From assembly GCA_019057385.1 (NCBI GenBank), contig JAHQJS010000007.1, positions 64,001 to 128,000 of the forward strand: DNA of 64,000 bases, in the 5' to 3' direction. The notes under the pieces were generated by a model. The model saw only the letters and a program-made list of their open reading frames with translations, was not told the DNA's origin and did no database searches. Each line of letters begins with the position of its first letter. Within the stretch, counting starts at the first letter, position 1. Of the stretch, positions 1 through 64,000 are shown piece by piece. Source of the stretch: Candidatus Borrarchaeum weybense. Its GTDB lineage: Archaea; Asgardarchaeota; Sifarchaeia; Borrarchaeales; Borrarchaeaceae. Made by a program: the position numbers and the translations under genes.

Positions 1-2
1 TA

Positions 3-812
3 ACACAGCCACTATTCGACCGCGTATACGGATCTATTGCAATGTCAGGGACAATGCAACCTTTAAATGCGTTTGCAGATGTCGTTGGGCTGAATACCCC
101 TCTTTACGAAGCGTTTAGTTCACCATACAATACCGATAATTTTCTTGTTCTTGGAGTTTCGAAACTCCATAGCAAAGGAGGAGGTAGGAAAATGCTCCTA
201 GGAATGCAAAATGCCTATGTTGATAGGCTCACAGAGGTAATAAGAAATACAGATGGAAATATAGGTGTTTTCTGCGCATCTTATGACATTTTAAGTTTGT
301 TGGAAACCCCATTATCAAAAAAAGTCGATGAACTTGGAAAATTTCTTTTTGTTGAACAAGCTAATATGCCATCCTATCTTAGTGAAAGAATGGTAGGAGA
401 ATTCAAAAAATTTGGCGATCTTGGGGGAGCTGTATTATTGGGTGTAATGGGAGGTAGGAACTCAGAAGGTCAAGACTTTCCAGGAAGGACCATGTCGTCC
501 GTATGCATTGTGGGTGTTCCTTTTTCACAGTTTAATATTAGAACTAAGCTAGAAATCCAGTATTATGAGCGTGCTTTCCCAAGAAAAGGAAGACTCTACG
601 CTTACATCATACCTGCTATGCGACGAGCAGCACAGGCAGCTGGAAGAGTTATTCGATCCTTATCAGATCGGGGTATCATCATCTTTATGGATCAGCGTTA
701 CCTCTACCGTACCTATAACAGATTTTTGCCGTTATGGTTACGAGAAAATATGAAACAGGTGAATATCAAACCTGGTAATTTAGGCAAAAAAGTAATAAGC
801 TTTTTTAATTAG
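3..812 (+). CDS. XPD/Rad3/DinG-family helicase, C-terminal part (5' end outside window)
   Basis: MSGT motif III, GGRNSEGQDF motif V, VGVPF, QAAGRVIRS motif VI, MDQRY; frame is open back to the window edge. Confidence 0.9.
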   Translation, partial: TQPLFDRVYGSIAMSGTMQPLNAFADVVGLNTPLYEAFSSPYNTDNFLVLGVSKLHSKGGGRKMLLGMQNAYVDRLTEVIRNTDGNIGVFCASYDILSLLETPLSKKVDELGKFLFVEQANMPSYLSERMVGEFKKFGDLGGAVLLGVMGGRNSEGQDFPGRTMSSVCIVGVPFSQFNIRTKLEIQYYERAFPRKGRLYAYIIPAMRRAAQAAGRVIRSLSDRGIIIFMDQRYLYRTYNRFLPLWLRENMKQVNIKPGNLGKKVISFFN

Positions 813-866
813 CCTTCATGGTTTTTTCAAAATCATCTCTTTATAAACAAACTGAGCTCATTTTTT

Positions 867-1403
867 ATGATGATAGAAATGACTATTGAGGAAATTCTGA
901 AAAGAGAAATTGAATATTACGAGCAAAAACGTTACAAAAAAGCTGCAAAGGAATACAGGAAGCCCGTATATGACGAGCCGATAACTTATATGGCATGGTA
1001 TAATTTAGGATTAGATCACTTTGAATTAGGTGAGTTCAGTAAAGCGATTAATTGTTATCGAAAAGCCTTGGAACATAATCCTGAAGCTGAAGATGTATGG
1101 AACAGCATGGGATTAGCTTTTGGAGCAATGGGTGAACACAAAAAAGAAATTGACTGTTATCAAAAGGCGTTGAAACTTAATTCAAAGAATGCGGATACAT
1201 GGTACAACATGGGAGTCGCCTATTATGAGTCTGGAGAACCCAAGAAGGCGATTGAATATCAGAAAAAAGCAGTAAAAATTGATCCAGAACATGTTTTCGC
1301 ATGGCTCTCTATGGCAGGAGCATATGGACAGCTGGGAGATAGAATCAAAGTCGATGAATGCCAAGAAAAGGCAGCGGAATTTCTTAGATTTAATGCGATT
1401 TAG
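867..1403 (+). CDS. TPR repeat protein
   Basis: Repeated WYN(L/M)G...A...Y.KAL..NP TPR consensus. Confidence 0.9.
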   Translation: MMIEMTIEEILKREIEYYEQKRYKKAAKEYRKPVYDEPITYMAWYNLGLDHFELGEFSKAINCYRKALEHNPEAEDVWNSMGLAFGAMGEHKKEIDCYQKALKLNSKNADTWYNMGVAYYESGEPKKAIEYQKKAVKIDPEHVFAWLSMAGAYGQLGDRIKVDECQEKAAEFLRFNAI

Positions 1404-1558
1404 TTCATATTCTCTCTTATGCTTTCATTCCTAATTTTCAGGAACTTCTATTATAAGTGAATGCCTGTCGAATCAGATAATGTTATATAATTTTCTGACA
1501 GATTATTTGAAAATCTAAAAAGTTCTTTACTTGATTTTTTGAAAATGGAGATGAACAT

Positions 1559-1984
1559 ATGCCTATTAAGAATGGGGATAAGATAAAAGTCGAATACACT
1601 GGAACGCTTGAAGATGGAACTGTTTTTGACACGTCAGAAGGAAGAGAGCCATTAGAATTCCAAGCAGGTTCCGGACAGGTTATAAAAGGATTTGATAACG
1701 CAGTAATTGGGATGGAAGTTGGAGAAGAAAAAAAGGTCGAAATGCCTCCATCAGAAGCTTATGGTGAGTATGATCCAAATCTTATAAAGAAAATACCATT
1801 GGACAAACTACCACCAGGAGAAGAACCCAAGCCAGGAATGGTGCTCGAATTAAGAACCTCGGACGGAATAGGCTTCCCTGCAAGAATAACAGAAGTAGCT
1901 GAAAAAGAGATAACTATTGATTTAAATCATCCATTGGCTGGAAAGACCTTGATTTTTGAAATAAAAGTCTTAGATATTTCCTAA
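1559..1984 (+). CDS. slyD: FKBP-type peptidyl-prolyl isomerase (SlyD-like)
   Basis: YTGTLEDGTVFDTS, EAYGE, IF insertion domain, DLNHPLAGKTL. Confidence 0.92.
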   Translation: MPIKNGDKIKVEYTGTLEDGTVFDTSEGREPLEFQAGSGQVIKGFDNAVIGMEVGEEKKVEMPPSEAYGEYDPNLIKKIPLDKLPPGEEPKPGMVLELRTSDGIGFPARITEVAEKEITIDLNHPLAGKTLIFEIKVLDIS

Positions 1985-2021
1985 TTCTTTATTTTTCATC
2001 ATTCCATATTTATAATATTCT

Positions 2022-2269
2022 CCACAAGAAGACCCCTCAACTTGTTGGGGGGATGAATTGCATTACTTGTTTCACTTTCACAACAGTCTCTAACCTTTAA
2101 ATAGCTATGTGCACATAACAAGTAGGCAGAATTGAGCTGAGGTCATACTCGCCGGTTCTCAAAATAACATCACGTTCAGGGCAGGGACTGCCCGTAGAGC
2201 CTGTTTGACATGTCCCGTTGGGGAATGGATGATTCAGGAAGCCAGCCTACTTGTAGGGTGGTAGTTCAC
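2022..2269 (+). mobile_element. Non-autonomous IS200/IS605 (TnpB-type) element: left end + omegaRNA right end, no ORF
   Basis: Left end CAAGAAGACCCCTCAACTTGTT..GGGGGATGAATTGC matches 17339-17376; 2176-2269 matches 18589-18682 with 4 mismatches in 94 nt; ends TTCAC. Left boundary approximate. Confidence 0.9.
2176..2269 (+). ncRNA. TnpB omegaRNA (reRNA) scaffold, stand-alone copy
   Basis: Near-identical to the tnpB 3' end/right end at 18589-18682; the guide would be the flank from 2270. Confidence 0.75.
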
Positions 2270-2871
2270 TCTGATGAAAATATTCCTGAAGAAAGAAGCG
2301 TAGGTAAGCCTTTTAAGTTGGAGATCACAGTAAATCCGCTTCCATGTCTATTTGGGTCATAGAAGTTCTTTCTATCTATAAGAACAGCATTGCATCCGAG
2401 TTCAAGTGCTGAATAGACATCATTTAATTTATCGCCAATGACGAGGACTTCAGTAGCATGTAATTGGACATTCGATAAAATTAACTTGATTTGACCAATT
2501 CTAGTCGCCTCATCGTCCCTTGTAGCAATGGGTATACCTTGTATACCTAGTCTTTCAATAATTATTCGAGTTACATTTGCACCTTGAAATGTCACCACTC
2601 CAAGTCTGTATTTAGATGATAACTCTCTTAACAGTTCAGGTGAGTCATCTAGAAATTCAAGTTGACTAAGGGAAGCGAGTTCATATTCTTCAATGGTTCT
2701 CGATACTACTTCAAATTTTTCAGTATCCCAAATCCTCGTAACAAGTTCCAACAACGACTTAAACTCTACTCCTAACAAGTCTTCAATACGACTAACTACT
2801 TTCCCCCAGTCTATTGAAAGGTGAACTAACGTTCTATCCAAGTCGAAGATTATACCTTGGACTTTAGACAT
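2266..2871 (-). CDS. HAD-superfamily hydrolase
   Basis: IIFDLDRTLV motif I, VIGDKLND motif IV. Confidence 0.88.
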   Translation of the reverse strand: MSKVQGIIFDLDRTLVHLSIDWGKVVSRIEDLLGVEFKSLLELVTRIWDTEKFEVVSRTIEEYELASLSQLEFLDDSPELLRELSSKYRLGVVTFQGANVTRIIIERLGIQGIPIATRDDEATRIGQIKLILSNVQLHATEVLVIGDKLNDVYSALELGCNAVLIDRKNFYDPNRHGSGFTVISNLKGLPTLLSSGIFSSE

Positions 2872-2887
2872 GATTTTTCACCACGAT

Positions 2888-3169
2888 TTAAACCTTTAAA
2901 TGAATTTTCATTACATAAAGTACGCTAAAAGATAACCCCGTCCAAATGAGCCAATCAAGAATTAAAAAATGCCAAATAATGACTTTCGGTGCTCCAGGAT
3001 AGACAACTTGTTTTAACCACGGCAGGGGGTATCCCCAATACCCAACTCCAAGGAGACTTGGAGGTATATTTGGCAACAAACCCGAAAAACTTGTTATGAT
3101 TCCTCCTATGATAAGTGAGGGGAGAACTAGTCTTTTTAAAAAGGTCATGTTGATTGTCATAATCATCAC
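2888..3169 (-). CDS. Small membrane protein (GYPLPW motif)
   Basis: Two hydrophobic helices around a W-G-Y-P-L-P-W loop. Confidence 0.6.
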   Translation of the reverse strand: MMIMTINMTFLKRLVLPSLIIGGIITSFSGLLPNIPPSLLGVGYWGYPLPWLKQVVYPGAPKVIIWHFLILDWLIWTGLSFSVLYVMKIHLKV

Positions 3170-3324
3170 TAGAAAAGGAAACTCAAAGGAAATTTCTCAC
3201 AATATTTGAGAAATCTTTTTAATTCAAGTATCGTCAGTGGATACCAGACTATTTCAACCTATCTTTGTGTTGATCGCCCCGCTCCGGGGTGCTTTCAACT
3301 TTAATTGACTGCTAATGACTTTAA

Positions 3325-4950
3325 ATGCAAAATTGGATCGTGATTATCCTGAAAAAACGACCAGATGGGCGTAAAATCGTCTTAACTTCTTCAGCTATCG
3401 AACTTTCTGGCTTTAGACGCAACCCCTTTTTCGCATTCGTCGCTTCGTTCCCTAAAGGATTCTTGCCTTTATCTTTCTGTAGGAAATATTACCCGCCAGT
3501 TCTAAAGAAAGACGTTGCTCCTTCAGAAAAAGGGATCACTCATTATGCGCCATACGGATTAAGAAAAGTAGAAGCGAGTTTAATAGACAATGGAGGCTTT
3601 GATGAGTCAGATGTTGTGTGTGTCCATCCATACTATCTTGATAAATTTGTTGGACCAAAAACAAAAGTTGTCGGAATAAGTGCCATGGAGTCTCTTGGGT
3701 TAGCTTACGTGAGTTTAACGTACTCGAACTTGTTGCGCACTTTTGGCGACATGAGTTCGATATCATTAAACGCCATTGAATTTCAGAAACTGTGTCACAA
3801 TAAGGCTTTACGCACATTCAGACCAAAGGTCATCGTAGGAGGGGCAGGGGCGTGGCAATTAAAGGGAACTAAGACGCGGAAGTTTCTTGGCGTCGATTCT
3901 GTAATGATTGGCGAGGGCGATAAAGAAGTACCAAAACTTTTTAGAACAGCTGCTGAGGGTAAGGAAATCCCCCCTGTAGTGTACACATCATCCCCAGAGG
4001 AAGACGACATTCCAGTAATCAAACATGCATCCATCTATGGAAATGTTGAGATTTCAAGAGGTTGTGGAAGACATTGCCAGTTCTGTACGCCAACCATGCA
4101 GAAACGCCGCGATGTCCCAATGTCAAAAATAATCGCAGAAGTTGAGGTTAATGTTAAAGAAGGAGCAGATATGATTACGACCGCCACAGAAGATGCCTTA
4201 CTCTACAAATGCAAAGATAAGAAATTCATGCCGAATGAAGACGCTGTAATAGGGTTATTTAAAAAACTCGCTAGTTATGATCAGATACAAAGCATTCAGC
4301 CTGCCCATATTAGTTTGGCACCTGTTGTTGCAGTACCAAAATTGATAGACGAGTTATCTAACATCTTACTTGAGAAGAGCTACTATAAGCATAACGGAAA
4401 ACCAAAAATAGCAGTAGAAACAGGCATTGAGACTGGGAGTACTCGCCTAATGGAAAAATACATGCGTGGAAAGATGCTTCCATTTAAACCTGAAGAGTGG
4501 CCAGAAATTGTAACTCAAGCATATGGTATTTTAAACGATAATGATTGGGTTCCTTTGTCAACTTTGATTGTAGGATTTCCCGAAGAAACGGAAGAGGATA
4601 CAATCAAAACTCTTGAACTTATTGATGATTTAAAATCATATACATCCTTTTTTGTTCCTCTGTTATTTGTTCCACTTGATAAATGTATTTTACAAAATGA
4701 GAGAGGCGCAGATCTAGATTCTCTATCTGATTTGCAATGGGAGTTTTTATCGAGATGTTGGAGATATAATGTGAAAATTTGGAAAGATACTTGGTTTAGC
4801 TTTGAAAGTTTCTATAGAAAAGTGCTACATAGTTCTCTCGCCAAAGTTATGTTTCCATTTATTGGAGCTGCTGCGTATCTTACATGGTTTAGAGGAAGAT
4901 CAGGCGCCCAGTATTACAAAAAATTTATCTTTGAGGCTTCCCGAATTTAG
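3325..4950 (+). CDS. Radical SAM protein with B12-binding-like N-terminus (start probably near 3340)
   Basis: RGCGRHCQFC CxxxCxxC, IVGGAG, GIETGS. Confidence 0.88.
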   Translation: MQNWIVIILKKRPDGRKIVLTSSAIELSGFRRNPFFAFVASFPKGFLPLSFCRKYYPPVLKKDVAPSEKGITHYAPYGLRKVEASLIDNGGFDESDVVCVHPYYLDKFVGPKTKVVGISAMESLGLAYVSLTYSNLLRTFGDMSSISLNAIEFQKLCHNKALRTFRPKVIVGGAGAWQLKGTKTRKFLGVDSVMIGEGDKEVPKLFRTAAEGKEIPPVVYTSSPEEDDIPVIKHASIYGNVEISRGCGRHCQFCTPTMQKRRDVPMSKIIAEVEVNVKEGADMITTATEDALLYKCKDKKFMPNEDAVIGLFKKLASYDQIQSIQPAHISLAPVVAVPKLIDELSNILLEKSYYKHNGKPKIAVETGIETGSTRLMEKYMRGKMLPFKPEEWPEIVTQAYGILNDNDWVPLSTLIVGFPEETEEDTIKTLELIDDLKSYTSFFVPLLFVPLDKCILQNERGADLDSLSDLQWEFLSRCWRYNVKIWKDTWFSFESFYRKVLHSSLAKVMFPFIGAAAYLTWFRGRSGAQYYKKFIFEASRI

Positions 4951-5023
4951 TTTATTTCAAAAAGTCGATTATTTAGATAATAACTCATTTTAGAGGTTAA
5001 AAACTCCAAAAATGTGAAATTGA

Positions 5024-5770
5024 ATGAAAAATCTCATCCAGCTTCGTCGATATTATGAAAGAGAAGGAGAAATTCAAAATCATCAAGAATTATTGTTTTT
5101 AAAAACGTCTAACGTTTTTTTGATGCATGAACAAAGATATCGACTTTTAGAAACGCTAAAACTCGTCCCACATTCCAAGAATCTTTTAGATATTGGATGT
5201 GGGGAAGGTTTAATGACAAATCTATTCCAAGCAGATTTGAAAGTAGGGATAGATATTTCGGCTAATAAAATTAAAAGGGCTAGAAAAAAGAAGGCCATTC
5301 ACTACATTGTTGCAGACGCACATCATCTGCCTTTTAAAGAAAAATACTTTGACACATCGATTTGTACAGAAACACTGGAACACTTAGCATCTCCAGAAAT
5401 GGTTTTTCAAGAAATGAGTAGCGTAACATCGCAATATATAATCTTAAGTATTCCCTTGATTTCTTTTATTGAAAATACTCTCTTAAGAATGCAAGATACC
5501 AGTATAGGCTTTAATGAGATAGGAAAAGGTCACTTAAGGGTCTATGATAAAAAATCCCTGAAAAAAGAGTTAGAGAGTCTGGAGCATTTTAAAATAAAGA
5601 AAGTCAAGTGTGGGTGCTTTGGCTTTCATAATCTTCTTAGAATAGTGCTTGGAGGCTTGATGAGCGTTAATTTTTCTCTTAAAATATGCACACTTTTTGA
5701 CAAAACACTCTCAAGATTTTTACCCTTTAGATCTAAACATTTAATTCTTTCATTGAAAGCAACTAAATGA
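5024..5770 (+). CDS. Class I SAM-dependent methyltransferase
   Basis: LLDIGCGEG, GIDIS, ADAHHLPF, ETLEHL. Confidence 0.88.
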   Translation: MKNLIQLRRYYEREGEIQNHQELLFLKTSNVFLMHEQRYRLLETLKLVPHSKNLLDIGCGEGLMTNLFQADLKVGIDISANKIKRARKKKAIHYIVADAHHLPFKEKYFDTSICTETLEHLASPEMVFQEMSSVTSQYIILSIPLISFIENTLLRMQDTSIGFNEIGKGHLRVYDKKSLKKELESLEHFKIKKVKCGCFGFHNLLRIVLGGLMSVNFSLKICTLFDKTLSRFLPFRSKHLILSLKATK

Positions 5771-6244
5771 TTCTATTTCAGCAATATACTTTAAGAATGA
5801 TAAATAATCAAAAAAAGATACGTTTACGAAGCATGAGATTTAAAAATGTAAAGTTTTAAGTAGTAGTTAAGTTCTTTGTGGAACACTTACAGTGATAGTT
5901 TTTATGGAACTTGATTTAATTAGTTTATTTATACATTCGATTTAAACTAAAAATTATTATTAAAAATTCTAATAGAAGAATCTCTAGCCGTTACTCCTCG
6001 TTTAACATAAGTGTTATTCATCAATTAAAATTTATGTTTTCGTTTTGGTATTTTAAAGAATAATTTGTCACCATACAAAATATTTATGTAACTATTACGC
6101 TCTTATGGTAATGCTTATCAAGCACACATTGGAAAACAACGAATTATTCTTTAAATTTAAGGTCTTGTTATATCATTCAAATATTCTTTTAGAAAAATAT
6201 TTTTGATATAATTTTCTTAAGGCTAATACTATTGCTATAATACT

Positions 6245-7213
6245 ATGGCTATAATTTATCTAAAGGGAGGCAATTATTTGATAACTGTAGTGTCTGGAGG
6301 TCTTAGGACGACCAGGTTTCTAGAAGGGCTTTTACGCGTGATGCCGCAAGACGAGTTAGCAATTATTGCAAACACTTTAAACAATGTAAATGTCGTGGGA
6401 TTAGCTATATATCCAGATCTTGAATATTTAATATTTCTCCTAGCCGGAAAACTCGATATTCGGTACTGGGAGACCGTACAAAATGATACTTACAGTTTTA
6501 TGAACGCCTTCTCTTATTTGCTGAACAATGAAGACTTATGGTTTCGTTTTGGGGATATACTATTTTCCCACGTAATCGTTCGCAAACATCTTATGGCAAC
6601 TGGAAAGTCATTTTCGGAAGCAATTGAAATAATCACGCAGAAACTTGGCATAGCAGCGAAAGTAATTCCTATGACGAGTGATGATGTTGTTTTTAAAGTA
6701 AGCACGGACCAGGGAGATCTACCCTTTTTAGAATACAGGAACAAGGAACTCCAAGGGCTTATAAAGGAAGTAAAAAAGATAGAATATGATGGAATCGATA
6801 AGGCAAAACCTAATTCAAAAATTGAAGAAACACTGTCAAAAAGTGATGCAATAGTAATAGGTCCAAGTAATCCACCTTTAAACATTGAGCCTATGCTAGC
6901 TTTTCAAGATATTAAGAATGCAATAGAAAAAGCACATTGCAGTGTTATTGCAATTAGTCCAGTGCTTGGCGACGAACCCATTGATCAACCTATGAGACGA
7001 CTTATAGAGGAAGCGATAGGAATTGGTACGTCAATAATTAATATAGTTGAACGCTACCCAGGACTTATCGATACTTTAGTTATTGATGAAAATGACGAAA
7101 AATATAAGCAAGAGCTTGAAGATATGGGTATGGAAGTAATTGTTACAAAGGTTAGAATTGGAACTCAAGAAAATAGAACAAAACTTGCTGAAATTGTTAC
7201 GAAACTGATTTGA
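6245..7213 (+). CDS. 2-phospho-L-lactate transferase (CofD)-like protein, divergent
   Basis: YPDL, PMTSDDV, IGPSNP and AISPVLG match the CofD/UPF0052 layout; N-terminal motifs are degenerate. Confidence 0.8.
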   Translation: MAIIYLKGGNYLITVVSGGLRTTRFLEGLLRVMPQDELAIIANTLNNVNVVGLAIYPDLEYLIFLLAGKLDIRYWETVQNDTYSFMNAFSYLLNNEDLWFRFGDILFSHVIVRKHLMATGKSFSEAIEIITQKLGIAAKVIPMTSDDVVFKVSTDQGDLPFLEYRNKELQGLIKEVKKIEYDGIDKAKPNSKIEETLSKSDAIVIGPSNPPLNIEPMLAFQDIKNAIEKAHCSVIAISPVLGDEPIDQPMRRLIEEAIGIGTSIINIVERYPGLIDTLVIDENDEKYKQELEDMGMEVIVTKVRIGTQENRTKLAEIVTKLI

Positions 7214-8493
7214 AGACGTTCTTGCAGCCCTCCTGTAATAATTGGGGTCCTTTTATGAGAAAAATATCCATAACTGTTCCTACTGAAGACACTAAAAAGG
7301 TAATAGAAATCCTTGAAGAAACAGGTTACGAGTTTTCGGTTATTGAAGGAAAGGACACCAGTGCGATCTATTTAGCGGTTCATACGGATGATGTCGGTCC
7401 CCTTATCACCGAACTCCAGAAAGAAGGGATAGGTCGTGTAACCGGAACTGTATATGTATCGCAAGCCGAGTTGGTAATCCCCTATAAACAGCACAAAATG
7501 AATACAACTGGAGCTAAGCGCATTGCAATTGAGGAATTATACAGAGATGTAGAAGAAAGTTCAAAACTAGACAGAAATTATATTATTTTTATTGCCCTTT
7601 CTGCAATTTTAGCGAGCCTTGGACTTCTTGCCAATAATGTCGTCGCAGTTATTGCTAGCATGGTGATTGCTCCCCTTATGGGTCCTATTATAGGTACATC
7701 ACTCGGAACTGTTCTAAGTGATAGGAAATTATTTAAAGAGGGTCTAAAAGCAGAAATATTTGGTTTATTGCTCTCAATCGCTGCAGGTTTTGTTATAGGC
7801 TATTTATATCCTGAAGCAGAAGTCACTTCTGAAATCTTGTTAAGGGCTTCTCCGACACTTTTTGACGTAGGTCTTGCTGTTGTCAGTGGATCAGCAGCTG
7901 CAATATGCTTCACTAGTGGAATAGCTACAGCATTAGTTGGAATTGCTATTGCAGCCGCACTCATGCCACCAGCGGTAAATGTAGGTCTTGGTTTGGCACT
8001 CCAACGATATGATATAGCTCTTGGATCTGCTCTCTTACTATTAACAAACGTTTTTAGCATTAATATCACCGCATTGGCAGTTTTTTGGCTTAAAGATGTG
8101 AAACCAACTCTTTCATTGCGCAGAAAAAAACTCGCAAAAGGATTACTTAAAAAACGAGGTCTCCTCGTTATAATTGCAATTCTTGTTCTTTGCCTCCCAA
8201 TTGGGATTACAACCTATAATGCGATCATACAAAACAGCGTACAGAGAACAACAACACGGATTGTTGAAGAAGAAATTACAAAAATCCCAGGGGCTGAAGT
8301 AGCGGAAATTGATACGCTTCTTAATTTGCAACGGAGAAACTTGTTTGTGGAAATCAAAGTAGATAGTGAAAGACCTGTAGGAGTTGAAGTAGCACAAACT
8401 ATCGCAGAACGCATAACGCAGGAGACTGGTTTCGAGACAACAGTTGAAATCCGAACGTTTCTAGTACAAAGCGTGCGCTATAACCCCTCTTGA
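7210..8493 (+). CDS. DUF389 / TIGR00341 membrane protein (start probably 7255)
   Basis: VIASMVIAPLMGPI and LVGIAIAAALMPPA signatures. Confidence 0.88.
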   Translation: MKTFLQPSCNNWGPFMRKISITVPTEDTKKVIEILEETGYEFSVIEGKDTSAIYLAVHTDDVGPLITELQKEGIGRVTGTVYVSQAELVIPYKQHKMNTTGAKRIAIEELYRDVEESSKLDRNYIIFIALSAILASLGLLANNVVAVIASMVIAPLMGPIIGTSLGTVLSDRKLFKEGLKAEIFGLLLSIAAGFVIGYLYPEAEVTSEILLRASPTLFDVGLAVVSGSAAAICFTSGIATALVGIAIAAALMPPAVNVGLGLALQRYDIALGSALLLLTNVFSINITALAVFWLKDVKPTLSLRRKKLAKGLLKKRGLLVIIAILVLCLPIGITTYNAIIQNSVQRTTTRIVEEEITKIPGAEVAEIDTLLNLQRRNLFVEIKVDSERPVGVEVAQTIAERITQETGFETTVEIRTFLVQSVRYNPS

Positions 8494-8499
8494 TGAAGT

Positions 8500-9900
8500 T
8501 CATTGCAGCAGTGTTATAACATCGAGATAATGCTCTTTTTTTGCATAATCAAGAGCTGTATCCCCATTCTTATCTTTGATATTTTTATCAGCTTTATATT
8601 CTAATAGAAGTTTTACAATCTCAGGGGCATTCTTCCAAGATGCTAAAATCAGAGGTGTTTCTCCCTTTTCTTTACCTTTTACATTAACTTCTGAGCCAGT
8701 TTCTAACAAAAGCTTTACAACATCTGTAAAACCTTCAGAAGCAGCTTGCATTAATGCATTCCAGTTCATTTCATTTTTTGCTTGAATATCAGCACCTTTT
8801 TCCAATAAAAGTTTAGCCACTTTATAGCTTCCTTCATAGGCTGCAAATAGCAATGGTGTGTTCCCAGAAGAATCTCTAACTTCAAGATCAGCACCATTAT
8901 CAATTAGAAATTCAGCAATTTCTATGTAATCATAGCGTGCAGCTTTCATCAGTGGATTTTCTGCGGCTCCATAGTCACCGCCATTTATATCAGCACCATG
9001 ATCAACCAAGAACTTAATTACCTCAAACTGACCCGTATATGCTGCTTCTCTTAATGCATGATTGGTGTAATCCAAATCTTCATTTAAGTCAAGACCATGT
9101 TCAATGAGATATTCTATCAAGTCTATGTATCCAAATTCGGCAGCATAAGAAAGCACACTCGTGCCAAATCTTTCCTTATGCTTTATATCAGCTCCTTGTT
9201 CTAGTAAGTAAAGAATAAGATCTTTATTATCCTTCTCTCTCAATGCTTCCTCAAGTGCAGAGTTCATTTCATCCTGTTTTGCAAGTAAATCGTCTGCGTG
9301 ATCTTTAAATAATTTAACCAAATCTAACCTTTTACTTGATATTGCCCTCTTTAAAGCTGTTTCATCGAAAGAACCTTCAGTCTCAAGGTTAGTACCATAT
9401 TCTAGTAGGAGTTTTGCTATTTCAATATCAAATCCATCATGCCAAATTGAATCAAGGAGAGGATTTTCCTCTGCCTCATTGAGAGCGTTGGGATCTGCCC
9501 CATTTTCCAATAATAATTTAACTATTTCAAATTTATTTTGAGACTGACCACCAGGAGATGATGCATAATGGAGAGGAGTTCGATCGTATTCTCCCTTTAG
9601 ATTCACATCAGCACCAGCATCTATTAGAAGTTTTACAATTTTAAGATGTCCGTACATGCTTGCATAAGTTAGGGGAGTATCTTTACTATAGTTTCCTCCC
9701 TTGTTAACATCAGCACCATGATCTACAAGATATTTGGCGATTTCAAACGAGCCGTCACGACCACATACCATAAGCAATGCAGTTTTGCCCCACACACCAT
9801 CATAATCCACATTCGCGCCGCCTTCTATAGCTTCCTTGACTTTTTCCAAGTCTTTATCATCCGCTCCAAATATGAGGTGATTATTAAAATCGACTATCAT
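8500..9900 (-). CDS. Ankyrin repeat protein
   Basis: Many TPLxxA...G...V.LL...GAD repeats. Confidence 0.95.
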   Translation of the reverse strand: MIVDFNNHLIFGADDKDLEKVKEAIEGGANVDYDGVWGKTALLMVCGRDGSFEIAKYLVDHGADVNKGGNYSKDTPLTYASMYGHLKIVKLLIDAGADVNLKGEYDRTPLHYASSPGGQSQNKFEIVKLLLENGADPNALNEAEENPLLDSIWHDGFDIEIAKLLLEYGTNLETEGSFDETALKRAISSKRLDLVKLFKDHADDLLAKQDEMNSALEEALREKDNKDLILYLLEQGADIKHKERFGTSVLSYAAEFGYIDLIEYLIEHGLDLNEDLDYTNHALREAAYTGQFEVIKFLVDHGADINGGDYGAAENPLMKAARYDYIEIAEFLIDNGADLEVRDSSGNTPLLFAAYEGSYKVAKLLLEKGADIQAKNEMNWNALMQAASEGFTDVVKLLLETGSEVNVKGKEKGETPLILASWKNAPEIVKLLLEYKADKNIKDKNGDTALDYAKKEHYLDVITLLQ

Positions 9901-10006
9901 AATAGTTTGCTTTTTAGCTAATAGGTTATAACTCTAATGGTGCCTAGACAATTCCACTAGCGCCTTTCAGTCCTATCTGTTGGAAGAAGGATTCCTGTCG
10001 AATCAG

Positions 10007-10603
10007 TTAAAACACTCCAAATAGTGTCAATAGGCCAAAAACAATGAAGATTATACCTGAAACAATGTGCAACATTTTCGGAGATATTATCCGTGAAAAA
10101 GATTCGCCTACAAGCACTCCAATTCCACTTACTAAGGCTAAGCCTGAAAGTACACCAAGAAGTACCACAAATGGTAGTTGATAATTTGCGACAAGAAGAA
10201 TTGTAATAATTTGCGTTTTATCTCCGAGTTCAGCTAAAGCAACAAAACTAAATGCAGTCAAAAAAAGAGAAGAATGTTGATCTACCATAAGACTTTCATC
10301 ATTTATCTTTTCATCGCTTGTGTTTTTGGATTTGACAAGGAGTATCACGCCAAATACAATGAAAATGATTCCTGTCGAGAATCGAATAAATAAATAGGGA
10401 ACAAATTGAACAATAATCTGCCCGATAAGTACACCTACTCCATTAATTAGAATAAATCCAGTCATCGCTGCTACAAACACAATGACAGGCTTTCTGGATT
10501 TTGCAGTCAGTATGATTATAGCTAACTGTGTCTTATCTCCTAACTCTGATATTGTTAATAGAAGAAATGTTGCAAGAAAGACATCAATAGACACAGAAAT
10601 CAA
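10007..10603 (-). CDS. TMEM165/GDT1 (UPF0016) Mn2+/Ca2+ transporter
   Basis: Two ELGDKTQ motifs, six TM helices. Confidence 0.93.
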   Translation of the reverse strand: MISVSIDVFLATFLLLTISELGDKTQLAIIILTAKSRKPVIVFVAAMTGFILINGVGVLIGQIIVQFVPYLFIRFSTGIIFIVFGVILLVKSKNTSDEKINDESLMVDQHSSLFLTAFSFVALAELGDKTQIITILLVANYQLPFVVLLGVLSGLALVSGIGVLVGESFSRIISPKMLHIVSGIIFIVFGLLTLFGVF

Positions 10604-10777
10604 TCCGTTAACTTTTAAATTAAACTTGAGACTTTAATTCGCAATTCTTTAAAATTGTATCGAAAAGCATCCAAGAAGATATGTTCTGTACTGAGTTATT
10701 TGATATTAAAAAAGAATGATTTTAAATTTGTTAAATAAAAAGCATTCAAAGAAAAGTATAGGAGGAGAAGAGTAGTT

Positions 10778-12376
10778 CTAGCGCTGCCACTTAGGCACTC
10801 GAAGCATTGTATCACAGAATCCGCATTTAATATATCCTTCTTCGTCTACTTTATCCATATCAAGCATCCCTCCACATTCTGGACATGCTTTATCTACTAC
10901 GTCGATTTCCTGAGTTATTTCTATGTTCTTCTTTACGTCTTGCATGACCTCAAAGATGAAACCAGTAAGAATAGCCTCTTCATTTGAATATACTGCGACT
11001 GTTAACAACCCCTGACCCGCATAACCTGATGCTGTGATTTCTGTTGCAAAATCGAATTCACCGTATTTAGTCCTTCCAATATAGGCGCTGTAGGCAATGT
11101 AATGATCTCCGTGTTCTCCAACAAACCTTTCATCCCGATCGATGGGTATAAGCCCTCTGACTCGTTGTTCTGCCATTGCAAACGCCACGTTTGGATCACC
11201 ATCAAATTTGAAACTTGCTTTATTACTTTTTAGCTTCCCTTTCTTTAGGGACATCAAAATCCATTCTTGGTCGGCATCCTCTCCCGTAAGCATAGGACAT
11301 ACGGATTTTAGTTCTAGGGGTTTCATGTCCTGTGTATATAATTTTCCTGTAGGATCGCGGAACATGATTATCCCGGTCAAAATGTCGTCAACGCAGCGAA
11401 TGGGCTGAAGCTGAAAATTCGCTGACTGAGAACCACCAGGCTTAATTACTCCCAGATCTATTATACCTGTTTTCGGATTGATTTTTTCAAGGGCTTGAGG
11501 AGTTTCTAACTTTACACTGACATCTGTGATGCTCTGGGGTGAATTGTTTTCAACTTTGATACCAACTTTCAAATATTGTCCTGCGGTTTCATATCCCCGT
11601 TTCGAAGATACCAAACCTGGAACAAACGATGCGTCAGAAAATGCTAATGTTGCTTCAGGACTGCCTGCTGGGTTTGTTACAATGGGCGTTAAAGGTATCG
11701 TTTGGAGTTTCTTTCGTTGTCTAAATACCACAACGCCTAATACTGCAATAATGGATAATCCTATGACTATACCAAAAAATGCCTCTATTGGCATATCTGG
11801 AATTGGAGATTTAATGCCAATATCCCTTTCTGCATAAACATCATAGGTCCATGTGTTTGCTTCGAGGTTATTTACAATATATTGTCCGTTATACTTAAAT
11901 GAATAATAGAATGCTAGCCAAATATCTACTCTACCTTCATAATCACTAGGTAACTCATCGAGGTTTAATTTAGTGTCATATCTTTCGCCATTATTTGACA
12001 ACGTGTGGGAGATATCATCTCCGCCACTGAAAGTATGATCCATATCTACTGTACTAACTTCCCACTGATACCCTTCGATCAACAATTCTGAACCTGGTTC
12101 GATCCCACGTATTTGAAGTTCTCCGCGACATGATGCTTGATCTCGCTCACGGATCGGTTCTTGGACTCTTAAGATCACAACAAATTCACAGCGCCACATA
12201 CCATTCTGCTGATCGTAGACTTGGTAATGTCTCTCCTCGTATCTTTCTTGGCTATCTTGTGCAACAGTAGCGTTAGGGAATACTGTCATTGCTAGTAAAA
12301 GGAATGCAAGACAGGCGATAACAACAACTCTGCCTTTTTTCACTGTTTTTTCCCTCTTAAAATTTTTAAGCTCCAT
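10778..12376 (-). CDS. Single-pass membrane protein: signal peptide, ectodomain, TM, cytoplasmic Ig-like + alpha/beta domain, Zn ribbon
   Basis: Signal ..NATVA; TM FFGIVIGLSIIAVLGVVVF-RQRKK; KVENNS..ITDV.V.L beta-sandwich; CPECGG...CGFC. Confidence 0.75.
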   Translation of the reverse strand: MELKNFKREKTVKKGRVVVIACLAFLLLAMTVFPNATVAQDSQERYEERHYQVYDQQNGMWRCEFVVILRVQEPIRERDQASCRGELQIRGIEPGSELLIEGYQWEVSTVDMDHTFSGGDDISHTLSNNGERYDTKLNLDELPSDYEGRVDIWLAFYYSFKYNGQYIVNNLEANTWTYDVYAERDIGIKSPIPDMPIEAFFGIVIGLSIIAVLGVVVFRQRKKLQTIPLTPIVTNPAGSPEATLAFSDASFVPGLVSSKRGYETAGQYLKVGIKVENNSPQSITDVSVKLETPQALEKINPKTGIIDLGVIKPGGSQSANFQLQPIRCVDDILTGIIMFRDPTGKLYTQDMKPLELKSVCPMLTGEDADQEWILMSLKKGKLKSNKASFKFDGDPNVAFAMAEQRVRGLIPIDRDERFVGEHGDHYIAYSAYIGRTKYGEFDFATEITASGYAGQGLLTVAVYSNEEAILTGFIFEVMQDVKKNIEITQEIDVVDKACPECGGMLDMDKVDEEGYIKCGFCDTMLRVPKWQR

Positions 12377-12637
12377 AATTATCTAAGTTAATTTTTCACC
12401 GATCCTTAATATTTTTTTTGAGAACTTTCTTCGTATATTTAGAACTTTCGCAATTCTTTACCAGTAAAAATCAGATTAATACAAAGAAAACGAGATCCAC
12501 AGAATAATCTCTTTTCAACCAAAAAAGCTCTACGATCTTGTTTTAAAAAAAATAGGATGTTCTTGTGTAATTGTGATAGTACAGTATACTATTTGCTTCT
12601 CGGACTGTCCTTCATTTTTTATCTACTTTTATGCAGT

Positions 12638-12670
12638 AAAACCCCTTCCTTTAGGTGGTGATCAATTCAA
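12638..12670 (+). repeat. Possible degraded IS200/IS605 end hairpin
   Basis: AAACCCCTTCCTTTAGGTGGTGATCAATTCA loosely resembles the IS end hairpins elsewhere in the window. Confidence 0.3.
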
Positions 12671-12717
12671 GCATTGGCTTCAATGAGGCTCTAAAAATGT
12701 GTGTAGATTATAGAAAA

Positions 12718-13509
12718 CTATGTTTCCTTCAGAGAATGTTCTTTCCACTCTTCGATAAGTTTTTTGGTTTTTTTCCGAAGACGGGTTTTTTCTGAGAAGT
12801 AGTCATCTGGGAGAAGCACAAGAGGAACAAACTTACAGGTTTCTCGAAGTTCAATATTTCTCTCTCTTTTTCTTAGAAGAAGAAGTGCGTAGCGTTTTGC
12901 CTTTTCAATAAATTCAGCGTCAAATATATATGATTTTATGAGAATTTCAAACTCTTTACAATCTTTGTGTTCTTTTCGAACTGTAACAATAGTCGTGTCC
13001 CCACGTGTGATAACGAATTCTGAGTTACCTAGGACTTCTTTTTCTAATGTGACATTTTCGAGTGATAATATATTTCCTTTCTTTATCGCAAAAAGCGGTT
13101 GTTCTATACCTTTACTTCCAATCGACTTTGTTAATACCTTGACATAGCATTCCTTGGGGGGCTTCAGACAGGGGCCTGCCTCATATCTCATCTTAATTTG
13201 AAGTGCAATTTCTTTTCCCGTCTCTGTGAGAACATATCGCATTACTGGAGAGTTAATTCTCTTACAGTCCTTTCTTACAATAAGTCCTCCTTTTAAAAAG
13301 CGCCGAACCATTTTTAAAAGTATCTTTGATCCAATATTAAGCTTTCCAGCGTACCAGAAAAGCAATTTACCACCTTGAGAAAGCGCTGACGTACCAATAT
13401 CCCATCGTTCATACATGGGAAAAATGCCTTCGTTTTCATGGAGAAGAACAAGAAAATGATCTTCTAGATCCGATAAAGCACTGTTCAGAATTATTACCTC
13501 ACGGAACAA
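12718..13509 (-). CDS. Hypothetical protein with winged-helix-like N-terminal region
   Basis: Long ORF; GGLIVR...RYVLTETGKE wing motif; the called TTG start lies inside the mini-IS scar. Confidence 0.6.
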   Translation of the reverse strand: MFREVIILNSALSDLEDHFLVLLHENEGIFPMYERWDIGTSALSQGGKLLFWYAGKLNIGSKILLKMVRRFLKGGLIVRKDCKRINSPVMRYVLTETGKEIALQIKMRYEAGPCLKPPKECYVKVLTKSIGSKGIEQPLFAIKKGNILSLENVTLEKEVLGNSEFVITRGDTTIVTVRKEHKDCKEFEILIKSYIFDAEFIEKAKRYALLLLRKRERNIELRETCKFVPLVLLPDDYFSEKTRLRKKTKKLIEEWKEHSLKET

Positions 13510-13538
13510 GCCCCCTCACTTGTTAGGGGGTGATTGAC
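13495..13538 (-). mobile_element. 44-bp deletion derivative of the IscB/HEARO-type element family at 60229-60620
   Basis: ATTATTACCTCA (as at 60224-60235) joined directly to CCTCACGGAACAAGCCCCC...GGGGGTGATTGAC (as at 60579-60620). Confidence 0.8.
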
Positions 13539-13551
13539 ATAATCAGCCTAA

Positions 13552-14298
13552 TCATATGGACAGACATTTTATGCCTCTGTTCATACATACCTTCAAAAAT
13601 GGGTTTACACAACTGCACATCGACCCTTCAACGCCTTCCATCGGTACCCGTATGACGTTGCACAACTGTCCCCATTTCTTATTCCAGTTGATCAATGTTG
13701 CAACAAACTTTTCTGAGAGAATATCAAAAGATAGGGGCCCTTCTGTAATCTTAAGGGAAGTAAGTTTTTCTGCTAGATTTACTACTGCTTTTCTTGCGTC
13801 TGCATCATCGCTACACACTATAACGTCACAAGTCAATTCTTCGTCAATTTCAGACAGACATTCTGCTCCAAGAGGTTTGAAGGCTGAAACAACTCTCACA
13901 TGGTTTCCTAATATCTGACTTGCTTGTTGAGCACAGGAACCAGCTTCAGTTTGCATAAAAACTGGCTCACCATCATCTGTTAATTCTATCGGAAGTGTTG
14001 TATCTACTAAAATGGTATTCTCGTTCAGATATTCTTTTATTTCTTCAAGTATAGGAATTTGTTCTTGAAATGGAACAGTTAGAACAACAATATTTGCGTT
14101 TTTTGCGGCGGCGTCCAATTTCATAGCAGTGACACGATCTTCTGGTGCGCCTGTAATATTTCGAATTTCTTCTGCGATTTCAATAGCAAATTTCTCATCC
14201 TTAGATCCAATAATGAGGTTGACATCATTATGTTTCGCCCATCGTAAGGCAAAACCTATCGCGCGTTTATCCTTTGCATCTATTATGGCAACCTTCAT
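13552..14298 (-). CDS. NADPH-dependent F420 reductase (NpdG/Fno)-like protein, divergent
   Basis: ALRWA, IIGS, VLTVPF, GSCAQQ, VVSAF, CDVIVCSDDADA; the GGTG loop is missing. Confidence 0.8.
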   Translation of the reverse strand: MKVAIIDAKDKRAIGFALRWAKHNDVNLIIGSKDEKFAIEIAEEIRNITGAPEDRVTAMKLDAAAKNANIVVLTVPFQEQIPILEEIKEYLNENTILVDTTLPIELTDDGEPVFMQTEAGSCAQQASQILGNHVRVVSAFKPLGAECLSEIDEELTCDVIVCSDDADARKAVVNLAEKLTSLKITEGPLSFDILSEKFVATLINWNKKWGQLCNVIRVPMEGVEGSMCSCVNPFLKVCMNRGIKCLSI

Positions 14299-14357
14299 TG
14301 GACTTTCCCTCGATTCCGTATAAAGTATCTACAGGATATTTATTTTTAACTATTGGA

Positions 14358-16289
14358 CTACTTTAACTTGCTTGATAGTTTTTTGTTCAGTTCAATGAGT
14401 TTTTTCCTGATCTCTGCGCGTCTATTTACAAGCTTCTCGATCTCAGTTTCCTGCTCGGATAATTTATTAACATAATTCTTGCGTAATTTGACTTCTTCTT
14501 CACTAGTTCCAAGTGCTTTGATATTCTCTCTAAGACGTTGTTGTTCAGTATTTGCAGCATCAACCATAGTTTCCAAATGTTCTTCTTCTTGTTCTAGGTC
14601 TTTGATTTCCTTTTTAATTTTTATAATTTCTAATAACTGAGCATACTGATGTTCTTGGATGAGTTTATCGGCCAATAATCGATCTAAATCTTCTTTTGTA
14701 AGGTGCGCTTTATATGTTGAAGTATATCTAACTCGCTCCAATTCAAGTTTCGCTGTAAATGTTTCTTTTGGTTCAAGCGTAAATTGATAACGTAAATAAT
14801 TGTTTGTCTTTTCTATTGGAAGTTCTTTCCCGATAGGCTTAAAATCTGATTTTGGTTCATCGATAATTAAAATTAGTTTTTCCTTTTTCTTGTTTTTCAC
14901 GTCATATGTTATAATCTGTTTTTCAAGTAATCGTTCTGCTATGTATTCCTTGCTGATGTCTACTCCAACACCACGTGATTCATAGCGTGTCTCTCGATTT
15001 ATAAGAACTTCTTGTTCCAATGCATAATTTAGCAGGCTTTCATCACCAACACGAAGATGACTCATCATACATTCTCCGGAATATGCATTGTCAATAAAAA
15101 CTGTCGCAGGACCAGCTTCTATAACGATGTTTGAGGGAGAGTCGTTTACAATTTTTAGACACGACAATGGGTTTTTATCAGTCTTGCCAGGAACATAGTA
15201 AGCTATCTTGCTTGAAGGAACCTTTGCTTGGAACAAAGGAACCAAGGCACTTTGATTTCTGAGAATCTTCACAGGAGAATCTATTTTGAACACGAAGAAA
15301 TCTCCAACTTCCTCTGTAGTAGCGGCTGTTTGAACTGACTTATCGAATTCTTCAGCTAAATCTGCTGCAAAAGCCATACCTGAAGTAGGGGCGGGAGCAG
15401 GTGGTGCGTATTCTTTTTCAGCTTTTGTTTTTTTGGCTCGCATTCCTCTTCTTCTATCAGAAGTCATATCTTCCAATGTACCTTCTGCAATAACGGGTTC
15501 AATTCCATATTGAGATGGACGTTCGATACGTGGTCTCATTATACGCCACGGTGAATAAAGATCGTACACGAATGAAATAGGTAATCCCGTCACCAGGGTC
15601 AACATAACATTATCCCAGTCATTTGTAGTAGTATTGTCTACAATCGCCCATCCTTGAATGGCTGCCTCATCTTCAGAATGAATAAGTCTATAAGCGATCT
15701 TCCAAGAAGGTATGGAACCAATGAAACCAATGAAAACGTCCTTTTGTTCTTCACTCGTAAAATTGATGCTTATCGCTTTTATATTCTCCCGCTTAGTATT
15801 GGAGATGGTTTCTAACGCAATATCCAAGTCCTTCTGCAATTTTTCATTTCTTATAGAGATTCCTTGAATATCTAAAGATCGAATTATATTAATTTTACCA
15901 GAATGATCTTTTATTAAAGCCACAAAAACTTCTCGTTTTTCTGTTTCCTCGCTTTCAGTTCCAACAATTTTTCCTAGAATAGTACTTTCTTTAAGGGCAA
16001 TTTCTACTTCTTCTCCAACCAGTTCGCGAAGTAGTCCTTTGAAGGATTCAGTCGTAGGGACAGTAATACTTAGCGATCTCAAAATTTCATTAATCTCGAC
16101 TTTTGAATCAAACGCAACATTCCTAACTTTATCGCCCTTAACAAGCACGATCAGGGATTTGAGAAGGTCATCTAATGCTTCTTGCTTAAAAAACAGCTTC
16201 AGTTCTTTACTATCATGCATTCCAGTTGCAGCGAAGAATCCCACGCCGCAACGATAGAGTACAACTTCTGAGATTTTAACATCTGACAC
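14358..16289 (-). CDS. DUF4139-family protein with C-terminal coiled coil
   Basis: VVLYRCGVGFF, DDLLKSL, PSWKIAYRL, GWAIVDNTT.NDW.NV.LTLVTG.P. Confidence 0.82.
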   Translation of the reverse strand: MSDVKISEVVLYRCGVGFFAATGMHDSKELKLFFKQEALDDLLKSLIVLVKGDKVRNVAFDSKVEINEILRSLSITVPTTESFKGLLRELVGEEVEIALKESTILGKIVGTESEETEKREVFVALIKDHSGKINIIRSLDIQGISIRNEKLQKDLDIALETISNTKRENIKAISINFTSEEQKDVFIGFIGSIPSWKIAYRLIHSEDEAAIQGWAIVDNTTTNDWDNVMLTLVTGLPISFVYDLYSPWRIMRPRIERPSQYGIEPVIAEGTLEDMTSDRRRGMRAKKTKAEKEYAPPAPAPTSGMAFAADLAEEFDKSVQTAATTEEVGDFFVFKIDSPVKILRNQSALVPLFQAKVPSSKIAYYVPGKTDKNPLSCLKIVNDSPSNIVIEAGPATVFIDNAYSGECMMSHLRVGDESLLNYALEQEVLINRETRYESRGVGVDISKEYIAERLLEKQIITYDVKNKKKEKLILIIDEPKSDFKPIGKELPIEKTNNYLRYQFTLEPKETFTAKLELERVRYTSTYKAHLTKEDLDRLLADKLIQEHQYAQLLEIIKIKKEIKDLEQEEEHLETMVDAANTEQQRLRENIKALGTSEEEVKLRKNYVNKLSEQETEIEKLVNRRAEIRKKLIELNKKLSSKLK

Positions 16290-16408
16290 TAAAACGCCTC
16301 CAGATCTACTATATGCTATAAAATAATAATGAAGATATCATTATAATAAAAAATGCTCTCGTTACTTATTAAACTTCTTCAAAAGAAACAAAGATAAAAA
16401 AAGACTTG

Positions 16409-17152
16409 CTAGACTCGACTTTTGATGCCAAATTGATAAACTTCAATATTATTTTCCTTACAGGCGACAATTCTACTCTCAGAAATTTCAATGCAGACAA
16501 TTGCCTTACGTATCTTTTCATGCGGTATACCAAATTTCTTGGCATATGGGATGGAGAATCGACTCACTTGCCCTATAGCAGCATCAGTTCCCTTAATCTC
16601 AATTTCAACCAACATGTGATTTTCCTTTGAATCAATAAAAACCATATCGATTACTCCACCCTCAACTTCAACTTCTCGAGATTCGTATTTTAACCCTTTT
16701 TCAATCATAGAAGGGAAGTTTGCTAAAATTCTATCAATATCCTCCTCAGATAAAGCCAGTTGTTCAAATCCTTCTATTTGGTCAGATTCAAGAAGTTTTT
16801 CTAGATAAAAACTTATCTCAAACTTCTGTCCTTTTCCGCCCTTTTCATTAGGAAAGATATGCCACGGTCGTTCTTGATCCATTACAAGAAGTATCGGTAT
16901 CTGATTTACATTCAATTTTTTACTTCTTGAGATTGGTAACATACCCCCTCCACTACTACTTACACGCACTTGTGCTCTTTGGCTCGCTTTTCTTATCTGA
17001 TCTAAGATTGTTTCAATTTCGGTTTCGCTAAGCATATTTGAGGTGATTATTTGATAATCGATTTGATGTTTTTCCTTAACTTTTTCTAATAGATCCTTAA
17101 TATCCCTTAGATTTTCATAGTTTTCTTTGATGTAAAGAACATGTTTTCTCAT
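16409..17152 (-). CDS. NucS-like PD-(D/E)xK nuclease domain fused to an unknown N-terminal domain
   Basis: EEDI..ILANFP..IEKGL....RE..V.GG.ID...D......VEI....AIGQV.R. Confidence 0.75.
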   Translation of the reverse strand: MRKHVLYIKENYENLRDIKDLLEKVKEKHQIDYQIITSNMLSETEIETILDQIRKASQRAQVRVSSSGGGMLPISRSKKLNVNQIPILLVMDQERPWHIFPNEKGGKGQKFEISFYLEKLLESDQIEGFEQLALSEEDIDRILANFPSMIEKGLKYESREVEVEGGVIDMVFIDSKENHMLVEIEIKGTDAAIGQVSRFSIPYAKKFGIPHEKIRKAIVCIEISESRIVACKENNIEVYQFGIKSRV

Positions 17153-17198
17153 ATCTACTCACTTTATTTTACGACTTCGCATTGTGTTTTTGGATGAT

Positions 17199-17232
17199 TA
17201 AATAAAAGGAATCACTAAATAAAAGGAATCAC
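17199..17232. repeat. Perfect 17-bp tandem duplication TAAATAAAAGGAATCAC x2
   Basis: Read directly at 17199-17215 and 17216-17232. Confidence 0.9.
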
Positions 17233-17406
17233 TTTCTCTGAATTAGAAAGTTTGATAATTGAGGGAAATTTTCAAATTCTTGATACTGTAAACATGTATT
17301 ATTATTCTACACCAAAATTGTTTATGGTAACTATTTCGCAAGAAGACCCCTCAACTTGTTAGGGGGGATGAATTGCGTTTTCACTTTCACCATAGTGTCC
17401 CCAATC

Positions 17407-17414
17407 TTTAAATA
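17407..17414 (+). promoter_or_regulatory. Putative TATA box for tnpB inside the IS left end
   Basis: TTTAAATA about 29 nt before the ATG; conserved at 2096-2103 in the ORF-less copy. Confidence 0.55.
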
Positions 17415-17442
17415 GGTTTTTGCGTCTAGTACATCTAATAAA

Positions 17443-18621
17443 ATGAATAACAGAGGGAAAACAGGGATAGGTGTGATGAAACGGACTTACAGATATCGCC
17501 TGTACCCGACCACACAACAGGCGACTACTTTAACTCAATGGCTCACTACCTGTCGACTGTTGTACAACAACGGTCTTGCCGAGCGGAAAAACGCATGGGA
17601 AACTTATAAAAAATCAGTTACCTATGGTGAGCAAGCTAATCAACTGAAAGGCGCTAAAAAGACCAACCAGTTTTTACAAGCAGTTCATTCTCAGGTACTC
17701 CAAGACACACTGAGAAGACTGGATAAGACTTTTAACAACTTTTTTAGACGCATCAAGAAGGGTGAGAAAGCAGGTTACCCGCGATTTAAGGGGAAATACC
17801 GATATGACTCTTTTACCTACCCGCAAAGTGGGTTCACCCTCGATTACCGCAAGAAGAAACTCCGCCTCTCGAAGATTGGAGCTATCACCATTAAACTACA
17901 CCGTCCTATCCCCTCTGAAGGCGTGATCAAGACCTGTACCATCAAACGCGATGTCGACCACTGGTATGCTTGTTTTTCAGTAGAACTTCCCAATCATGAG
18001 TCCCAGAGAAAGCTACAGAAAGCGATAGGGGTAGATGTTGGGCTGAAGAGTTTACTGACGTTAAATAATGGGGAGACCATAGCTAACCCCCGCTGGTTGA
18101 GAACGTCAGAGAAGAAAGTAGCCAAAGAGCAGCGAAGGAAAGACAGGAAGGTTAAGGGCTCAAATAACCGCTACAAGCAGAACAAAAAGGTAGCACAGGT
18201 ACATAGGAAGATACACTATCAACGAAAGGACTTTCATCACAAGCTCAGTCGGAAATTGGTCGATAACTATGACCTAATTGTGTATGAGAACTTAAAGATC
18301 ACCAACATGGTCAAAAACCATCATGTAGCTAAGTCGATTAGTGACGCAGGATGGGGACAACTAATGTGTTTTACGGAGTACAAAGCGGAGGAAGCTGGTA
18401 CTCTCGTAGAATATGTGAGTGCCTATAATACCACACAACTGTGTAGCCAGTGCGGGAAGCTGGTGCCGAAAACACTGGCAACACGAATCCACAGCTGTCC
18501 TTACTGTGGACTGGTGTTAGCTAGAGACCATAATTCTGCCATCACGGTGTTACACCGATCAACCCGCTATTTAGAATCACTGTCATCATCAGGGCAGGGA
18601 CTGCCCGTCGAGCCTGTTTGA
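17443..18621 (+). CDS. tnpB: RNA-guided endonuclease TnpB
   Basis: YRYRLYPT N-terminus, RuvC-I GVDVG, RuvC-II VYENL, Zn finger CSQC/CPYC, RuvC-III RDHNSA. Confidence 0.96.
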   Translation: MNNRGKTGIGVMKRTYRYRLYPTTQQATTLTQWLTTCRLLYNNGLAERKNAWETYKKSVTYGEQANQLKGAKKTNQFLQAVHSQVLQDTLRRLDKTFNNFFRRIKKGEKAGYPRFKGKYRYDSFTYPQSGFTLDYRKKKLRLSKIGAITIKLHRPIPSEGVIKTCTIKRDVDHWYACFSVELPNHESQRKLQKAIGVDVGLKSLLTLNNGETIANPRWLRTSEKKVAKEQRRKDRKVKGSNNRYKQNKKVAQVHRKIHYQRKDFHHKLSRKLVDNYDLIVYENLKITNMVKNHHVAKSISDAGWGQLMCFTEYKAEEAGTLVEYVSAYNTTQLCSQCGKLVPKTLATRIHSCPYCGLVLARDHNSAITVLHRSTRYLESLSSSGQGLPVEPV

Positions 18622-18682
18622 CATGTCCCGTTGGGGAATGGAGGATACAGGAAGCCACCCTACTTGTAGGGTGGTAGTTCAC
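18589..18682 (+). ncRNA. TnpB omegaRNA scaffold overlapping the tnpB 3' end
   Basis: Established TnpB locus layout; conserved in the copy at 2176-2269; 5' limit uncertain. Confidence 0.78.
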
Positions 18683-18774
18683 GGTTGCAAAGAAGCTGTG
18701 ATCCCAATACTTGTGACCTGATGGAACAAAACTTCTGATATTACTCTCAATCCATTTATTAAGGTAAGCACATA

Positions 18775-19794
18775 ATGAGTTCCAATAATGATCCTGTGGA
18801 TTTCAGGGGAGAAAAAATTACTCAAGTAGAAGTAGATATTATTACAAGATTAGAAGAGAAATTAGGGTTTATAATACCTATTGTTAATAAAGTAGAACCG
18901 AGTTCAATTGGATTCGTAGTTGAAAATACTAATATTATTGAATTGGGTTTGGGTAAGAAAAAAATCGAAGAATTTCCTGAAGAAATTAATGAATTGAATG
19001 AATTGAAATCATTAGAGCTAATGGATAATAAAATAACTCAAATTCCAGACAGTATACAGAAATTACAAAAATTGGTGAACCTGAATCTTCATGGGAATAA
19101 ATTAAAAACCTTACCTGATACAATTGGTAAGCTGACCAATTTAACATATTTAAGTCTTGGATCAAATTTAATTAATCATCTACCAGAGGGAATAGCTGGT
19201 TTAATACACCTTGAAACATTGATTTTGACAAGTAATAAGCTCAAGAGATTACCTGATTCAATATGTGATCTTCCTTCGCTTCAGTTTCTTTATCTTCATA
19301 ACAATCAAATAATAGAATTACCAGATAATTTTGGAAAATTATCTGCAATGATACAATTGTATTTAAGCAAAAATAAATTGAAAACCATACCTGATAGTAT
19401 TAATTGGATGATTCAATTAAAACGATTATATTTGCAAGAGAATCAGTTATTATCTCTACCTAATATTAGCAACTTGAAGAATTTAGAAGCTCTGTGGCTT
19501 GAAAACAACAATTTAGAAGTTCTACCTGATGGTTTATGTAACCTTAACAAATTAGTCAGACTACGACTTGCATTTAATGAGCTAGAAAACTTACCTGAGT
19601 GTTTTGGAGATTTACAGTCTTTATCTGAACTAATTTTACGTGGAAATAATTTGACAACATTACCAGATTCTATTGTTAATATTAGAACTATTAAAATGTT
19701 GTATTTGGATAACAATCCGCTATTTGAGTTTTCCTCAAGCATTTCAAGATGGTTATCTGGTATTAAAATGCTTGGAGGAGTTGTTTGTCATTAA
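18775..19794 (+). CDS. Leucine-rich repeat protein
   Basis: About 11 LxxLxLxxNxLxxLP repeats. Confidence 0.95.
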   Translation: MSSNNDPVDFRGEKITQVEVDIITRLEEKLGFIIPIVNKVEPSSIGFVVENTNIIELGLGKKKIEEFPEEINELNELKSLELMDNKITQIPDSIQKLQKLVNLNLHGNKLKTLPDTIGKLTNLTYLSLGSNLINHLPEGIAGLIHLETLILTSNKLKRLPDSICDLPSLQFLYLHNNQIIELPDNFGKLSAMIQLYLSKNKLKTIPDSINWMIQLKRLYLQENQLLSLPNISNLKNLEALWLENNNLEVLPDGLCNLNKLVRLRLAFNELENLPECFGDLQSLSELILRGNNLTTLPDSIVNIRTIKMLYLDNNPLFEFSSSISRWLSGIKMLGGVVCH

Positions 19795-19990
19795 AGTTTT
19801 ATAATTCATTTATATCGAGTCTTTTGCTCTTCCCCATAACCGAGTGACCTTAAAATCAGGGCCAGGGAAAATGGAAGGATGCACTGAGTGTTTTAAATCT
19901 GAATGTGAAAATTATCGAATTATATTTACGCGACAGAAAAAGTAAAGGCTGGATCAAGGGATCGTCATAGCACTTTACTTTAAAAAATTA

Positions 19991-20248
19991 ATGTGGAGAA
20001 AAGCAATGAATAAAGGTACAAAAACAGGATGGGATCTCAGTTTTTGTGGATTAAATTGTGCAGCATGCGAAATTTATCTCGCGTCACATGGTGATGATGA
20101 ACTACATGATAGACTAGTTGAATTCTTTAAAAAAAATTTTGATTCAAGCATTACTTCTGTATCTTGTGAAAGGTGTAGAGGTGTGACAGATAAGTGTTGG
20201 ACTTCTGATTGCCACTTCCGAACCTGTGCTACTGAACAAGGATTTTAG
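19991..20248 (+). pseudogene. DUF3795-like Cys-rich protein, apparently 3'-truncated
   Basis: CGLNCAAC...CERCRG...CW..DC.FR.CA, ending before the usual further Cys cluster. Confidence 0.6.
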
Positions 20249-20426
20249 CTCTTTGGCTTGCCATTCTTATCTGATCCAAGATACCCTCAATATCAGTTTT
20301 ACTAAGCATATCAGAAGTAACTATTTGATAATCAACTTGATGTCTCTCTTTAACTTTTTCTAATAGATCTTCAATAAGTCTTAAATCTTCATAGTTTTCG
20401 GAAATGTAAAGCACGTGTTTTCTCAT
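20229..20426 (-). pseudogene. Truncated paralogue of the N-terminus of 16409-17152
   Basis: MRKHVLYI.ENYE.LR.I.DLLEKVKE.HQ.DYQI.TS.MLS...ILDQIR.ASQRA is shared, then similarity ends abruptly. Confidence 0.85.
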
Positions 20427-20491
20427 ATCTACTCACACAATTTTCAGAGAATTCACATTGAGTTTTAGCTGATTCAGTGAATAATGAGCTG

Positions 20492-21610
20492 CTAAAGGTT
20501 CTTAATCATATCGACAAATATATCCCGCAATTCTTCGAATCTACCAATTGGCAGCCTTTGTAATGCTCTTAATAGTAGATGTGACTGATCTTCAAGAATG
20601 AATGAAGCTGTTTGAACATATTTATTCTCAAGAACAGTCAATCTAAGATCTTCATCAATCATTTCGAATAAAATCTCATCGTAAAACTTTTTGGCTTCTT
20701 TCTTGCCATTTATTTTATCTTTAAGAAGTGTTGCTAGCAAAAAATCAAAACCAAAACGCTGCATATCCTCAGGATCTACTTGCTCAACATTAATTAAGCC
20801 GAACATTAAGTTTGTTGCTTGCTCAAATAATTGCGACGTGGTTTTTAATAATTCGCCCCGTTCTGAGGTGCTCAAAAGTGTAGCTTTTAAGAGATTTTCA
20901 GCCGCCATGTGAATAAGCCTTGCTTTTACGTTTACAGCTACAGCATCAAAATCTTTGAAGTCGGTCATAAGATCCCTTAAACTATCGATCTCCGAAAGTA
21001 ATATTTCAGCCAACTGTTTATATCCTTCAGAGGCTTTTTCAAATTGATTTCTTCTCACGAAATCGGAGAGTTTGCTTTCTATTTCGAGAACTGATTTCTC
21101 CATTTTATGGTGAAGTTCAACTGCCTTCAAAATTAATTGTTCTTCTTTATCGAGTTCTGACAAAGTAGAAGTATAATATGAATATGCAGCCTTAAGAAGG
21201 CATGCCACAGAGACATCGCGATATTCTTCAAGATTTGACATTGCATAGTGTTGAAATGCCTTCTCATAGTAATATGCACTCTGTTCAATATCGTTCATGT
21301 CATACGCCGCATTTGCACAGAACATAAGAACTTCGCCAGAGATTTCTGGTACATTCGCGTCATTTAAATCATTTGCCAGTTCATTTGCTTTCTCTAGGAT
21401 GTAGTAAAGATATTTTGTTCCTTTTTCGAGAAGGACTGACATGGAAATAAACGCTTCTCTTGAAAAATAATACTTTCCGGTTTCAATGAACGCCTTTGCT
21501 GCTTGGAAGTAGTTTTCCGCGGCATTTTCAAAGTCATCGTCTTTCAAATAGGTATTTGCACGTTCCATCAGTTCTTCTGCAGTTAAACTTGAACCCAAAA
21601 CATCACACAC
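20492..21610 (-). CDS. Alpha-helical TPR/SNAP-like repeat protein
   Basis: AAENYFQAAKAF, SAYYYEKAFQHY, ACLLKAAYSY helical-hairpin patterns. Confidence 0.6.
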   Translation of the reverse strand: MCDVLGSSLTAEELMERANTYLKDDDFENAAENYFQAAKAFIETGKYYFSREAFISMSVLLEKGTKYLYYILEKANELANDLNDANVPEISGEVLMFCANAAYDMNDIEQSAYYYEKAFQHYAMSNLEEYRDVSVACLLKAAYSYYTSTLSELDKEEQLILKAVELHHKMEKSVLEIESKLSDFVRRNQFEKASEGYKQLAEILLSEIDSLRDLMTDFKDFDAVAVNVKARLIHMAAENLLKATLLSTSERGELLKTTSQLFEQATNLMFGLINVEQVDPEDMQRFGFDFLLATLLKDKINGKKEAKKFYDEILFEMIDEDLRLTVLENKYVQTASFILEDQSHLLLRALQRLPIGRFEELRDIFVDMIKNL

Positions 21611-21667
21611 TCAAAGAAATCATTTTCTGATCAAAGGTGAACCCAGTAGTCTTATAGAATAAAAAAA

Positions 21668-22546
21668 CTACATATGATTTAACCATTTTGGTCGAAGTTT
21701 TTTAGTCTGTGGGTCTTTAAGGCGTTGTTCCAATAATTTAAGCATTCCAGGAAGATCTTCTGGCAGTTTACCTTCAAAATTTTCATAGTTGCTAATATGA
21801 TCATTAAACACTTCACTGGTTACGTGCGATTCTATCCTTTTCAGGATGTTGTAGAGCTCAAGAATAGTCTCAAAAGGAGTAAGTCTTTGGAATTTACCAG
21901 ATTTCAATTCATCATATAGAGGAGCACATGGGAACAAATTCAGCGTCCTGAATCGAAATATTGGAGGATTTATCTCATTTAAAACATCAGCAGTCTCCTT
22001 TGCGTGAATCTCGGTATGTTCTTTACCTCCGAGTCCTAAAATCACGTACAACGAAAGCCGAAATCCCGCTTCAATTGCCTTCTTAGCGGCCTTTATCATC
22101 ATTCTTGCTGTAGTTCCTTTATTCATAAGTTTTAAGACTAGGTTACTCCCTGATTCCAAGCCCACGTACAATGTAACTAATCCTGCTTCTCTTAATTTCT
22201 TTAATTCCGCGGGTGTTTTCTTAAGCAGATCGTGGTTCTTGGCATAACAAGAAATGTGTTCGACTGGAAATCTTTGCTTTATTCGATCGATTACTTCAAT
22301 TAGTAAGTCGGTTGGTGCCGACAAGGCGTTTCCACCAGCAAGAAATACTCTTCCATTCCAACCGTAATTTTGTGCCCATAGTTCAATGTCATTGAAAATT
22401 TCCTCTTTGGATCGAACTCGATAGTCTTGCACTCCTTTGTAAACACTGCAGAATCTGCAGTTATTCCAAGTGCAACCCTCCGTTACTCCAATGAGAACCG
22501 AGTGTGCTTCAACTGGAGGACGTATTATAACACCTTTTACTGTCAT
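21668..22546 (-). CDS. Radical SAM protein
   Basis: GCTWNNCRFC, YVGLESG, ILGLGG, DHISNY. Confidence 0.9.
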   Translation of the reverse strand: MTVKGVIIRPPVEAHSVLIGVTEGCTWNNCRFCSVYKGVQDYRVRSKEEIFNDIELWAQNYGWNGRVFLAGGNALSAPTDLLIEVIDRIKQRFPVEHISCYAKNHDLLKKTPAELKKLREAGLVTLYVGLESGSNLVLKLMNKGTTARMMIKAAKKAIEAGFRLSLYVILGLGGKEHTEIHAKETADVLNEINPPIFRFRTLNLFPCAPLYDELKSGKFQRLTPFETILELYNILKRIESHVTSEVFNDHISNYENFEGKLPEDLPGMLKLLEQRLKDPQTKKLRPKWLNHM

Positions 22547-22786
22547 GACGCCTACCTTTTGGACTTTTCAGTTTTTCATATTCTCAGGATCTTAAAAAAG
22601 ATTATCTATCTCGAAGCAAACACATTGACATTTTCTCCTGTTTTTCAAACATAATTTTGTCGGCTAATTTTGGCTAATTATTGTTTTTCTTCGGATAGCT
22701 CTTTTAGCTTTCATTTGTACGATGGTCTCTCTAGAATTATAAACAATAGTACTAATTAAAACGAAAAGCACAAAATAAGAAAGGAA

Positions 22787-23026
22787 GTGATAGTTTTCAC
22801 CGAGCTTATTGCATATGATGAGCGTTGCCTCATTTATCCAATCAAAATAACTAGTATTTTTCACCCTGAAGAAGATCCAGAGATAGTTATAATCGAAGTT
22901 GATTCACTGGAAGAACTAAGGTTGATTGCTGAGGGTTTTCAAAAACCACTTCTATATGATGAAAACCATTTTCTTGTTATTTTTGATAAAGATATTCACT
23001 ATAGAACTAAAAAACCTTCTCTATAG
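22787..23026 (+). CDS. Small hypothetical protein
   Basis: Protein-like composition, followed by a hairpin. Confidence 0.5.
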   Translation: MIVFTELIAYDERCLIYPIKITSIFHPEEDPEIVIIEVDSLEELRLIAEGFQKPLLYDENHFLVIFDKDIHYRTKKPSL

Positions 23027-23040
23027 CGAGCTGTGATCTT

Positions 23041-23067
23041 AAATTCAAACAACAGCTGTTTGAATTT
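23041..23067. terminator. 11-bp inverted repeat (terminator- or operator-like)
   Basis: AAATTCAAACA-ACAGC-TGTTTGAATTT just after the 22787-23026 stop. Confidence 0.45.
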
Positions 23068-23256
23068 CTTATAGAATTGCCCTAAAAGGCACTTTTTGTT
23101 TTTTCTGATTTTTCTACTACTTTTCCTATGAAATAAGCTAAATTTACAGCGGCCAGTCGGAGTTGAATTATTAGGTTCGATGAAAATGCCACTTCAAATA
23201 AACTAATAAGGTGACTACACAACTACTAGCACAAAGTTGGAATCGATGGGATTTCT

Positions 23257-23520
23257 GTGCCTGAAAAAGTCTTCTATTCACCCGAATTGACAAATCGTAA
23301 TTATTGTCACAACTGCAAGATCTGTATAAATGTCTGCCCAGTCAAAGCCCTTAAAAAGACGGTTTTAGACATTGAAGTGGATCGTAAAATTTGTGCAGAA
23401 TACGTTTTATCGATCGATGAGTGTATTAGATGTGCTGCTGCATGTCCACAGGGTATTATTAAATTAGTTCCCTTTGTTATTGCAGATGATGGACAAATAA
23501 AACGGGTTGAATCTGCCTAG
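23257..23520 (+). CDS. 2x[4Fe-4S] ferredoxin
   Basis: CHNCKICINVCP and CIRCAAACP. Confidence 0.88.
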   Translation: MPEKVFYSPELTNRNYCHNCKICINVCPVKALKKTVLDIEVDRKICAEYVLSIDECIRCAAACPQGIIKLVPFVIADDGQIKRVESA

Positions 23521-23737
23521 TTTGTCTTCTCTCTCTCCAAAAATAGGTTTTTTCTCGGCAGTATCTATAAATAGTGATTTAAACAGATATCATTTTAAAA
23601 TAAGAAATTGGTGTACAAAGTTAGAATTATTCGTTTGCTACTCGCATAAGGCATTCGATGGAAAATATTAATCGACAACATTCTCTACCCTCTATTCGAA
23701 TAATTCTAAATCTTAAATAAAGAGTAAAGGCGATTTA

Positions 23738-24043
23738 ATGCCTAGAACAAAAAAAGACACTAAGAATGAGAAGAATATTAAACCATACGTAACTAAAACG
23801 ATTCCCTTTAGCCGTGTTGATGTACGTATTATTGAACATTTAGTTAATCAAGGTGTATTTACCAGCTTCAGTGACTGTGTCCGAACTGCCGTTAGAGATT
23901 TTTTATATGCGCGGGTGGAAACGAATATCAAGGACGAACTTGTAGGTTTGCAAGGGGACATGATTTTTGACAGAGAGGCTATTAAAATGATGCTATCTGA
24001 CCATCTTACAAGAATGGATAAGCGTAGAACAAGAAAAGAGTAA
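23738..24043 (+). CDS. Ribbon-helix-helix (CopG/Arc-like) regulator
   Basis: TKTIPF...IEHLVNQG.F.SFSD.VRTAVRDFL. Confidence 0.78.
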   Translation: MPRTKKDTKNEKNIKPYVTKTIPFSRVDVRIIEHLVNQGVFTSFSDCVRTAVRDFLYARVETNIKDELVGLQGDMIFDREAIKMMLSDHLTRMDKRRTRKE

Positions 24044-24168
24044 TGTGCTTATTTTAAAAACTCTTGGTGTTGTAGGTTATTCTAAATATTTTTTTGAGTG
24101 TTAGATACTGAAGGAGTTAATCTTAAAGAGCGAAAACTGTCTAATAACATAACCTTTAAAAGTATACT

Positions 24169-24214
24169 CTTTAGACTTTACATGCAAGTCTAAAGTCAGA
24201 GTTTAATTCTCTGA
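24169..24214. promoter_or_regulatory. Two inverted repeats between a TATA-like box and rps26e
   Basis: CTTTAGACTT-N7-AAGTCTAAAG and TCAGAG-N7-CTCTGA, after TTTAAA at 24155. Confidence 0.45.
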
Positions 24215-24241
24215 AAAGTAAAAAACAGATGAGTGAAAAAA

Positions 24242-24514
24242 ATGGGTAAAAAGAGAAAGTCAGGCGGAAGATCAAAAGGTAAAAAAGGGGCGTCCACTAG
24301 GGTTCAATGTAGTTTCTGTGGTAAACTTGTTCCTAGAGATAAAGCTAAGAAAGTAACAAAATATGTCACGCTGGTCGATCCGCGTATTTCGAAGGAATTA
24401 AGGCAACAAGGGGCTTTTATACCTCGAAGACGGGTCACAAAAACTGCTTGCGTATCATGTGCTGTGCATAAAGGAATGGTTAAAGTCAGGGCTAAAAATG
24501 AACGAAAAGATTAA
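24242..24514 (+). CDS. rps26e: 30S ribosomal protein S26e
   Basis: MGKKRKSGGRSKG, VQCSFCG..VPRDKAKK, CVSCAVH. Confidence 0.96.
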   Translation: MGKKRKSGGRSKGKKGASTRVQCSFCGKLVPRDKAKKVTKYVTLVDPRISKELRQQGAFIPRRRVTKTACVSCAVHKGMVKVRAKNERKD

Positions 24515-24578
24515 AAAAACTAATTAACAGGCAAAAAAGTGCAAAAAATACTCCTCCTATCACAGGTGATGATTTTAT

Positions 24579-24818
24579 ATGCCAAAAGACAAACCTGAGT
24601 TTTTTGTCCGAGTTGAGCCGGAACTTTGCAAAGGCTGTGGCCTCTGTGTTGCATTTTGTGGAAGAGACGCCCTTAAGATGTATGATGATTTAAAAAGTGG
24701 TAAACGCGTACCACAAGTTGTTAATATGGAACGCTGTAATGGATGCAGGCTCTGTGAATGGTATTGTCCTGATTTTGCCATATACATTGTTGAAAAGGTA
24801 GCAGCAAAAGCAATCTAA
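24579..24818 (+). CDS. 2x[4Fe-4S] ferredoxin (2-oxoacid oxidoreductase delta-like)
   Basis: CKGCGLCVAFC, CNGCRLCEWYCPDFAI. Confidence 0.88.
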   Translation: MPKDKPEFFVRVEPELCKGCGLCVAFCGRDALKMYDDLKSGKRVPQVVNMERCNGCRLCEWYCPDFAIYIVEKVAAKAI

Positions 24819-24986
24819 TTTACTCTGCTTAGCTATTTCTACTTGACTTCAAGTTATAATTAAACCTGTATTCTATTCTATTATTTTTGAAAAATTTCAA
24901 AATTTGCAAAACAGAAATACAAAAAAAGATGTATTTTTTAATTAAATTAAGTAAACCATAACAAGACCTGAATTACGGATGATATT

Positions 24987-26171
24987 ATGGACTGCAGATA
25001 TCTTCAGAGGGAAGAAGATAGAATATTTTGTCAGTTAAAGAACTCTCAAATTACAAAAAAATATGTAAGGCGCGTTTGTATACATCATGAAGACTCAGCA
25101 ACTTGCATTAAAGCAGTGGAAGCATTTCAAGAGGCCGATCGTTTAGCAGAAAACAATAATATTTCCTGTTTGACTTTATATCGTGAAGCGTCTGCCCTTT
25201 TTGCAAGTCCTCAGCTTAAGGATTTTTTAAAAGCTATTCTTAGTCGAATAAAATTGATTATGTTTCAAAAAAAGCATGAGTACTATGATCAAGCTCTTCA
25301 GGAAGCCAAAGAAGTAAAAGAGTTATACAACAATGCTTTGAAATCTACGCCTTCCTTAAGAAGTTCAGATATTGGTGAAAAAATCGCATCCTTAGAACAA
25401 TCGCTCCAAGTCTCATATAATCAATCAAAAGAAAGTGGGGGTTTAGTACGACCAAGTGCAGTACTTCAAACAATTTCAGAAATGCAAGTTGAAGCAGCAG
25501 TTGGTCATGCAAAGCATTATTCCATAGAAGAAGCTCTTACGAAAGAAATTGAAACTGTGATTGAACAAGAGGTTACAGGAAAAGTCACTCCCGAACCACC
25601 CTCTGAACCTACAGAGACAAGCCCTGCAACTGAAGTGAGTGTTACTACAACAGAAGTAGGTGAAACAACAGAAGAAGTTCCTACGGTAGAAATGCCTACA
25701 GTAGAAAATGAAATTACAATCGACACACTTACTACAGAAGCGGGTGGTATTATTGAATCAGTTGAGACAATAGAAGAGGCTGATTCCAGTATGGGTTTCT
25801 TGCCTCATTATAGAGAAAAGGCAGAAAATTATGAAAAACTTGCAAAAAAACAAATTTCAGAAGGCAAAATAGCTGCAGCTGCAAAATATACTGCATTATC
25901 TTCAATTTCATGGATACTTGCAGGAAATCCTCAGGAAGGACTCATAACATTAAATAAGCTTCTTAAAGAGAGCAAGGGGAAAAGACAAGCTGTAAAAAAA
26001 GAATCGATCTTTATCATAGCACGTTCCCTTATTCTTGCTAGTTTTAATAAAGATATGGGGAAATTCTATGAAGCAGAATTACTAATAAGACAGTTGAAAA
26101 ACGACTATTCAGATGAGGAAATGGAACTAATTGGCCAAGGTCTAAAAACAGTTCAAGAATTAATTGAATGA
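24987..26171 (+). CDS. Hypothetical protein: Cys-rich N-terminus, helical domains, acidic Thr/Pro linker
   Basis: MDC...FC...VC...TC; TPEPPSEPTETSPATE linker; TPR-like C-terminus. Confidence 0.7.
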   Translation: MDCRYLQREEDRIFCQLKNSQITKKYVRRVCIHHEDSATCIKAVEAFQEADRLAENNNISCLTLYREASALFASPQLKDFLKAILSRIKLIMFQKKHEYYDQALQEAKEVKELYNNALKSTPSLRSSDIGEKIASLEQSLQVSYNQSKESGGLVRPSAVLQTISEMQVEAAVGHAKHYSIEEALTKEIETVIEQEVTGKVTPEPPSEPTETSPATEVSVTTTEVGETTEEVPTVEMPTVENEITIDTLTTEAGGIIESVETIEEADSSMGFLPHYREKAENYEKLAKKQISEGKIAAAAKYTALSSISWILAGNPQEGLITLNKLLKESKGKRQAVKKESIFIIARSLILASFNKDMGKFYEAELLIRQLKNDYSDEEMELIGQGLKTVQELIE

Positions 26172-26551
26172 AATATAATCAAATTCTGCTTTGCAAATTT
26201 GTTTTTTACTTAATTGAATCAATTAAAGGTGTTTTCTTGATTTGGTATAATGTCTCGTTTAATGAAAATACAGTTTTTTTAGATGTTAATCCGCCTGATG
26301 GCGAAGAATGGAAAGCTCAATTTCAATGGAACGATATAATTCGCGTATGTTTCCAAGTAGGGGATCTTTGGGAGTCGGATGACATCTATATTTTCACTAA
26401 CAAGCGGCCAGAAAGTTATGTTATTCCAACCGAAGCTAACGGAAGTCCTGAATGTTGGGGCGAGATAATTCGCAGGGATTTATTTGACGCGGAGTTGGCA
26501 ATTAAGATTGCCTCTGCCACCGAGGGACTTTATTGCTGGCCAGAAGATTGA
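26168..26551 (+). CDS. Hypothetical protein (start may be near 26238)
   Basis: Trp-rich, protein-like ORF (WNDIIRVCF...YVIPTEA...LFDAELAI). Confidence 0.65.
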   Translation: MKYNQILLCKFVFYLIESIKGVFLIWYNVSFNENTVFLDVNPPDGEEWKAQFQWNDIIRVCFQVGDLWESDDIYIFTNKRPESYVIPTEANGSPECWGEIIRRDLFDAELAIKIASATEGLYCWPED

Positions 26552-26611
26552 TAAAAGATTTACATGACCACGAGAATACTTTATCTAACCTCTGCAAGAA
26601 GACTCCATCCG

Positions 26612-28777
26612 TCAGGGTGGGGTAATTGACTTAATATGTCTAACGTCTTTTCCTTTATATACAGCTTGTTTAAATACAATCATTCGCATAGGAGATTGTG
26701 TCTGGACTTCTTCAAAATAATGTGCTGCAAGCCCGACCATTCTACCGAAAATAAAAATAACTTTGGCTAATAGCGGAGATAATTTCATATCAGCAGTAAT
26801 TGCTCCTATTACTCCATCCACATTAATAGGTAAACTCATGCCTTTAACTCTATGAAAGATTTTAGGAAGCATTTTAGATAACTCTACACATTCCTTTGCT
26901 TCCTTAGCGTCTTCTGATAATTTCCAGAGAATGTCTCGACGAGGATCTTTGGTGTGTATTCTATGACCTAATCCTTGAATACGTTTACCAGAACGACTGA
27001 TTTTATCTACCACTTCAAATGCGGATTCTTCTAATGTAAAGTTCTTTTCTTTTGAATTTTTAATTATGTCCAAAAAGAATTCTGCCGCTTTAGCACCTGC
27101 ACCTCCATGAACATCCGTTATTGCCTGAACTCCGCCTGCTAAAGCAACTTCAAATGAGGTTCTAGAAGAAGCTAACAAAAGAGTTGTTTGAGCAGAAGGA
27201 GGCGTAACTCCATGATCAACACATGCAGAAATCATAGCCTCTAGCAATCTAACTTTCCTAGGGTCGGGATTTTCTTCACCAACAAACGCACGATAAATTG
27301 CATTTGAAAATGGTGAATTTTCTGGAAGATTGTCTAGAAATCTATGATTTCCAAATACTAATGCGAAATATTTTGTTACGCGACCTAAAGTATAGATTAG
27401 TTTGTTAATGGGTTGTAATTTTCGAATTTCCTCCATCAGCAGTCTGTCATCTAACAAGAGATACGTTCCAATAGTTTTAGAGATATCTTGAGAGCTTGGT
27501 TCTATGGTTAGATTGATTACGGGAAAGTCATCTCTGATTGCTCGTAAAGCTAACTTTTCAAGTTCTGTAAGCTCAGTTGACTTAGGGAATTCTCCTTGAA
27601 TAACAAGGAATGCAATTTCAAGCAGATTTTTCTTTTCTATTAACTCCTGGAGAGGATACCCCCTTATAAGCAAATTATTTGGAACAACTTTCGTAATAAG
27701 AGTGCCCCATGTTGGTTCAGGTGGTTTAGCGCCCCATATTTGTTGCATTCGTTTATAATAATCCTCGACTCGAAAATAACGTCTATTATTTAGAAGTCGT
27801 TTAACTTCTTGAATTAAATCCCTTTGAGAATTAACTACTACTACTCCTGCTCTTTCTAAACTTGTTTTTTTGGATTCATAGGTGCCATAACTTTGTCCTG
27901 GAGCGACAACAGCACCCGCATGACCCATTGTTTTACCTGCAGGGGCATTAGCACCTGATATTAGAGCTACTAAAGGTTTTATGTAGTTTTCAGGATTTTG
28001 CTGAATATCTTGGGCTAAAGATTCTTCTTGCATTCCTCCAATTTCGCCCGCGATTACTACTAAATCTGTGTTTTTATAATTCATAATTAATTGAACAAGA
28101 TCAATAAAACGAGAACCAATAGCACCATCGCCACCAATTCCCAAGACTGCGTTTTGAGCTATGCCAGCGCTGGATAATGCATCAGATAGATGATAAAGAA
28201 TCGCACCGCTTCTTGAAATTACTGTCACGCCTTTTGGTCCAGCTTGACCAAGTTTAACTTCTTCAGGATGAAAAATATCTGGTAACATGCCCACTTTTAT
28301 TCCTTCAGGAGGAAATATGATACCTGGAGTATTGCCTCCGAACAAAATAGTATTATGTTTTCGAACCGCTACTAGTATGTCCCTTACATCCCGTAATGGA
28401 ATCCCTTCGGTGATTAACACGACAATTGGGATTCCTGCTTCTATGGCTTCAATTGTAGCATCTTTTGCAGTGGAGTAATGACGCCAGATGCTAGCTACTG
28501 CAATGTTCGGATGAGATTTTAACGCTTCCTTAGCCGTTTCATACACAGGAATAGTCTCATGAACTCTTGTGCCGCCTTTCCCAGGAGCGACACCACAAGT
28601 AATTGTTGTACCGTAATCATGCATTAACTTAGCATGGCGAGTTCCCTGTCGTCCAAGTCCCACGATCACAGTTTCTATTGTTTTAGTTTGGGAAATATGT
28701 TCTGCTAAGTCGGGACGGATACCTTTAATCAAATAATATAATAATCCTTGATCAGGGGCTATTCGCTTTAAACTCAT
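26612..28777 (-). CDS. SucD-like CoA ligase alpha + citryl-CoA lyase domain fusion (ATP-citrate lyase A-like)
   Basis: ITEGIP, GNTPG, SRSG, GIGGD, GEIGG, MGHAGA phospho-His; C-terminal DHGVTPPS, HGGAG, GLGHRIHTKDPR, NVDG. Confidence 0.88.
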   Translation of the reverse strand: MSLKRIAPDQGLLYYLIKGIRPDLAEHISQTKTIETVIVGLGRQGTRHAKLMHDYGTTITCGVAPGKGGTRVHETIPVYETAKEALKSHPNIAVASIWRHYSTAKDATIEAIEAGIPIVVLITEGIPLRDVRDILVAVRKHNTILFGGNTPGIIFPPEGIKVGMLPDIFHPEEVKLGQAGPKGVTVISRSGAILYHLSDALSSAGIAQNAVLGIGGDGAIGSRFIDLVQLIMNYKNTDLVVIAGEIGGMQEESLAQDIQQNPENYIKPLVALISGANAPAGKTMGHAGAVVAPGQSYGTYESKKTSLERAGVVVVNSQRDLIQEVKRLLNNRRYFRVEDYYKRMQQIWGAKPPEPTWGTLITKVVPNNLLIRGYPLQELIEKKNLLEIAFLVIQGEFPKSTELTELEKLALRAIRDDFPVINLTIEPSSQDISKTIGTYLLLDDRLLMEEIRKLQPINKLIYTLGRVTKYFALVFGNHRFLDNLPENSPFSNAIYRAFVGEENPDPRKVRLLEAMISACVDHGVTPPSAQTTLLLASSRTSFEVALAGGVQAITDVHGGAGAKAAEFFLDIIKNSKEKNFTLEESAFEVVDKISRSGKRIQGLGHRIHTKDPRRDILWKLSEDAKEAKECVELSKMLPKIFHRVKGMSLPINVDGVIGAITADMKLSPLLAKVIFIFGRMVGLAAHYFEEVQTQSPMRMIVFKQAVYKGKDVRHIKSITPP

Positions 28778-30087
28778 TATGGTTCCTTCTCTTGTTTGAC
28801 CTGAAGTCTAAACCACTCAATACCGTCTTTTATGATATCGGCCATAATTTTTTGATTTCCGACAACAATATGTAGATATTTCAGGGGTTCAGGGGTCTCT
28901 TTTTTTGCTTTTTCTAAATAGACACGTGCATTCGGTAAATCTGTTCCGACCATTCGCCCGTACACAGGAACCATTCGTTGTTCAGCTGCAAATCTGTCAC
29001 GAAGTGCTTTAATCAGACCACGTATGAAAATATCACAACTGCTGATTCCACCGAAACGTGAAGTAATAATTAAGTCAGGAACAGGATGATCCATAAGCAG
29101 ATGAAACATTTTTGCAACTGTAGAAAGTCTTGGACCACCACCTGAATCCATGAAGTTAATAGGTACTACTCTTCCATCAAAGTATTTTTTTCCTACATTT
29201 ACAACTTCATCAATGGAAAAGATCCCATATCCCGCCCCTCCAGGAACTAATCCAACATATAATTTTTCTGGATCTTTTTCAAACTTTTCAGGTTCGGGAA
29301 GAAGATCTAAATAACCAATAATCCCTGCTTTATGTGCACGTGCTTCAAATCTTGTTTGTTCAGCAACATCGTGTCTTTTACTTTCAGGATCAATTCCAAG
29401 CCTAGAAAGCAAGACACTTTGGCGATACAAGGCATTATCATCCAATACAATTTTTGCATCCACAGCAATTAGTTTTGAATCATCTGAAACGATTAAGGGA
29501 TTTATTTCACAAACTTTCGTATCATATTTCTGAAAAGTAGTATATAGGTTTGAAATAACCGATTGTAGTTTCTCCTTAACGTTATTTAATTGCGGAAATT
29601 GAGAAATAAGAAACGCAGTGGCATCAATTACAATATTTTCAGGAAGAAAAACAGGATTATCTGGTAAAGATTTTTTCCATATGGCATCTGGATTACTTTT
29701 GGCAACCTCCTCAATATCTATTCCCCCTAAAGCCGAGGTTATTAGAACAACATCAAAAGAAATAGGATCTGTAGTAACGCCTAAGTAAATCTCTCCTTGA
29801 ATATCAATCGCTTCTTCAAGCAAAACCTTATTAACAGGATATCCATGGATTTTAAGTCTTAGGAGATCATTAACTGCAATTTTTGCTTCATTCAAATCAT
29901 TGATTTTCTTGATGCCTCCAGCTTTGCCCCTCCCTCCTATTAATGCCATAGCTTTGCCCATTATTGGAAAATTAAGCTGACTAATTTTTTCAACTTCTTC
30001 CGGAGATTGAATTGTTCCGAATTGACGTGGGATTGGTATATCTTCATGTTCAAATATTTTTTTGGCTTCATATTCGTACAGGCGCAA
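28777..30087 (-). CDS. ATP-grasp CoA ligase beta subunit (SucC/AclB-like)
   Basis: MRLYEYEAK, GGRGKAGGI, GGIDIEE, EINPL, DAK..LDDNA; stop overlaps the partner's start. Confidence 0.88.
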   Translation of the reverse strand: MRLYEYEAKKIFEHEDIPIPRQFGTIQSPEEVEKISQLNFPIMGKAMALIGGRGKAGGIKKINDLNEAKIAVNDLLRLKIHGYPVNKVLLEEAIDIQGEIYLGVTTDPISFDVVLITSALGGIDIEEVAKSNPDAIWKKSLPDNPVFLPENIVIDATAFLISQFPQLNNVKEKLQSVISNLYTTFQKYDTKVCEINPLIVSDDSKLIAVDAKIVLDDNALYRQSVLLSRLGIDPESKRHDVAEQTRFEARAHKAGIIGYLDLLPEPEKFEKDPEKLYVGLVPGGAGYGIFSIDEVVNVGKKYFDGRVVPINFMDSGGGPRLSTVAKMFHLLMDHPVPDLIITSRFGGISSCDIFIRGLIKALRDRFAAEQRMVPVYGRMVGTDLPNARVYLEKAKKETPEPLKYLHIVVGNQKIMADIIKDGIEWFRLQVKQEKEP

Positions 30088-30248
30088 AAACGCTCCCCCT
30101 AAAAATCATGTGGAGCCTAACTCAACTAAAATTTAGTATACTCTTCTCTAATTAATAACTGTTTAGTTTTTAATGGATTTCCGAAGTTCTAAGACCGAAT
30201 TACGAAGTTTCAAGTGCGATTTAAACATTAGAATGATATCAATGATCA

Positions 30249-31382
30249 TTATGACTTCTCAATCCTACTACAAATAGCATCTGCCATTCCCGTCGTTGAA
30301 GTGTTTCCTCCCATATCATACGTTCTTGCGTTTCCTTCTTTAATCACTTCTGCGACTGCCTGCTCAACTTGTTGAGCCATTTCCTTTTCATTCAACCAGT
30401 CAAGCATCATTTTTGCAGCTAAAATTGTAGCAATGGGATTTACTTTGTTTTGACCGACATATTTAGGTGCTGAACCATGAGTAGGCTCAAAAACAGCCAT
30501 GTTATCTCCTATATTTCCTGAACGGGCAAATCCTAATCCGCCAACCAATTGCGCTGCTTCGTCAGAAATGATGTCTCCAAACATATTGGAGGTGACCAGC
30601 AAACCATAATCCTGAGGATTTTTTATCAACCACATTGCCATTGCGTCAATATTAGTTTCCCACAATTCAAGAGAAGGATAATTTTTAATTAGTGTACGTG
30701 CTTCCCGAACCATCAATCCGCTGGTTTCACGTATGACATTTGGCTTTTCAACAACTGTAACTGTCTTATAGCCAAATTCATTTGCATATTCCATACTAGC
30801 TTTCAATATCCGTTTAACACCCTTTCGTGTAAAAATTCGTGTTGAGATAGCCAAATCTTCTAATGCAAAATCCCCAAATCTTTTAGCTCTTGGATGATTT
30901 TCTATAAACGCTTTCATAACAGCTTCTGGCACTGGATGCCATTCAACGCCAGAATACAGCCCCTCAGTGTTTTCACGAAAAACTACCAAATCGATATCAT
31001 CACGATAATTTAGAGGATTTCCAAGATAGGCTTTGCACGGACGTAAATTAATATAAAGATCAAACAATTGACGTAATTTAACAATGGGGCTAAAATAGAT
31101 CAAACCTTTGTTTTTAAATCTAGGATCGAGTTCTGCATCCGCTTCTTCCTTGGGTTTTGAAGTAATGGCTCCAAATAGAGCACAATTAGATTCTTTGAGA
31201 AGGTCAATTGTTCTATCAGGTAAAGGATTTCCCTCAGTCTTCCAAAATTCCCAACCAATATCCCCGTATAGATATTCAACTTGATTACTAAACCCTACAG
31301 TATCAAGGACTTTAATTGCAGCATCTACAACATCAACACCAATTCCATCCCCAGGAAGTACACAGATTTTATAATTAGACAT
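30249..31382 (-). CDS. Isocitrate/isopropylmalate dehydrogenase family protein
   Basis: PGDGIG, RENTEG, NMFGDIISD, FEPTHGSAP. Confidence 0.93.
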   Translation of the reverse strand: MSNYKICVLPGDGIGVDVVDAAIKVLDTVGFSNQVEYLYGDIGWEFWKTEGNPLPDRTIDLLKESNCALFGAITSKPKEEADAELDPRFKNKGLIYFSPIVKLRQLFDLYINLRPCKAYLGNPLNYRDDIDLVVFRENTEGLYSGVEWHPVPEAVMKAFIENHPRAKRFGDFALEDLAISTRIFTRKGVKRILKASMEYANEFGYKTVTVVEKPNVIRETSGLMVREARTLIKNYPSLELWETNIDAMAMWLIKNPQDYGLLVTSNMFGDIISDEAAQLVGGLGFARSGNIGDNMAVFEPTHGSAPKYVGQNKVNPIATILAAKMMLDWLNEKEMAQQVEQAVAEVIKEGNARTYDMGGNTSTTGMADAICSRIEKS

Positions 31383-31495
31383 AACGTTACACCATTTTCT
31401 GAGTTTTGTGAAGTTTTATTTATTGGAAATAAGATACAACTTGAATAGATTTTTGAATTTATATGAATAGAAGATAATTTATAAGTCTTAAAAAA

Positions 31496-32986
31496 TTGTC
31501 CTTTTATGGGGGCTTTTATTTGATTAATTTGACGAAAAATGAAGAACAACTTGAAAGAACCATACAAAGATGTAGAGAACGCAAGATAATAATCCCGACC
31601 TTCGCTCAGTTGAAGAATCCCGAAACTACTCCTCAAAAAATAAAAGAAGAGTTGAAAGCTCTCGAACTCTGGGAGATTGCTCCTCAGAATCTCTTTCGAA
31701 TCACGTGGAAAAACGAACCAGTTGACACAGGTGGACTCTTTCAATCTCTTCCAAACTACATAGAGTTACCCCCAGAACTTACGGGCGTGGAATCCCGGAT
31801 TATTGCATTGATTGGTAAATGGTTCCCTACTGGAGCACACAAAGTTGGAGCAACATTCGGCTGTCTTGTTCCTCCTCTAGTTACAGGACAATTCGATCCT
31901 ACGAAACATAAAGCTGTCTGGCCCAGTACAGGCAACTACTGTAGGGGTGGTGCTTACGATGCAACGTTGCTGGCATGTGAAAGCATTGCCATTCTGCCAG
32001 AAGAGATGTCTCAAGAACGCTTTGACTGGCTCAGTACTGTAGCTGGAGAGATTATCAAAACTCCAGGCGGCGAGAGCAATATCAAGGAGATCTATGACAA
32101 AGTATGGGAGCTTCGTCGCACGAGAGATGATATTTTTGTGTTCAATCAGTTTAGTGAGTTTGGTAACTATTTGTTTCATTACGATGTTACAGGCAATGCC
32201 ATGAGTGAAGTGTTAGACAAGGAACTCGGAAACGACAAATACAGAGGTGTGTGTTTAACGACAGGATCTGCCGGCACGATCGCCTGTGGTGACTTCATGA
32301 AGCAACAATACCCGAGCTCAAAAATTGCTGCTGGAGAGGCGGTTCAATGTCCAACCCTTTGGCTAAACGGATACGGTGCACATCGAATTGAGGGGATTGG
32401 AGATAAGCATGTCCCATGGATCCATAATGTCCGTAATACTGACATGATTATTGCAATCGATGACAACGATGTCATGAATCTCATGCGCCTCTTCAATGAA
32501 CCCGCTGGTCAAAATTATCTAATTAACGATGTTGGTGTTTCTGAGGAACTAGTTTCAAAACTTGACTTATTAGGGATATCCAGCATCGCAAACGTGCTCA
32601 TGTCTATCAAACTCGCGAAATACTATGAACTGACTAGCAATGATGTCATATTAACCGTATTTACAGATAGCATGGAGATGTACGAATCGCGTTTGAGAGA
32701 AGCCCAAGAAGCGTTCGGAGAATATACGGAAAAGGATGCAATAAAGGATTACCACCGTTATATGTTAGGACAAAAAACAGATGCATTTATTGAACTTTCT
32801 CACTACGAAAGGAAGCGAATTCATCATTTGAAGTATTTCACATGGATAGAACAGCAAATGTTCGACGTTGATGAGTTGAACCGGCAATGGTACTATTACG
32901 AGGATTATTGGGGCGATATCCAAAAGGTGACGCCCAGGATTGATGAGTTGATCATAGAATTTAATGATCGGGTAGGCTTGCTGTAA
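31496..32986 (+). CDS. PLP-dependent enzyme (fold type II, cysteine/threonine synthase-like)
   Basis: PTGAHKVG, STGNY, TGSAGT, HRIEGIG. Confidence 0.85.
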   Translation: MSFYGGFYLINLTKNEEQLERTIQRCRERKIIIPTFAQLKNPETTPQKIKEELKALELWEIAPQNLFRITWKNEPVDTGGLFQSLPNYIELPPELTGVESRIIALIGKWFPTGAHKVGATFGCLVPPLVTGQFDPTKHKAVWPSTGNYCRGGAYDATLLACESIAILPEEMSQERFDWLSTVAGEIIKTPGGESNIKEIYDKVWELRRTRDDIFVFNQFSEFGNYLFHYDVTGNAMSEVLDKELGNDKYRGVCLTTGSAGTIACGDFMKQQYPSSKIAAGEAVQCPTLWLNGYGAHRIEGIGDKHVPWIHNVRNTDMIIAIDDNDVMNLMRLFNEPAGQNYLINDVGVSEELVSKLDLLGISSIANVLMSIKLAKYYELTSNDVILTVFTDSMEMYESRLREAQEAFGEYTEKDAIKDYHRYMLGQKTDAFIELSHYERKRIHHLKYFTWIEQQMFDVDELNRQWYYYEDYWGDIQKVTPRIDELIIEFNDRVGLL

Positions 32987-32987
32987 C

Positions 32988-33018
32988 ATCCTCTCCGTCT
33001 TTCAGACGGGACTCTCGC
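32988..33018. terminator. GC hairpin between convergent genes (terminator or IS605-end remnant)
   Basis: CCGTCT-TTC-AGACGG stem right after the stop. Confidence 0.35.
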
Positions 33019-33058
33019 CGAAAAAATTAAATTAAGAATTAGATTTTCTATACCTCTA

Positions 33059-33793
33059 TTATTTTTCTTGCAGGAGATAACTTAAAGCAAGATACCAAAA
33101 TGCGGTAAGCCACGTTAAAAAGAGTGCGAACCCCGCATAATTGTGCGTCCAAAACATCAGTTCAGTTCCATAAAATATCCCGACCAAACAAACAATAATA
33201 ACTCGAATATAATTTGTTACTAATGTTCCAGCTATTCCAATGAGCGAACTGATTGCAATTTTTCTTCTCGGGACGGTATATCCCTCTCTTAAGAGTATTA
33301 CAATAAAACAGCAGACGAAAATGAGAAAAGAATGAACACCTCCGCACCTTGCATCAATATATACAGAAGAAACCTTCGATGCAGCGGGAAATATAATTAG
33401 GTTTCCTTGATGAGTTGCAAGAATTCCTAAACCATTCAATGCCAATACTGTGACAAGTACCGTAAGATCTGTCATTATATTCGCTAAAGGTGTCTGCAAA
33501 ATATATATATCGAGCTGAGTTGTCAAGAAAATCCAAAAAATAAATATTCCCGCAATAAACGGAATAATAAGCTTCCTTAGTATCTGAAATTTTTCGGATT
33601 CTTGTATGAACAAGAAGGTACCTCCGCCGAAGGAGAGTAATCCCAAGGGAGGCAAGAAAAAGAGTCTTGTAGACTCAAAAAGCAAATACAGGATGAATGC
33701 GACACTCCAAAGCACCGAACCCATTAATATTTTTAGTTTTGAATAATTCATTGCAAAATCGCTTAACTGTATTGATATTTCCTGATTTATCAT
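33059..33793 (-). CDS. Archaeosortase/exosortase family protein
   Basis: Multi-TM with triad motifs CGGVHS, NYIRV, THNYAG. Confidence 0.9.
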   Translation of the reverse strand: MINQEISIQLSDFAMNYSKLKILMGSVLWSVAFILYLLFESTRLFFLPPLGLLSFGGGTFLFIQESEKFQILRKLIIPFIAGIFIFWIFLTTQLDIYILQTPLANIMTDLTVLVTVLALNGLGILATHQGNLIIFPAASKVSSVYIDARCGGVHSFLIFVCCFIVILLREGYTVPRRKIAISSLIGIAGTLVTNYIRVIIVCLVGIFYGTELMFWTHNYAGFALFLTWLTAFWYLALSYLLQEK

Positions 33794-33872
33794 TTTCTGA
33801 AAAAGATTTTGAATCTAAAATATAAATAAAATCGAATCACTAAAAGACAATTTGATTTGATTAGAGGATCTA

Positions 33873-35060
33873 TTGGGAGAATCGAACTTGACATGGATTG
33901 AAGAAACATTTTCTACGATTCTGAATATCCTGTTTAGAGGCCATTATTCTGTATTTTACGTAATTTTTGCACTGATATTCTTTAGTTTGCCATTTCTCTA
34001 TTTTATACTTCATAACTTGGATATACGTATTCCATTAACCCTTCCTGAAACAATAAAGCTGAGATATCTCTTTTTTGCACATATCATCCTCTCACTGCTT
34101 ATTCTTATCCCTATAAATGCTCATGGCCCGCCATTTGATCTATCTAAATACTATTTTTTAGCGAATATACCGCGAGACGCAGATATATTGTATCGATGGA
34201 TTACAGGCTCTGCAGCTACCTTTGCAGTTCGCATAGAACCACTTCCTTATGTCTTCTTACTCTCATTAATCTGGCTGGGATTCCCAATATATCTTTTGTT
34301 TCTGATACCTATTGTCTTCAGTGCAATAAACCTTCTGCTCGTATATAAATTATTAGAGATCACTTTTGATGAAATAATGGGTTTCTGGGGTGCATTCTTG
34401 TACATGTTTTCTCCAGTTATTTTGAGAATTGAAGTCGATTTGATACGAAATATGATGGGATTTACCTTCGGTCTCTTGATTTTTTATTCATGGAAAAAAC
34501 AAAAATTTCTTACGCCTCTCTTTATGATTTTGCTGATGGGAACTCATTTAATAACTGCACTACCCTTTTTCATTGCGTTTATTTGTTTAGTGTACAAGGA
34601 GAAAGATCTTCTCGGATTCATATTTGTTGGAATTGTGGCTCTTATTGGAATTCTCGCTTCGCTTCCATTTATTTTTTACATCCTCGTTTATTTCACGATA
34701 GTGCATCCTTATTTTCTACCCTCACAAACTCTTTCAAGTCATATTGTGAACGTTCTGTATGAAATCTATAGGATTATTCCATTTATTGGCGTTTTAGGTG
34801 TTTATTTTCTTTGTAACCACAAGAAGCATGACCTTCAATGGGACAGTTATTTGGGTTTCTGTTTAGTTATGACGTGCGCGGGATTTGTTTTTCTAAGCCT
34901 GCATGTAAGTAGATGGGGCTGGCTAATGGTTATACCTCTCATCTTTCTGGTTTCTAAAAATCTGAATTCCGCAGATAATGATAGAGATCTTCTTTTTCTT
35001 TTTCAAATCATAAATTATAGCTTATTTGCGTGCCTCTTATTGATTAAGACGTTCCTATAG
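33873..35060 (+). CDS. Polytopic membrane protein, possible GT-C glycosyltransferase
   Basis: Many TM helices, GPPFD..KY loop, glycan-gene context. Confidence 0.55.
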   Translation: MGESNLTWIEETFSTILNILFRGHYSVFYVIFALIFFSLPFLYFILHNLDIRIPLTLPETIKLRYLFFAHIILSLLILIPINAHGPPFDLSKYYFLANIPRDADILYRWITGSAATFAVRIEPLPYVFLLSLIWLGFPIYLLFLIPIVFSAINLLLVYKLLEITFDEIMGFWGAFLYMFSPVILRIEVDLIRNMMGFTFGLLIFYSWKKQKFLTPLFMILLMGTHLITALPFFIAFICLVYKEKDLLGFIFVGIVALIGILASLPFIFYILVYFTIVHPYFLPSQTLSSHIVNVLYEIYRIIPFIGVLGVYFLCNHKKHDLQWDSYLGFCLVMTCAGFVFLSLHVSRWGWLMVIPLIFLVSKNLNSADNDRDLLFLFQIINYSLFACLLLIKTFL

Positions 35061-35138
35061 GTCATTATAGCGCTAAAAACCTGAAGATGCTCCCAAGTCA
35101 TCTTTTTGTGTCTATAAAAAAGAAAAAATAAAAATGAA

Positions 35139-36299
35139 TTATTTTCTTTTGCGTTTCTTCGCTAGTACCGTTGTAACAGGGACAGCCACTCCCATGGTCA
35201 GCATCAGCATTGTTAAAAATCCAAGAGAGCCGATTTGAAACTCTGGGACGCTCACTCGCGTCCAATCAATACCATCATCTGAGATAGCATAGCCGATTCT
35301 ATTTGTAGAAGAAGAATCTACTCCTGTGTACCACATCTTGTAGGTTCCCCCGTCATTAATGACGCATGGTGCTAGCACTTCAATCTCATCAAAATCTCCT
35401 GCTTGTCCTGATTCACTAAAGACAGGACCGAGGTTTTTGAACCAAGATACCCCATCATTACAACCAGCACGTCCAATCTTATAAGTGTTTGAATCGTTAC
35501 CGCCTGAATACCACATTCTGTAGTCAGCATATTCAGCTACTTTAATTACACATGGACTGAATACATTAGTGTCATCCCATGAGTCTCCACCCGTTCCATC
35601 CATGACAGGATTTGCAGAATTCTTTGTCCAACTTTCGCCATCAGACGACCATGCATGCCCAATTGCTAAATTACTGCTGCCATCATTTCCAGTATACCAC
35701 ATTTCAAAGTAGTCTGTTTCATTTTTAATAACAGTACAGTGAAAAACATCGTGTACATCGAAACCAGCACCAAGATCCAATACTGACTGAGCTGTTTCAG
35801 ATCCATCGAATTTGGTCCAACTTATGCCATCTGAAGAAGTTGCGTAGCCGATTCTCCATACTGGGCCGGTTTGTGAGCCACTATACCACATCTTATACGT
35901 TGATCCGTCTTTAATCACCCAAGGACTCATTACATTATCTTCATCGAATCTACCACTACTGCCTGCAGTGAGGACTGGATTTCCCGAATATTTTTCCCAT
36001 AAGATCCCGTCATTTGATGTAGCATACCCAATTTGATAATTACTACCATTATGTCCACTATACCACATTTTGTAGAGTCCCCCGTCTTTAATGATACAGG
36101 CACGATCCACTCGTGTATCATCCCACGTTCCACTTGCACCGATATCTAAGACAGGTTCGGTATCTGCTAATACTGGCGCTGTATACCCCGCAACTAATAG
36201 AAATGATAGTACTACTGCAGCTATCCCTACTAATATCCCTCTTTTTGGAGTTTTTATGTACATTTTGATTTCTCCTTTGAACTTTTTCTCTCCCGTCAT
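35139..36299 (-). CDS. PEF-CTERM surface protein with five-bladed beta-propeller glycosidase-like repeats (start probably near 36263)
   Basis: Five (W/F)D...V..P.VIK....YKMWY.G.....IGYA.S.DG..W repeats; C-terminal VPEF-TM-KKRKRK. Confidence 0.88.
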   Translation of the reverse strand: MTGEKKFKGEIKMYIKTPKRGILVGIAAVVLSFLLVAGYTAPVLADTEPVLDIGASGTWDDTRVDRACIIKDGGLYKMWYSGHNGSNYQIGYATSNDGILWEKYSGNPVLTAGSSGRFDEDNVMSPWVIKDGSTYKMWYSGSQTGPVWRIGYATSSDGISWTKFDGSETAQSVLDLGAGFDVHDVFHCTVIKNETDYFEMWYTGNDGSSNLAIGHAWSSDGESWTKNSANPVMDGTGGDSWDDTNVFSPCVIKVAEYADYRMWYSGGNDSNTYKIGRAGCNDGVSWFKNLGPVFSESGQAGDFDEIEVLAPCVINDGGTYKMWYTGVDSSSTNRIGYAISDDGIDWTRVSVPEFQIGSLGFLTMLMLTMGVAVPVTTVLAKKRKRK

Positions 36300-36536
36300 T
36301 ACTTGCTGTATAGAAAAAGTAGTCCCGCTTTATGTTGATATGAATTATAAATTGTTTTCTACGGTTCGTATTTTAATACAAAAATACACTAATCAACAAT
36401 TGCTTTGTGAGTGAATTTCAGTTCAACTATTATGATCAGAGGTCTGCTGTACACAGTGATATATAATTTAATTTTTCTTATGAATTTCATTAAAAGAATC
36501 AGTTTTTAATTTGAACAATTCACTAAATGAAGACAC

Positions 36537-37409
36537 ATGGAAGAAACGGAAACTGAGAAAGTTTTTTCTCTACGGGTAGATATAGATACGATACATGACT
36601 TGACAAAAGGTGTGCCGACGCTTTTAGAACTATTTGAAAAATATGCTATAAGAGTAACCTTTTTTGTGACAATGGGACCAGATACCTCTGGAAAGAATTT
36701 TTTTAGGATTTGGAATAAAAGAACACACTTTTTGCACATAAATCCACTCAAAAAATATGGATTGAAAAATTTATTATATGGCATATTATTGCCTTCGCCA
36801 AAAATTGGCGAAGGACATCCAAAATTGCTTAAGAATATCATAGCAAGAGGACATGAATTAGGAATTCACGATTATGATCACTATCTATGGGCAAATCATT
36901 TAGAAGAAATGACTTTGGAAGAAATTGAGACGATTTTCTCTCGCAGTTATAATGCATATAAACGAATTTTTGGGACGCCACCCAAAGGTTCTGCTGCACC
37001 AAGTTTCAAATGGACAGTAAAAAGTCTGAAGATATTGGATAAATACAAGTTGTTGTATGCTAGTGACATGAAAGGAAAGAAACCATTCATACCTGCATTT
37101 GATAATGTTTTATTTAGGACATTACAGATTCCCATCAATACTCCGCTCATAGAGGACTTGGTGGTGAGAGGAAAATCAGATCTTGAAATTTTGAAGTTTT
37201 TAAAGAAGAAATTGCTCGATAATGTAGAAAAGTATAATTTCTCAGCAATGTATATTCATCCAAGTTATGAAGGAATCCACAAAGTGCATATATTACGTGA
37301 TTTTCTACAATTCGTAATCTCTCAGAATCTCTCAATTTCCAGATTTTGTGAAGTCGCAAAAGTGTGGAAAAAGAGTAATGCATTGAAAGAGCATTTCATC
37401 AATCTCTAA
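36537..37409 (+). CDS. Polysaccharide deacetylase (ArnD-like)
   Basis: LRVDIDT, TFFVTMGPD, GHELGIH.YDH..W. Confidence 0.88.
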   Translation: MEETETEKVFSLRVDIDTIHDLTKGVPTLLELFEKYAIRVTFFVTMGPDTSGKNFFRIWNKRTHFLHINPLKKYGLKNLLYGILLPSPKIGEGHPKLLKNIIARGHELGIHDYDHYLWANHLEEMTLEEIETIFSRSYNAYKRIFGTPPKGSAAPSFKWTVKSLKILDKYKLLYASDMKGKKPFIPAFDNVLFRTLQIPINTPLIEDLVVRGKSDLEILKFLKKKLLDNVEKYNFSAMYIHPSYEGIHKVHILRDFLQFVISQNLSISRFCEVAKVWKKSNALKEHFINL

Positions 37410-37425
37410 GCGACGTAATGCTAAA

Positions 37426-38670
37426 GTGAATGGTGGTCTTAATACGATAAAACCTTTGAATATTTTGATGATTTATGAACTAGGCCCCGTGGGGAGGAAC
37501 TTTTCTGGAGGGATAGAAGCCCATATTATGAATCTCGCTGAAAACTTGGCCCATATGGGGCATACAATTCTATTCCTTACTGGTGCAATCCCAGGCGCAA
37601 AAAAAACGTATTGCAAAAATAGGATAAAATTTAAGCGAGTAGATTGGTTAGGACTGGTTTCTACAGCTTGGAATCCATACAAGTTGACTGTAAGACGACA
37701 ATTTTTTTTCTTTCTTGCCGCTTTAAAAGAATCACTTCGCATAAGACGTGAAAAATTCGATGTCGTTCATGGACATATTTATATGTCAGGTCTATTAGCG
37801 TATCTCTTTGGAAAAATCACGAAGATTCCTAGTATTAACACCATACACGGATCGTATTATGACGTCTGGGACTTTATTGAAAAAAATTCCTTCAAGTCAA
37901 AGTTTTTTAGAATAATGGAAAAACTATTGAGTTCATTCTTAGCACGACATTGTTCGTATCAGATTCATACAGATACAGCCTTTGCGAAAAAAGTCAAGCG
38001 TTGGACAGGAAATCACAAAAAAATTAAAACGATTCTTAATGGCGTTAATATAACGCGATTTTCACCCAATATTGAACCAATGGAAAAGTTAAAGGGTGGA
38101 AGTCCCGTCATAATGACGGTAAGGCGATTAGTACCAAAAAATGGGGTTCGTTTCCTTCTTGAAGCAGTTCCTTTTATTCTTAAAACTAACGATGTAAAAA
38201 TTGTTATCATAGGTGATGGTCCAGAACGAGAACAACTTGTCAAACTTTCTTCTGAACTCAAGATATCAAAGAATGTTATTTTTGTTGGTGGGATCCCTAA
38301 CTATCGCGTACCAAGCTATCTTTCGGCAGCAGATGTTGTTGTTGTTCCAAGCATTGTAGAAGCTTCTAGCATTAGTGTATTGGAAGCTATGGCGATGGCG
38401 CAACCAATTATAGCTGCGAATATCCCCGGTATAACTGATGTTACAAGCAATGGTCTAACCAGTTATTTAGTTTCATCAGGCTCTCCAAATGAAATTGCCA
38501 AAGCTGTTTTATTTTTACTTGATAATCCTTCATATGGTAAGAAACTCGGTAAAACTGCTCGAAATGTAGTAGAAAAACAGCACTCATGGACTAACATCGC
38601 AAAAGAAATAGCGGTGTTATATAAGAGCGCAATTTTAGAACAGAAATCTCAAAACAGTGAATACCTTTAA
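37426..38670 (+). CDS. Glycosyltransferase family 4
   Basis: GGIE, DVVHGH, NGV, RRLVPKNG, EASSISVLEAMA. Confidence 0.92.
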   Translation: MNGGLNTIKPLNILMIYELGPVGRNFSGGIEAHIMNLAENLAHMGHTILFLTGAIPGAKKTYCKNRIKFKRVDWLGLVSTAWNPYKLTVRRQFFFFLAALKESLRIRREKFDVVHGHIYMSGLLAYLFGKITKIPSINTIHGSYYDVWDFIEKNSFKSKFFRIMEKLLSSFLARHCSYQIHTDTAFAKKVKRWTGNHKKIKTILNGVNITRFSPNIEPMEKLKGGSPVIMTVRRLVPKNGVRFLLEAVPFILKTNDVKIVIIGDGPEREQLVKLSSELKISKNVIFVGGIPNYRVPSYLSAADVVVVPSIVEASSISVLEAMAMAQPIIAANIPGITDVTSNGLTSYLVSSGSPNEIAKAVLFLLDNPSYGKKLGKTARNVVEKQHSWTNIAKEIAVLYKSAILEQKSQNSEYL

Positions 38671-38970
38671 TAACATGTCTGTTTTAACTTCAATTGCATC
38701 GAATTGCATGGTTTTTAGGATATTTTCTATTAGAACCATAATCTTAGGACTGCAGAATTATAGGGGTGAATATACTCGTCTAAAATAGTATTAATTTATA
38801 CTTAAATAATGTGCTGGTCGTTCTGAATCCACTTAATACTTTAAAACGGCGTAGAAGTTGTCCTAAAATTATTTATCGCGCAATATACTTACAAATTGAA
38901 AGCATATCTATATATAATCGCCCTATTTATACTCTCTTTCAATTTATGCAATTTTTAGGAGCGAATATTT

Positions 38971-39795
38971 ATGAATATAACCTACCCAAGAAGAGAGATA
39001 CTATCTGGGATAGCTGCAGTAGTACTATCGTTTCTTCTGATTGTGGGATATGCGACTTCTGTGCAAGCTGCTGGTGCACAGACCCCTATAAATGCCTATG
39101 AAATTCCACCAAGTACAGCTGAGCCACAAATTGACGGAATTATTGGGGAAACTGAATGGTATGTTGGTGGAGAGTGGACAGAGGTTCAACTTTACAAAGG
39201 CGACACGACCACACCCGCATTTAAGATAAATGTTAAATTCTGTCATAATGATACAGATCTATTTATAGCCGCAACATACTTTAACTCCACTGCAGACAAC
39301 ACTAGATTATTTGTAGCATTTGAGGTTAACGATACTGGCCCCACCCCTCCTGATGGTATCATAGAACCGGACGATATTCTTGATATGGTAATATCCGTTA
39401 ATGGAACATTTTCTATTTGGGATACCGACTGGTGGTCACCTGGTGGTATTGCTGAAAATGACACGGATGCTCTAGGAACAAATGATGCAACGGATGTGGT
39501 GACAGAGTCAGCGGGAGATTGGAGCATTGAAATATCGAAAAAACTAAATTCTGGAGATACGAATGGAAGGGATATTGCCTTAAGTGAAACCGATACTATT
39601 TCTATATTTTTCAGAGTTGAATTCGACGTAGGTGCAACTATGAATTACTACGCTGGGCAAGATGCTGAATGGAACGTGCTTACTATTAGCGGTGCAATAT
39701 TTCCTGAGTTTCCAATTGAATCTTCCCTTGTCTTCATTGTAGCAACAATGTTAGCGGTATTTGTCTTTGTTGTAATTAAAAAGAGAAAAGAGTAA
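38971..39795 (+). CDS. PEF-CTERM surface protein with DOMON/CBM9-like domain
   Basis: Signal peptide; PQIDG.I...EW; W.IEI.K.L.SGD; C-terminal FPEFP-TM-KKRKE. Confidence 0.82.
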   Translation: MNITYPRREILSGIAAVVLSFLLIVGYATSVQAAGAQTPINAYEIPPSTAEPQIDGIIGETEWYVGGEWTEVQLYKGDTTTPAFKINVKFCHNDTDLFIAATYFNSTADNTRLFVAFEVNDTGPTPPDGIIEPDDILDMVISVNGTFSIWDTDWWSPGGIAENDTDALGTNDATDVVTESAGDWSIEISKKLNSGDTNGRDIALSETDTISIFFRVEFDVGATMNYYAGQDAEWNVLTISGAIFPEFPIESSLVFIVATMLAVFVFVVIKKRKE

Positions 39796-39903
39796 CACAA
39801 AGCACTACATACATCGGTGACCATGTGACTGAACGATCACTCAAGTCTAGATATTTGTTTATCATTTATCTTTAGGGCTCTATATTTGCCTACTTTTTTT
39901 TTC

Positions 39904-40443
39904 TTAATCTATTGTTGAGCCATAAGCAAAAAGGTCTCCAGCTAAATAGATATCCGTTTGAACCTGTGACATGGGTTTAATTGGTACATTATTTTTTTTA
40001 GTTTGGTTGTCTAGTTTTCCTTCTTTCAAGTCAAGAATTAATTCATCACTAGTGTCGATGCTTGCCACATCAAAATTATCTAGCTGTATTAATGGCATCC
40101 CTGAATTAATGGCATTCCTCTTGTAAATTGCCCCGAATGATTCACCGATGATCGCTTTTATGCCAAGTGATTTGAAACAATCAACAGCTTGTTGACGACT
40201 AGAACCAGCACCGAAATTCTGGCCAACAATTAGTATTTCCCACTTTTCTGTTTCAATGCATTTAGCGAAGTCTTTCCATCCTTCAAGATTGTCTAATGCA
40301 TATTGCCCCATCTCATTAATATCTGTGATCCACACGTATTTGTTATGGAAAATCATATCAGTGTCTATTGAGTTGATCATTTTGCCATTGATGTCTGTTA
40401 AAACGAATGCTTTACCTTTAATTATCAATGGTCGCTCTGTCAT
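39904..40443 (-). CDS. Aconitase-family (LeuD/HacB-like) small subunit
   Basis: IDTD.I, NFGAGSSR, ESF..IY.RNAINSG.P. Confidence 0.9.
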   Translation of the reverse strand: MTERPLIIKGKAFVLTDINGKMINSIDTDMIFHNKYVWITDINEMGQYALDNLEGWKDFAKCIETEKWEILIVGQNFGAGSSRQQAVDCFKSLGIKAIIGESFGAIYKRNAINSGMPLIQLDNFDVASIDTSDELILDLKEGKLDNQTKKNNVPIKPMSQVQTDIYLAGDLFAYGSTID

Positions 40444-40454
40444 GTTTTAACCTT

Positions 40455-41705
40455 CTAAAGTTCTGGAACAGAAATCTCACCAGTTATTGCCGTCGCTACG
40501 GCTGTAGCAGGACTTGCCAAATATGTCTGTCCCTTTCCTTGTTTTCCTTTGAAGTTCCTGTTTCCAGTAGTCACTTGGACTTCACCTTCCCCAGTCATAC
40601 CAATTTGTCCCGTTGAGCATGTGCTGCAAGCAGCGTGACTAACGATTACACCCGCATCATAAAAGATTTCTAATAGGTCATTTTTTAGCATTTTGCCATA
40701 AATCTCGCGTGTAGCTGGTACAATTTTAAACATTACTCCTTCTTTCACTTGCTTACCTCGTATCATTTTTGCCGCTAACTCAATATCACTATAACGGCCA
40801 TTAGTACAACTGCCAATTATAACAGAGTCAACTTTTTTACCTGCTACTTCAGCAACATCTTTAACATTTTCAGGTGAATAAGGACAAGCAATTTGTGGTT
40901 TTAAACCATCAAAATCAATTTCTATTGTTTTTTGGTACGAAGCATCTTCATCTGCATATATTGGTTCAAAATCAAACTTACTTCTTTTTTTACAGAAATC
41001 AATTACTTCCTTACTTGACGGAATTAAGCCAATAATTCCTCCCATTTCGGTAACCATACTAGCTAGGGTGATCCTCCCATCTAAAGTCAAATTATTTATT
41101 GGTTGTCCGTAAAGTTCGGCAGAGAGACCTAAAAGTCCTGCTGAACCGAAATGTTTCACTAAAGCAAGCGTCAAATCCTTGGGTGTTGCATTACTCGCAA
41201 TTTTACCCTTAACGTTTACTTTAACTGAATGGGGAACTTCGAACCATGTCTTTCCTGATTTGAATGTAAAAGCAATATCTTGGTCGCCCATTCCCTGTCC
41301 AAAGGCTCCAATGCTTCCTAGTATATTCAAATGGCTATCTGTCCCAACTAAGGTGCATCCAGGATAGGCAAATCCTTGTTCGATAGCAACGTGGCTGCCA
41401 ATGCCTGAATTTACGTCGTAAACCTTAATACCTTCTTTACGAGCAAATTTTCTAATAGTATGCTGGTTTTCTGCATAACCAACATTGTTAGCAGGAACAA
41501 CGCAATCAAACGTGAAAAAAGTCCTGCCAATATCTGCAATACGCTGTCCTTCTGGATAGTGTTTTTCTAAGTGATCAACTACATTAGCACCTGCGAAATC
41601 ACGTGCAGTTCGAATATCAATGTCCATCCATACTATATTGCCAGGTTTAATCTCTTCTTTGGAATGATTGTTAATTATTTTTTCAATCATTGTTTTGCCA
41701 GACAA
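40455..41705 (-). CDS. Aconitase-family (LeuC/HacA-like) large subunit
   Basis: GTDSH, IGSCTNGR, ACSTC, NRNFKG, YLASP. Confidence 0.92.
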   Translation of the reverse strand: MSGKTMIEKIINNHSKEEIKPGNIVWMDIDIRTARDFAGANVVDHLEKHYPEGQRIADIGRTFFTFDCVVPANNVGYAENQHTIRKFARKEGIKVYDVNSGIGSHVAIEQGFAYPGCTLVGTDSHLNILGSIGAFGQGMGDQDIAFTFKSGKTWFEVPHSVKVNVKGKIASNATPKDLTLALVKHFGSAGLLGLSAELYGQPINNLTLDGRITLASMVTEMGGIIGLIPSSKEVIDFCKKRSKFDFEPIYADEDASYQKTIEIDFDGLKPQIACPYSPENVKDVAEVAGKKVDSVIIGSCTNGRYSDIELAAKMIRGKQVKEGVMFKIVPATREIYGKMLKNDLLEIFYDAGVIVSHAACSTCSTGQIGMTGEGEVQVTTGNRNFKGKQGKGQTYLASPATAVATAITGEISVPEL

Positions 41706-41770
41706 GAATTACCACACCTTAGAAAATGGTTTTTTCCAAAAATCTGTAAGAAATTCCCCATTATCCCCCT

Positions 41771-42286
41771 CTAACGCAATTTTGCCAATTCGAAGCAGAT
41801 GAAATCACAGTGATGAACAATCCATGCTTCGGGAGTACGTTTCAGTTTGTTTCCTTCAGATGAATGTGCTAAACAAATATGTGCAATCTCGTATGGGAGT
41901 CCTTCACTGAGGCAGAGGTGCATCCCAATTGCAGGATGTCGAAAGAGGTCTCCTAATTGACTCTTGAGAAAATTCCCTTTATCTGAACGTGAATATTCAA
42001 CCAATTTGCCAACATCGTGCAGCAATGCGCCTGCGACAAGAAAATCTTTGTTTATTTTGGTGATCTGTTCGGCTAATTCTCCAATTTTTTGAGCCATTTG
42101 AGTAGTTAAGCGTGTGTGTGCAACTAAGTTTATAGGACAGTCTTCAATTAAAAGTGTGAAAGGAATCCCCTCGATGTTATCCCATTCTCCCAATTCCATT
42201 GCCCGAAGAAATACGTTTATTACCTTCTCTCTTAATGCTGTATCACTTATTTCGTTTAATTCTGGGAACAGACTTTCGATATACAT
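41771..42286 (-). CDS. HD-domain phosphohydrolase
   Basis: LVAHT, LLHDVGK, RH, HICLAHS, HHCD. Confidence 0.88.
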   Translation of the reverse strand: MYIESLFPELNEISDTALREKVINVFLRAMELGEWDNIEGIPFTLLIEDCPINLVAHTRLTTQMAQKIGELAEQITKINKDFLVAGALLHDVGKLVEYSRSDKGNFLKSQLGDLFRHPAIGMHLCLSEGLPYEIAHICLAHSSEGNKLKRTPEAWIVHHCDFICFELAKLR

Positions 42287-42572
42287 AGATGTGCCTCATT
42301 CTTCCCGTTAAATTCATGCACTTAAACGATATATTCTCTTCGAATCTAATAATCCTTTGCCTTGTAATTAATTTCCAAAAGTCTAAATATCGAATTACGT
42401 CGTTTTAGGTATGAATAACTTATTGCAACACACAACAACAAACGTAACATGAATAGTCGATTTTGAATATACCAATGTCATAACTCGACTCGGTGAGAAT
42501 GATTAATAAAGCAATTCAATTAATGCACAGCAAAGCATAATTCATTCATTCAAGTTTGACTGAGGTAAGAAC

Positions 42573-44012
42573 ATGAGCGAAAAGCTTCCAAAAAAGGATG
42601 AGAATTTCAGCGAATGGTTTTCAACCGTATTAAGTGCAGCAGAAATCACCGATTTCCGATATCCTGTCAAAGGAATGGGTATATGGTTACCTCACGGATT
42701 TGCAATCCGGAAAAATGTTTTAAAGATTGCAAGAGAATTGCATGACGAAACAGGACACCAAGAGGTACTTTTTCCCCTATTAATACCAGAATCCTTTTTC
42801 CAAAAAGAAGCGGAACATATTGCAGGATTTGAAAGCCAGGTCTATTGGGTTACTCAAGGAGGTTTGTCACCTCTAGAGGTTAAGCTTTTGTTGAGACCCA
42901 CTAGTGAAACAGCGATCTATCCAATGTTTAAATTGTGGATCAGAAGTCATGCCGATTTGCCTGTGAAAGTTTACCAGATTGTTTCAATTTTCAGATACGA
43001 AACAAAGGCCACTAAGCCATTAATTCGTGTAAGAGAGATTACCACCTTTAAGGAAGCTCACACAGCACATGCTACTCTTGAAGATTTAATGCAAGAACTG
43101 GATACCGCTGTATGGATTTACTCATCAATTTTTGATAGACTTTTACTACCTTACCTCATTTCTAAGAGACCAGATTGGGATAAATTCGCAGGAGCAGAAT
43201 ATTCTATGGCTTTTGACACCCTTACTCCAGATGGAAAAACTCTTCAGATAGGTACAGTTCACAATTTAGGTCAAAACTTCGCTCATGCATTTGACATTCA
43301 ATTTGAGAACGAAACAGGATCGCATGAATATGTATATCAGAGTTGTTTCGGGATTTCAGAACGAGTTATTGCTGCACTCATTAGCATACATGGTGACGAT
43401 CGCGGATTAGTCCTACCTCCAGAAGTTGCCCCTTTCCAAGCTGTGATTGTACCAATTTACTATAAAGAGAAAGAAAAAGAAGTGCGAGAAGTATCTGAAC
43501 AAATTCTCAGTAAACTCCGCAAAGCAGGACTCCGAGTTCAATTCGATGATCGAGATGACTTAACTCCAGGCGCAAAATATTATTACCATGAATTACGAGG
43601 TGTTCCCATTCGGGTGGAGATCGGTCCTAAAGACATCCACGCAAATAAAGTTACATTGGTCCGACGGGACACATTGAAAAAAGAACAGGTTTCTATGAAG
43701 TCGATGATCGAGCGCATACAACAATTGTTGGATGAGATTACCGAAAATATGAAAACTACGGCAGAACAGAAATTCAAAGAACGAGTATTCAGCGCAAAAA
43801 ATATCGAAGAAGTAAAAAAGATAGTAACTTCAAGGTCTGGAATAGTAGAAGTTTCTTGGTGTGGCGAAGAGGGATGTGCCCACGAATTAGAAGAGGAAAT
43901 CTCAGGCAGTATATTAGGTACACCCGTTACAGAAAAGGAAATCGCTGTTAGTGAGTGTATCGTTTGCCAAAAGCCCGGAAAAGTAGTTGTCAGAATCGCC
44001 AGAGCGCATTGA
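42573..44012 (+). CDS. proS: Proline--tRNA ligase (archaeal/eukaryotic type)
   Basis: [35 protein letters not shown]-terminal Zn site. Confidence 0.97.
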
Positions 44013-44231
44013 TGGGTACGACATTTATCATCCTCGTACCGGTCATCCATTCCCGTCTTAGAAGGTGTCAGACCTCCCGGGTTCAGCTTCGTACAAAAGA
44101 ACATATTTTCTTTATTTTTTAGGTATCAATTTTCTACTACAATCAAAGAGTATTAGAAATCACTCAAGGTTTACCGCAAAAATTCTTCAGTTTTAATTAA
44201 AAAATTCTTAGGATATCTTTATATCTGCTAG

Positions 44232-45155
44232 GTGTGTTGTCACTGCCAGAGGTCATTAGAATTTAATAATGCTTCTTCTATAGATCATAAAACCTTAGCA
44301 GAATCGAAAAGTGGTATTGGAGGGTTTAAGATAACACAAGTTATGAGCAAGTTTAATATTGGAAGATTTTTGGTACTTGTGGTTCTTCTTACACTTACGG
44401 AGATTTTGGATCAAGTGTTAGTTGGGGGAGCATTGAATCTTATTTCATGCACTGTGCGTCTTACAACAGGGATCCTACTAAGTCTTTTCTTTACATGGTT
44501 GGTCGGCAAGATGATGCTTCAAAAATTGCATGTTTTTGCGTTGATTTGGCTGAACCTCTTTGTGATTCGATTTCTCAGCAACTATATTGAAGGATATTTC
44601 TTCACCAGTATTTTCACGTCTTTCACCGATTTTATCATTAGAATGTCCATTGCGTTGGGAATCTCCTTAATCGAAGGTGTATTCATAGCATTTCTTATAA
44701 CGATTGAAGCTGAAGAGAGTCTGAGTGTATCGCTTAAGGAATATCTGTCTTCAAGAAGTTATGGTTCATGGATCATGCGCATAGTTGTTGGATCTGTTGT
44801 GTATTTTCCTATCTACTTCTTCTTTGGGATGCTGATCTTTCCTTTTGTAGCAGTATATTATAGTGATCCCTCATTGGGTCTTAAGGTGCCAGGTTTTGAA
44901 GTAATCATCCCATTGGAATTCTTTAGGGGTTTTCTATATGTGATTGTTCTGCTTCCTATAATGGTGTCGCTGAAAGATAATGGAAAAGCACGGCTCATAG
45001 CACTATCTTTAATGCTATTCATACCAGGAGCCTTCATTCCTCTAATCCAACAGTCATCTCTACCTCCAGAAATAGTTCCGTTTCACCTGTTAGAAATTCT
45101 AGCAGATTCTTTAGTTTATGGCTTTGCTTTATCTCGAATTCTAAGTAAACCCTAG
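44232..45155 (+). CDS. Membrane protein (start probably 44343)
   Basis: About 8 TM helices; YFFFGM...YY...HLLEILADS. Confidence 0.7.
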   Translation: MCCHCQRSLEFNNASSIDHKTLAESKSGIGGFKITQVMSKFNIGRFLVLVVLLTLTEILDQVLVGGALNLISCTVRLTTGILLSLFFTWLVGKMMLQKLHVFALIWLNLFVIRFLSNYIEGYFFTSIFTSFTDFIIRMSIALGISLIEGVFIAFLITIEAEESLSVSLKEYLSSRSYGSWIMRIVVGSVVYFPIYFFFGMLIFPFVAVYYSDPSLGLKVPGFEVIIPLEFFRGFLYVIVLLPIMVSLKDNGKARLIALSLMLFIPGAFIPLIQQSSLPPEIVPFHLLEILADSLVYGFALSRILSKP

Positions 45156-45184
45156 GCACTAAATTGACATGTAACTTTTGTGGT

Positions 45185-45218
45185 GGGAAGCCCCATCTGC
45201 CAAGGTGAGGTAATTCAC
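45185..45218 (+). mobile_element. Isolated TnpB-type IS200/IS605 right-end remnant
   Basis: GGGAAGCCCCATCTGCCAAGGTGAGGTAATTCAC parallels GGAAGCC...GGTAGTTCAC of the other right ends. Confidence 0.55.
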
Positions 45219-45495
45219 TTCTAGAATTTCTGTCAGTGTGTGAACGACATTTTTCGTCCCGTAGCCGTCATCTTTCCCTTTCATATTGCCTTTTAAAAAA
45301 ATCTCTTGAACTACCACCAGAGTTTCTATTCAAAAACTTCTTTTGCAAGTTCTGTCATATCATATATTATAATCAAAAGCGAGCGGGTGAAATGATAGTC
45401 AAAAAAGCGATTTCATTCTTAAGTGAACTGGGTAAAACAGTACTCTCTAATGGAATAACATCTGTAAACGTACAATTAATAAAATAAACGAACTA

Positions 45496-45885
45496 ATGGT
45501 GTATAGTTCAGATGAAGTCAGGTTTAAAGATCATCTTAAAAGCGCTCTAAAAACTCACGATATTTTAAAGAAAGAAAGCATAATGAAGTTTAAAGATAAG
45601 TTACTTTTAAAGAACGGAATGGAAAAAGACTCCGATAGTATTTGTTGCCCAAACTGTGGATTAGCCCTTCCCCAATATTACATATTTTGTATCTGCTGTG
45701 GGACACAATTATTTGATGATATTTTTGACTCAACTTCTAATAAATCGATTAACACTTTCCAAAATTCAATTTTTAATCTTTTGGATGTTTCGACTTTACT
45801 GCATAATCTTAAATTGCTACTATTTCCATACAAAAGATTTGATAAATGCCTATTATCACTAACTGGATTGGACAACCGAGTCTAA
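45496..45885 (+). CDS. Zinc-ribbon hypothetical protein
   Basis: CPNCG...FCICCG. Confidence 0.5.
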   Translation: MVYSSDEVRFKDHLKSALKTHDILKKESIMKFKDKLLLKNGMEKDSDSICCPNCGLALPQYYIFCICCGTQLFDDIFDSTSNKSINTFQNSIFNLLDVSTLLHNLKLLLFPYKRFDKCLLSLTGLDNRV

Positions 45886-47931
45886 TTGAGTTTTCAACCA
45901 TTGCCATGTTTGCGGATCGATAATGTCCTCATTAAAAAGTTCCTCAAGCCCATCTTGAATTCTCTCCTTCACATCTTTCTTAGTTAATAGATTATTCTCT
46001 GTACAAACGAGTTCAACGCTATTACGAAATTGTTCACTTCTTGTAATTTTACCTTCAACTTTTGTTTTGAAAAGAAATTGCAACGCAGTTGGTGTGAAAA
46101 TCGATAAATTCGTAACTATTTTTTCACCGTTATATTCCTCTGATGGGCTAAGGATAAGTGGAGGTATTACCGCATATCTGGGTTTAAATCCTTTAACATA
46201 TTTTACAAAATAAAATGGTAGACCAATTTGCGTAGTTTCCTGAGTTGGAAGATCTTTTACAACAAATTTTTCGGGCTGTTTTTCTTCACTTGTTGTTTTA
46301 TTCGAATATTCTGCTATGATATTGGATAATTCTTTTTGTTTATCTTCGACTGTACGTATGAAAGTATTAAGTTGGACAAATTTCTCTTTATTTGATTCTA
46401 AAAGACTGATTGTCTGCGATTTTCCATTTTGTACTATTCCGAAAAGCTCTTCTTGCTCTTTTATTCGTAAATCGCACTCCTTTTTGTAAATGTCAATTTG
46501 TTTTTGTAGATCTTCAACTGCTGTCAATCCTTCATCTCTTAATGATTTTTCAAGTGTTTCTGACTGTTCATCATAATTAACTTGAAGACTGATAATTTTT
46601 TGATCCATTTCTTTTTTTAATTTGGTTAATTGATCTTGATACGCTTTTCTAATCTGTAGACCGAGTGAAATTGTTTTTTGTTGGAATTCAAGAATTTTTT
46701 CTTCAATTGACTCAGAAATGTTACTCCATGCCTTCCTAAAGTCAATAATGTTTTCACTAAATGCATCAAATTCTTTAGGGAACATTGATGCTACTTGAAA
46801 GATTATATCTGGCTGTAATTTGTAGCTTTTAACTGTTTTATACGAGGCTGTACGTTCTATAAATGGAATAGCTTCTTTTAGAAGTGATGGTTGATGGAGT
46901 GCGTGTACTGTAAACTTTCGAACCGAAAGATTTGCGAGAAGGTTTTTAATTCTGTCAAGACTTATAGTAGCATTCTTTAACTCAGTAACATTCAATATAC
47001 TCTTGATTTCATCTGACGCAGGAATTTGTGTTATTAAAAACTCATTGGATACAATTTTGAATCCATCAAGAAGGAATGAGCCCCCTTTGTAAGGTATGAT
47101 ATACATAGGCCATTGAACTTTTGAAATCGATTCTAGTGATTCATCGGACGATCGCAGCTGTTCAGATAGTGTAAAAACAGTTGCCAATTCAATATCTTGA
47201 GTAAGAACTTCATTTGTATCTGTATTAAGCATATATGGTATCGTATTCTCTTCAATGTATGAAAAAGGTTCAGCCACAACTAATGGAAGTGGTCTAGTCA
47301 CTACAGGAGATGTTATTGGAGAAACAGTTGGAGAAACAGTTGGAGAAACAGTTGCTGTAGCACTTATTTCGACTTCAGCGGGAGTAGGTGCCGTCACTAC
47401 CGGTTTTTTCTTTGTCTCTGCTATTTCAATCATTTTAGTTGCAATATTTCTAAAAATGGTCTCGATATTTCGCCCATCTTTTGCAGAACACTCAAAATAG
47501 TCTGCATTCATTTGTTTAGCGTATGACTCACCTTCGTCTGAATAAACTCGTCTAAATTGATCTGCAAGATCTAATTTATTACCAACTATAATCCATGGCA
47601 CTTTTCCGCAATATTTCACAACTTCATCAAACCATTTTGGAAGTCCAAGGAAACTGTCTCGGCTGGTTATATCATACATAATGATCGCGCCGCTAGCACC
47701 ACGATAATATAAAGGTCGGACATTTGCGAATCTTTCTTGGCCTCCTGTATCCCATATCTGAAGCTTGATTTTTTTACCTTCAAGGGTTATAATCTTCACT
47801 CTGAAGTCGACACCAATGGTCATCTTATAAGAATCAGCGAACGTGCCTGTCGCATATCGTATAGTGGCTGCGGTTTTTCCTACAGCCCCATCTCCTACGA
47901 CGATGCACTTGAAGAGGAAATCGAAACTCAT
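45859..47931 (-). CDS. Rab-like small GTPase fused to a large coiled-coil-containing domain
   Basis: G1 GDGAVGKT, G3 WDTGGQ, G4 NKLD, G5 CSAK; RabF IGVDF, KLQIW, RFANV, YYRGA, MYDIT. Confidence 0.92.
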   Translation of the reverse strand: MSFDFLFKCIVVGDGAVGKTAATIRYATGTFADSYKMTIGVDFRVKIITLEGKKIKLQIWDTGGQERFANVRPLYYRGASGAIIMYDITSRDSFLGLPKWFDEVVKYCGKVPWIIVGNKLDLADQFRRVYSDEGESYAKQMNADYFECSAKDGRNIETIFRNIATKMIEIAETKKKPVVTAPTPAEVEISATATVSPTVSPTVSPITSPVVTRPLPLVVAEPFSYIEENTIPYMLNTDTNEVLTQDIELATVFTLSEQLRSSDESLESISKVQWPMYIIPYKGGSFLLDGFKIVSNEFLITQIPASDEIKSILNVTELKNATISLDRIKNLLANLSVRKFTVHALHQPSLLKEAIPFIERTASYKTVKSYKLQPDIIFQVASMFPKEFDAFSENIIDFRKAWSNISESIEEKILEFQQKTISLGLQIRKAYQDQLTKLKKEMDQKIISLQVNYDEQSETLEKSLRDEGLTAVEDLQKQIDIYKKECDLRIKEQEELFGIVQNGKSQTISLLESNKEKFVQLNTFIRTVEDKQKELSNIIAEYSNKTTSEEKQPEKFVVKDLPTQETTQIGLPFYFVKYVKGFKPRYAVIPPLILSPSEEYNGEKIVTNLSIFTPTALQFLFKTKVEGKITRSEQFRNSVELVCTENNLLTKKDVKERIQDGLEELFNEDIIDPQTWQWLKTQLDSVVQSS
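47316..47354. repeat. In-frame 12-bp tandem repeat x3 (TVSP)3
   Basis: TTGGAGAAACAG x3 in the GTPase linker. Confidence 0.9.
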
Positions 47932-48047
47932 TTAATTACACAACTTTTCAAATCAATATTTTTTAATAGTATCAAGCTTGTGCTTTAAAAATTTTCTAAA
48001 ACTTTGAAAAAGATAACAACGCCTAAAACAAAGGACATTATAATCAT

Positions 48048-48965
48048 TCAAAGTGTGGAAATGTGAGTTACTAGTTGAGATGCCAGTTCTTCAATTTCAT
48101 TTCTAGTTTTTAATGCACTTACACCAGGACCCTGTATTTTTGAAGAGACTGCAGCTGTTGCAAACGCTCCACTTCTAATTGCATCTTTAGTTTTTGAGAA
48201 TTCAAGAGCAAAAGCAGAAATATATACATCTCCTGCACCTGTGACATCCACTGCATTACTGCATTTGATTGAGGGAATGTGGAAGAATTCTCCTTTGTAT
48301 TGGATATATGAGCCTTTACTTCCTTCAGTTATAATAACAATTTTGACTCCTAAATCTTCTATTTCTTTAGCTGCTAGTTTTAGATCATTACAATTTGTTA
48401 AAACTTCAATTTCTGAAACAGAGGCTTTTAAAACATTAATATATTGAAGATAATCCGCCATGTCTTTCCATTTTGTTAAAAATATTCTACCGCTGCCGTT
48501 TTTAGCAATGGAGCGAATATATCCGCTTGGATCTAAGTATATTGAACCCCTTCCTTTCTTGGCTACATGTTTTAAGGTATCTAATGGTATCTCATCAACT
48601 ATTGGCGAAATAATAAATGCTTGAGAGTCAAGAAACTGTTCTGAAATATCTTGAATCTCAATACGTTCAGATTTAGCAATCAGAAATTCGGTTCTTACCT
48701 CTCCTTTATATTCAAGTTTAAATCGTGTTGTAAGACCTTTACAACGTTTAATACCTGAGATATCGATGTTGTTTCCAGAGAAAAAAAGAAAAAATTCTTC
48801 TTTAAAATCCTCACCTACTTTGGATATTATGCCTGGTCTTCCTCCAAGTCGTTTAGCAGCGATGCTACAGTAAAGTGGTGGTCCCCCAAGCCTAAGAGGT
48901 TTGTTTTCACCATTTTTTGTTATAATATCTAACGCAAAGTGAGCAATCACAACAAGGTCATACAT
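48048..48965 (-). CDS. PfkB-family carbohydrate kinase
   Basis: LGGP, KVGEDF, DVTGAGD. Confidence 0.92.
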   Translation of the reverse strand: MYDLVVIAHFALDIITKNGENKPLRLGGPPLYCSIAAKRLGGRPGIISKVGEDFKEEFFLFFSGNNIDISGIKRCKGLTTRFKLEYKGEVRTEFLIAKSERIEIQDISEQFLDSQAFIISPIVDEIPLDTLKHVAKKGRGSIYLDPSGYIRSIAKNGSGRIFLTKWKDMADYLQYINVLKASVSEIEVLTNCNDLKLAAKEIEDLGVKIVIITEGSKGSYIQYKGEFFHIPSIKCSNAVDVTGAGDVYISAFALEFSKTKDAIRSGAFATAAVSSKIQGPGVSALKTRNEIEELASQLVTHISTL

Positions 48966-49100
48966 TTACGGATCCTCAGTTTTATTAGAGATTGTTATCT
49001 TTGAGATTTATCTTGAAATGAATCAAATGCCCAAGTGGTCAGAATTTTATAGCTTAGAAATTAGTATTTGCACTAATCATTTTCTTGATTAAGTATTGAA

Positions 49101-49421
49101 TTGGTGTTAAATATGGAGATCAAAAAATGGAATTATAAAGGTTTTGAGATTGAGGAAAGTCCAAAACCAAGTGAAAAAAAGTTTCAATATTTCTTGAGAG
49201 TTATGAAAGAAGGTAAAAAGACATGCACATATTGTATTTGGATAGAAGATGCGACACCTGACAAGTTTGAAGAAATTATTAATTCAGAAAGAGAATCATG
49301 GATTACGTGGGTTAAGGAAAAAATCGATCAAGGCATTTTAAATAATCTAGCATTGAAAGTAAGTGCCTTCGGTAAAGAGGAAATTAAACTCTCAGAAATC
49401 AGCGAAAAAGTAGACTTCTAA
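49101..49421 (+). CDS. Hypothetical protein
   Basis: Protein-like ORF directly upstream of a nitroreductase. Confidence 0.6.
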   Translation: MVLNMEIKKWNYKGFEIEESPKPSEKKFQYFLRVMKEGKKTCTYCIWIEDATPDKFEEIINSERESWITWVKEKIDQGILNNLALKVSAFGKEEIKLSEISEKVDF

Positions 49422-49462
49422 TATTTCATTCGAGTAAACCTTGTTGACATGGTGGGATTTAG

Positions 49463-49981
49463 TTGGATGTATATGAAGCAATAAGAAAAAGAAAAAGTGT
49501 CCGAAGATACAAGGATAAAGAAGTTGAACAAGAAAAACTAACGAGAATTCTAGAGGCAGCAAGATTAGCACCCTCAGCTTCTAATAAGCAAGAATGGCGA
49601 TTTGTGGTTGTACAAGATAAAGAAAAGAGAAGAAAACTTTCAGCAGAAGCTGCTAGAGGTCAAAAATTTGTCGAAGAGGCACCGGTAGTTATCGCTTGCT
49701 GTGCAGAGACGGATAATCATGAAATGACTTGTGGTCAGCTGTGTTATCCAATTGATGTTGCAATTGCTATTGACCATATAACACTTGCAGCAGTAGAAGA
49801 AGATCTTGGAACATGCTGGATTGGTGCGTTCTATGAAGATAAAGCAAAGAATATTCTTAATATTCCAGACCGTATTAGAATAGTAGAATTGTTAACCTTA
49901 GGTTATCCAGCTGACGATAGTATCAAAAAGAAATCACGGTTACCAATTGAAACAATCGTAAAATGGGAGAAATGGGAATAA
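49463..49981 (+). CDS. Nitroreductase family protein
   Basis: RKSVRRY, APSASNKQEW, LGTCWIG. Confidence 0.93.
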   Translation: MDVYEAIRKRKSVRRYKDKEVEQEKLTRILEAARLAPSASNKQEWRFVVVQDKEKRRKLSAEAARGQKFVEEAPVVIACCAETDNHEMTCGQLCYPIDVAIAIDHITLAAVEEDLGTCWIGAFYEDKAKNILNIPDRIRIVELLTLGYPADDSIKKKSRLPIETIVKWEKWE

Positions 49982-50082
49982 AGCAAGAAAAAAATAATTA
50001 AACATATTCGGGCGACTATTTTTTTGGTCTAAACTGCAATTCATCCCATTTTAAATAGTTAGATCTCTCATTAGGTTTTATT

Positions 50083-51288
50083 ATGAAAGTAATTTTAACT
50101 ACATCCCACTTTTATCCCTCTCTTGGCGGCATCGAAAACCATTGTTTAAATATTGGAAAACGTCTTGTTCAGCGTGGGCATGAAGTACTTGTTGCGAGCA
50201 CAACCCTAGAAGGCTTAAGAGCAACAAGAAGTTTCAGAAACTTTTCTATCAACGGAATAAGAGTAAAACGTTTTATTCCTTTTCCCTTTTTAGCTCCTTT
50301 TTTTGCTCCAGGAAGGTGGAGTACATCATTTGCCCCTGGGATGTCGTTTTTCCTTATGAATAAAGTATTAGAGAATGATTTAATTCATGCTCATGGATAT
50401 GGTTTTTTCCCAACTGATCTAAGTGCATGGGTCTGTAAAATTCGTAAAAAGCCCCTTGTTTTTACCCTCCATGGATTTCATCCCGATTATCTTGCATTCA
50501 TGAAGAATATTTCCCCTATTGAGGAAATGCGTTTAATGCCTTATTTCAAAGCAATTGCACAGCGATCTTTAAAGATAGCTGATGCTATAATCGTGTTAAC
50601 TCCTCACGAAAAGAGTATTTTACAATCATATTATCACATCCCCGCTGAAAAAATAGAAATAATTCCTAACGGAATAAATTTGCAGGACTTTTTAAAGATC
50701 CCCATAAAAAAGGAGTTAAAGAAGAGATTTCGCCTAATGGAGAATGTTATTCTTTTTGTTGGAGCAATTCGAAAAGAGAAGGGACTTCTCAATCTTTTTC
50801 ACGCAATCCCAATTATAATTAAAGAATTTCCACAAACGTCTTTTGTCTTAATTGGGAAAGATTGGGGATTTAAAAAGTATCTACAGCAAGAAGGAAAACG
50901 TTTAGGAATAGAGAATCACATAAATTTTTTAGGCTCTGTTAAGACATCCTTACTTCGGGAAGCACTAGGTTTTTGTGATGTGTTCGTGAATCCTTCGGCA
51001 TATGAATCCTTTTCCATAGTTTTACTCGAAGCAATGGCATCAGGCAAACCGATTGTTGCAACAAATGTTGGAGGCATTCCATATTTAGTAAGAAACGGAA
51101 AAACAGGTATCATTGTAAATTATGGTGACCCTGAAGGCATAGCAGATGCTATAAAGAAATTATTGAGCAATTCAGAACTTCGAAGGCAGATGGGTGAAAA
51201 TGGTGTGCAATTAGCGAAGAAATATGATTGGGAGAAAATTGTATCACAAATAGAAAGACTGTACGAGAAGGTTCTAACCAGTCAATGA
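50083..51288 (+). CDS. Glycosyltransferase family 4
   Basis: GGIE, IHAH, KEKG, ESFSIVLLEAMASG. Confidence 0.93.
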   Translation: MKVILTTSHFYPSLGGIENHCLNIGKRLVQRGHEVLVASTTLEGLRATRSFRNFSINGIRVKRFIPFPFLAPFFAPGRWSTSFAPGMSFFLMNKVLENDLIHAHGYGFFPTDLSAWVCKIRKKPLVFTLHGFHPDYLAFMKNISPIEEMRLMPYFKAIAQRSLKIADAIIVLTPHEKSILQSYYHIPAEKIEIIPNGINLQDFLKIPIKKELKKRFRLMENVILFVGAIRKEKGLLNLFHAIPIIIKEFPQTSFVLIGKDWGFKKYLQQEGKRLGIENHINFLGSVKTSLLREALGFCDVFVNPSAYESFSIVLLEAMASGKPIVATNVGGIPYLVRNGKTGIIVNYGDPEGIADAIKKLLSNSELRRQMGENGVQLAKKYDWEKIVSQIERLYEKVLTSQ

Positions 51289-51324
51289 GGTGTGTATATA
51301 GAATATTAACTGGACAAGGGAATT

Positions 51325-52527
51325 CTATTCTCTAACTAAATAATCTTCAAAGCGTGATGCCGAGCGTTTTAATGTGAAATTATCTTCAACATGCTTTCTT
51401 CCTGCTTCGCCCATTTTTCTTGATAGTTCTTTATCTTCTAAGAGTCGGCAAATCGCAATAGCTGCAGCCTTTGGATCCTTAGGATCAACAAGAAATCCTG
51501 TTCGATTATTCTGAACTGTTTCAGTTGGACCAGATAAATTTGAAGCAACCACTGGCTTTTTTGATGCCATAGCTTCTAAGGGCACTAATCCAAAGGGTTC
51601 GTTAAAAGGTATATAGAGAACTACATCAGAAGAACCATAATACTCTACCAATTCTTTATCAGCTAGTTGTTGAATAAGTACATTCCTTTCTAAATGAAGC
51701 TTTTTTACGAGTTTTAAAAGGCGATATCGCTCAGGGCCACTTCCCACTATGACCAACTTTGTTTTTCTGTGAGTCTTTACAACATATTGCATTGCTTTAA
51801 TAGCCACATCAAAATTCTTCACAAGTCTAAGAAAACCAATTGTTAAAATAAGATTCTCACAATTCAATGATTCTTTTACCTTGCCCTTGTCTGAAAATTT
51901 TGTAATATCTATTCCTGGATAGCAAGTTTTTGCATCCTTATTATAAATTCGCTTAACGAGACCTGAAGTATAATTACTATTTGCTAGGATCAAATCGGTT
52001 TTGTTAACGATATTTTGGTCATATATTCTGTGAATCTTGTTGCTAATATCTTTCTGAAGCTTCTCTAAGAGATAATAAATATCATAAAGACCGCTGCCTG
52101 TCCTCATTCGCGCACTATATAGATGTTCTAATCCAGCATCTGTGATCGTATGATAGAGTGGCCTATGAGGTTCGTGACAATACCATACCATTTTCGTGGT
52201 ATCTTTATTTGATAGTTTATTCGCCAAAGCAATAGAAAATGAAAGATTCAAATTATGAAAATTGATTATATCAAAATTAGATAGTTTAGAAACTAATTTG
52301 TTTCTAGCAAGTGGGGCTAGAAAATACGCGTCCCCAAGCCAAGGAATTTCAATAATTCTTAGATCTTTTACTTCAGATAACCATAAATTATAATCAAATC
52401 GTGCAGTGAAAATTGTAACGTCATGTCCTTTTTCTATAAGATGTCTTGAATACCACAAAACTAGATTTTCAGCTCCCCCTTTCTGATTGAGAAATGCATG
52501 GAGAAGGGCAATCTTCACTAAAGTCAC
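51325..52527 (-). CDS. Glycosyltransferase family 4 (ALG2-like motifs)
   Basis: GGAE, WYCHEP, EPFGLVPLEAMA. Confidence 0.92.
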   Translation of the reverse strand: MTLVKIALLHAFLNQKGGAENLVLWYSRHLIEKGHDVTIFTARFDYNLWLSEVKDLRIIEIPWLGDAYFLAPLARNKLVSKLSNFDIINFHNLNLSFSIALANKLSNKDTTKMVWYCHEPHRPLYHTITDAGLEHLYSARMRTGSGLYDIYYLLEKLQKDISNKIHRIYDQNIVNKTDLILANSNYTSGLVKRIYNKDAKTCYPGIDITKFSDKGKVKESLNCENLILTIGFLRLVKNFDVAIKAMQYVVKTHRKTKLVIVGSGPERYRLLKLVKKLHLERNVLIQQLADKELVEYYGSSDVVLYIPFNEPFGLVPLEAMASKKPVVASNLSGPTETVQNNRTGFLVDPKDPKAAAIAICRLLEDKELSRKMGEAGRKHVEDNFTLKRSASRFEDYLVRE

Positions 52528-52736
52528 CTAATTGTTTACATTTGTTCTTATAATTCTAATATTTTTGATATATGATCTTATTTTTCAATAGAGAATCTAT
52601 TTTTTAGAATTGTGTACAAAAACTGTAACAATCAAACTTAGAAATACTTTGTTGAAAAATAAATAGTGTTCGATAGTTTTCTCACAATTAGATGAATGTT
52701 AGTTAGAAAACCGGGTATTAAACTTCCTTTAGTCAA

Positions 52737-53201
52737 CTAATAGGCTTCTTGTAGAATGATTTTGCATGAATCCTCTTTTAAATCTTCTTTATAGCATTTT
52801 GTCTCGATCTCTTTGTTCCATAAGTATTCCAGAAGACCTGTTAAAAGACCACCATAGTACGCAATGTCTAATTCATTTAAATAATTCGTAATTTGACATT
52901 CACAGTATTTAAGAGGTTCATAGTTGTTGCTTACCTCTAATGAACCAAAACCATTCTTTCTAAGCCATTCACAAAGTTCATTTAAATATATTTGAAAGGC
53001 ATCATTCCGACTCTGTTCAATTTTCTTCTTTTTGTGGAAAAAAAGGTGTCCAATATTTCGACCGTGTTCAAACATTATTGGCGCTATTGGTTCGCATCCA
53101 AAAAAAGACATCAATACGTTATTTAGGCTTAAAAGCCATTCTTTATCAATATCGACCTTCTGATTTTCTTCATTATGGATATCTTTTTTAAGAGACTCCA
53201 A
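52737..53201 (-). CDS. V4R-like domain protein
   Basis: G..IG helix, GFG.LEV, G.L.G.LE.L, E.KC....D.C. Confidence 0.6.
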   Translation of the reverse strand: MESLKKDIHNEENQKVDIDKEWLLSLNNVLMSFFGCEPIAPIMFEHGRNIGHLFFHKKKKIEQSRNDAFQIYLNELCEWLRKNGFGSLEVSNNYEPLKYCECQITNYLNELDIAYYGGLLTGLLEYLWNKEIETKCYKEDLKEDSCKIILQEAY

Positions 53202-53284
53202 GGGTCATATCCCTCAATAAATTTTACGATTTCTATTGAGCAGAAGTATAGCCACGTACTACTATATATAATTACTAGTAGCTG

Positions 53285-53590
53285 AGAAAGAAAGCACCAC
53301 AGCTTCAGCGTAGTGATGAATTGCGTGAGTAGTATTCACTTTCATCACGTGCATCGAGGGGTCTCCCTAATTGTGATATAGGTTGCACGACGAAGATATC
53401 ACTAACAATTGGAGGGATAATAGGCACACTTGCAGACAAGGTGCATACTCCGATGGCCTCACCATCGTTAACAGTACCTACGGGGCGTAGGGATGTTAAG
53501 CCTGTGGAGATAAGACCTCCGTAACCCGCAAGGGGATCGAGTCTGTCGTTGAAGCAGGAAGCCTCAAGGCTTTCGCACGAGGTAGCTCAC
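53285..53590 (+). mobile_element. Second, divergent ORF-less TnpB-type IS200/IS605 element with omegaRNA-like right end
   Basis: Left GATGAATTGCG...TTCACTTTCA as at 17367-17389; right AGCCTGT...GTCG.TGAAGCAGGAAGCC...GGTAGCTCAC. Confidence 0.75.
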
Positions 53591-53858
53591 TACTAGCATT
53601 TTAAGAAATCAAAGCTAAATCACATTAAACAAAAAAAGATTAATCTACACAGAAAAAACGTGCTTTGTAATAGGACTAATCAACGGGAGCTTATATATAA
53701 ATAATATCAGTAATTTGATTAATGCTCCCTCCCCCGCTTTAAGCAAATGCTTAAACTCATTTATAATGTTTCCTTATATTTAAATATTTTGGGAAAATAC
53801 AAATATTGTGATATTTCAAACGATTAACCTTTGGCTATTTAATATGAAATGTGTGCTC

Positions 53859-54218
53859 TTAGATAATTTCCGAAACTGAAAATTCTTTCAGCACTTTAGA
53901 TTTTTCCAGAAACTCTCTGATTCTCTGAATGAGAGTTTCATCTTGTTCTACTGCAGAAATTATATCCTTTAGTAACATTAAAACCTGAACAATAAAGTTT
54001 TTTTGGTTTAACCAATAAATCTTGGTGCGTGCTCCTACGCTTTCCTCATTTAATATTTCATACTCTACAAGTTTTTTTAGGAATCGGCTCACGCTATATG
54101 AGTGAAGTCCAGTCTTTTGAGCTATACTGTTTAGGATCATTCTGTTATTCCGTTCCTTTGAATCTAAAAAGAAATCTAAAATTTTTATAAATGGTGTTCG
54201 TCCAAAGTACCTTTCCAA
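53859..54218 (-). CDS. Winged-helix transcriptional regulator
   Basis: IKILDFF...IAQKTGLH..SV.R.LKKLVE..IL.E..VG.R.K.Y.LN. Confidence 0.8.
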   Translation of the reverse strand: MERYFGRTPFIKILDFFLDSKERNNRMILNSIAQKTGLHSYSVSRFLKKLVEYEILNEESVGARTKIYWLNQKNFIVQVLMLLKDIISAVEQDETLIQRIREFLEKSKVLKEFSVSEII

Positions 54219-54631
54219 TTTTATTCCTCGTTAAGTGATTACGGTATGGATTTGCAAGCTTAGTGTCCTGCGAGTTGGTCTTATCATTCAAAGCGAACTT
54301 ATCTTATAAGATATTAGTGATTGAGGGTTAATGTTTAATTAAGATTATAATTTAGCATATTAAATTAAGTTTTTTGTTTGTGAAATATCCCCCCGAAGAT
54401 TAGTTGATCATTCATGCGTCACTAATAACTGATTACTTAGGAAATAAATTAGCAACTCCTTATTAATATTTCTTTCAGTGTATAATTAACCAGACGGCTT
54501 TATTTTAAGAAAAAAATTATAAAAAACGAACAAAAATCAAAAAAAGTCAATCTTCAAAAAGAAACCAACTTTAAAAAGTGAGAGAATCCTATTATGTTTT
54601 TAGTATTAAAAAGATCTATAGGGAACTATTA

Positions 54632-57600
54632 CTACTTGCCATAGCGCTTTTCTAACTCCTCAAGTTCAAGTGCTTTCTCTTCAACGAGTTTTTCTAGTTT
54701 TTTAGTATATTGTTTAATTTTTTCCTCGGCTCTCTTGCGTTCAGTGATGTCGCGAATGATGCCCCATACTCCAATAGGACGGTCTTCCGTATCTTTGACC
54801 CACCACACTCTTACAGAGATTGGTATAATCGATCCATCTTTCTTGACGGCTTCTTGTTCATATGCATCTGAATATCCTCTTACGGATACTTGTTTACGAA
54901 TTCTTCCATCTACCACTTCATGCCATTTCATAGGCATCAAGTCTTTAAAATTAAGTGTATACACTTCATCTTTAGTATAGCCCAGCATATCGGCAAAGGC
55001 CTGATTGCACTCAATAATATTTTTTTCCAAATCTGCAGAGAAAATTCCATCAGCAGAAGATTCATATAATCCTCGATATCGTTTTTCCGACTCTTTAAGT
55101 CTCTCCATTCGCTTTTCAACAAATTTTTCTAGATTTTCAGCATAGTTTTTAAGTTGACTCTCTAGTTTCTTTTGTTGAGTAATATCGTGAACAATTATCC
55201 ACATTCCAATAGGGTTGTTTTCTTGGTCTTTGATGCGCCATGCTTTTACTGAGACAGAAATAATTGTCCCGTCTTGCTTGAGAGCTTCCGTTTCTAACTC
55301 ATCAGAATAGCCACTTGTAAATATTTGGTCAGATAGAGTTTTTGCCACATAATCAAACAGTTTGCTGGGAAAGAGTTCACGATAGTTAGCGTTATATAAT
55401 TGCTTTTTTGTATATTCAAGCATATCTGCGAAAGCCTGATTGCATTCTAGAATATTTCCTTCAAGATCTAGGAAGACGATACCGTCTAAGGAGGATTCGT
55501 ACAACCCACGATAGCGTTTTTCTGATGCTTCTAAGTCTTCAGTATACTTTTTCAATTGTCGCTCCATTTTCTTCTGTTCGGAAATATCACGAACTATTTT
55601 CCAAATTCCAGTTGGTGTGCTTTCCTTATCTTTAATGAGCCAGCCTCTTACAGAGACCGGAAAGATTGTCCCATCTTTCTTGATATGCTCCTTTTCGTAC
55701 ACATTTGAATAGCCTTTTGGAAGTATCTGTTTGGTGAAAATATCTGTTTCAATGTCATACCATCTCTCAGGCGTAAGATCTTGATATGTCAAGTTATAGA
55801 GCACATCTTTGGTATACCCCAGCATGTTGGCGTAGGCTTGATTACATTCTATAATGTTTCCATCCATATCTAAAGAGGCAATACCATCAATCGAGGACTC
55901 ATATAATCCCCGATAGCGCTCCTCTGATGCTTTGAGGTCTGATGTTCTTTCTTCAACGATTTGTTCGAGATTTTCAGTGTATTCCTTTATTTTTTTCTCC
56001 GCTTGCTTACGTTCAGTGATGTCACGAATAATACCCCACATTCCAATCGTTTTCCCTTCTTTGTTGATAGACCATCCTCTTGTTGCAATTGAGACGATTG
56101 ATCCATCTTTCCTTATATACTCCTTTTCGAATTCTTCAGAATAACCCAATGTTAATATTTGGGTATGGTATTTTTTATTAGCTTCAATCCATTTGTCAGG
56201 TGTTAGGTCAAAAACATTGAGGGCATAAAGTTCTTCTTTTGAATAGCCGAGTAAATTAGCGTAGGCTTGATTGCATTCTAGAATGTTTCCATTTACATCA
56301 AGAGAGATAATGCCGTCTATAGAGGATTTATACAACCCTCGATAACGTTCCTCTGACTCTCTAAGTTCAACCTCCAATTTTTTTCGTTCTGTAATATCCT
56401 TTACCACTTCCACAACGGCGACGATCTTTCCATCGGCATCTCTTACTGGAGAACTTGTTACCAAAGTATTCATTGGCTTTCCATCAGGATTTATAACCAC
56501 TTGTTCCGAAACAAAGGTTTTCCCCTCATTAAAGACCATTTCGACCGTGCACTGAGGACAGCGCTCATCAAAACACTTATACACTTTGTAACACTTTTTA
56601 CCAACAACAGAACCCCAATGCTCCTTTATTGGCTGATTAGCCCAGATAATGTCTAATTCCTTATTTTGAATGGTGATTAGGTCTCCTATTCCTTTTAAAA
56701 CAGCCTGCTGTTTAGCTTCAGCTTCTTTTAATTCTTTTGTCCGTTCTTCGACGATATTTTCTAAGTTTTCAGTATAATTTTTCAATTCTCGTTCCAATTT
56801 CTTACGTTCGGTGATGTCCTTATCAACCTCTACAACTGCAATTATCTCTCCCTTAGCATCTCTTACTGGGGAACTGGTGACTAATACATGCATTTGCGTT
56901 CCGTCTGGAATTGTGCTAATTTGTTCGGTAACTGTCGTTTTTCCTTCTTTGAACACTTTTTTAACAGTACAATCTGGACAGGGTACGGTTAATCCTTTAT
57001 AAGCTTCATAACACTTCCTTCCAACAATCTCTCCCCACAGTTCTCTTATTGGCTGATTTGCCCATATTATGTCTAGATCCTTATTTTGAATTGTAATGAG
57101 ATCGCCAATTCCTGTTAAAATTGCCTGAAGTCTTCCCTCCGATTCTCTTAAGGCTTTCGTTCGCTCTTCAACCATCTTTTCCAAGTTTTCAGCATAGTTC
57201 TTTATCTTCTCATCAGCACGTTTGTGCTCTGTAATGTTAATAATAATCCCTCTTAGGCCAACAGATTTTCCTTCGTTATCTCTGATGACAGTGCTATGTA
57301 TTGCAACTGGGTATTTGCTCCCGTCTTTTCTTCGCGCTGTATATTCGTTTATTCCTATTTCTTCTCCTTTTATCAGTCTTGTAATATTCTCCTTGAGTTT
57401 CTCATGATCTTCAGGAACTACTAGTTGGAAGGCATTCAATCCCTTATCAAGATCCTCTTGAGAATAGCCTGTAGTCTTAAATCCTATACGATTGACGAAG
57501 GTAAGAGTTCCTTCGATATCTGTTTCATAAACTGTTTCTGGCAATAAATCAGACAATTCTCTGAATTTCTTTTCACTCTCTCTTAACGAGGTATCAACCT

Positions 57601-58072
57601 TTCTACGATCGCTGATATCGCGAACTATTGCTAAATCTGCTGGTTTTCCCTCGTATTCAATTAAACTGGCATTTATTTCAACTGGTATCTTCCTGCCATC
57701 TTTTGTATAGAGTTCAATTTCGTATCTATTTGGAATTTGTTCTCCAGCAATCCTCTTTTTATACCGTTCCATAACTAATTCTCGAGATTCTGGAGTAATA
57801 TAATCAATAAATTGCTTTTCAAGTGTTTCCTCTAATGTGAATCCAAAAAGTTCAAGCAACATTGAATTTGCAAATTTTGCTTTCCTATGTTGAGCAATAG
57901 CGATCCCATCGTTTCCTTTTTCTACAATAGTTGAATACTTATCTTCAGATTCCTTTAGCGCTTTTTCTACTTGCTTATATTGTATTTCTGATGCTTCCAA
58001 TTCAGCAATTCTTTGACGTAATTCTATCATTTCAGCTATAAGTTGCTCTTTTGTCTTATTCTCATTGTTCAT
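54632..58072 (-). CDS. Multi-PAS protein (8 PAS domains) with no output domain
   Basis: Eight PAS/PAC units ending (R/K/H)DI(T/S)E or INITE, joined by coiled-coil linkers such as ENLE..VEERT. Confidence 0.92.
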   Translation of the reverse strand: MNNENKTKEQLIAEMIELRQRIAELEASEIQYKQVEKALKESEDKYSTIVEKGNDGIAIAQHRKAKFANSMLLELFGFTLEETLEKQFIDYITPESRELVMERYKKRIAGEQIPNRYEIELYTKDGRKIPVEINASLIEYEGKPADLAIVRDISDRRKVDTSLRESEKKFRELSDLLPETVYETDIEGTLTFVNRIGFKTTGYSQEDLDKGLNAFQLVVPEDHEKLKENITRLIKGEEIGINEYTARRKDGSKYPVAIHSTVIRDNEGKSVGLRGIIINITEHKRADEKIKNYAENLEKMVEERTKALRESEGRLQAILTGIGDLITIQNKDLDIIWANQPIRELWGEIVGRKCYEAYKGLTVPCPDCTVKKVFKEGKTTVTEQISTIPDGTQMHVLVTSSPVRDAKGEIIAVVEVDKDITERKKLERELKNYTENLENIVEERTKELKEAEAKQQAVLKGIGDLITIQNKELDIIWANQPIKEHWGSVVGKKCYKVYKCFDERCPQCTVEMVFNEGKTFVSEQVVINPDGKPMNTLVTSSPVRDADGKIVAVVEVVKDITERKKLEVELRESEERYRGLYKSSIDGIISLDVNGNILECNQAYANLLGYSKEELYALNVFDLTPDKWIEANKKYHTQILTLGYSEEFEKEYIRKDGSIVSIATRGWSINKEGKTIGMWGIIRDITERKQAEKKIKEYTENLEQIVEERTSDLKASEERYRGLYESSIDGIASLDMDGNIIECNQAYANMLGYTKDVLYNLTYQDLTPERWYDIETDIFTKQILPKGYSNVYEKEHIKKDGTIFPVSVRGWLIKDKESTPTGIWKIVRDISEQKKMERQLKKYTEDLEASEKRYRGLYESSLDGIVFLDLEGNILECNQAFADMLEYTKKQLYNANYRELFPSKLFDYVAKTLSDQIFTSGYSDELETEALKQDGTIISVSVKAWRIKDQENNPIGMWIIVHDITQQKKLESQLKNYAENLEKFVEKRMERLKESEKRYRGLYESSADGIFSADLEKNIIECNQAFADMLGYTKDEVYTLNFKDLMPMKWHEVVDGRIRKQVSVRGYSDAYEQEAVKKDGSIIPISVRVWWVKDTEDRPIGVWGIIRDITERKRAEEKIKQYTKKLEKLVEEKALELEELEKRYGK

Positions 58073-58263
58073 TTAAAGCAACTCCTGAAGATTATTTTAA
58101 TTTGAAAGTTGTGATTTGCATCCAATCAGGTTGTTCCCTGCCCCAACTTCTAACAAATAATCTGATTCTTTATATATTTTCATTGTTCATTACTTTTAAA
58201 ATGATATATGCAAATGTCATTTAAAAGCTAAAACTTCAAAAACAGCAAACTGGAGGATATTTT

Positions 58264-58812
58264 ATGGATTTTCTGGAAGTTATTGTGACAAGACGGAGTA
58301 TTAGGAAATATAAAAATGATCCAATTCCTGAAGATAAACTAAACAAAGTCCTTGAAGCTGCACGTATCGCACCGAGTTGGTCTAACATGCAATGCTGGAG
58401 GTATGTTGTGGTAAAAGACAATAGCACTAAAAAAGCATTGGCAGACGTCTTACCTTCAGGAAATCCTGTTAAAAAGGCATTTATCCAAGCTCCCATTATA
58501 ATAGCAGGATGTGCAGATCCAGAACGCTCAGGATACATAGATTCTCAAAGAATAGGGGACAAACAGTGGCACATACTTGATCTTGGAATTTCTATGCAAC
58601 AACTAGTCCTTGCCGCCACAAATGAGGGGCTAGGAACGTGCTGGGTGTGTTGGTTTAGCGAAAAGGCGGTTAAGGATATTCTTGGTGTACCCGCTAATAT
58701 TGAAGTTGTTGCGCTCACTCCACTTGGATATCCTGACGAAGAACCAAAGTCAAAACGCAGGAAATCAATCGAAGAAATTGTTTATTATGAGCAATATGGA
58801 CACTCAGAATAA
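58264..58812 (+). CDS. Nitroreductase family protein
   Basis: RRSIRKY, APSWSN.Q, GLGTCWV. Confidence 0.93.
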   Translation: MDFLEVIVTRRSIRKYKNDPIPEDKLNKVLEAARIAPSWSNMQCWRYVVVKDNSTKKALADVLPSGNPVKKAFIQAPIIIAGCADPERSGYIDSQRIGDKQWHILDLGISMQQLVLAATNEGLGTCWVCWFSEKAVKDILGVPANIEVVALTPLGYPDEEPKSKRRKSIEEIVYYEQYGHSE

Positions 58813-58868
58813 CTCGTTCTTGTCTTCGAGACAAACAAAAAATTGAAAACTAGAATATCTCAAGGATT

Positions 58869-60158
58869 TTGAGAAATATAGTTGGTGAGAGATACATGCA
58901 AGTTGACATCCCTTACGGAGAGGAAAATATCACAATTGATATTTCAGCGCCTTGTGAAGTATTAGTCCCAAATGAAGTCCAAATCAGAGATCAATTTGAA
59001 ATTATTGAGCAAGCGATTCAAAATCCAATAGGGAAAGAATCTTTCGAAGATTTTGCTGCGAAATCTGACCGTTTACTTGTCATCGTTAATGATGCGTCAC
59101 GCCCGACTCCTACAAGTGTGATATTGGAGTTTCTTTTTTCATATCTTTCATCTCATTCTGATGTTCGGTTTCTTGTCGCTACAGGGGCTCATAGGGAACC
59201 AACTGAAGAAGAAAATCGTTTTATCTTTGGCAGGTTCTATGATGATTTCAAAGAGGTAATTTTCGTTCACGATGCTCGAAAGGAAGAAGATATGACATAT
59301 CTCGGAACGTCGAAGAATGGGACCGAGATGTATATCAACAAGTTAGTTCCTGAGATCAGGAATGTGCTTATTATTGGGAGTGTTGAACCACATTATTTTG
59401 CTGGGTTCACCGGTGGAAGGAAATCGTTTCTCCCTGGCGTTGCCTCATATAAGACTATTGAAATGAATCATAGACTTGCGTTTAGTGATGATGCAAGATC
59501 TCTCGCTCTAGATGGTAATCCTGTCCATGAAGATATGGTAGACGCGATGAATGTTTTAGAAAATATCAATATTTTTTCTATTCAGACAGTTCTAACTGGC
59601 GATCATAAACTCTATGCCGTGACTGCTGGTGATCTACTGAAAACCTTTGATGCAGCTATTGAGGCAGCTAAAACGATCTATTGCGTTCCATTGAGGCAAA
59701 GAGCAAATATAGTTATTTCCGTTGCACCTTATCCTATGGATATTGATTTATATCAGTCTCAAAAAGCCCTAGACAATGGTAAATTGGCAGTAGAAGATGA
59801 TGGGATCCTGATTGTTGTTTCAAAATGTCGAATGGGTGTTGGCGAAGCTGCATTTTTAGATCTTTTGGGTAGCGCAGGATCTTGTCAGGATGTTTTGAAT
59901 ATACTGGATGAAGAGTATAAACTTGGTTATCACAAAGCAGCAAAAATGGCACAAATCGGAATTAGAACTCAAATGTGGGCCGTTACTGATTTGGATGAAA
60001 ATATTATCAAAAAAGCAAAGTTAAAGCCATATTCTGACATCCAGTCAGCTGTGAATGACGCAATTCAATTGATAAAGGTAAAGGGCAAACAGCCGAGAAT
60101 TGTGATAATGCCATCAGGGAGTCTTACCATCCCATACCTAAATCTAAACAAAAAATAA
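58869..60158 (+). CDS. larA: Nickel-pincer lactate racemase LarA family (start probably 58896)
   Basis: VNDASRPTP, ATGAHR, VHD, EPHYFAGFTGGRKS, D.DLYQSQK. Confidence 0.9.
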   Translation: MRNIVGERYMQVDIPYGEENITIDISAPCEVLVPNEVQIRDQFEIIEQAIQNPIGKESFEDFAAKSDRLLVIVNDASRPTPTSVILEFLFSYLSSHSDVRFLVATGAHREPTEEENRFIFGRFYDDFKEVIFVHDARKEEDMTYLGTSKNGTEMYINKLVPEIRNVLIIGSVEPHYFAGFTGGRKSFLPGVASYKTIEMNHRLAFSDDARSLALDGNPVHEDMVDAMNVLENINIFSIQTVLTGDHKLYAVTAGDLLKTFDAAIEAAKTIYCVPLRQRANIVISVAPYPMDIDLYQSQKALDNGKLAVEDDGILIVVSKCRMGVGEAAFLDLLGSAGSCQDVLNILDEEYKLGYHKAAKMAQIGIRTQMWAVTDLDENIIKKAKLKPYSDIQSAVNDAIQLIKVKGKQPRIVIMPSGSLTIPYLNLNKK

Positions 60159-60228
60159 GGTTAAAAAAAGTGTTTTCGGAATGAGGACATGATGTTTTTT
60201 AATACTCATATAGGTATTTCATTATTAT

Positions 60229-60620
60229 TACCTCAAGGAGACCCCCCAACTTGTTGGGGGGAGGAATTGAGGTCGAGCGTTGCTCACACAACCCTTTCTG
60301 CGGAGACAGGGGTTGGTGTACCCAACCTCGGGTGGTGTTTTAATGACGGGTACTCGCAAGTCCCGCCGCTCCCAACACCAAGGGAGTAGGTTCTCTTCGC
60401 CAAAGTTATCAGTCAGTACTATACGATGATCACTGAGAGTTTCCTCTCTGTTTAAACCACCGTTTACAGAGCAAGGGACTAGAGAAGCATCCCTTGGTGT
60501 GTTCTTTAACTCTCCTGATAACGTAGATACCGCCATATATATGACCTCTCTTAGGCTAATCAACCAATTACTCTCGCTCCTCACGGAACAAGCCCCCTTA
60601 CTTGGTAGGGGGTGATTGAC
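60229..60620 (-). mobile_element. Non-autonomous IS200/IS605 element carrying an IscB-type omegaRNA, no iscB ORF
   Basis: Left-end hairpin CAAGGAGACCCCCCAACTTGTTGGGGGGAGGAATTG is nearly identical to the tnpB element left end; right hairpin AAGCCCCCTTACTTGGTAGGGGG..TTGAC; preceded by TTAT. Confidence 0.85.
60340..60620 (-). ncRNA. HEARO-like / IscB omegaRNA scaffold
   Basis: Minus strand reads GTCAATCACCCC..GGGGCTTG..TTGATTAGCCTAAG..CTACGTT..GGGATGCTTCTCTAGTCCC..GCTCT..TGGCGAAGAG, the motif order I recall for HEARO RNAs; 3' limit approximate. Confidence 0.75.
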
Positions 60621-60623
60621 TGA

Positions 60624-63029
60624 TCAGTGGTATTCAGGTTGGTATGATATAGGGTGTATTGGCAATCCACTAATTTGCGAAGCTTCTAGCGTTACAGGTG
60701 AAAGATATGATTTTGCAAAGCCTCTAACTTCAGCCAAAGTGTATTTTCTGGTAGTTGAGAGTAATTGTCTGCCCTCAGTATCCAAAGCGTGGATATAATT
60801 TACAATGCCGTCTGCTCCTTTGTATCGAGCAACTCCACAGAATGAACTTGCCATTGCAATACCATCTGCACCTAGGATTATTGCCTTTACGAGATGATCT
60901 GATCTTACAAGTCCTCCTGCGATAACAAATGATGATTTATATTGTCGTTCACGGCAAAGATCTAAAAGTATTTTATAACCACCTACAAGACATTGGAGCG
61001 TTGAAAGACCAACTTCATTCATAACCAAACGCGGAGACATTCCAGTTCCGCCTTCTGAGCCGTCAATGGTTACGCATGCTACCTTCATTTCACTACACAC
61101 TTTAAAAGTGGCTGCGAGATCTGTATAGTCATAGGCACCAGTCTTAAAGAATACCCGTTTGTATCCAAGATCATCATAGAGTTCTTTAAATTTGTCTCTG
61201 AGTTCATCCATATGTAAAGCGATAATACCAGGGGCTGAGTGCCTTTCGTAGCCTTCTGGCCCGGCTGGAGCAATATCTGGATCAGGAAATAGAATATAGC
61301 CCTTTCCTTTAAGCATGCGGGCTTTGTTTCTATCAAAAATTCTGACTTCGCCTCCCATACCGGGTTTTGCTCCTTGACCTCCTTTTAATTCAAATCCCAA
61401 TGCATCATTGACGAATTTTGAGCCGTATTGTTCGCGTGCATGATCAATTACAATTGCTGGTACACCTGCGATCCAGTCTTCAATGTTTGCCTGAACTACC
61501 AGCCCTCCATGTTTAGAGTCCCAATGTTGTCCAAATTCATCAATTTCCTCGATTAATCTTGCTTTTCCGTGCATATTAAGCACATTTTCACCAATTGTCC
61601 TGATTATTCCACCGCGGGCTGCACCTTCTGAAAGTTCAGCTGAAACCCTGTCTGCGACCTTAGTAGAGCCTACTGCTGCAATTATTACTGGAATTTTACA
61701 TTTAATTCCACCAAGAATTTCAAAGAGACTTGCATCTTGGTATATAGGTTCCCTACCAAGTTCTAACTTTTTCTTATAGCCTCCCCTCCATCTAGGCTTG
61801 ATTTGGAAGTCATCGATTGACGGCAATCGCTTTACCGAGCCGAAAGTCGCCCTGCCAAACTTCACCCTGGGATCAATATCCCCACAATAGTCAGCAGCAC
61901 CGGTATCAGCATAATATCCGATAATACATTCACCACAACCAGAGCATACCTCACACATTCCACTCGATCGTTTGGTCCTTGTATCTCCTTGATTTAATGG
62001 CATTGAAGGAAACATAGCGTAATAATCAAGCATAGAAAGTAGCGGTTCTCTTGAAAGTCTTTTCTTATCAGATAACGTCTTAATTTGCTTTATATTTGCT
62101 GATTCCTCAATTATTTCATCTAATACATTAAAAAGACGCTCTCCAGTAGAGTTTCTGATAATGACAGTACTATAAAGTGATTTACTCCCGACCGAACCTA
62201 CCGACACGTCCGCCAGCGATGCTGTGAAATCCTGGCATATTTTACAATAATTATTGATGGCTAAGTTCAACGATAAATCCTCTAAGTCCATCTCAGAGGT
62301 TGAACCGTCATTCTTTCTGTATTCTAATTTCCCTTTCTTGATTTGCATAGCCTGTATTTCTGAAGGCAAGCCAAGGACTCCTGGATTACCGAAAATTCGA
62401 TTATAGAGAAAAGATTCCATACAGAAAAGACCCACAACACCATGAAGGCTTTTCGAATTGAAAATCTCACCATTTTGGAGTTGTAGTTTGCGAACGGCTC
62501 TTAAATGACACGGTAGACCGACAAAAAGGACCTTATCATAAAGTTTGGTGGCTTCAATTAAGCTCGGGATTGGTGTACTTGTCGTATATTTAGAGCCAGC
62601 AAAATCTACTACAGTGTTATCTTCTGTTACTATTTCTGTAATTGGGTGCCAGAAAGAATCTCTTTTTGTTAATACTGCAGCATCTATAACTCCTTTTGAA
62701 AGAAGCTCTTCGACTAATTTGGTTATAATACCGCCATCTTGAGCAAACTCGGGGCGCTTGTTCAATCTAACCGATCGGATTTTCATTATTGGCCCAATTT
62801 CTGTTTGATCTGCTTTTTGAAAAAGACTTCCTATATTCTCGTATCCTATATTAATCTGAGGACACATTGTGAAACAATGACCACATCCTGTACAATCATC
62901 TAAGTCTTCTACATACGGAACTCCGCTATCTATCTGAACTATACTACAAACTGCAGCACATGTGCCACATTGAGTGCAGAATCCACGGTCAATTACCAAA
63001 TTTTTCAGATCTTCGAAATAAAAAGTCAT
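60624..63029 (-). CDS. Fusion: 2x[4Fe-4S] + FrhB (F420-binding) module + FMN-binding glutamate synthase family domain
   Basis: CTQCGTC/CTGCGHC; AQDGG, AGSKY, VGLPC, GLFCMESF, C..C.DF...ADVSVGSVGS; ELKGGQGAKPGMGGE, DGSEGGTGMSP. Confidence 0.88.
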   Translation of the reverse strand: MTFYFEDLKNLVIDRGFCTQCGTCAAVCSIVQIDSGVPYVEDLDDCTGCGHCFTMCPQINIGYENIGSLFQKADQTEIGPIMKIRSVRLNKRPEFAQDGGIITKLVEELLSKGVIDAAVLTKRDSFWHPITEIVTEDNTVVDFAGSKYTTSTPIPSLIEATKLYDKVLFVGLPCHLRAVRKLQLQNGEIFNSKSLHGVVGLFCMESFLYNRIFGNPGVLGLPSEIQAMQIKKGKLEYRKNDGSTSEMDLEDLSLNLAINNYCKICQDFTASLADVSVGSVGSKSLYSTVIIRNSTGERLFNVLDEIIEESANIKQIKTLSDKKRLSREPLLSMLDYYAMFPSMPLNQGDTRTKRSSGMCEVCSGCGECIIGYYADTGAADYCGDIDPRVKFGRATFGSVKRLPSIDDFQIKPRWRGGYKKKLELGREPIYQDASLFEILGGIKCKIPVIIAAVGSTKVADRVSAELSEGAARGGIIRTIGENVLNMHGKARLIEEIDEFGQHWDSKHGGLVVQANIEDWIAGVPAIVIDHAREQYGSKFVNDALGFELKGGQGAKPGMGGEVRIFDRNKARMLKGKGYILFPDPDIAPAGPEGYERHSAPGIIALHMDELRDKFKELYDDLGYKRVFFKTGAYDYTDLAATFKVCSEMKVACVTIDGSEGGTGMSPRLVMNEVGLSTLQCLVGGYKILLDLCRERQYKSSFVIAGGLVRSDHLVKAIILGADGIAMASSFCGVARYKGADGIVNYIHALDTEGRQLLSTTRKYTLAEVRGFAKSYLSPVTLEASQISGLPIHPISYQPEYH

Positions 63030-63322
63030 GAAGATTTCTCCCCTTTCCCTATTATCATAATGATTACGGGTGTACTGTTGTACAGTATTTACATTTGTAA
63101 AAAAAGTATAAAAATCTTTTTAGTCGATTTCGCACTTCAAACATTGAAGAAAAAAAAGAAAAGTACTGAATCTTGCCTTTAAACTAAGAAATTTTACTTA
63201 AGGTAATTTTTTTCAACCAAAAAATTCTTATGGTGTATATAATTCGCTTTTCTTACAGCAACAAACTGTGCATTCAAATCGTTTTGCAAAGATTTTAAAA
63301 AAAAAGAAAAGGTGATTATATC

Positions 63323-64000
63323 TTAGGGAAAGAGCCCTCTCGTCTTAATTGCATCAGCAACACGATCTATTGCAAAAACTTGTGAAGCAGTTCTCATACT
63401 AATCTCTTTTTCTTTAGAAACTTTTAAGGCATCTCTAAATCCTTGTTGCATAATTTTTTCCAGGCGTGTCAACACTTCCTCTTCAGTCCATAGCCAACCA
63501 GTCAGACTCTGACTCCACTCGAAGTAACTGACGGTGACGCCTCCAGCATTGGCTAGAATATCCGGAACTAGAAAAACATCGCGATCATATAATATTTTAT
63601 CTGCTTCTGAACTGGTAGGACCGTTTGCTATTTCTATGACGATTTTTGCATTTATATTTGTAGCATTTTCCTTTGTTATTACATTTTCAAGGGCTGCTGG
63701 CATTAATACATCGCATTCAAGTTCTAAGAGTTCAGAATTGGAAATTGTTTCGCATCCCTCACAATCGACAACCGATCCAGTTTTCTGTTTGTGTTCCATA
63801 ACTTTGTTTGGATTAAAGCCTTCTTTGTTATATACCGCTCCCTTAGAGTCGGAGACAGCAATGACTTTACTACCTATCTCATGCAAAAAAAATGCTGCTA
63901 CTGATCCTGCATTTCCGAATCCTTGGATTGCACATGTTACATTACTTGGAGACATATTAAAATGCTTCAGCGCTTCAAATAAAACGAATGTTGCGCCACG
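63323..64000 (-). CDS. gdhA: Glutamate dehydrogenase, C-terminal part (5' end outside window)
   Basis: IQGFGNAG, PAALEN, EIANGP, PDILANAGGVTVSYFEW; frame is open to the window edge. Confidence 0.93.
   Translation of the reverse strand, partial: RGATFVLFEALKHFNMSPSNVTCAIQGFGNAGSVAAFFLHEIGSKVIAVSDSKGAVYNKEGFNPNKVMEHKQKTGSVVDCEGCETISNSELLELECDVLMPAALENVITKENATNINAKIVIEIANGPTSSEADKILYDRDVFLVPDILANAGGVTVSYFEWSQSLTGWLWTEEEVLTRLEKIMQQGFRDALKVSKEKEISMRTASQVFAIDRVADAIKTRGLFP

What the first reader, a model, noticed from the sequence alone, without database searches (positions are those of the whole stretch)
60229..60645. Orphan IscB-type omegaRNA (HEARO-like) element sharing transposon ends with TnpB elements, with its guide in a host gene's 3' end
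Seen: the left end (CAAGGAGACCCCCCAACTTGTTGGGGGGAGGAATTG) nearly equals the tnpB element's, with compensatory outer stems (CCTCAA/TTGAGG versus CGCAA/TTGCG). The right hairpin is also related, but the cargo is an inward-reading HEARO-like RNA without iscB. The scaffold starts 3 nt after the stop of the co-oriented FrhB-glutamate synthase gene. Known: IscB guides lie 5' of the scaffold, outside the element. Inference: one TnpA mobilises both Cas9-ancestor-type and Cas12-ancestor-type guide cassettes in this genome, and this guide (...CCTGAATACCACTGATCA) would be made by read-through of host mRNA.
Basis: partly seen in the sequence, partly recalled or inferred. Interest (0 to 1): 0.78.

Follow-up and report, generated by a model that had tools for sequence, protein, structure and literature searches.

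The report
Nuclease-less IscB guide-RNA mini-transposon
This is a real 398-base mobile element in an Asgard (Borrarchaeum-like) archaeon that carries only the guide-RNA scaffold of an IscB nuclease and depends on genes elsewhere in the genome; it is a clean example of a kind already described in bacteria, not a new mechanism.

Summary
Window 60386-60620 (minus strand) is a full-length HEARO/IscB omegaRNA (Rfam RF02033, 134 bits against a cut-off of 83). It sits in a 398-nt element, 60223-60620, inserted after a TTCAT motif and 3 nt past the stop of the FrhB-glutamate synthase gene. Two metagenome runs hold contigs that skip exactly these 398 nt, and two congeners also have an empty site.

The genome has 36 HEARO matches. 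Sixteen are followed by iscB and 20 are orphans, including nine copies of this type. It also has about 41 tnpB and one tnpA. The left-end hairpin is shared with TnpB elements (81% over 52 nt, with one compensatory outer-stem pair), and the right ends are related.

It is already published (Kapitonov 2016; Meers 2023, which includes IscB-type protein-less elements and the TTCAT motif). This scan has also met orphan HEARO elements in other genomes.

Three points are new here:
- the Asgard host;
- a genus-specific 110-nt structured tail that replaces iscB;
- that tail joined to three different omegaRNA types.

Neither TnpA action nor transcription was shown. Verdict: a new member of a known kind, of modest interest.

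The parts
60218..60222 (+). Target-adjacent motif TTCAT in host DNA, immediately 5' of the element's left end. Read on the minus strand it is ATGAA, 3' of the guide's target in the empty site.
   Evidence: Read directly. The nine copies have TTCAT, CTCAT, ATCAT, TTTAT or TTTAA at this place. The same motifs, TTCAT and TTTAT, are reported for Geobacillus IscB and TnpB elements.
60223..60620 (.). The whole 398-nt non-autonomous IS200/IS605-type element (left end, tail, omegaRNA scaffold, right end). It has no conserved ORF.
   Evidence: Metagenome contigs join 60222 to 60621, skipping 398 nt, in runs X4 and X7. Congeners G002 and G004 have empty sites. Similarity among nine copies stops sharply at ...GATTGAC. 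Indels that are not multiples of three occur among the copies.
60231..60272 (+). Left-end subterminal hairpin: outer stem CCTCAA/TTGAGG, inner stem CCCCCC/GGGGGG.
   Evidence: D8; z 8.1 against the tnpB left end. Compensatory changes occur in both stems across 20 copies.
60273..60385 (-). Tail module: about 110 nt of conserved hairpins that takes the place of iscB.
   Evidence: It has no similarity to iscB-bearing copies. There are 16 copies in this genome and 3-8 in each of four congeners. It was not found in 196 other genomes of the phylum. Fold z is -3.5. Its helices have 82 G-U and 13 non-pairs on the HEARO strand, against 9 G-U and 86 non-pairs on the other strand.
60386..60620 (-). IscB omegaRNA scaffold (HEARO), complete.
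   Evidence: 134 bits, model 1-211. It is 88-93% identical to iscB-linked copies. The core is 95% identical among the nine orphans, against 83% for the tail and 72% for the left end.
60592..60620 (+). Right-end hairpin (CCCCCT/AGGGGG) plus the terminal GATTGAC. On the other strand this is the first stem-loop of the omegaRNA.
   Evidence: Read directly. It is related to the tnpB right end at 18640-18682 (z 4.7). The boundary is set.
60621..60640 (-). Guide region, made of host flank, covering the last codons, the stop and 3 nt of the host gene.
   Evidence: The only genomic match of the 20-mer is this locus, where it is followed by the scaffold and not by the motif.
60624..63029 (-). Co-oriented host gene (801 aa, FrhB plus glutamate synthase fusion) whose transcript would have to supply the guide.
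17326..18682 (+). Full-length TnpB element with the related left and right ends (motif TTTAT at 17321-17325).
2014..2269 (+). A 256-nt TnpB-type mini-element without tnpB, with the same ends (motif TTTAT at 2009-2013).
   Evidence: (D7 96%, D8).

Best explanation
Window 60223-60620 is a non-autonomous IS200/IS605-family mini-element, of the protein-less, PATE-like kind. Its only cargo is a complete IscB omegaRNA scaffold plus a 110-nt structured RNA tail. It inserted after a TTCAT motif, 3 nt past the stop codon of a co-oriented gene and ahead of that gene's T-run.

Inferred mechanism:
1. A Y1 transposase (TnpA) supplied in trans recognises the two subterminal hairpins, which resemble those of the genome's TnpB and IscB elements, and moves the element as single-stranded DNA without a scar.
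2. Transcription running out of the host gene yields an RNA whose 5' part is about 16-20 nt of host flank (the guide), followed by the scaffold.
3. One of the 12 resident IscB proteins whose own scaffolds are 88-93% identical binds this RNA in trans.
4. If the element is excised, the rejoined site (guide match followed by ATGAA) is cut and repaired from the sister copy, so the element is kept.

Shown here: identity, limits, mobility (empty sites), copy family, shared ends, presence of helpers, and slower change of the scaffold. Inferred: which TnpA acts, transcription and processing, loading by IscB, and the role of the tail.
For: - Identity: HEARO at 134 bits over the full model.
- Limits and mobility: metagenome contigs skip exactly 60223-60620 in two studies, one about 99.7% identical in the flank. 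Two congeners have empty sites.
- Family: nine copies at 87-94% identity, with sharp limits and NTYAT motifs.
- Helpers: 36 HEARO matches, 16 with iscB 28-75 nt downstream and 20 without. A representative copy, C6:530582-531784, is a 400-aa IscB with RRXRR and HNH domains that matches OgeuIscB structures at about 1e-37. The genome has one Y1 tnpA.
- Ends: shared with TnpB elements.
- Constraint: the scaffold core is 95% identical among orphans, against 83% for the tail and 72% for the left end.
- Transcription context: upstream ORFs are co-oriented 15 to 3, and many stops lie within 30 nt of the scaffold.
- Guides: they match only their own locus.
- Literature: the published model and bacterial precedents match point by point.
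Against: - No RNA evidence is tied to this locus. RNA-library contigs cover only the repeat, at 95-99% identity, and none reaches the flanks.
- The only tnpA in the assembly sits in an element whose left-end hairpin differs in sequence from this one. Its right end is close to the TnpB family's, not to this one.
- Copies are 87-94% alike and none is identical, so most transposition is not very recent.
- The higher conservation of the scaffold could come from gene conversion with iscB-linked copies rather than from selection on the orphan RNA.
- One of the iscB-linked copies, the one most like the orphans in its ends, has an in-frame TGA.
Confidence: 0.8

Rival explanations
1. It is an inert relic. 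An IscB element lost its nuclease gene, and what remains is decaying DNA with no activity of its own, neither moved nor used as a guide.
For: No copy is identical to another (87-94%). No transcription has been shown for this locus. Other HEARO matches without iscB look degraded or lack the tail, for example C4:538744 and C8:133971. An earlier follow-up in this scan judged an orphan HEARO in another genome to be a remnant.
Against: Both ends are intact and the insertion is polymorphic with exact limits in natural populations. The same tail-plus-left-end architecture is kept in 16 copies here and in all four congeners. The scaffold scores among the best in the genome and changes three to five times more slowly than the rest of the element.
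Confidence: 0.12
2. It is a domesticated RNA. The structured RNA serves the host as a 3'-UTR element of the FrhB-glutamate synthase gene (stability, termination or regulation), or guides IscB to a host target.
For: It lies between the stop codon and the T-run of the host gene and is co-oriented with it. It is strongly structured.
Against: Two congeners and two natural populations have the same gene without the insert. The other copies sit behind unrelated genes. The guides match nothing else in the genome next to a suitable motif.
Confidence: 0.03
3. It is a guide-only lineage that parasitises IscB elements. The orphan family is not a set of independent deletions. It is one lineage whose tail-plus-left-end cassette has been recombined onto the omegaRNA of three different IscB families, so that it can borrow whichever nuclease is present.
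For: Tail plus left end are 79-94% identical among orphans of HEARO types A, B and C. The three HEARO types are only about 60% alike, and each is 83-97% identical to an iscB-linked copy of its own type. The tail is absent from iscB-bearing copies. It was found only in this genus among 201 genomes searched. Its helices are specific to the RNA strand.
Against: This does not contradict the best explanation; it refines it. No recombination breakpoints were mapped, and there is no tree test. Independent capture of the same tail three times is unlikely but not excluded. The function of the tail is unknown.
Confidence: 0.3

Closest known systems
Protein-less (PATE-like) derivatives of the IscB element ISGst5 in Geobacillus stearothermophilus (Meers et al. 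2023, bioRxiv 10.1101/2023.03.14.532601)
   Same: An IS200/IS605-type element with both ends but no protein gene, in a genome where IscB and TnpB elements have similar ends and a single candidate TnpA. The omegaRNA is bounded by the right end with the guide outside. It depends on transcription from outside, with an orientation bias. The motif is TTCAT or TTTAT.
   Different: The host is an Asgard archaeon rather than a Firmicute. Here the orphans outnumber the iscB-linked copies (20 to 16). They carry a conserved 110-nt tail not derived from the resident iscB elements. No experiment has been done.
ISC transposons sharing termini with IS605B (TnpB-only) transposons in Ktedonobacter racemifer (Kapitonov, Makarova and Koonin 2016, PMC4810608)
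   Same: IscB and TnpB elements of one genome share terminal palindromes, and mobilisation in trans by a Y1 transposase of another element is proposed.
   Different: That work described elements that encode IscB. It came before the discovery of the guide RNA and did not treat RNA-only derivatives.
HEARO RNA, Rfam RF02033 (Weinberg et al. 2009), the IscB omegaRNA (Altae-Tran et al. 2021); structures of OgeuIscB with omegaRNA (PDB 7utn, 7xht)
   Same: The match covers the full model at 134 bits, and the scaffold starts GUCAAU at the transposon end. Resident IscB proteins match OgeuIscB.
   Different: No ORF follows this copy. From memory, not checked here (the paper is not held): HEARO copies without an ORF and multi-copy genomes were already noted in 2009, and stand-alone omegaRNAs in 2021.
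Orphan HEARO elements noted earlier in this scan (e1-5069071 and others)
   Same: A HEARO scaffold in a nuclease-free mini-element between genes, judged genuine but ordinary.
   Different: Those are in other genomes, and their notes were not checked here. For the present copy, empty sites, the whole-genome family and the modular tail have been worked out.

Membership tests
HEARO / IscB omegaRNA (RF02033) | Covariance-model score above the curated gathering score, over the whole model | tested here: met
   134 bits against 83, model positions 1-211, E 1.2e-27.
HEARO / IscB omegaRNA (RF02033) | The 5' end of the scaffold coincides with a transposon end, with a variable guide outside | tested here: met
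   Similarity among nine copies ends exactly at the scaffold's first base. The empty-site joint is at 60621. All 36 upstream 20-mers differ.
HEARO / IscB omegaRNA (RF02033) | An IscB (RRXRR plus HNH) ORF directly downstream | tested here: not met
   There is no iscB in the window. Instead, 110 nt of tail and the left end follow the scaffold. This is what makes the copy an orphan. The RNA family itself does not require the ORF.
HEARO / IscB omegaRNA (RF02033) | A cognate IscB is available in the same genome | tested here: met
   The genome has 16 iscB genes. Twelve are linked to type-A scaffolds 88-93% identical to this one.
HEARO / IscB omegaRNA (RF02033) | The RNA is made and bound by IscB | not testable with these tools
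   Only repeat-wide RNA-library contigs were seen, and none is tied to this locus.
IS200/IS605 non-autonomous element (PATE-like) | Subterminal hairpins at both ends, no terminal inverted repeats, no target duplication | tested here: met
   Hairpins lie at 60231-60272 and 60592-60613. The joint is scarless, with 1 nt of ambiguity.
IS200/IS605 non-autonomous element (PATE-like) | Insertion 3' of a short conserved motif at the left end | tested here: met
   TTCAT here, and NTYAT in eight of the nine copies (one has TTTAA). iscB-linked copies have TTCAT, TTTAT or TTCAC.
IS200/IS605 non-autonomous element (PATE-like) | Multiple dispersed copies and empty sites in relatives | tested here: met
   Nine full copies. 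Empty sites in G002, G004 and runs X4 and X7.
IS200/IS605 non-autonomous element (PATE-like) | No protein-coding gene | tested here: met
   The ORFs that overlap the element (118 aa on the minus strand, 66 aa and 49 aa on the plus strand) are not kept in frame among copies, because of indels of 5, 8 and 13 nt.
IS200/IS605 non-autonomous element (PATE-like) | A Y1 (HUH) TnpA in the genome that acts on these ends | tested here: inconclusive
   One tnpA is present. Its own element has a right end like the TnpB family's and a left-end hairpin of the same build but a different sequence. Activity cannot be tested here.

The most novel reading that the evidence does not exclude
The orphans are a distinct guide-only transposon lineage confined to this Asgard genus. 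Its own conserved, RNA-strand-specific 110-nt tail plus left end has been recombined onto three different omegaRNA scaffolds, each matching a resident IscB family. On this reading it is a parasite of both helpers (TnpA for movement, IscB for retention). The tail would be a new RNA domain that stands in for the missing mRNA, for example in 3'-end formation, stability, or the circularisation reported for archaeal omegaRNAs.
Probability: 0.3. Interest if true: 0.5.

Novelty: new member of a known kind. Interest (0 to 1): 0.3.

Why it matters
It shows that the complete IscB/TnpB/TnpA arrangement described in Geobacillus also operates in Asgard archaea. That arrangement includes shared ends, RNA-only derivatives, and guides supplied by host transcription. 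The insertion here is still polymorphic in nature. For annotation, about 20 structured non-coding loci per genome in this genus can now be named, and their flanks read as guides. For research, the genus offers a compact natural test set: one tnpA, 16 iscB, about 41 tnpB and dozens of protein-less elements. It can be used to ask how far one transposase and a few nucleases are shared among elements, and what a guide-only element needs in order to persist. It does not change the current picture of how these systems work.

Tried and rejected
blastn-short replaced it.
- An Rfam search at permissive E-values on the tail and left end gave only chance-level hits.
- The tail was compared with iscB-bearing copies and showed no similarity, so it is not a simple internal deletion of the resident elements.
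- The tail was searched in 196 further genomes of the phylum and not found in those searched.
- Guides were searched for second targets. None has a suitable motif. The one 19-nt repeat near C6:821142 was not followed up.
- RNA-library run X18 gave contigs that lie only on the repeat at 95-99% likeness, and none bridges into the flanks. It therefore shows neither transcription of this locus nor its absence.
- A chance or false-positive HEARO match was rejected (E 1e-27, 36 family members).
- Reading the element as a TnpB-type guide cassette was rejected. The scaffold is on the opposite strand and is HEARO.
- The 2009 HEARO paper could not be read, so statements about it rest on memory.
- Complex prediction, structure prediction and the large protein searches were not used, because no open question here depended on them.
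Full report
**What is there.**
- Rfam's HEARO model (RF02033) matches window 60386-60620 on the minus strand over its whole length: 134 bits against a gathering score of 83, E 1.2e-27. It is the only Rfam match in the 64-kb window.
- The RNA's first base (60620) lies 3 nt after the TGA stop (60626-60624) of an 801-aa ORF on the same strand. That ORF has two ferredoxin-type clusters, both FrhB domains and a glutamate synthase barrel.
No iscB follows the scaffold. Instead there are about 110 nt of hairpins and then a 42-nt nested hairpin.
- The gene on the other side is a convergent LarA-like gene ending at 60158.

**Limits and mobility.**
- Nine copies of the same roughly 400-nt unit occur in the genome at 87-94% identity.
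- In an alignment with flanks, similarity ends abruptly at ...GGTGATTGAC on one side. On the other side it fades about 8 nt beyond the outer stem, just after a TTCAT/TTTAT-like motif.
- Two congeners have the same two genes with 58-59 nt between the aligned flanks, where this genome has 451-461 nt.
- Contigs of two metagenome runs from different studies join 60222 directly to 60621, skipping 398 nt with 1 nt of ambiguity. One has only 3 differences in 1003 nt of flank.
- The element is therefore 60223-60620. It inserted without a scar after TTCAT, and it is polymorphic in nature.
- Read on the minus strand, the empty site is the guide sequence followed by ATGAA. That is what an IscB programmed by this RNA would recognise.

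**The family in this genome.**
- The assembly (4.18 Mb in 8 contigs) has 36 HEARO matches, 16 IscB N-terminal domains, 41 TnpB zinc-ribbon matches and a single Y1 transposase.
- Sixteen HEARO copies have iscB 28-75 nt downstream, and 20 have none within 600 nt.
- A representative IscB is 400 aa with RRXRR and HNH domains and matches solved IscB structures at about 1e-37.
- Its closest relatives in public genomes are titled Candidatus Borrarchaeum/Borrarchaeota and Promethearchaeota, that is, Asgard archaea. DPANN archaea, a Lithacetigena bacterium and cyanobacteria follow.
- HEARO is present in all four congeners (5-37 matches) and only here and there elsewhere in the phylum.

**Shared ends.**
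- The left-end hairpin of the orphan matches that of the tnpB element at 17326-18682 and of a 256-nt tnpB-less derivative at 2014-2269. Identity is 81% over 52 nt and z is 8.1 against shuffles.
- One outer-stem pair is changed on both sides, T-A to G-C.
- The right ends are related more loosely (z 4.7). They share the loop and the flanking GG..GA/GTTNAC pattern.
- Genome-wide, this left-end type pairs with TnpB-type right ends about 1.35 kb away (12 cases) or 200-330 nt away (13 protein-less cases). It pairs with HEARO-type right ends in the orphans.
- iscB-bearing copies carry several left-end hairpin variants of the same build. One of them (C6:786859-788402) shares both the orphan's left end (84%) and its diagnostic C-G pair in the first scaffold helix.
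- The tnpA-tnpB element has a right end nearly the same as the TnpB family's. Its left-end hairpin has the same architecture but a different sequence.
- One transposase serving all of these is plausible but not shown.

**Is the orphan RNA under constraint?**
- Among the nine orphans, mean pairwise identity is 95% in the 3' two-thirds of the scaffold and 88-89% in its 5' third and variable loop. It is 83% in the tail, 72% in the left end and about 28-30% in the flanks.
- Scaffold helices hold 165 G-U pairs on the RNA strand, against 9 when read on the other strand.
- This fits selection on the RNA, though gene conversion from iscB-linked copies could give the same picture.

**Read-through.**
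- Where an ORF of at least 100 aa overlaps the 20-120 nt upstream of a HEARO copy, it is co-oriented in 15 cases and opposite in 3. Many stops lie within 30 nt of the scaffold or just inside it.
- In the window, the element sits between the stop codon and the T-run of the intergenic region.
- This is the bias and the explanation given by Meers et al. for IscB elements.
- No promoter model for archaea was available, and no RNA contig reached the flanks.

**The tail.**
- The 110 nt between scaffold and left end has no counterpart in the iscB-bearing copies.
- It occurs 16 times here and in every congener, and in none of 196 other genomes sampled from the phylum.
- It folds better than shuffles (z -3.5).
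- Its helices are specific to the HEARO strand: 82 G-U and 13 non-pairs, against 9 G-U and 86 non-pairs on the opposite strand.
- Covariation is modest because the copies are similar.
- The same tail and left end (79-94% identical) are attached to three HEARO types that are only about 60% alike. Each type is 83-97% identical to an iscB-linked copy of its own type.
- The simplest reading is exchange of modules between the orphan lineage and the resident IscB elements. This was not tested with trees.

**Comparison with what is known.**
- Kapitonov et al. (2016) showed that IscB (ISC) and TnpB-only transposons of one genome share termini, and proposed mobilisation in trans by Y1 transposases.
- Meers et al. 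(2023) described the following:
  - the HEARO-like RNA bounded by the right end, with the guide outside;
  - the need for outside transcription, and the orientation bias;
  - five element families with similar ends in one genome, and one TnpA that excises several of them;
  - the TTCAT and TTTAT motifs;
  - protein-less derivatives of both a TnpB and the IscB element;
  - the idea that such elements need nucleases in trans.
- IscB in archaea is also known, for example 30 copies in Methanosarcina lacustris.
- I found no paper in the held library describing IscB or HEARO expansions in Asgard archaea, but that is a distribution point.
- Earlier notes of this scan report orphan HEARO elements in several other genomes.

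**Verdict.** This is a new member of a known kind, with two modest additions: a genus-specific structured tail, and evidence of module exchange.

Noticed in passing
window 13484-13538: A 50-nt micro-element after a TTCAG motif. The first 13 nt match the orphan-type left end (AATTATTACCTCA) and are fused at a shared CCTCA to the last 41 nt of the HEARO-type right end, which is 95% identical to 60579-60620. It looks like a left/right-end recombinant or an aberrant excision product that left a single hybrid hairpin. It is the only one of its kind found in the genome.
   Followed up: partly
window 60294-60572 (run X18, RNA library): A 309-nt contig from a metatranscriptome runs 60365 to 60294 and then straight on from 60572 to 60336. 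Its first and last 30 nt are the same stretch, so it is a path closing on itself with a 279-nt circumference. It could be a circular RNA isoform (circular omegaRNAs are reported in archaea, PMC12558985), a tandem partial copy, or a graph artefact in a multi-copy repeat. A second contig joins tail, 70 unknown letters and the right-end start.
   Followed up: no
G000 C7:194100-195900 (locus L041): The genome's only tnpA overlaps a 427-aa tnpB. The 10-mer ATAGACTTGG stands both at the start of the presumed left end and directly after the right end (TAGTTCAC). This suggests a tandem or nested insertion, or a partial second left end.
   Followed up: no
window 2014-2269 and 12 further places in the genome: TnpB-type protein-less mini-elements of 200-330 nt that keep the left end and the last ~95 nt of the right end, the TnpB guide scaffold region (96% identical between 2176-2269 and 18589-18682). 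Together with the 20 HEARO orphans, protein-less elements rival the protein-coding ones in number.
   Followed up: partly
G000 C6:531818-532077 (locus L032 2059-2298): An iscB-bearing element inserted inside the last codons of a co-oriented KaiC-like gene. The host ORF now runs 18 nt into the omegaRNA scaffold and ends there, so the insertion replaced the protein's C-terminus. Several other copies show the same pattern, with ORF ends 17-30 nt inside the scaffold.
   Followed up: no
G000 C4:705319-705994: Two HEARO copies of different types (A and C) lie head to tail, 188 nt apart, upstream of one iscB. This is a nested or adjacent insertion.
   Followed up: no
I saw its sequence only in passing.
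   Followed up: no
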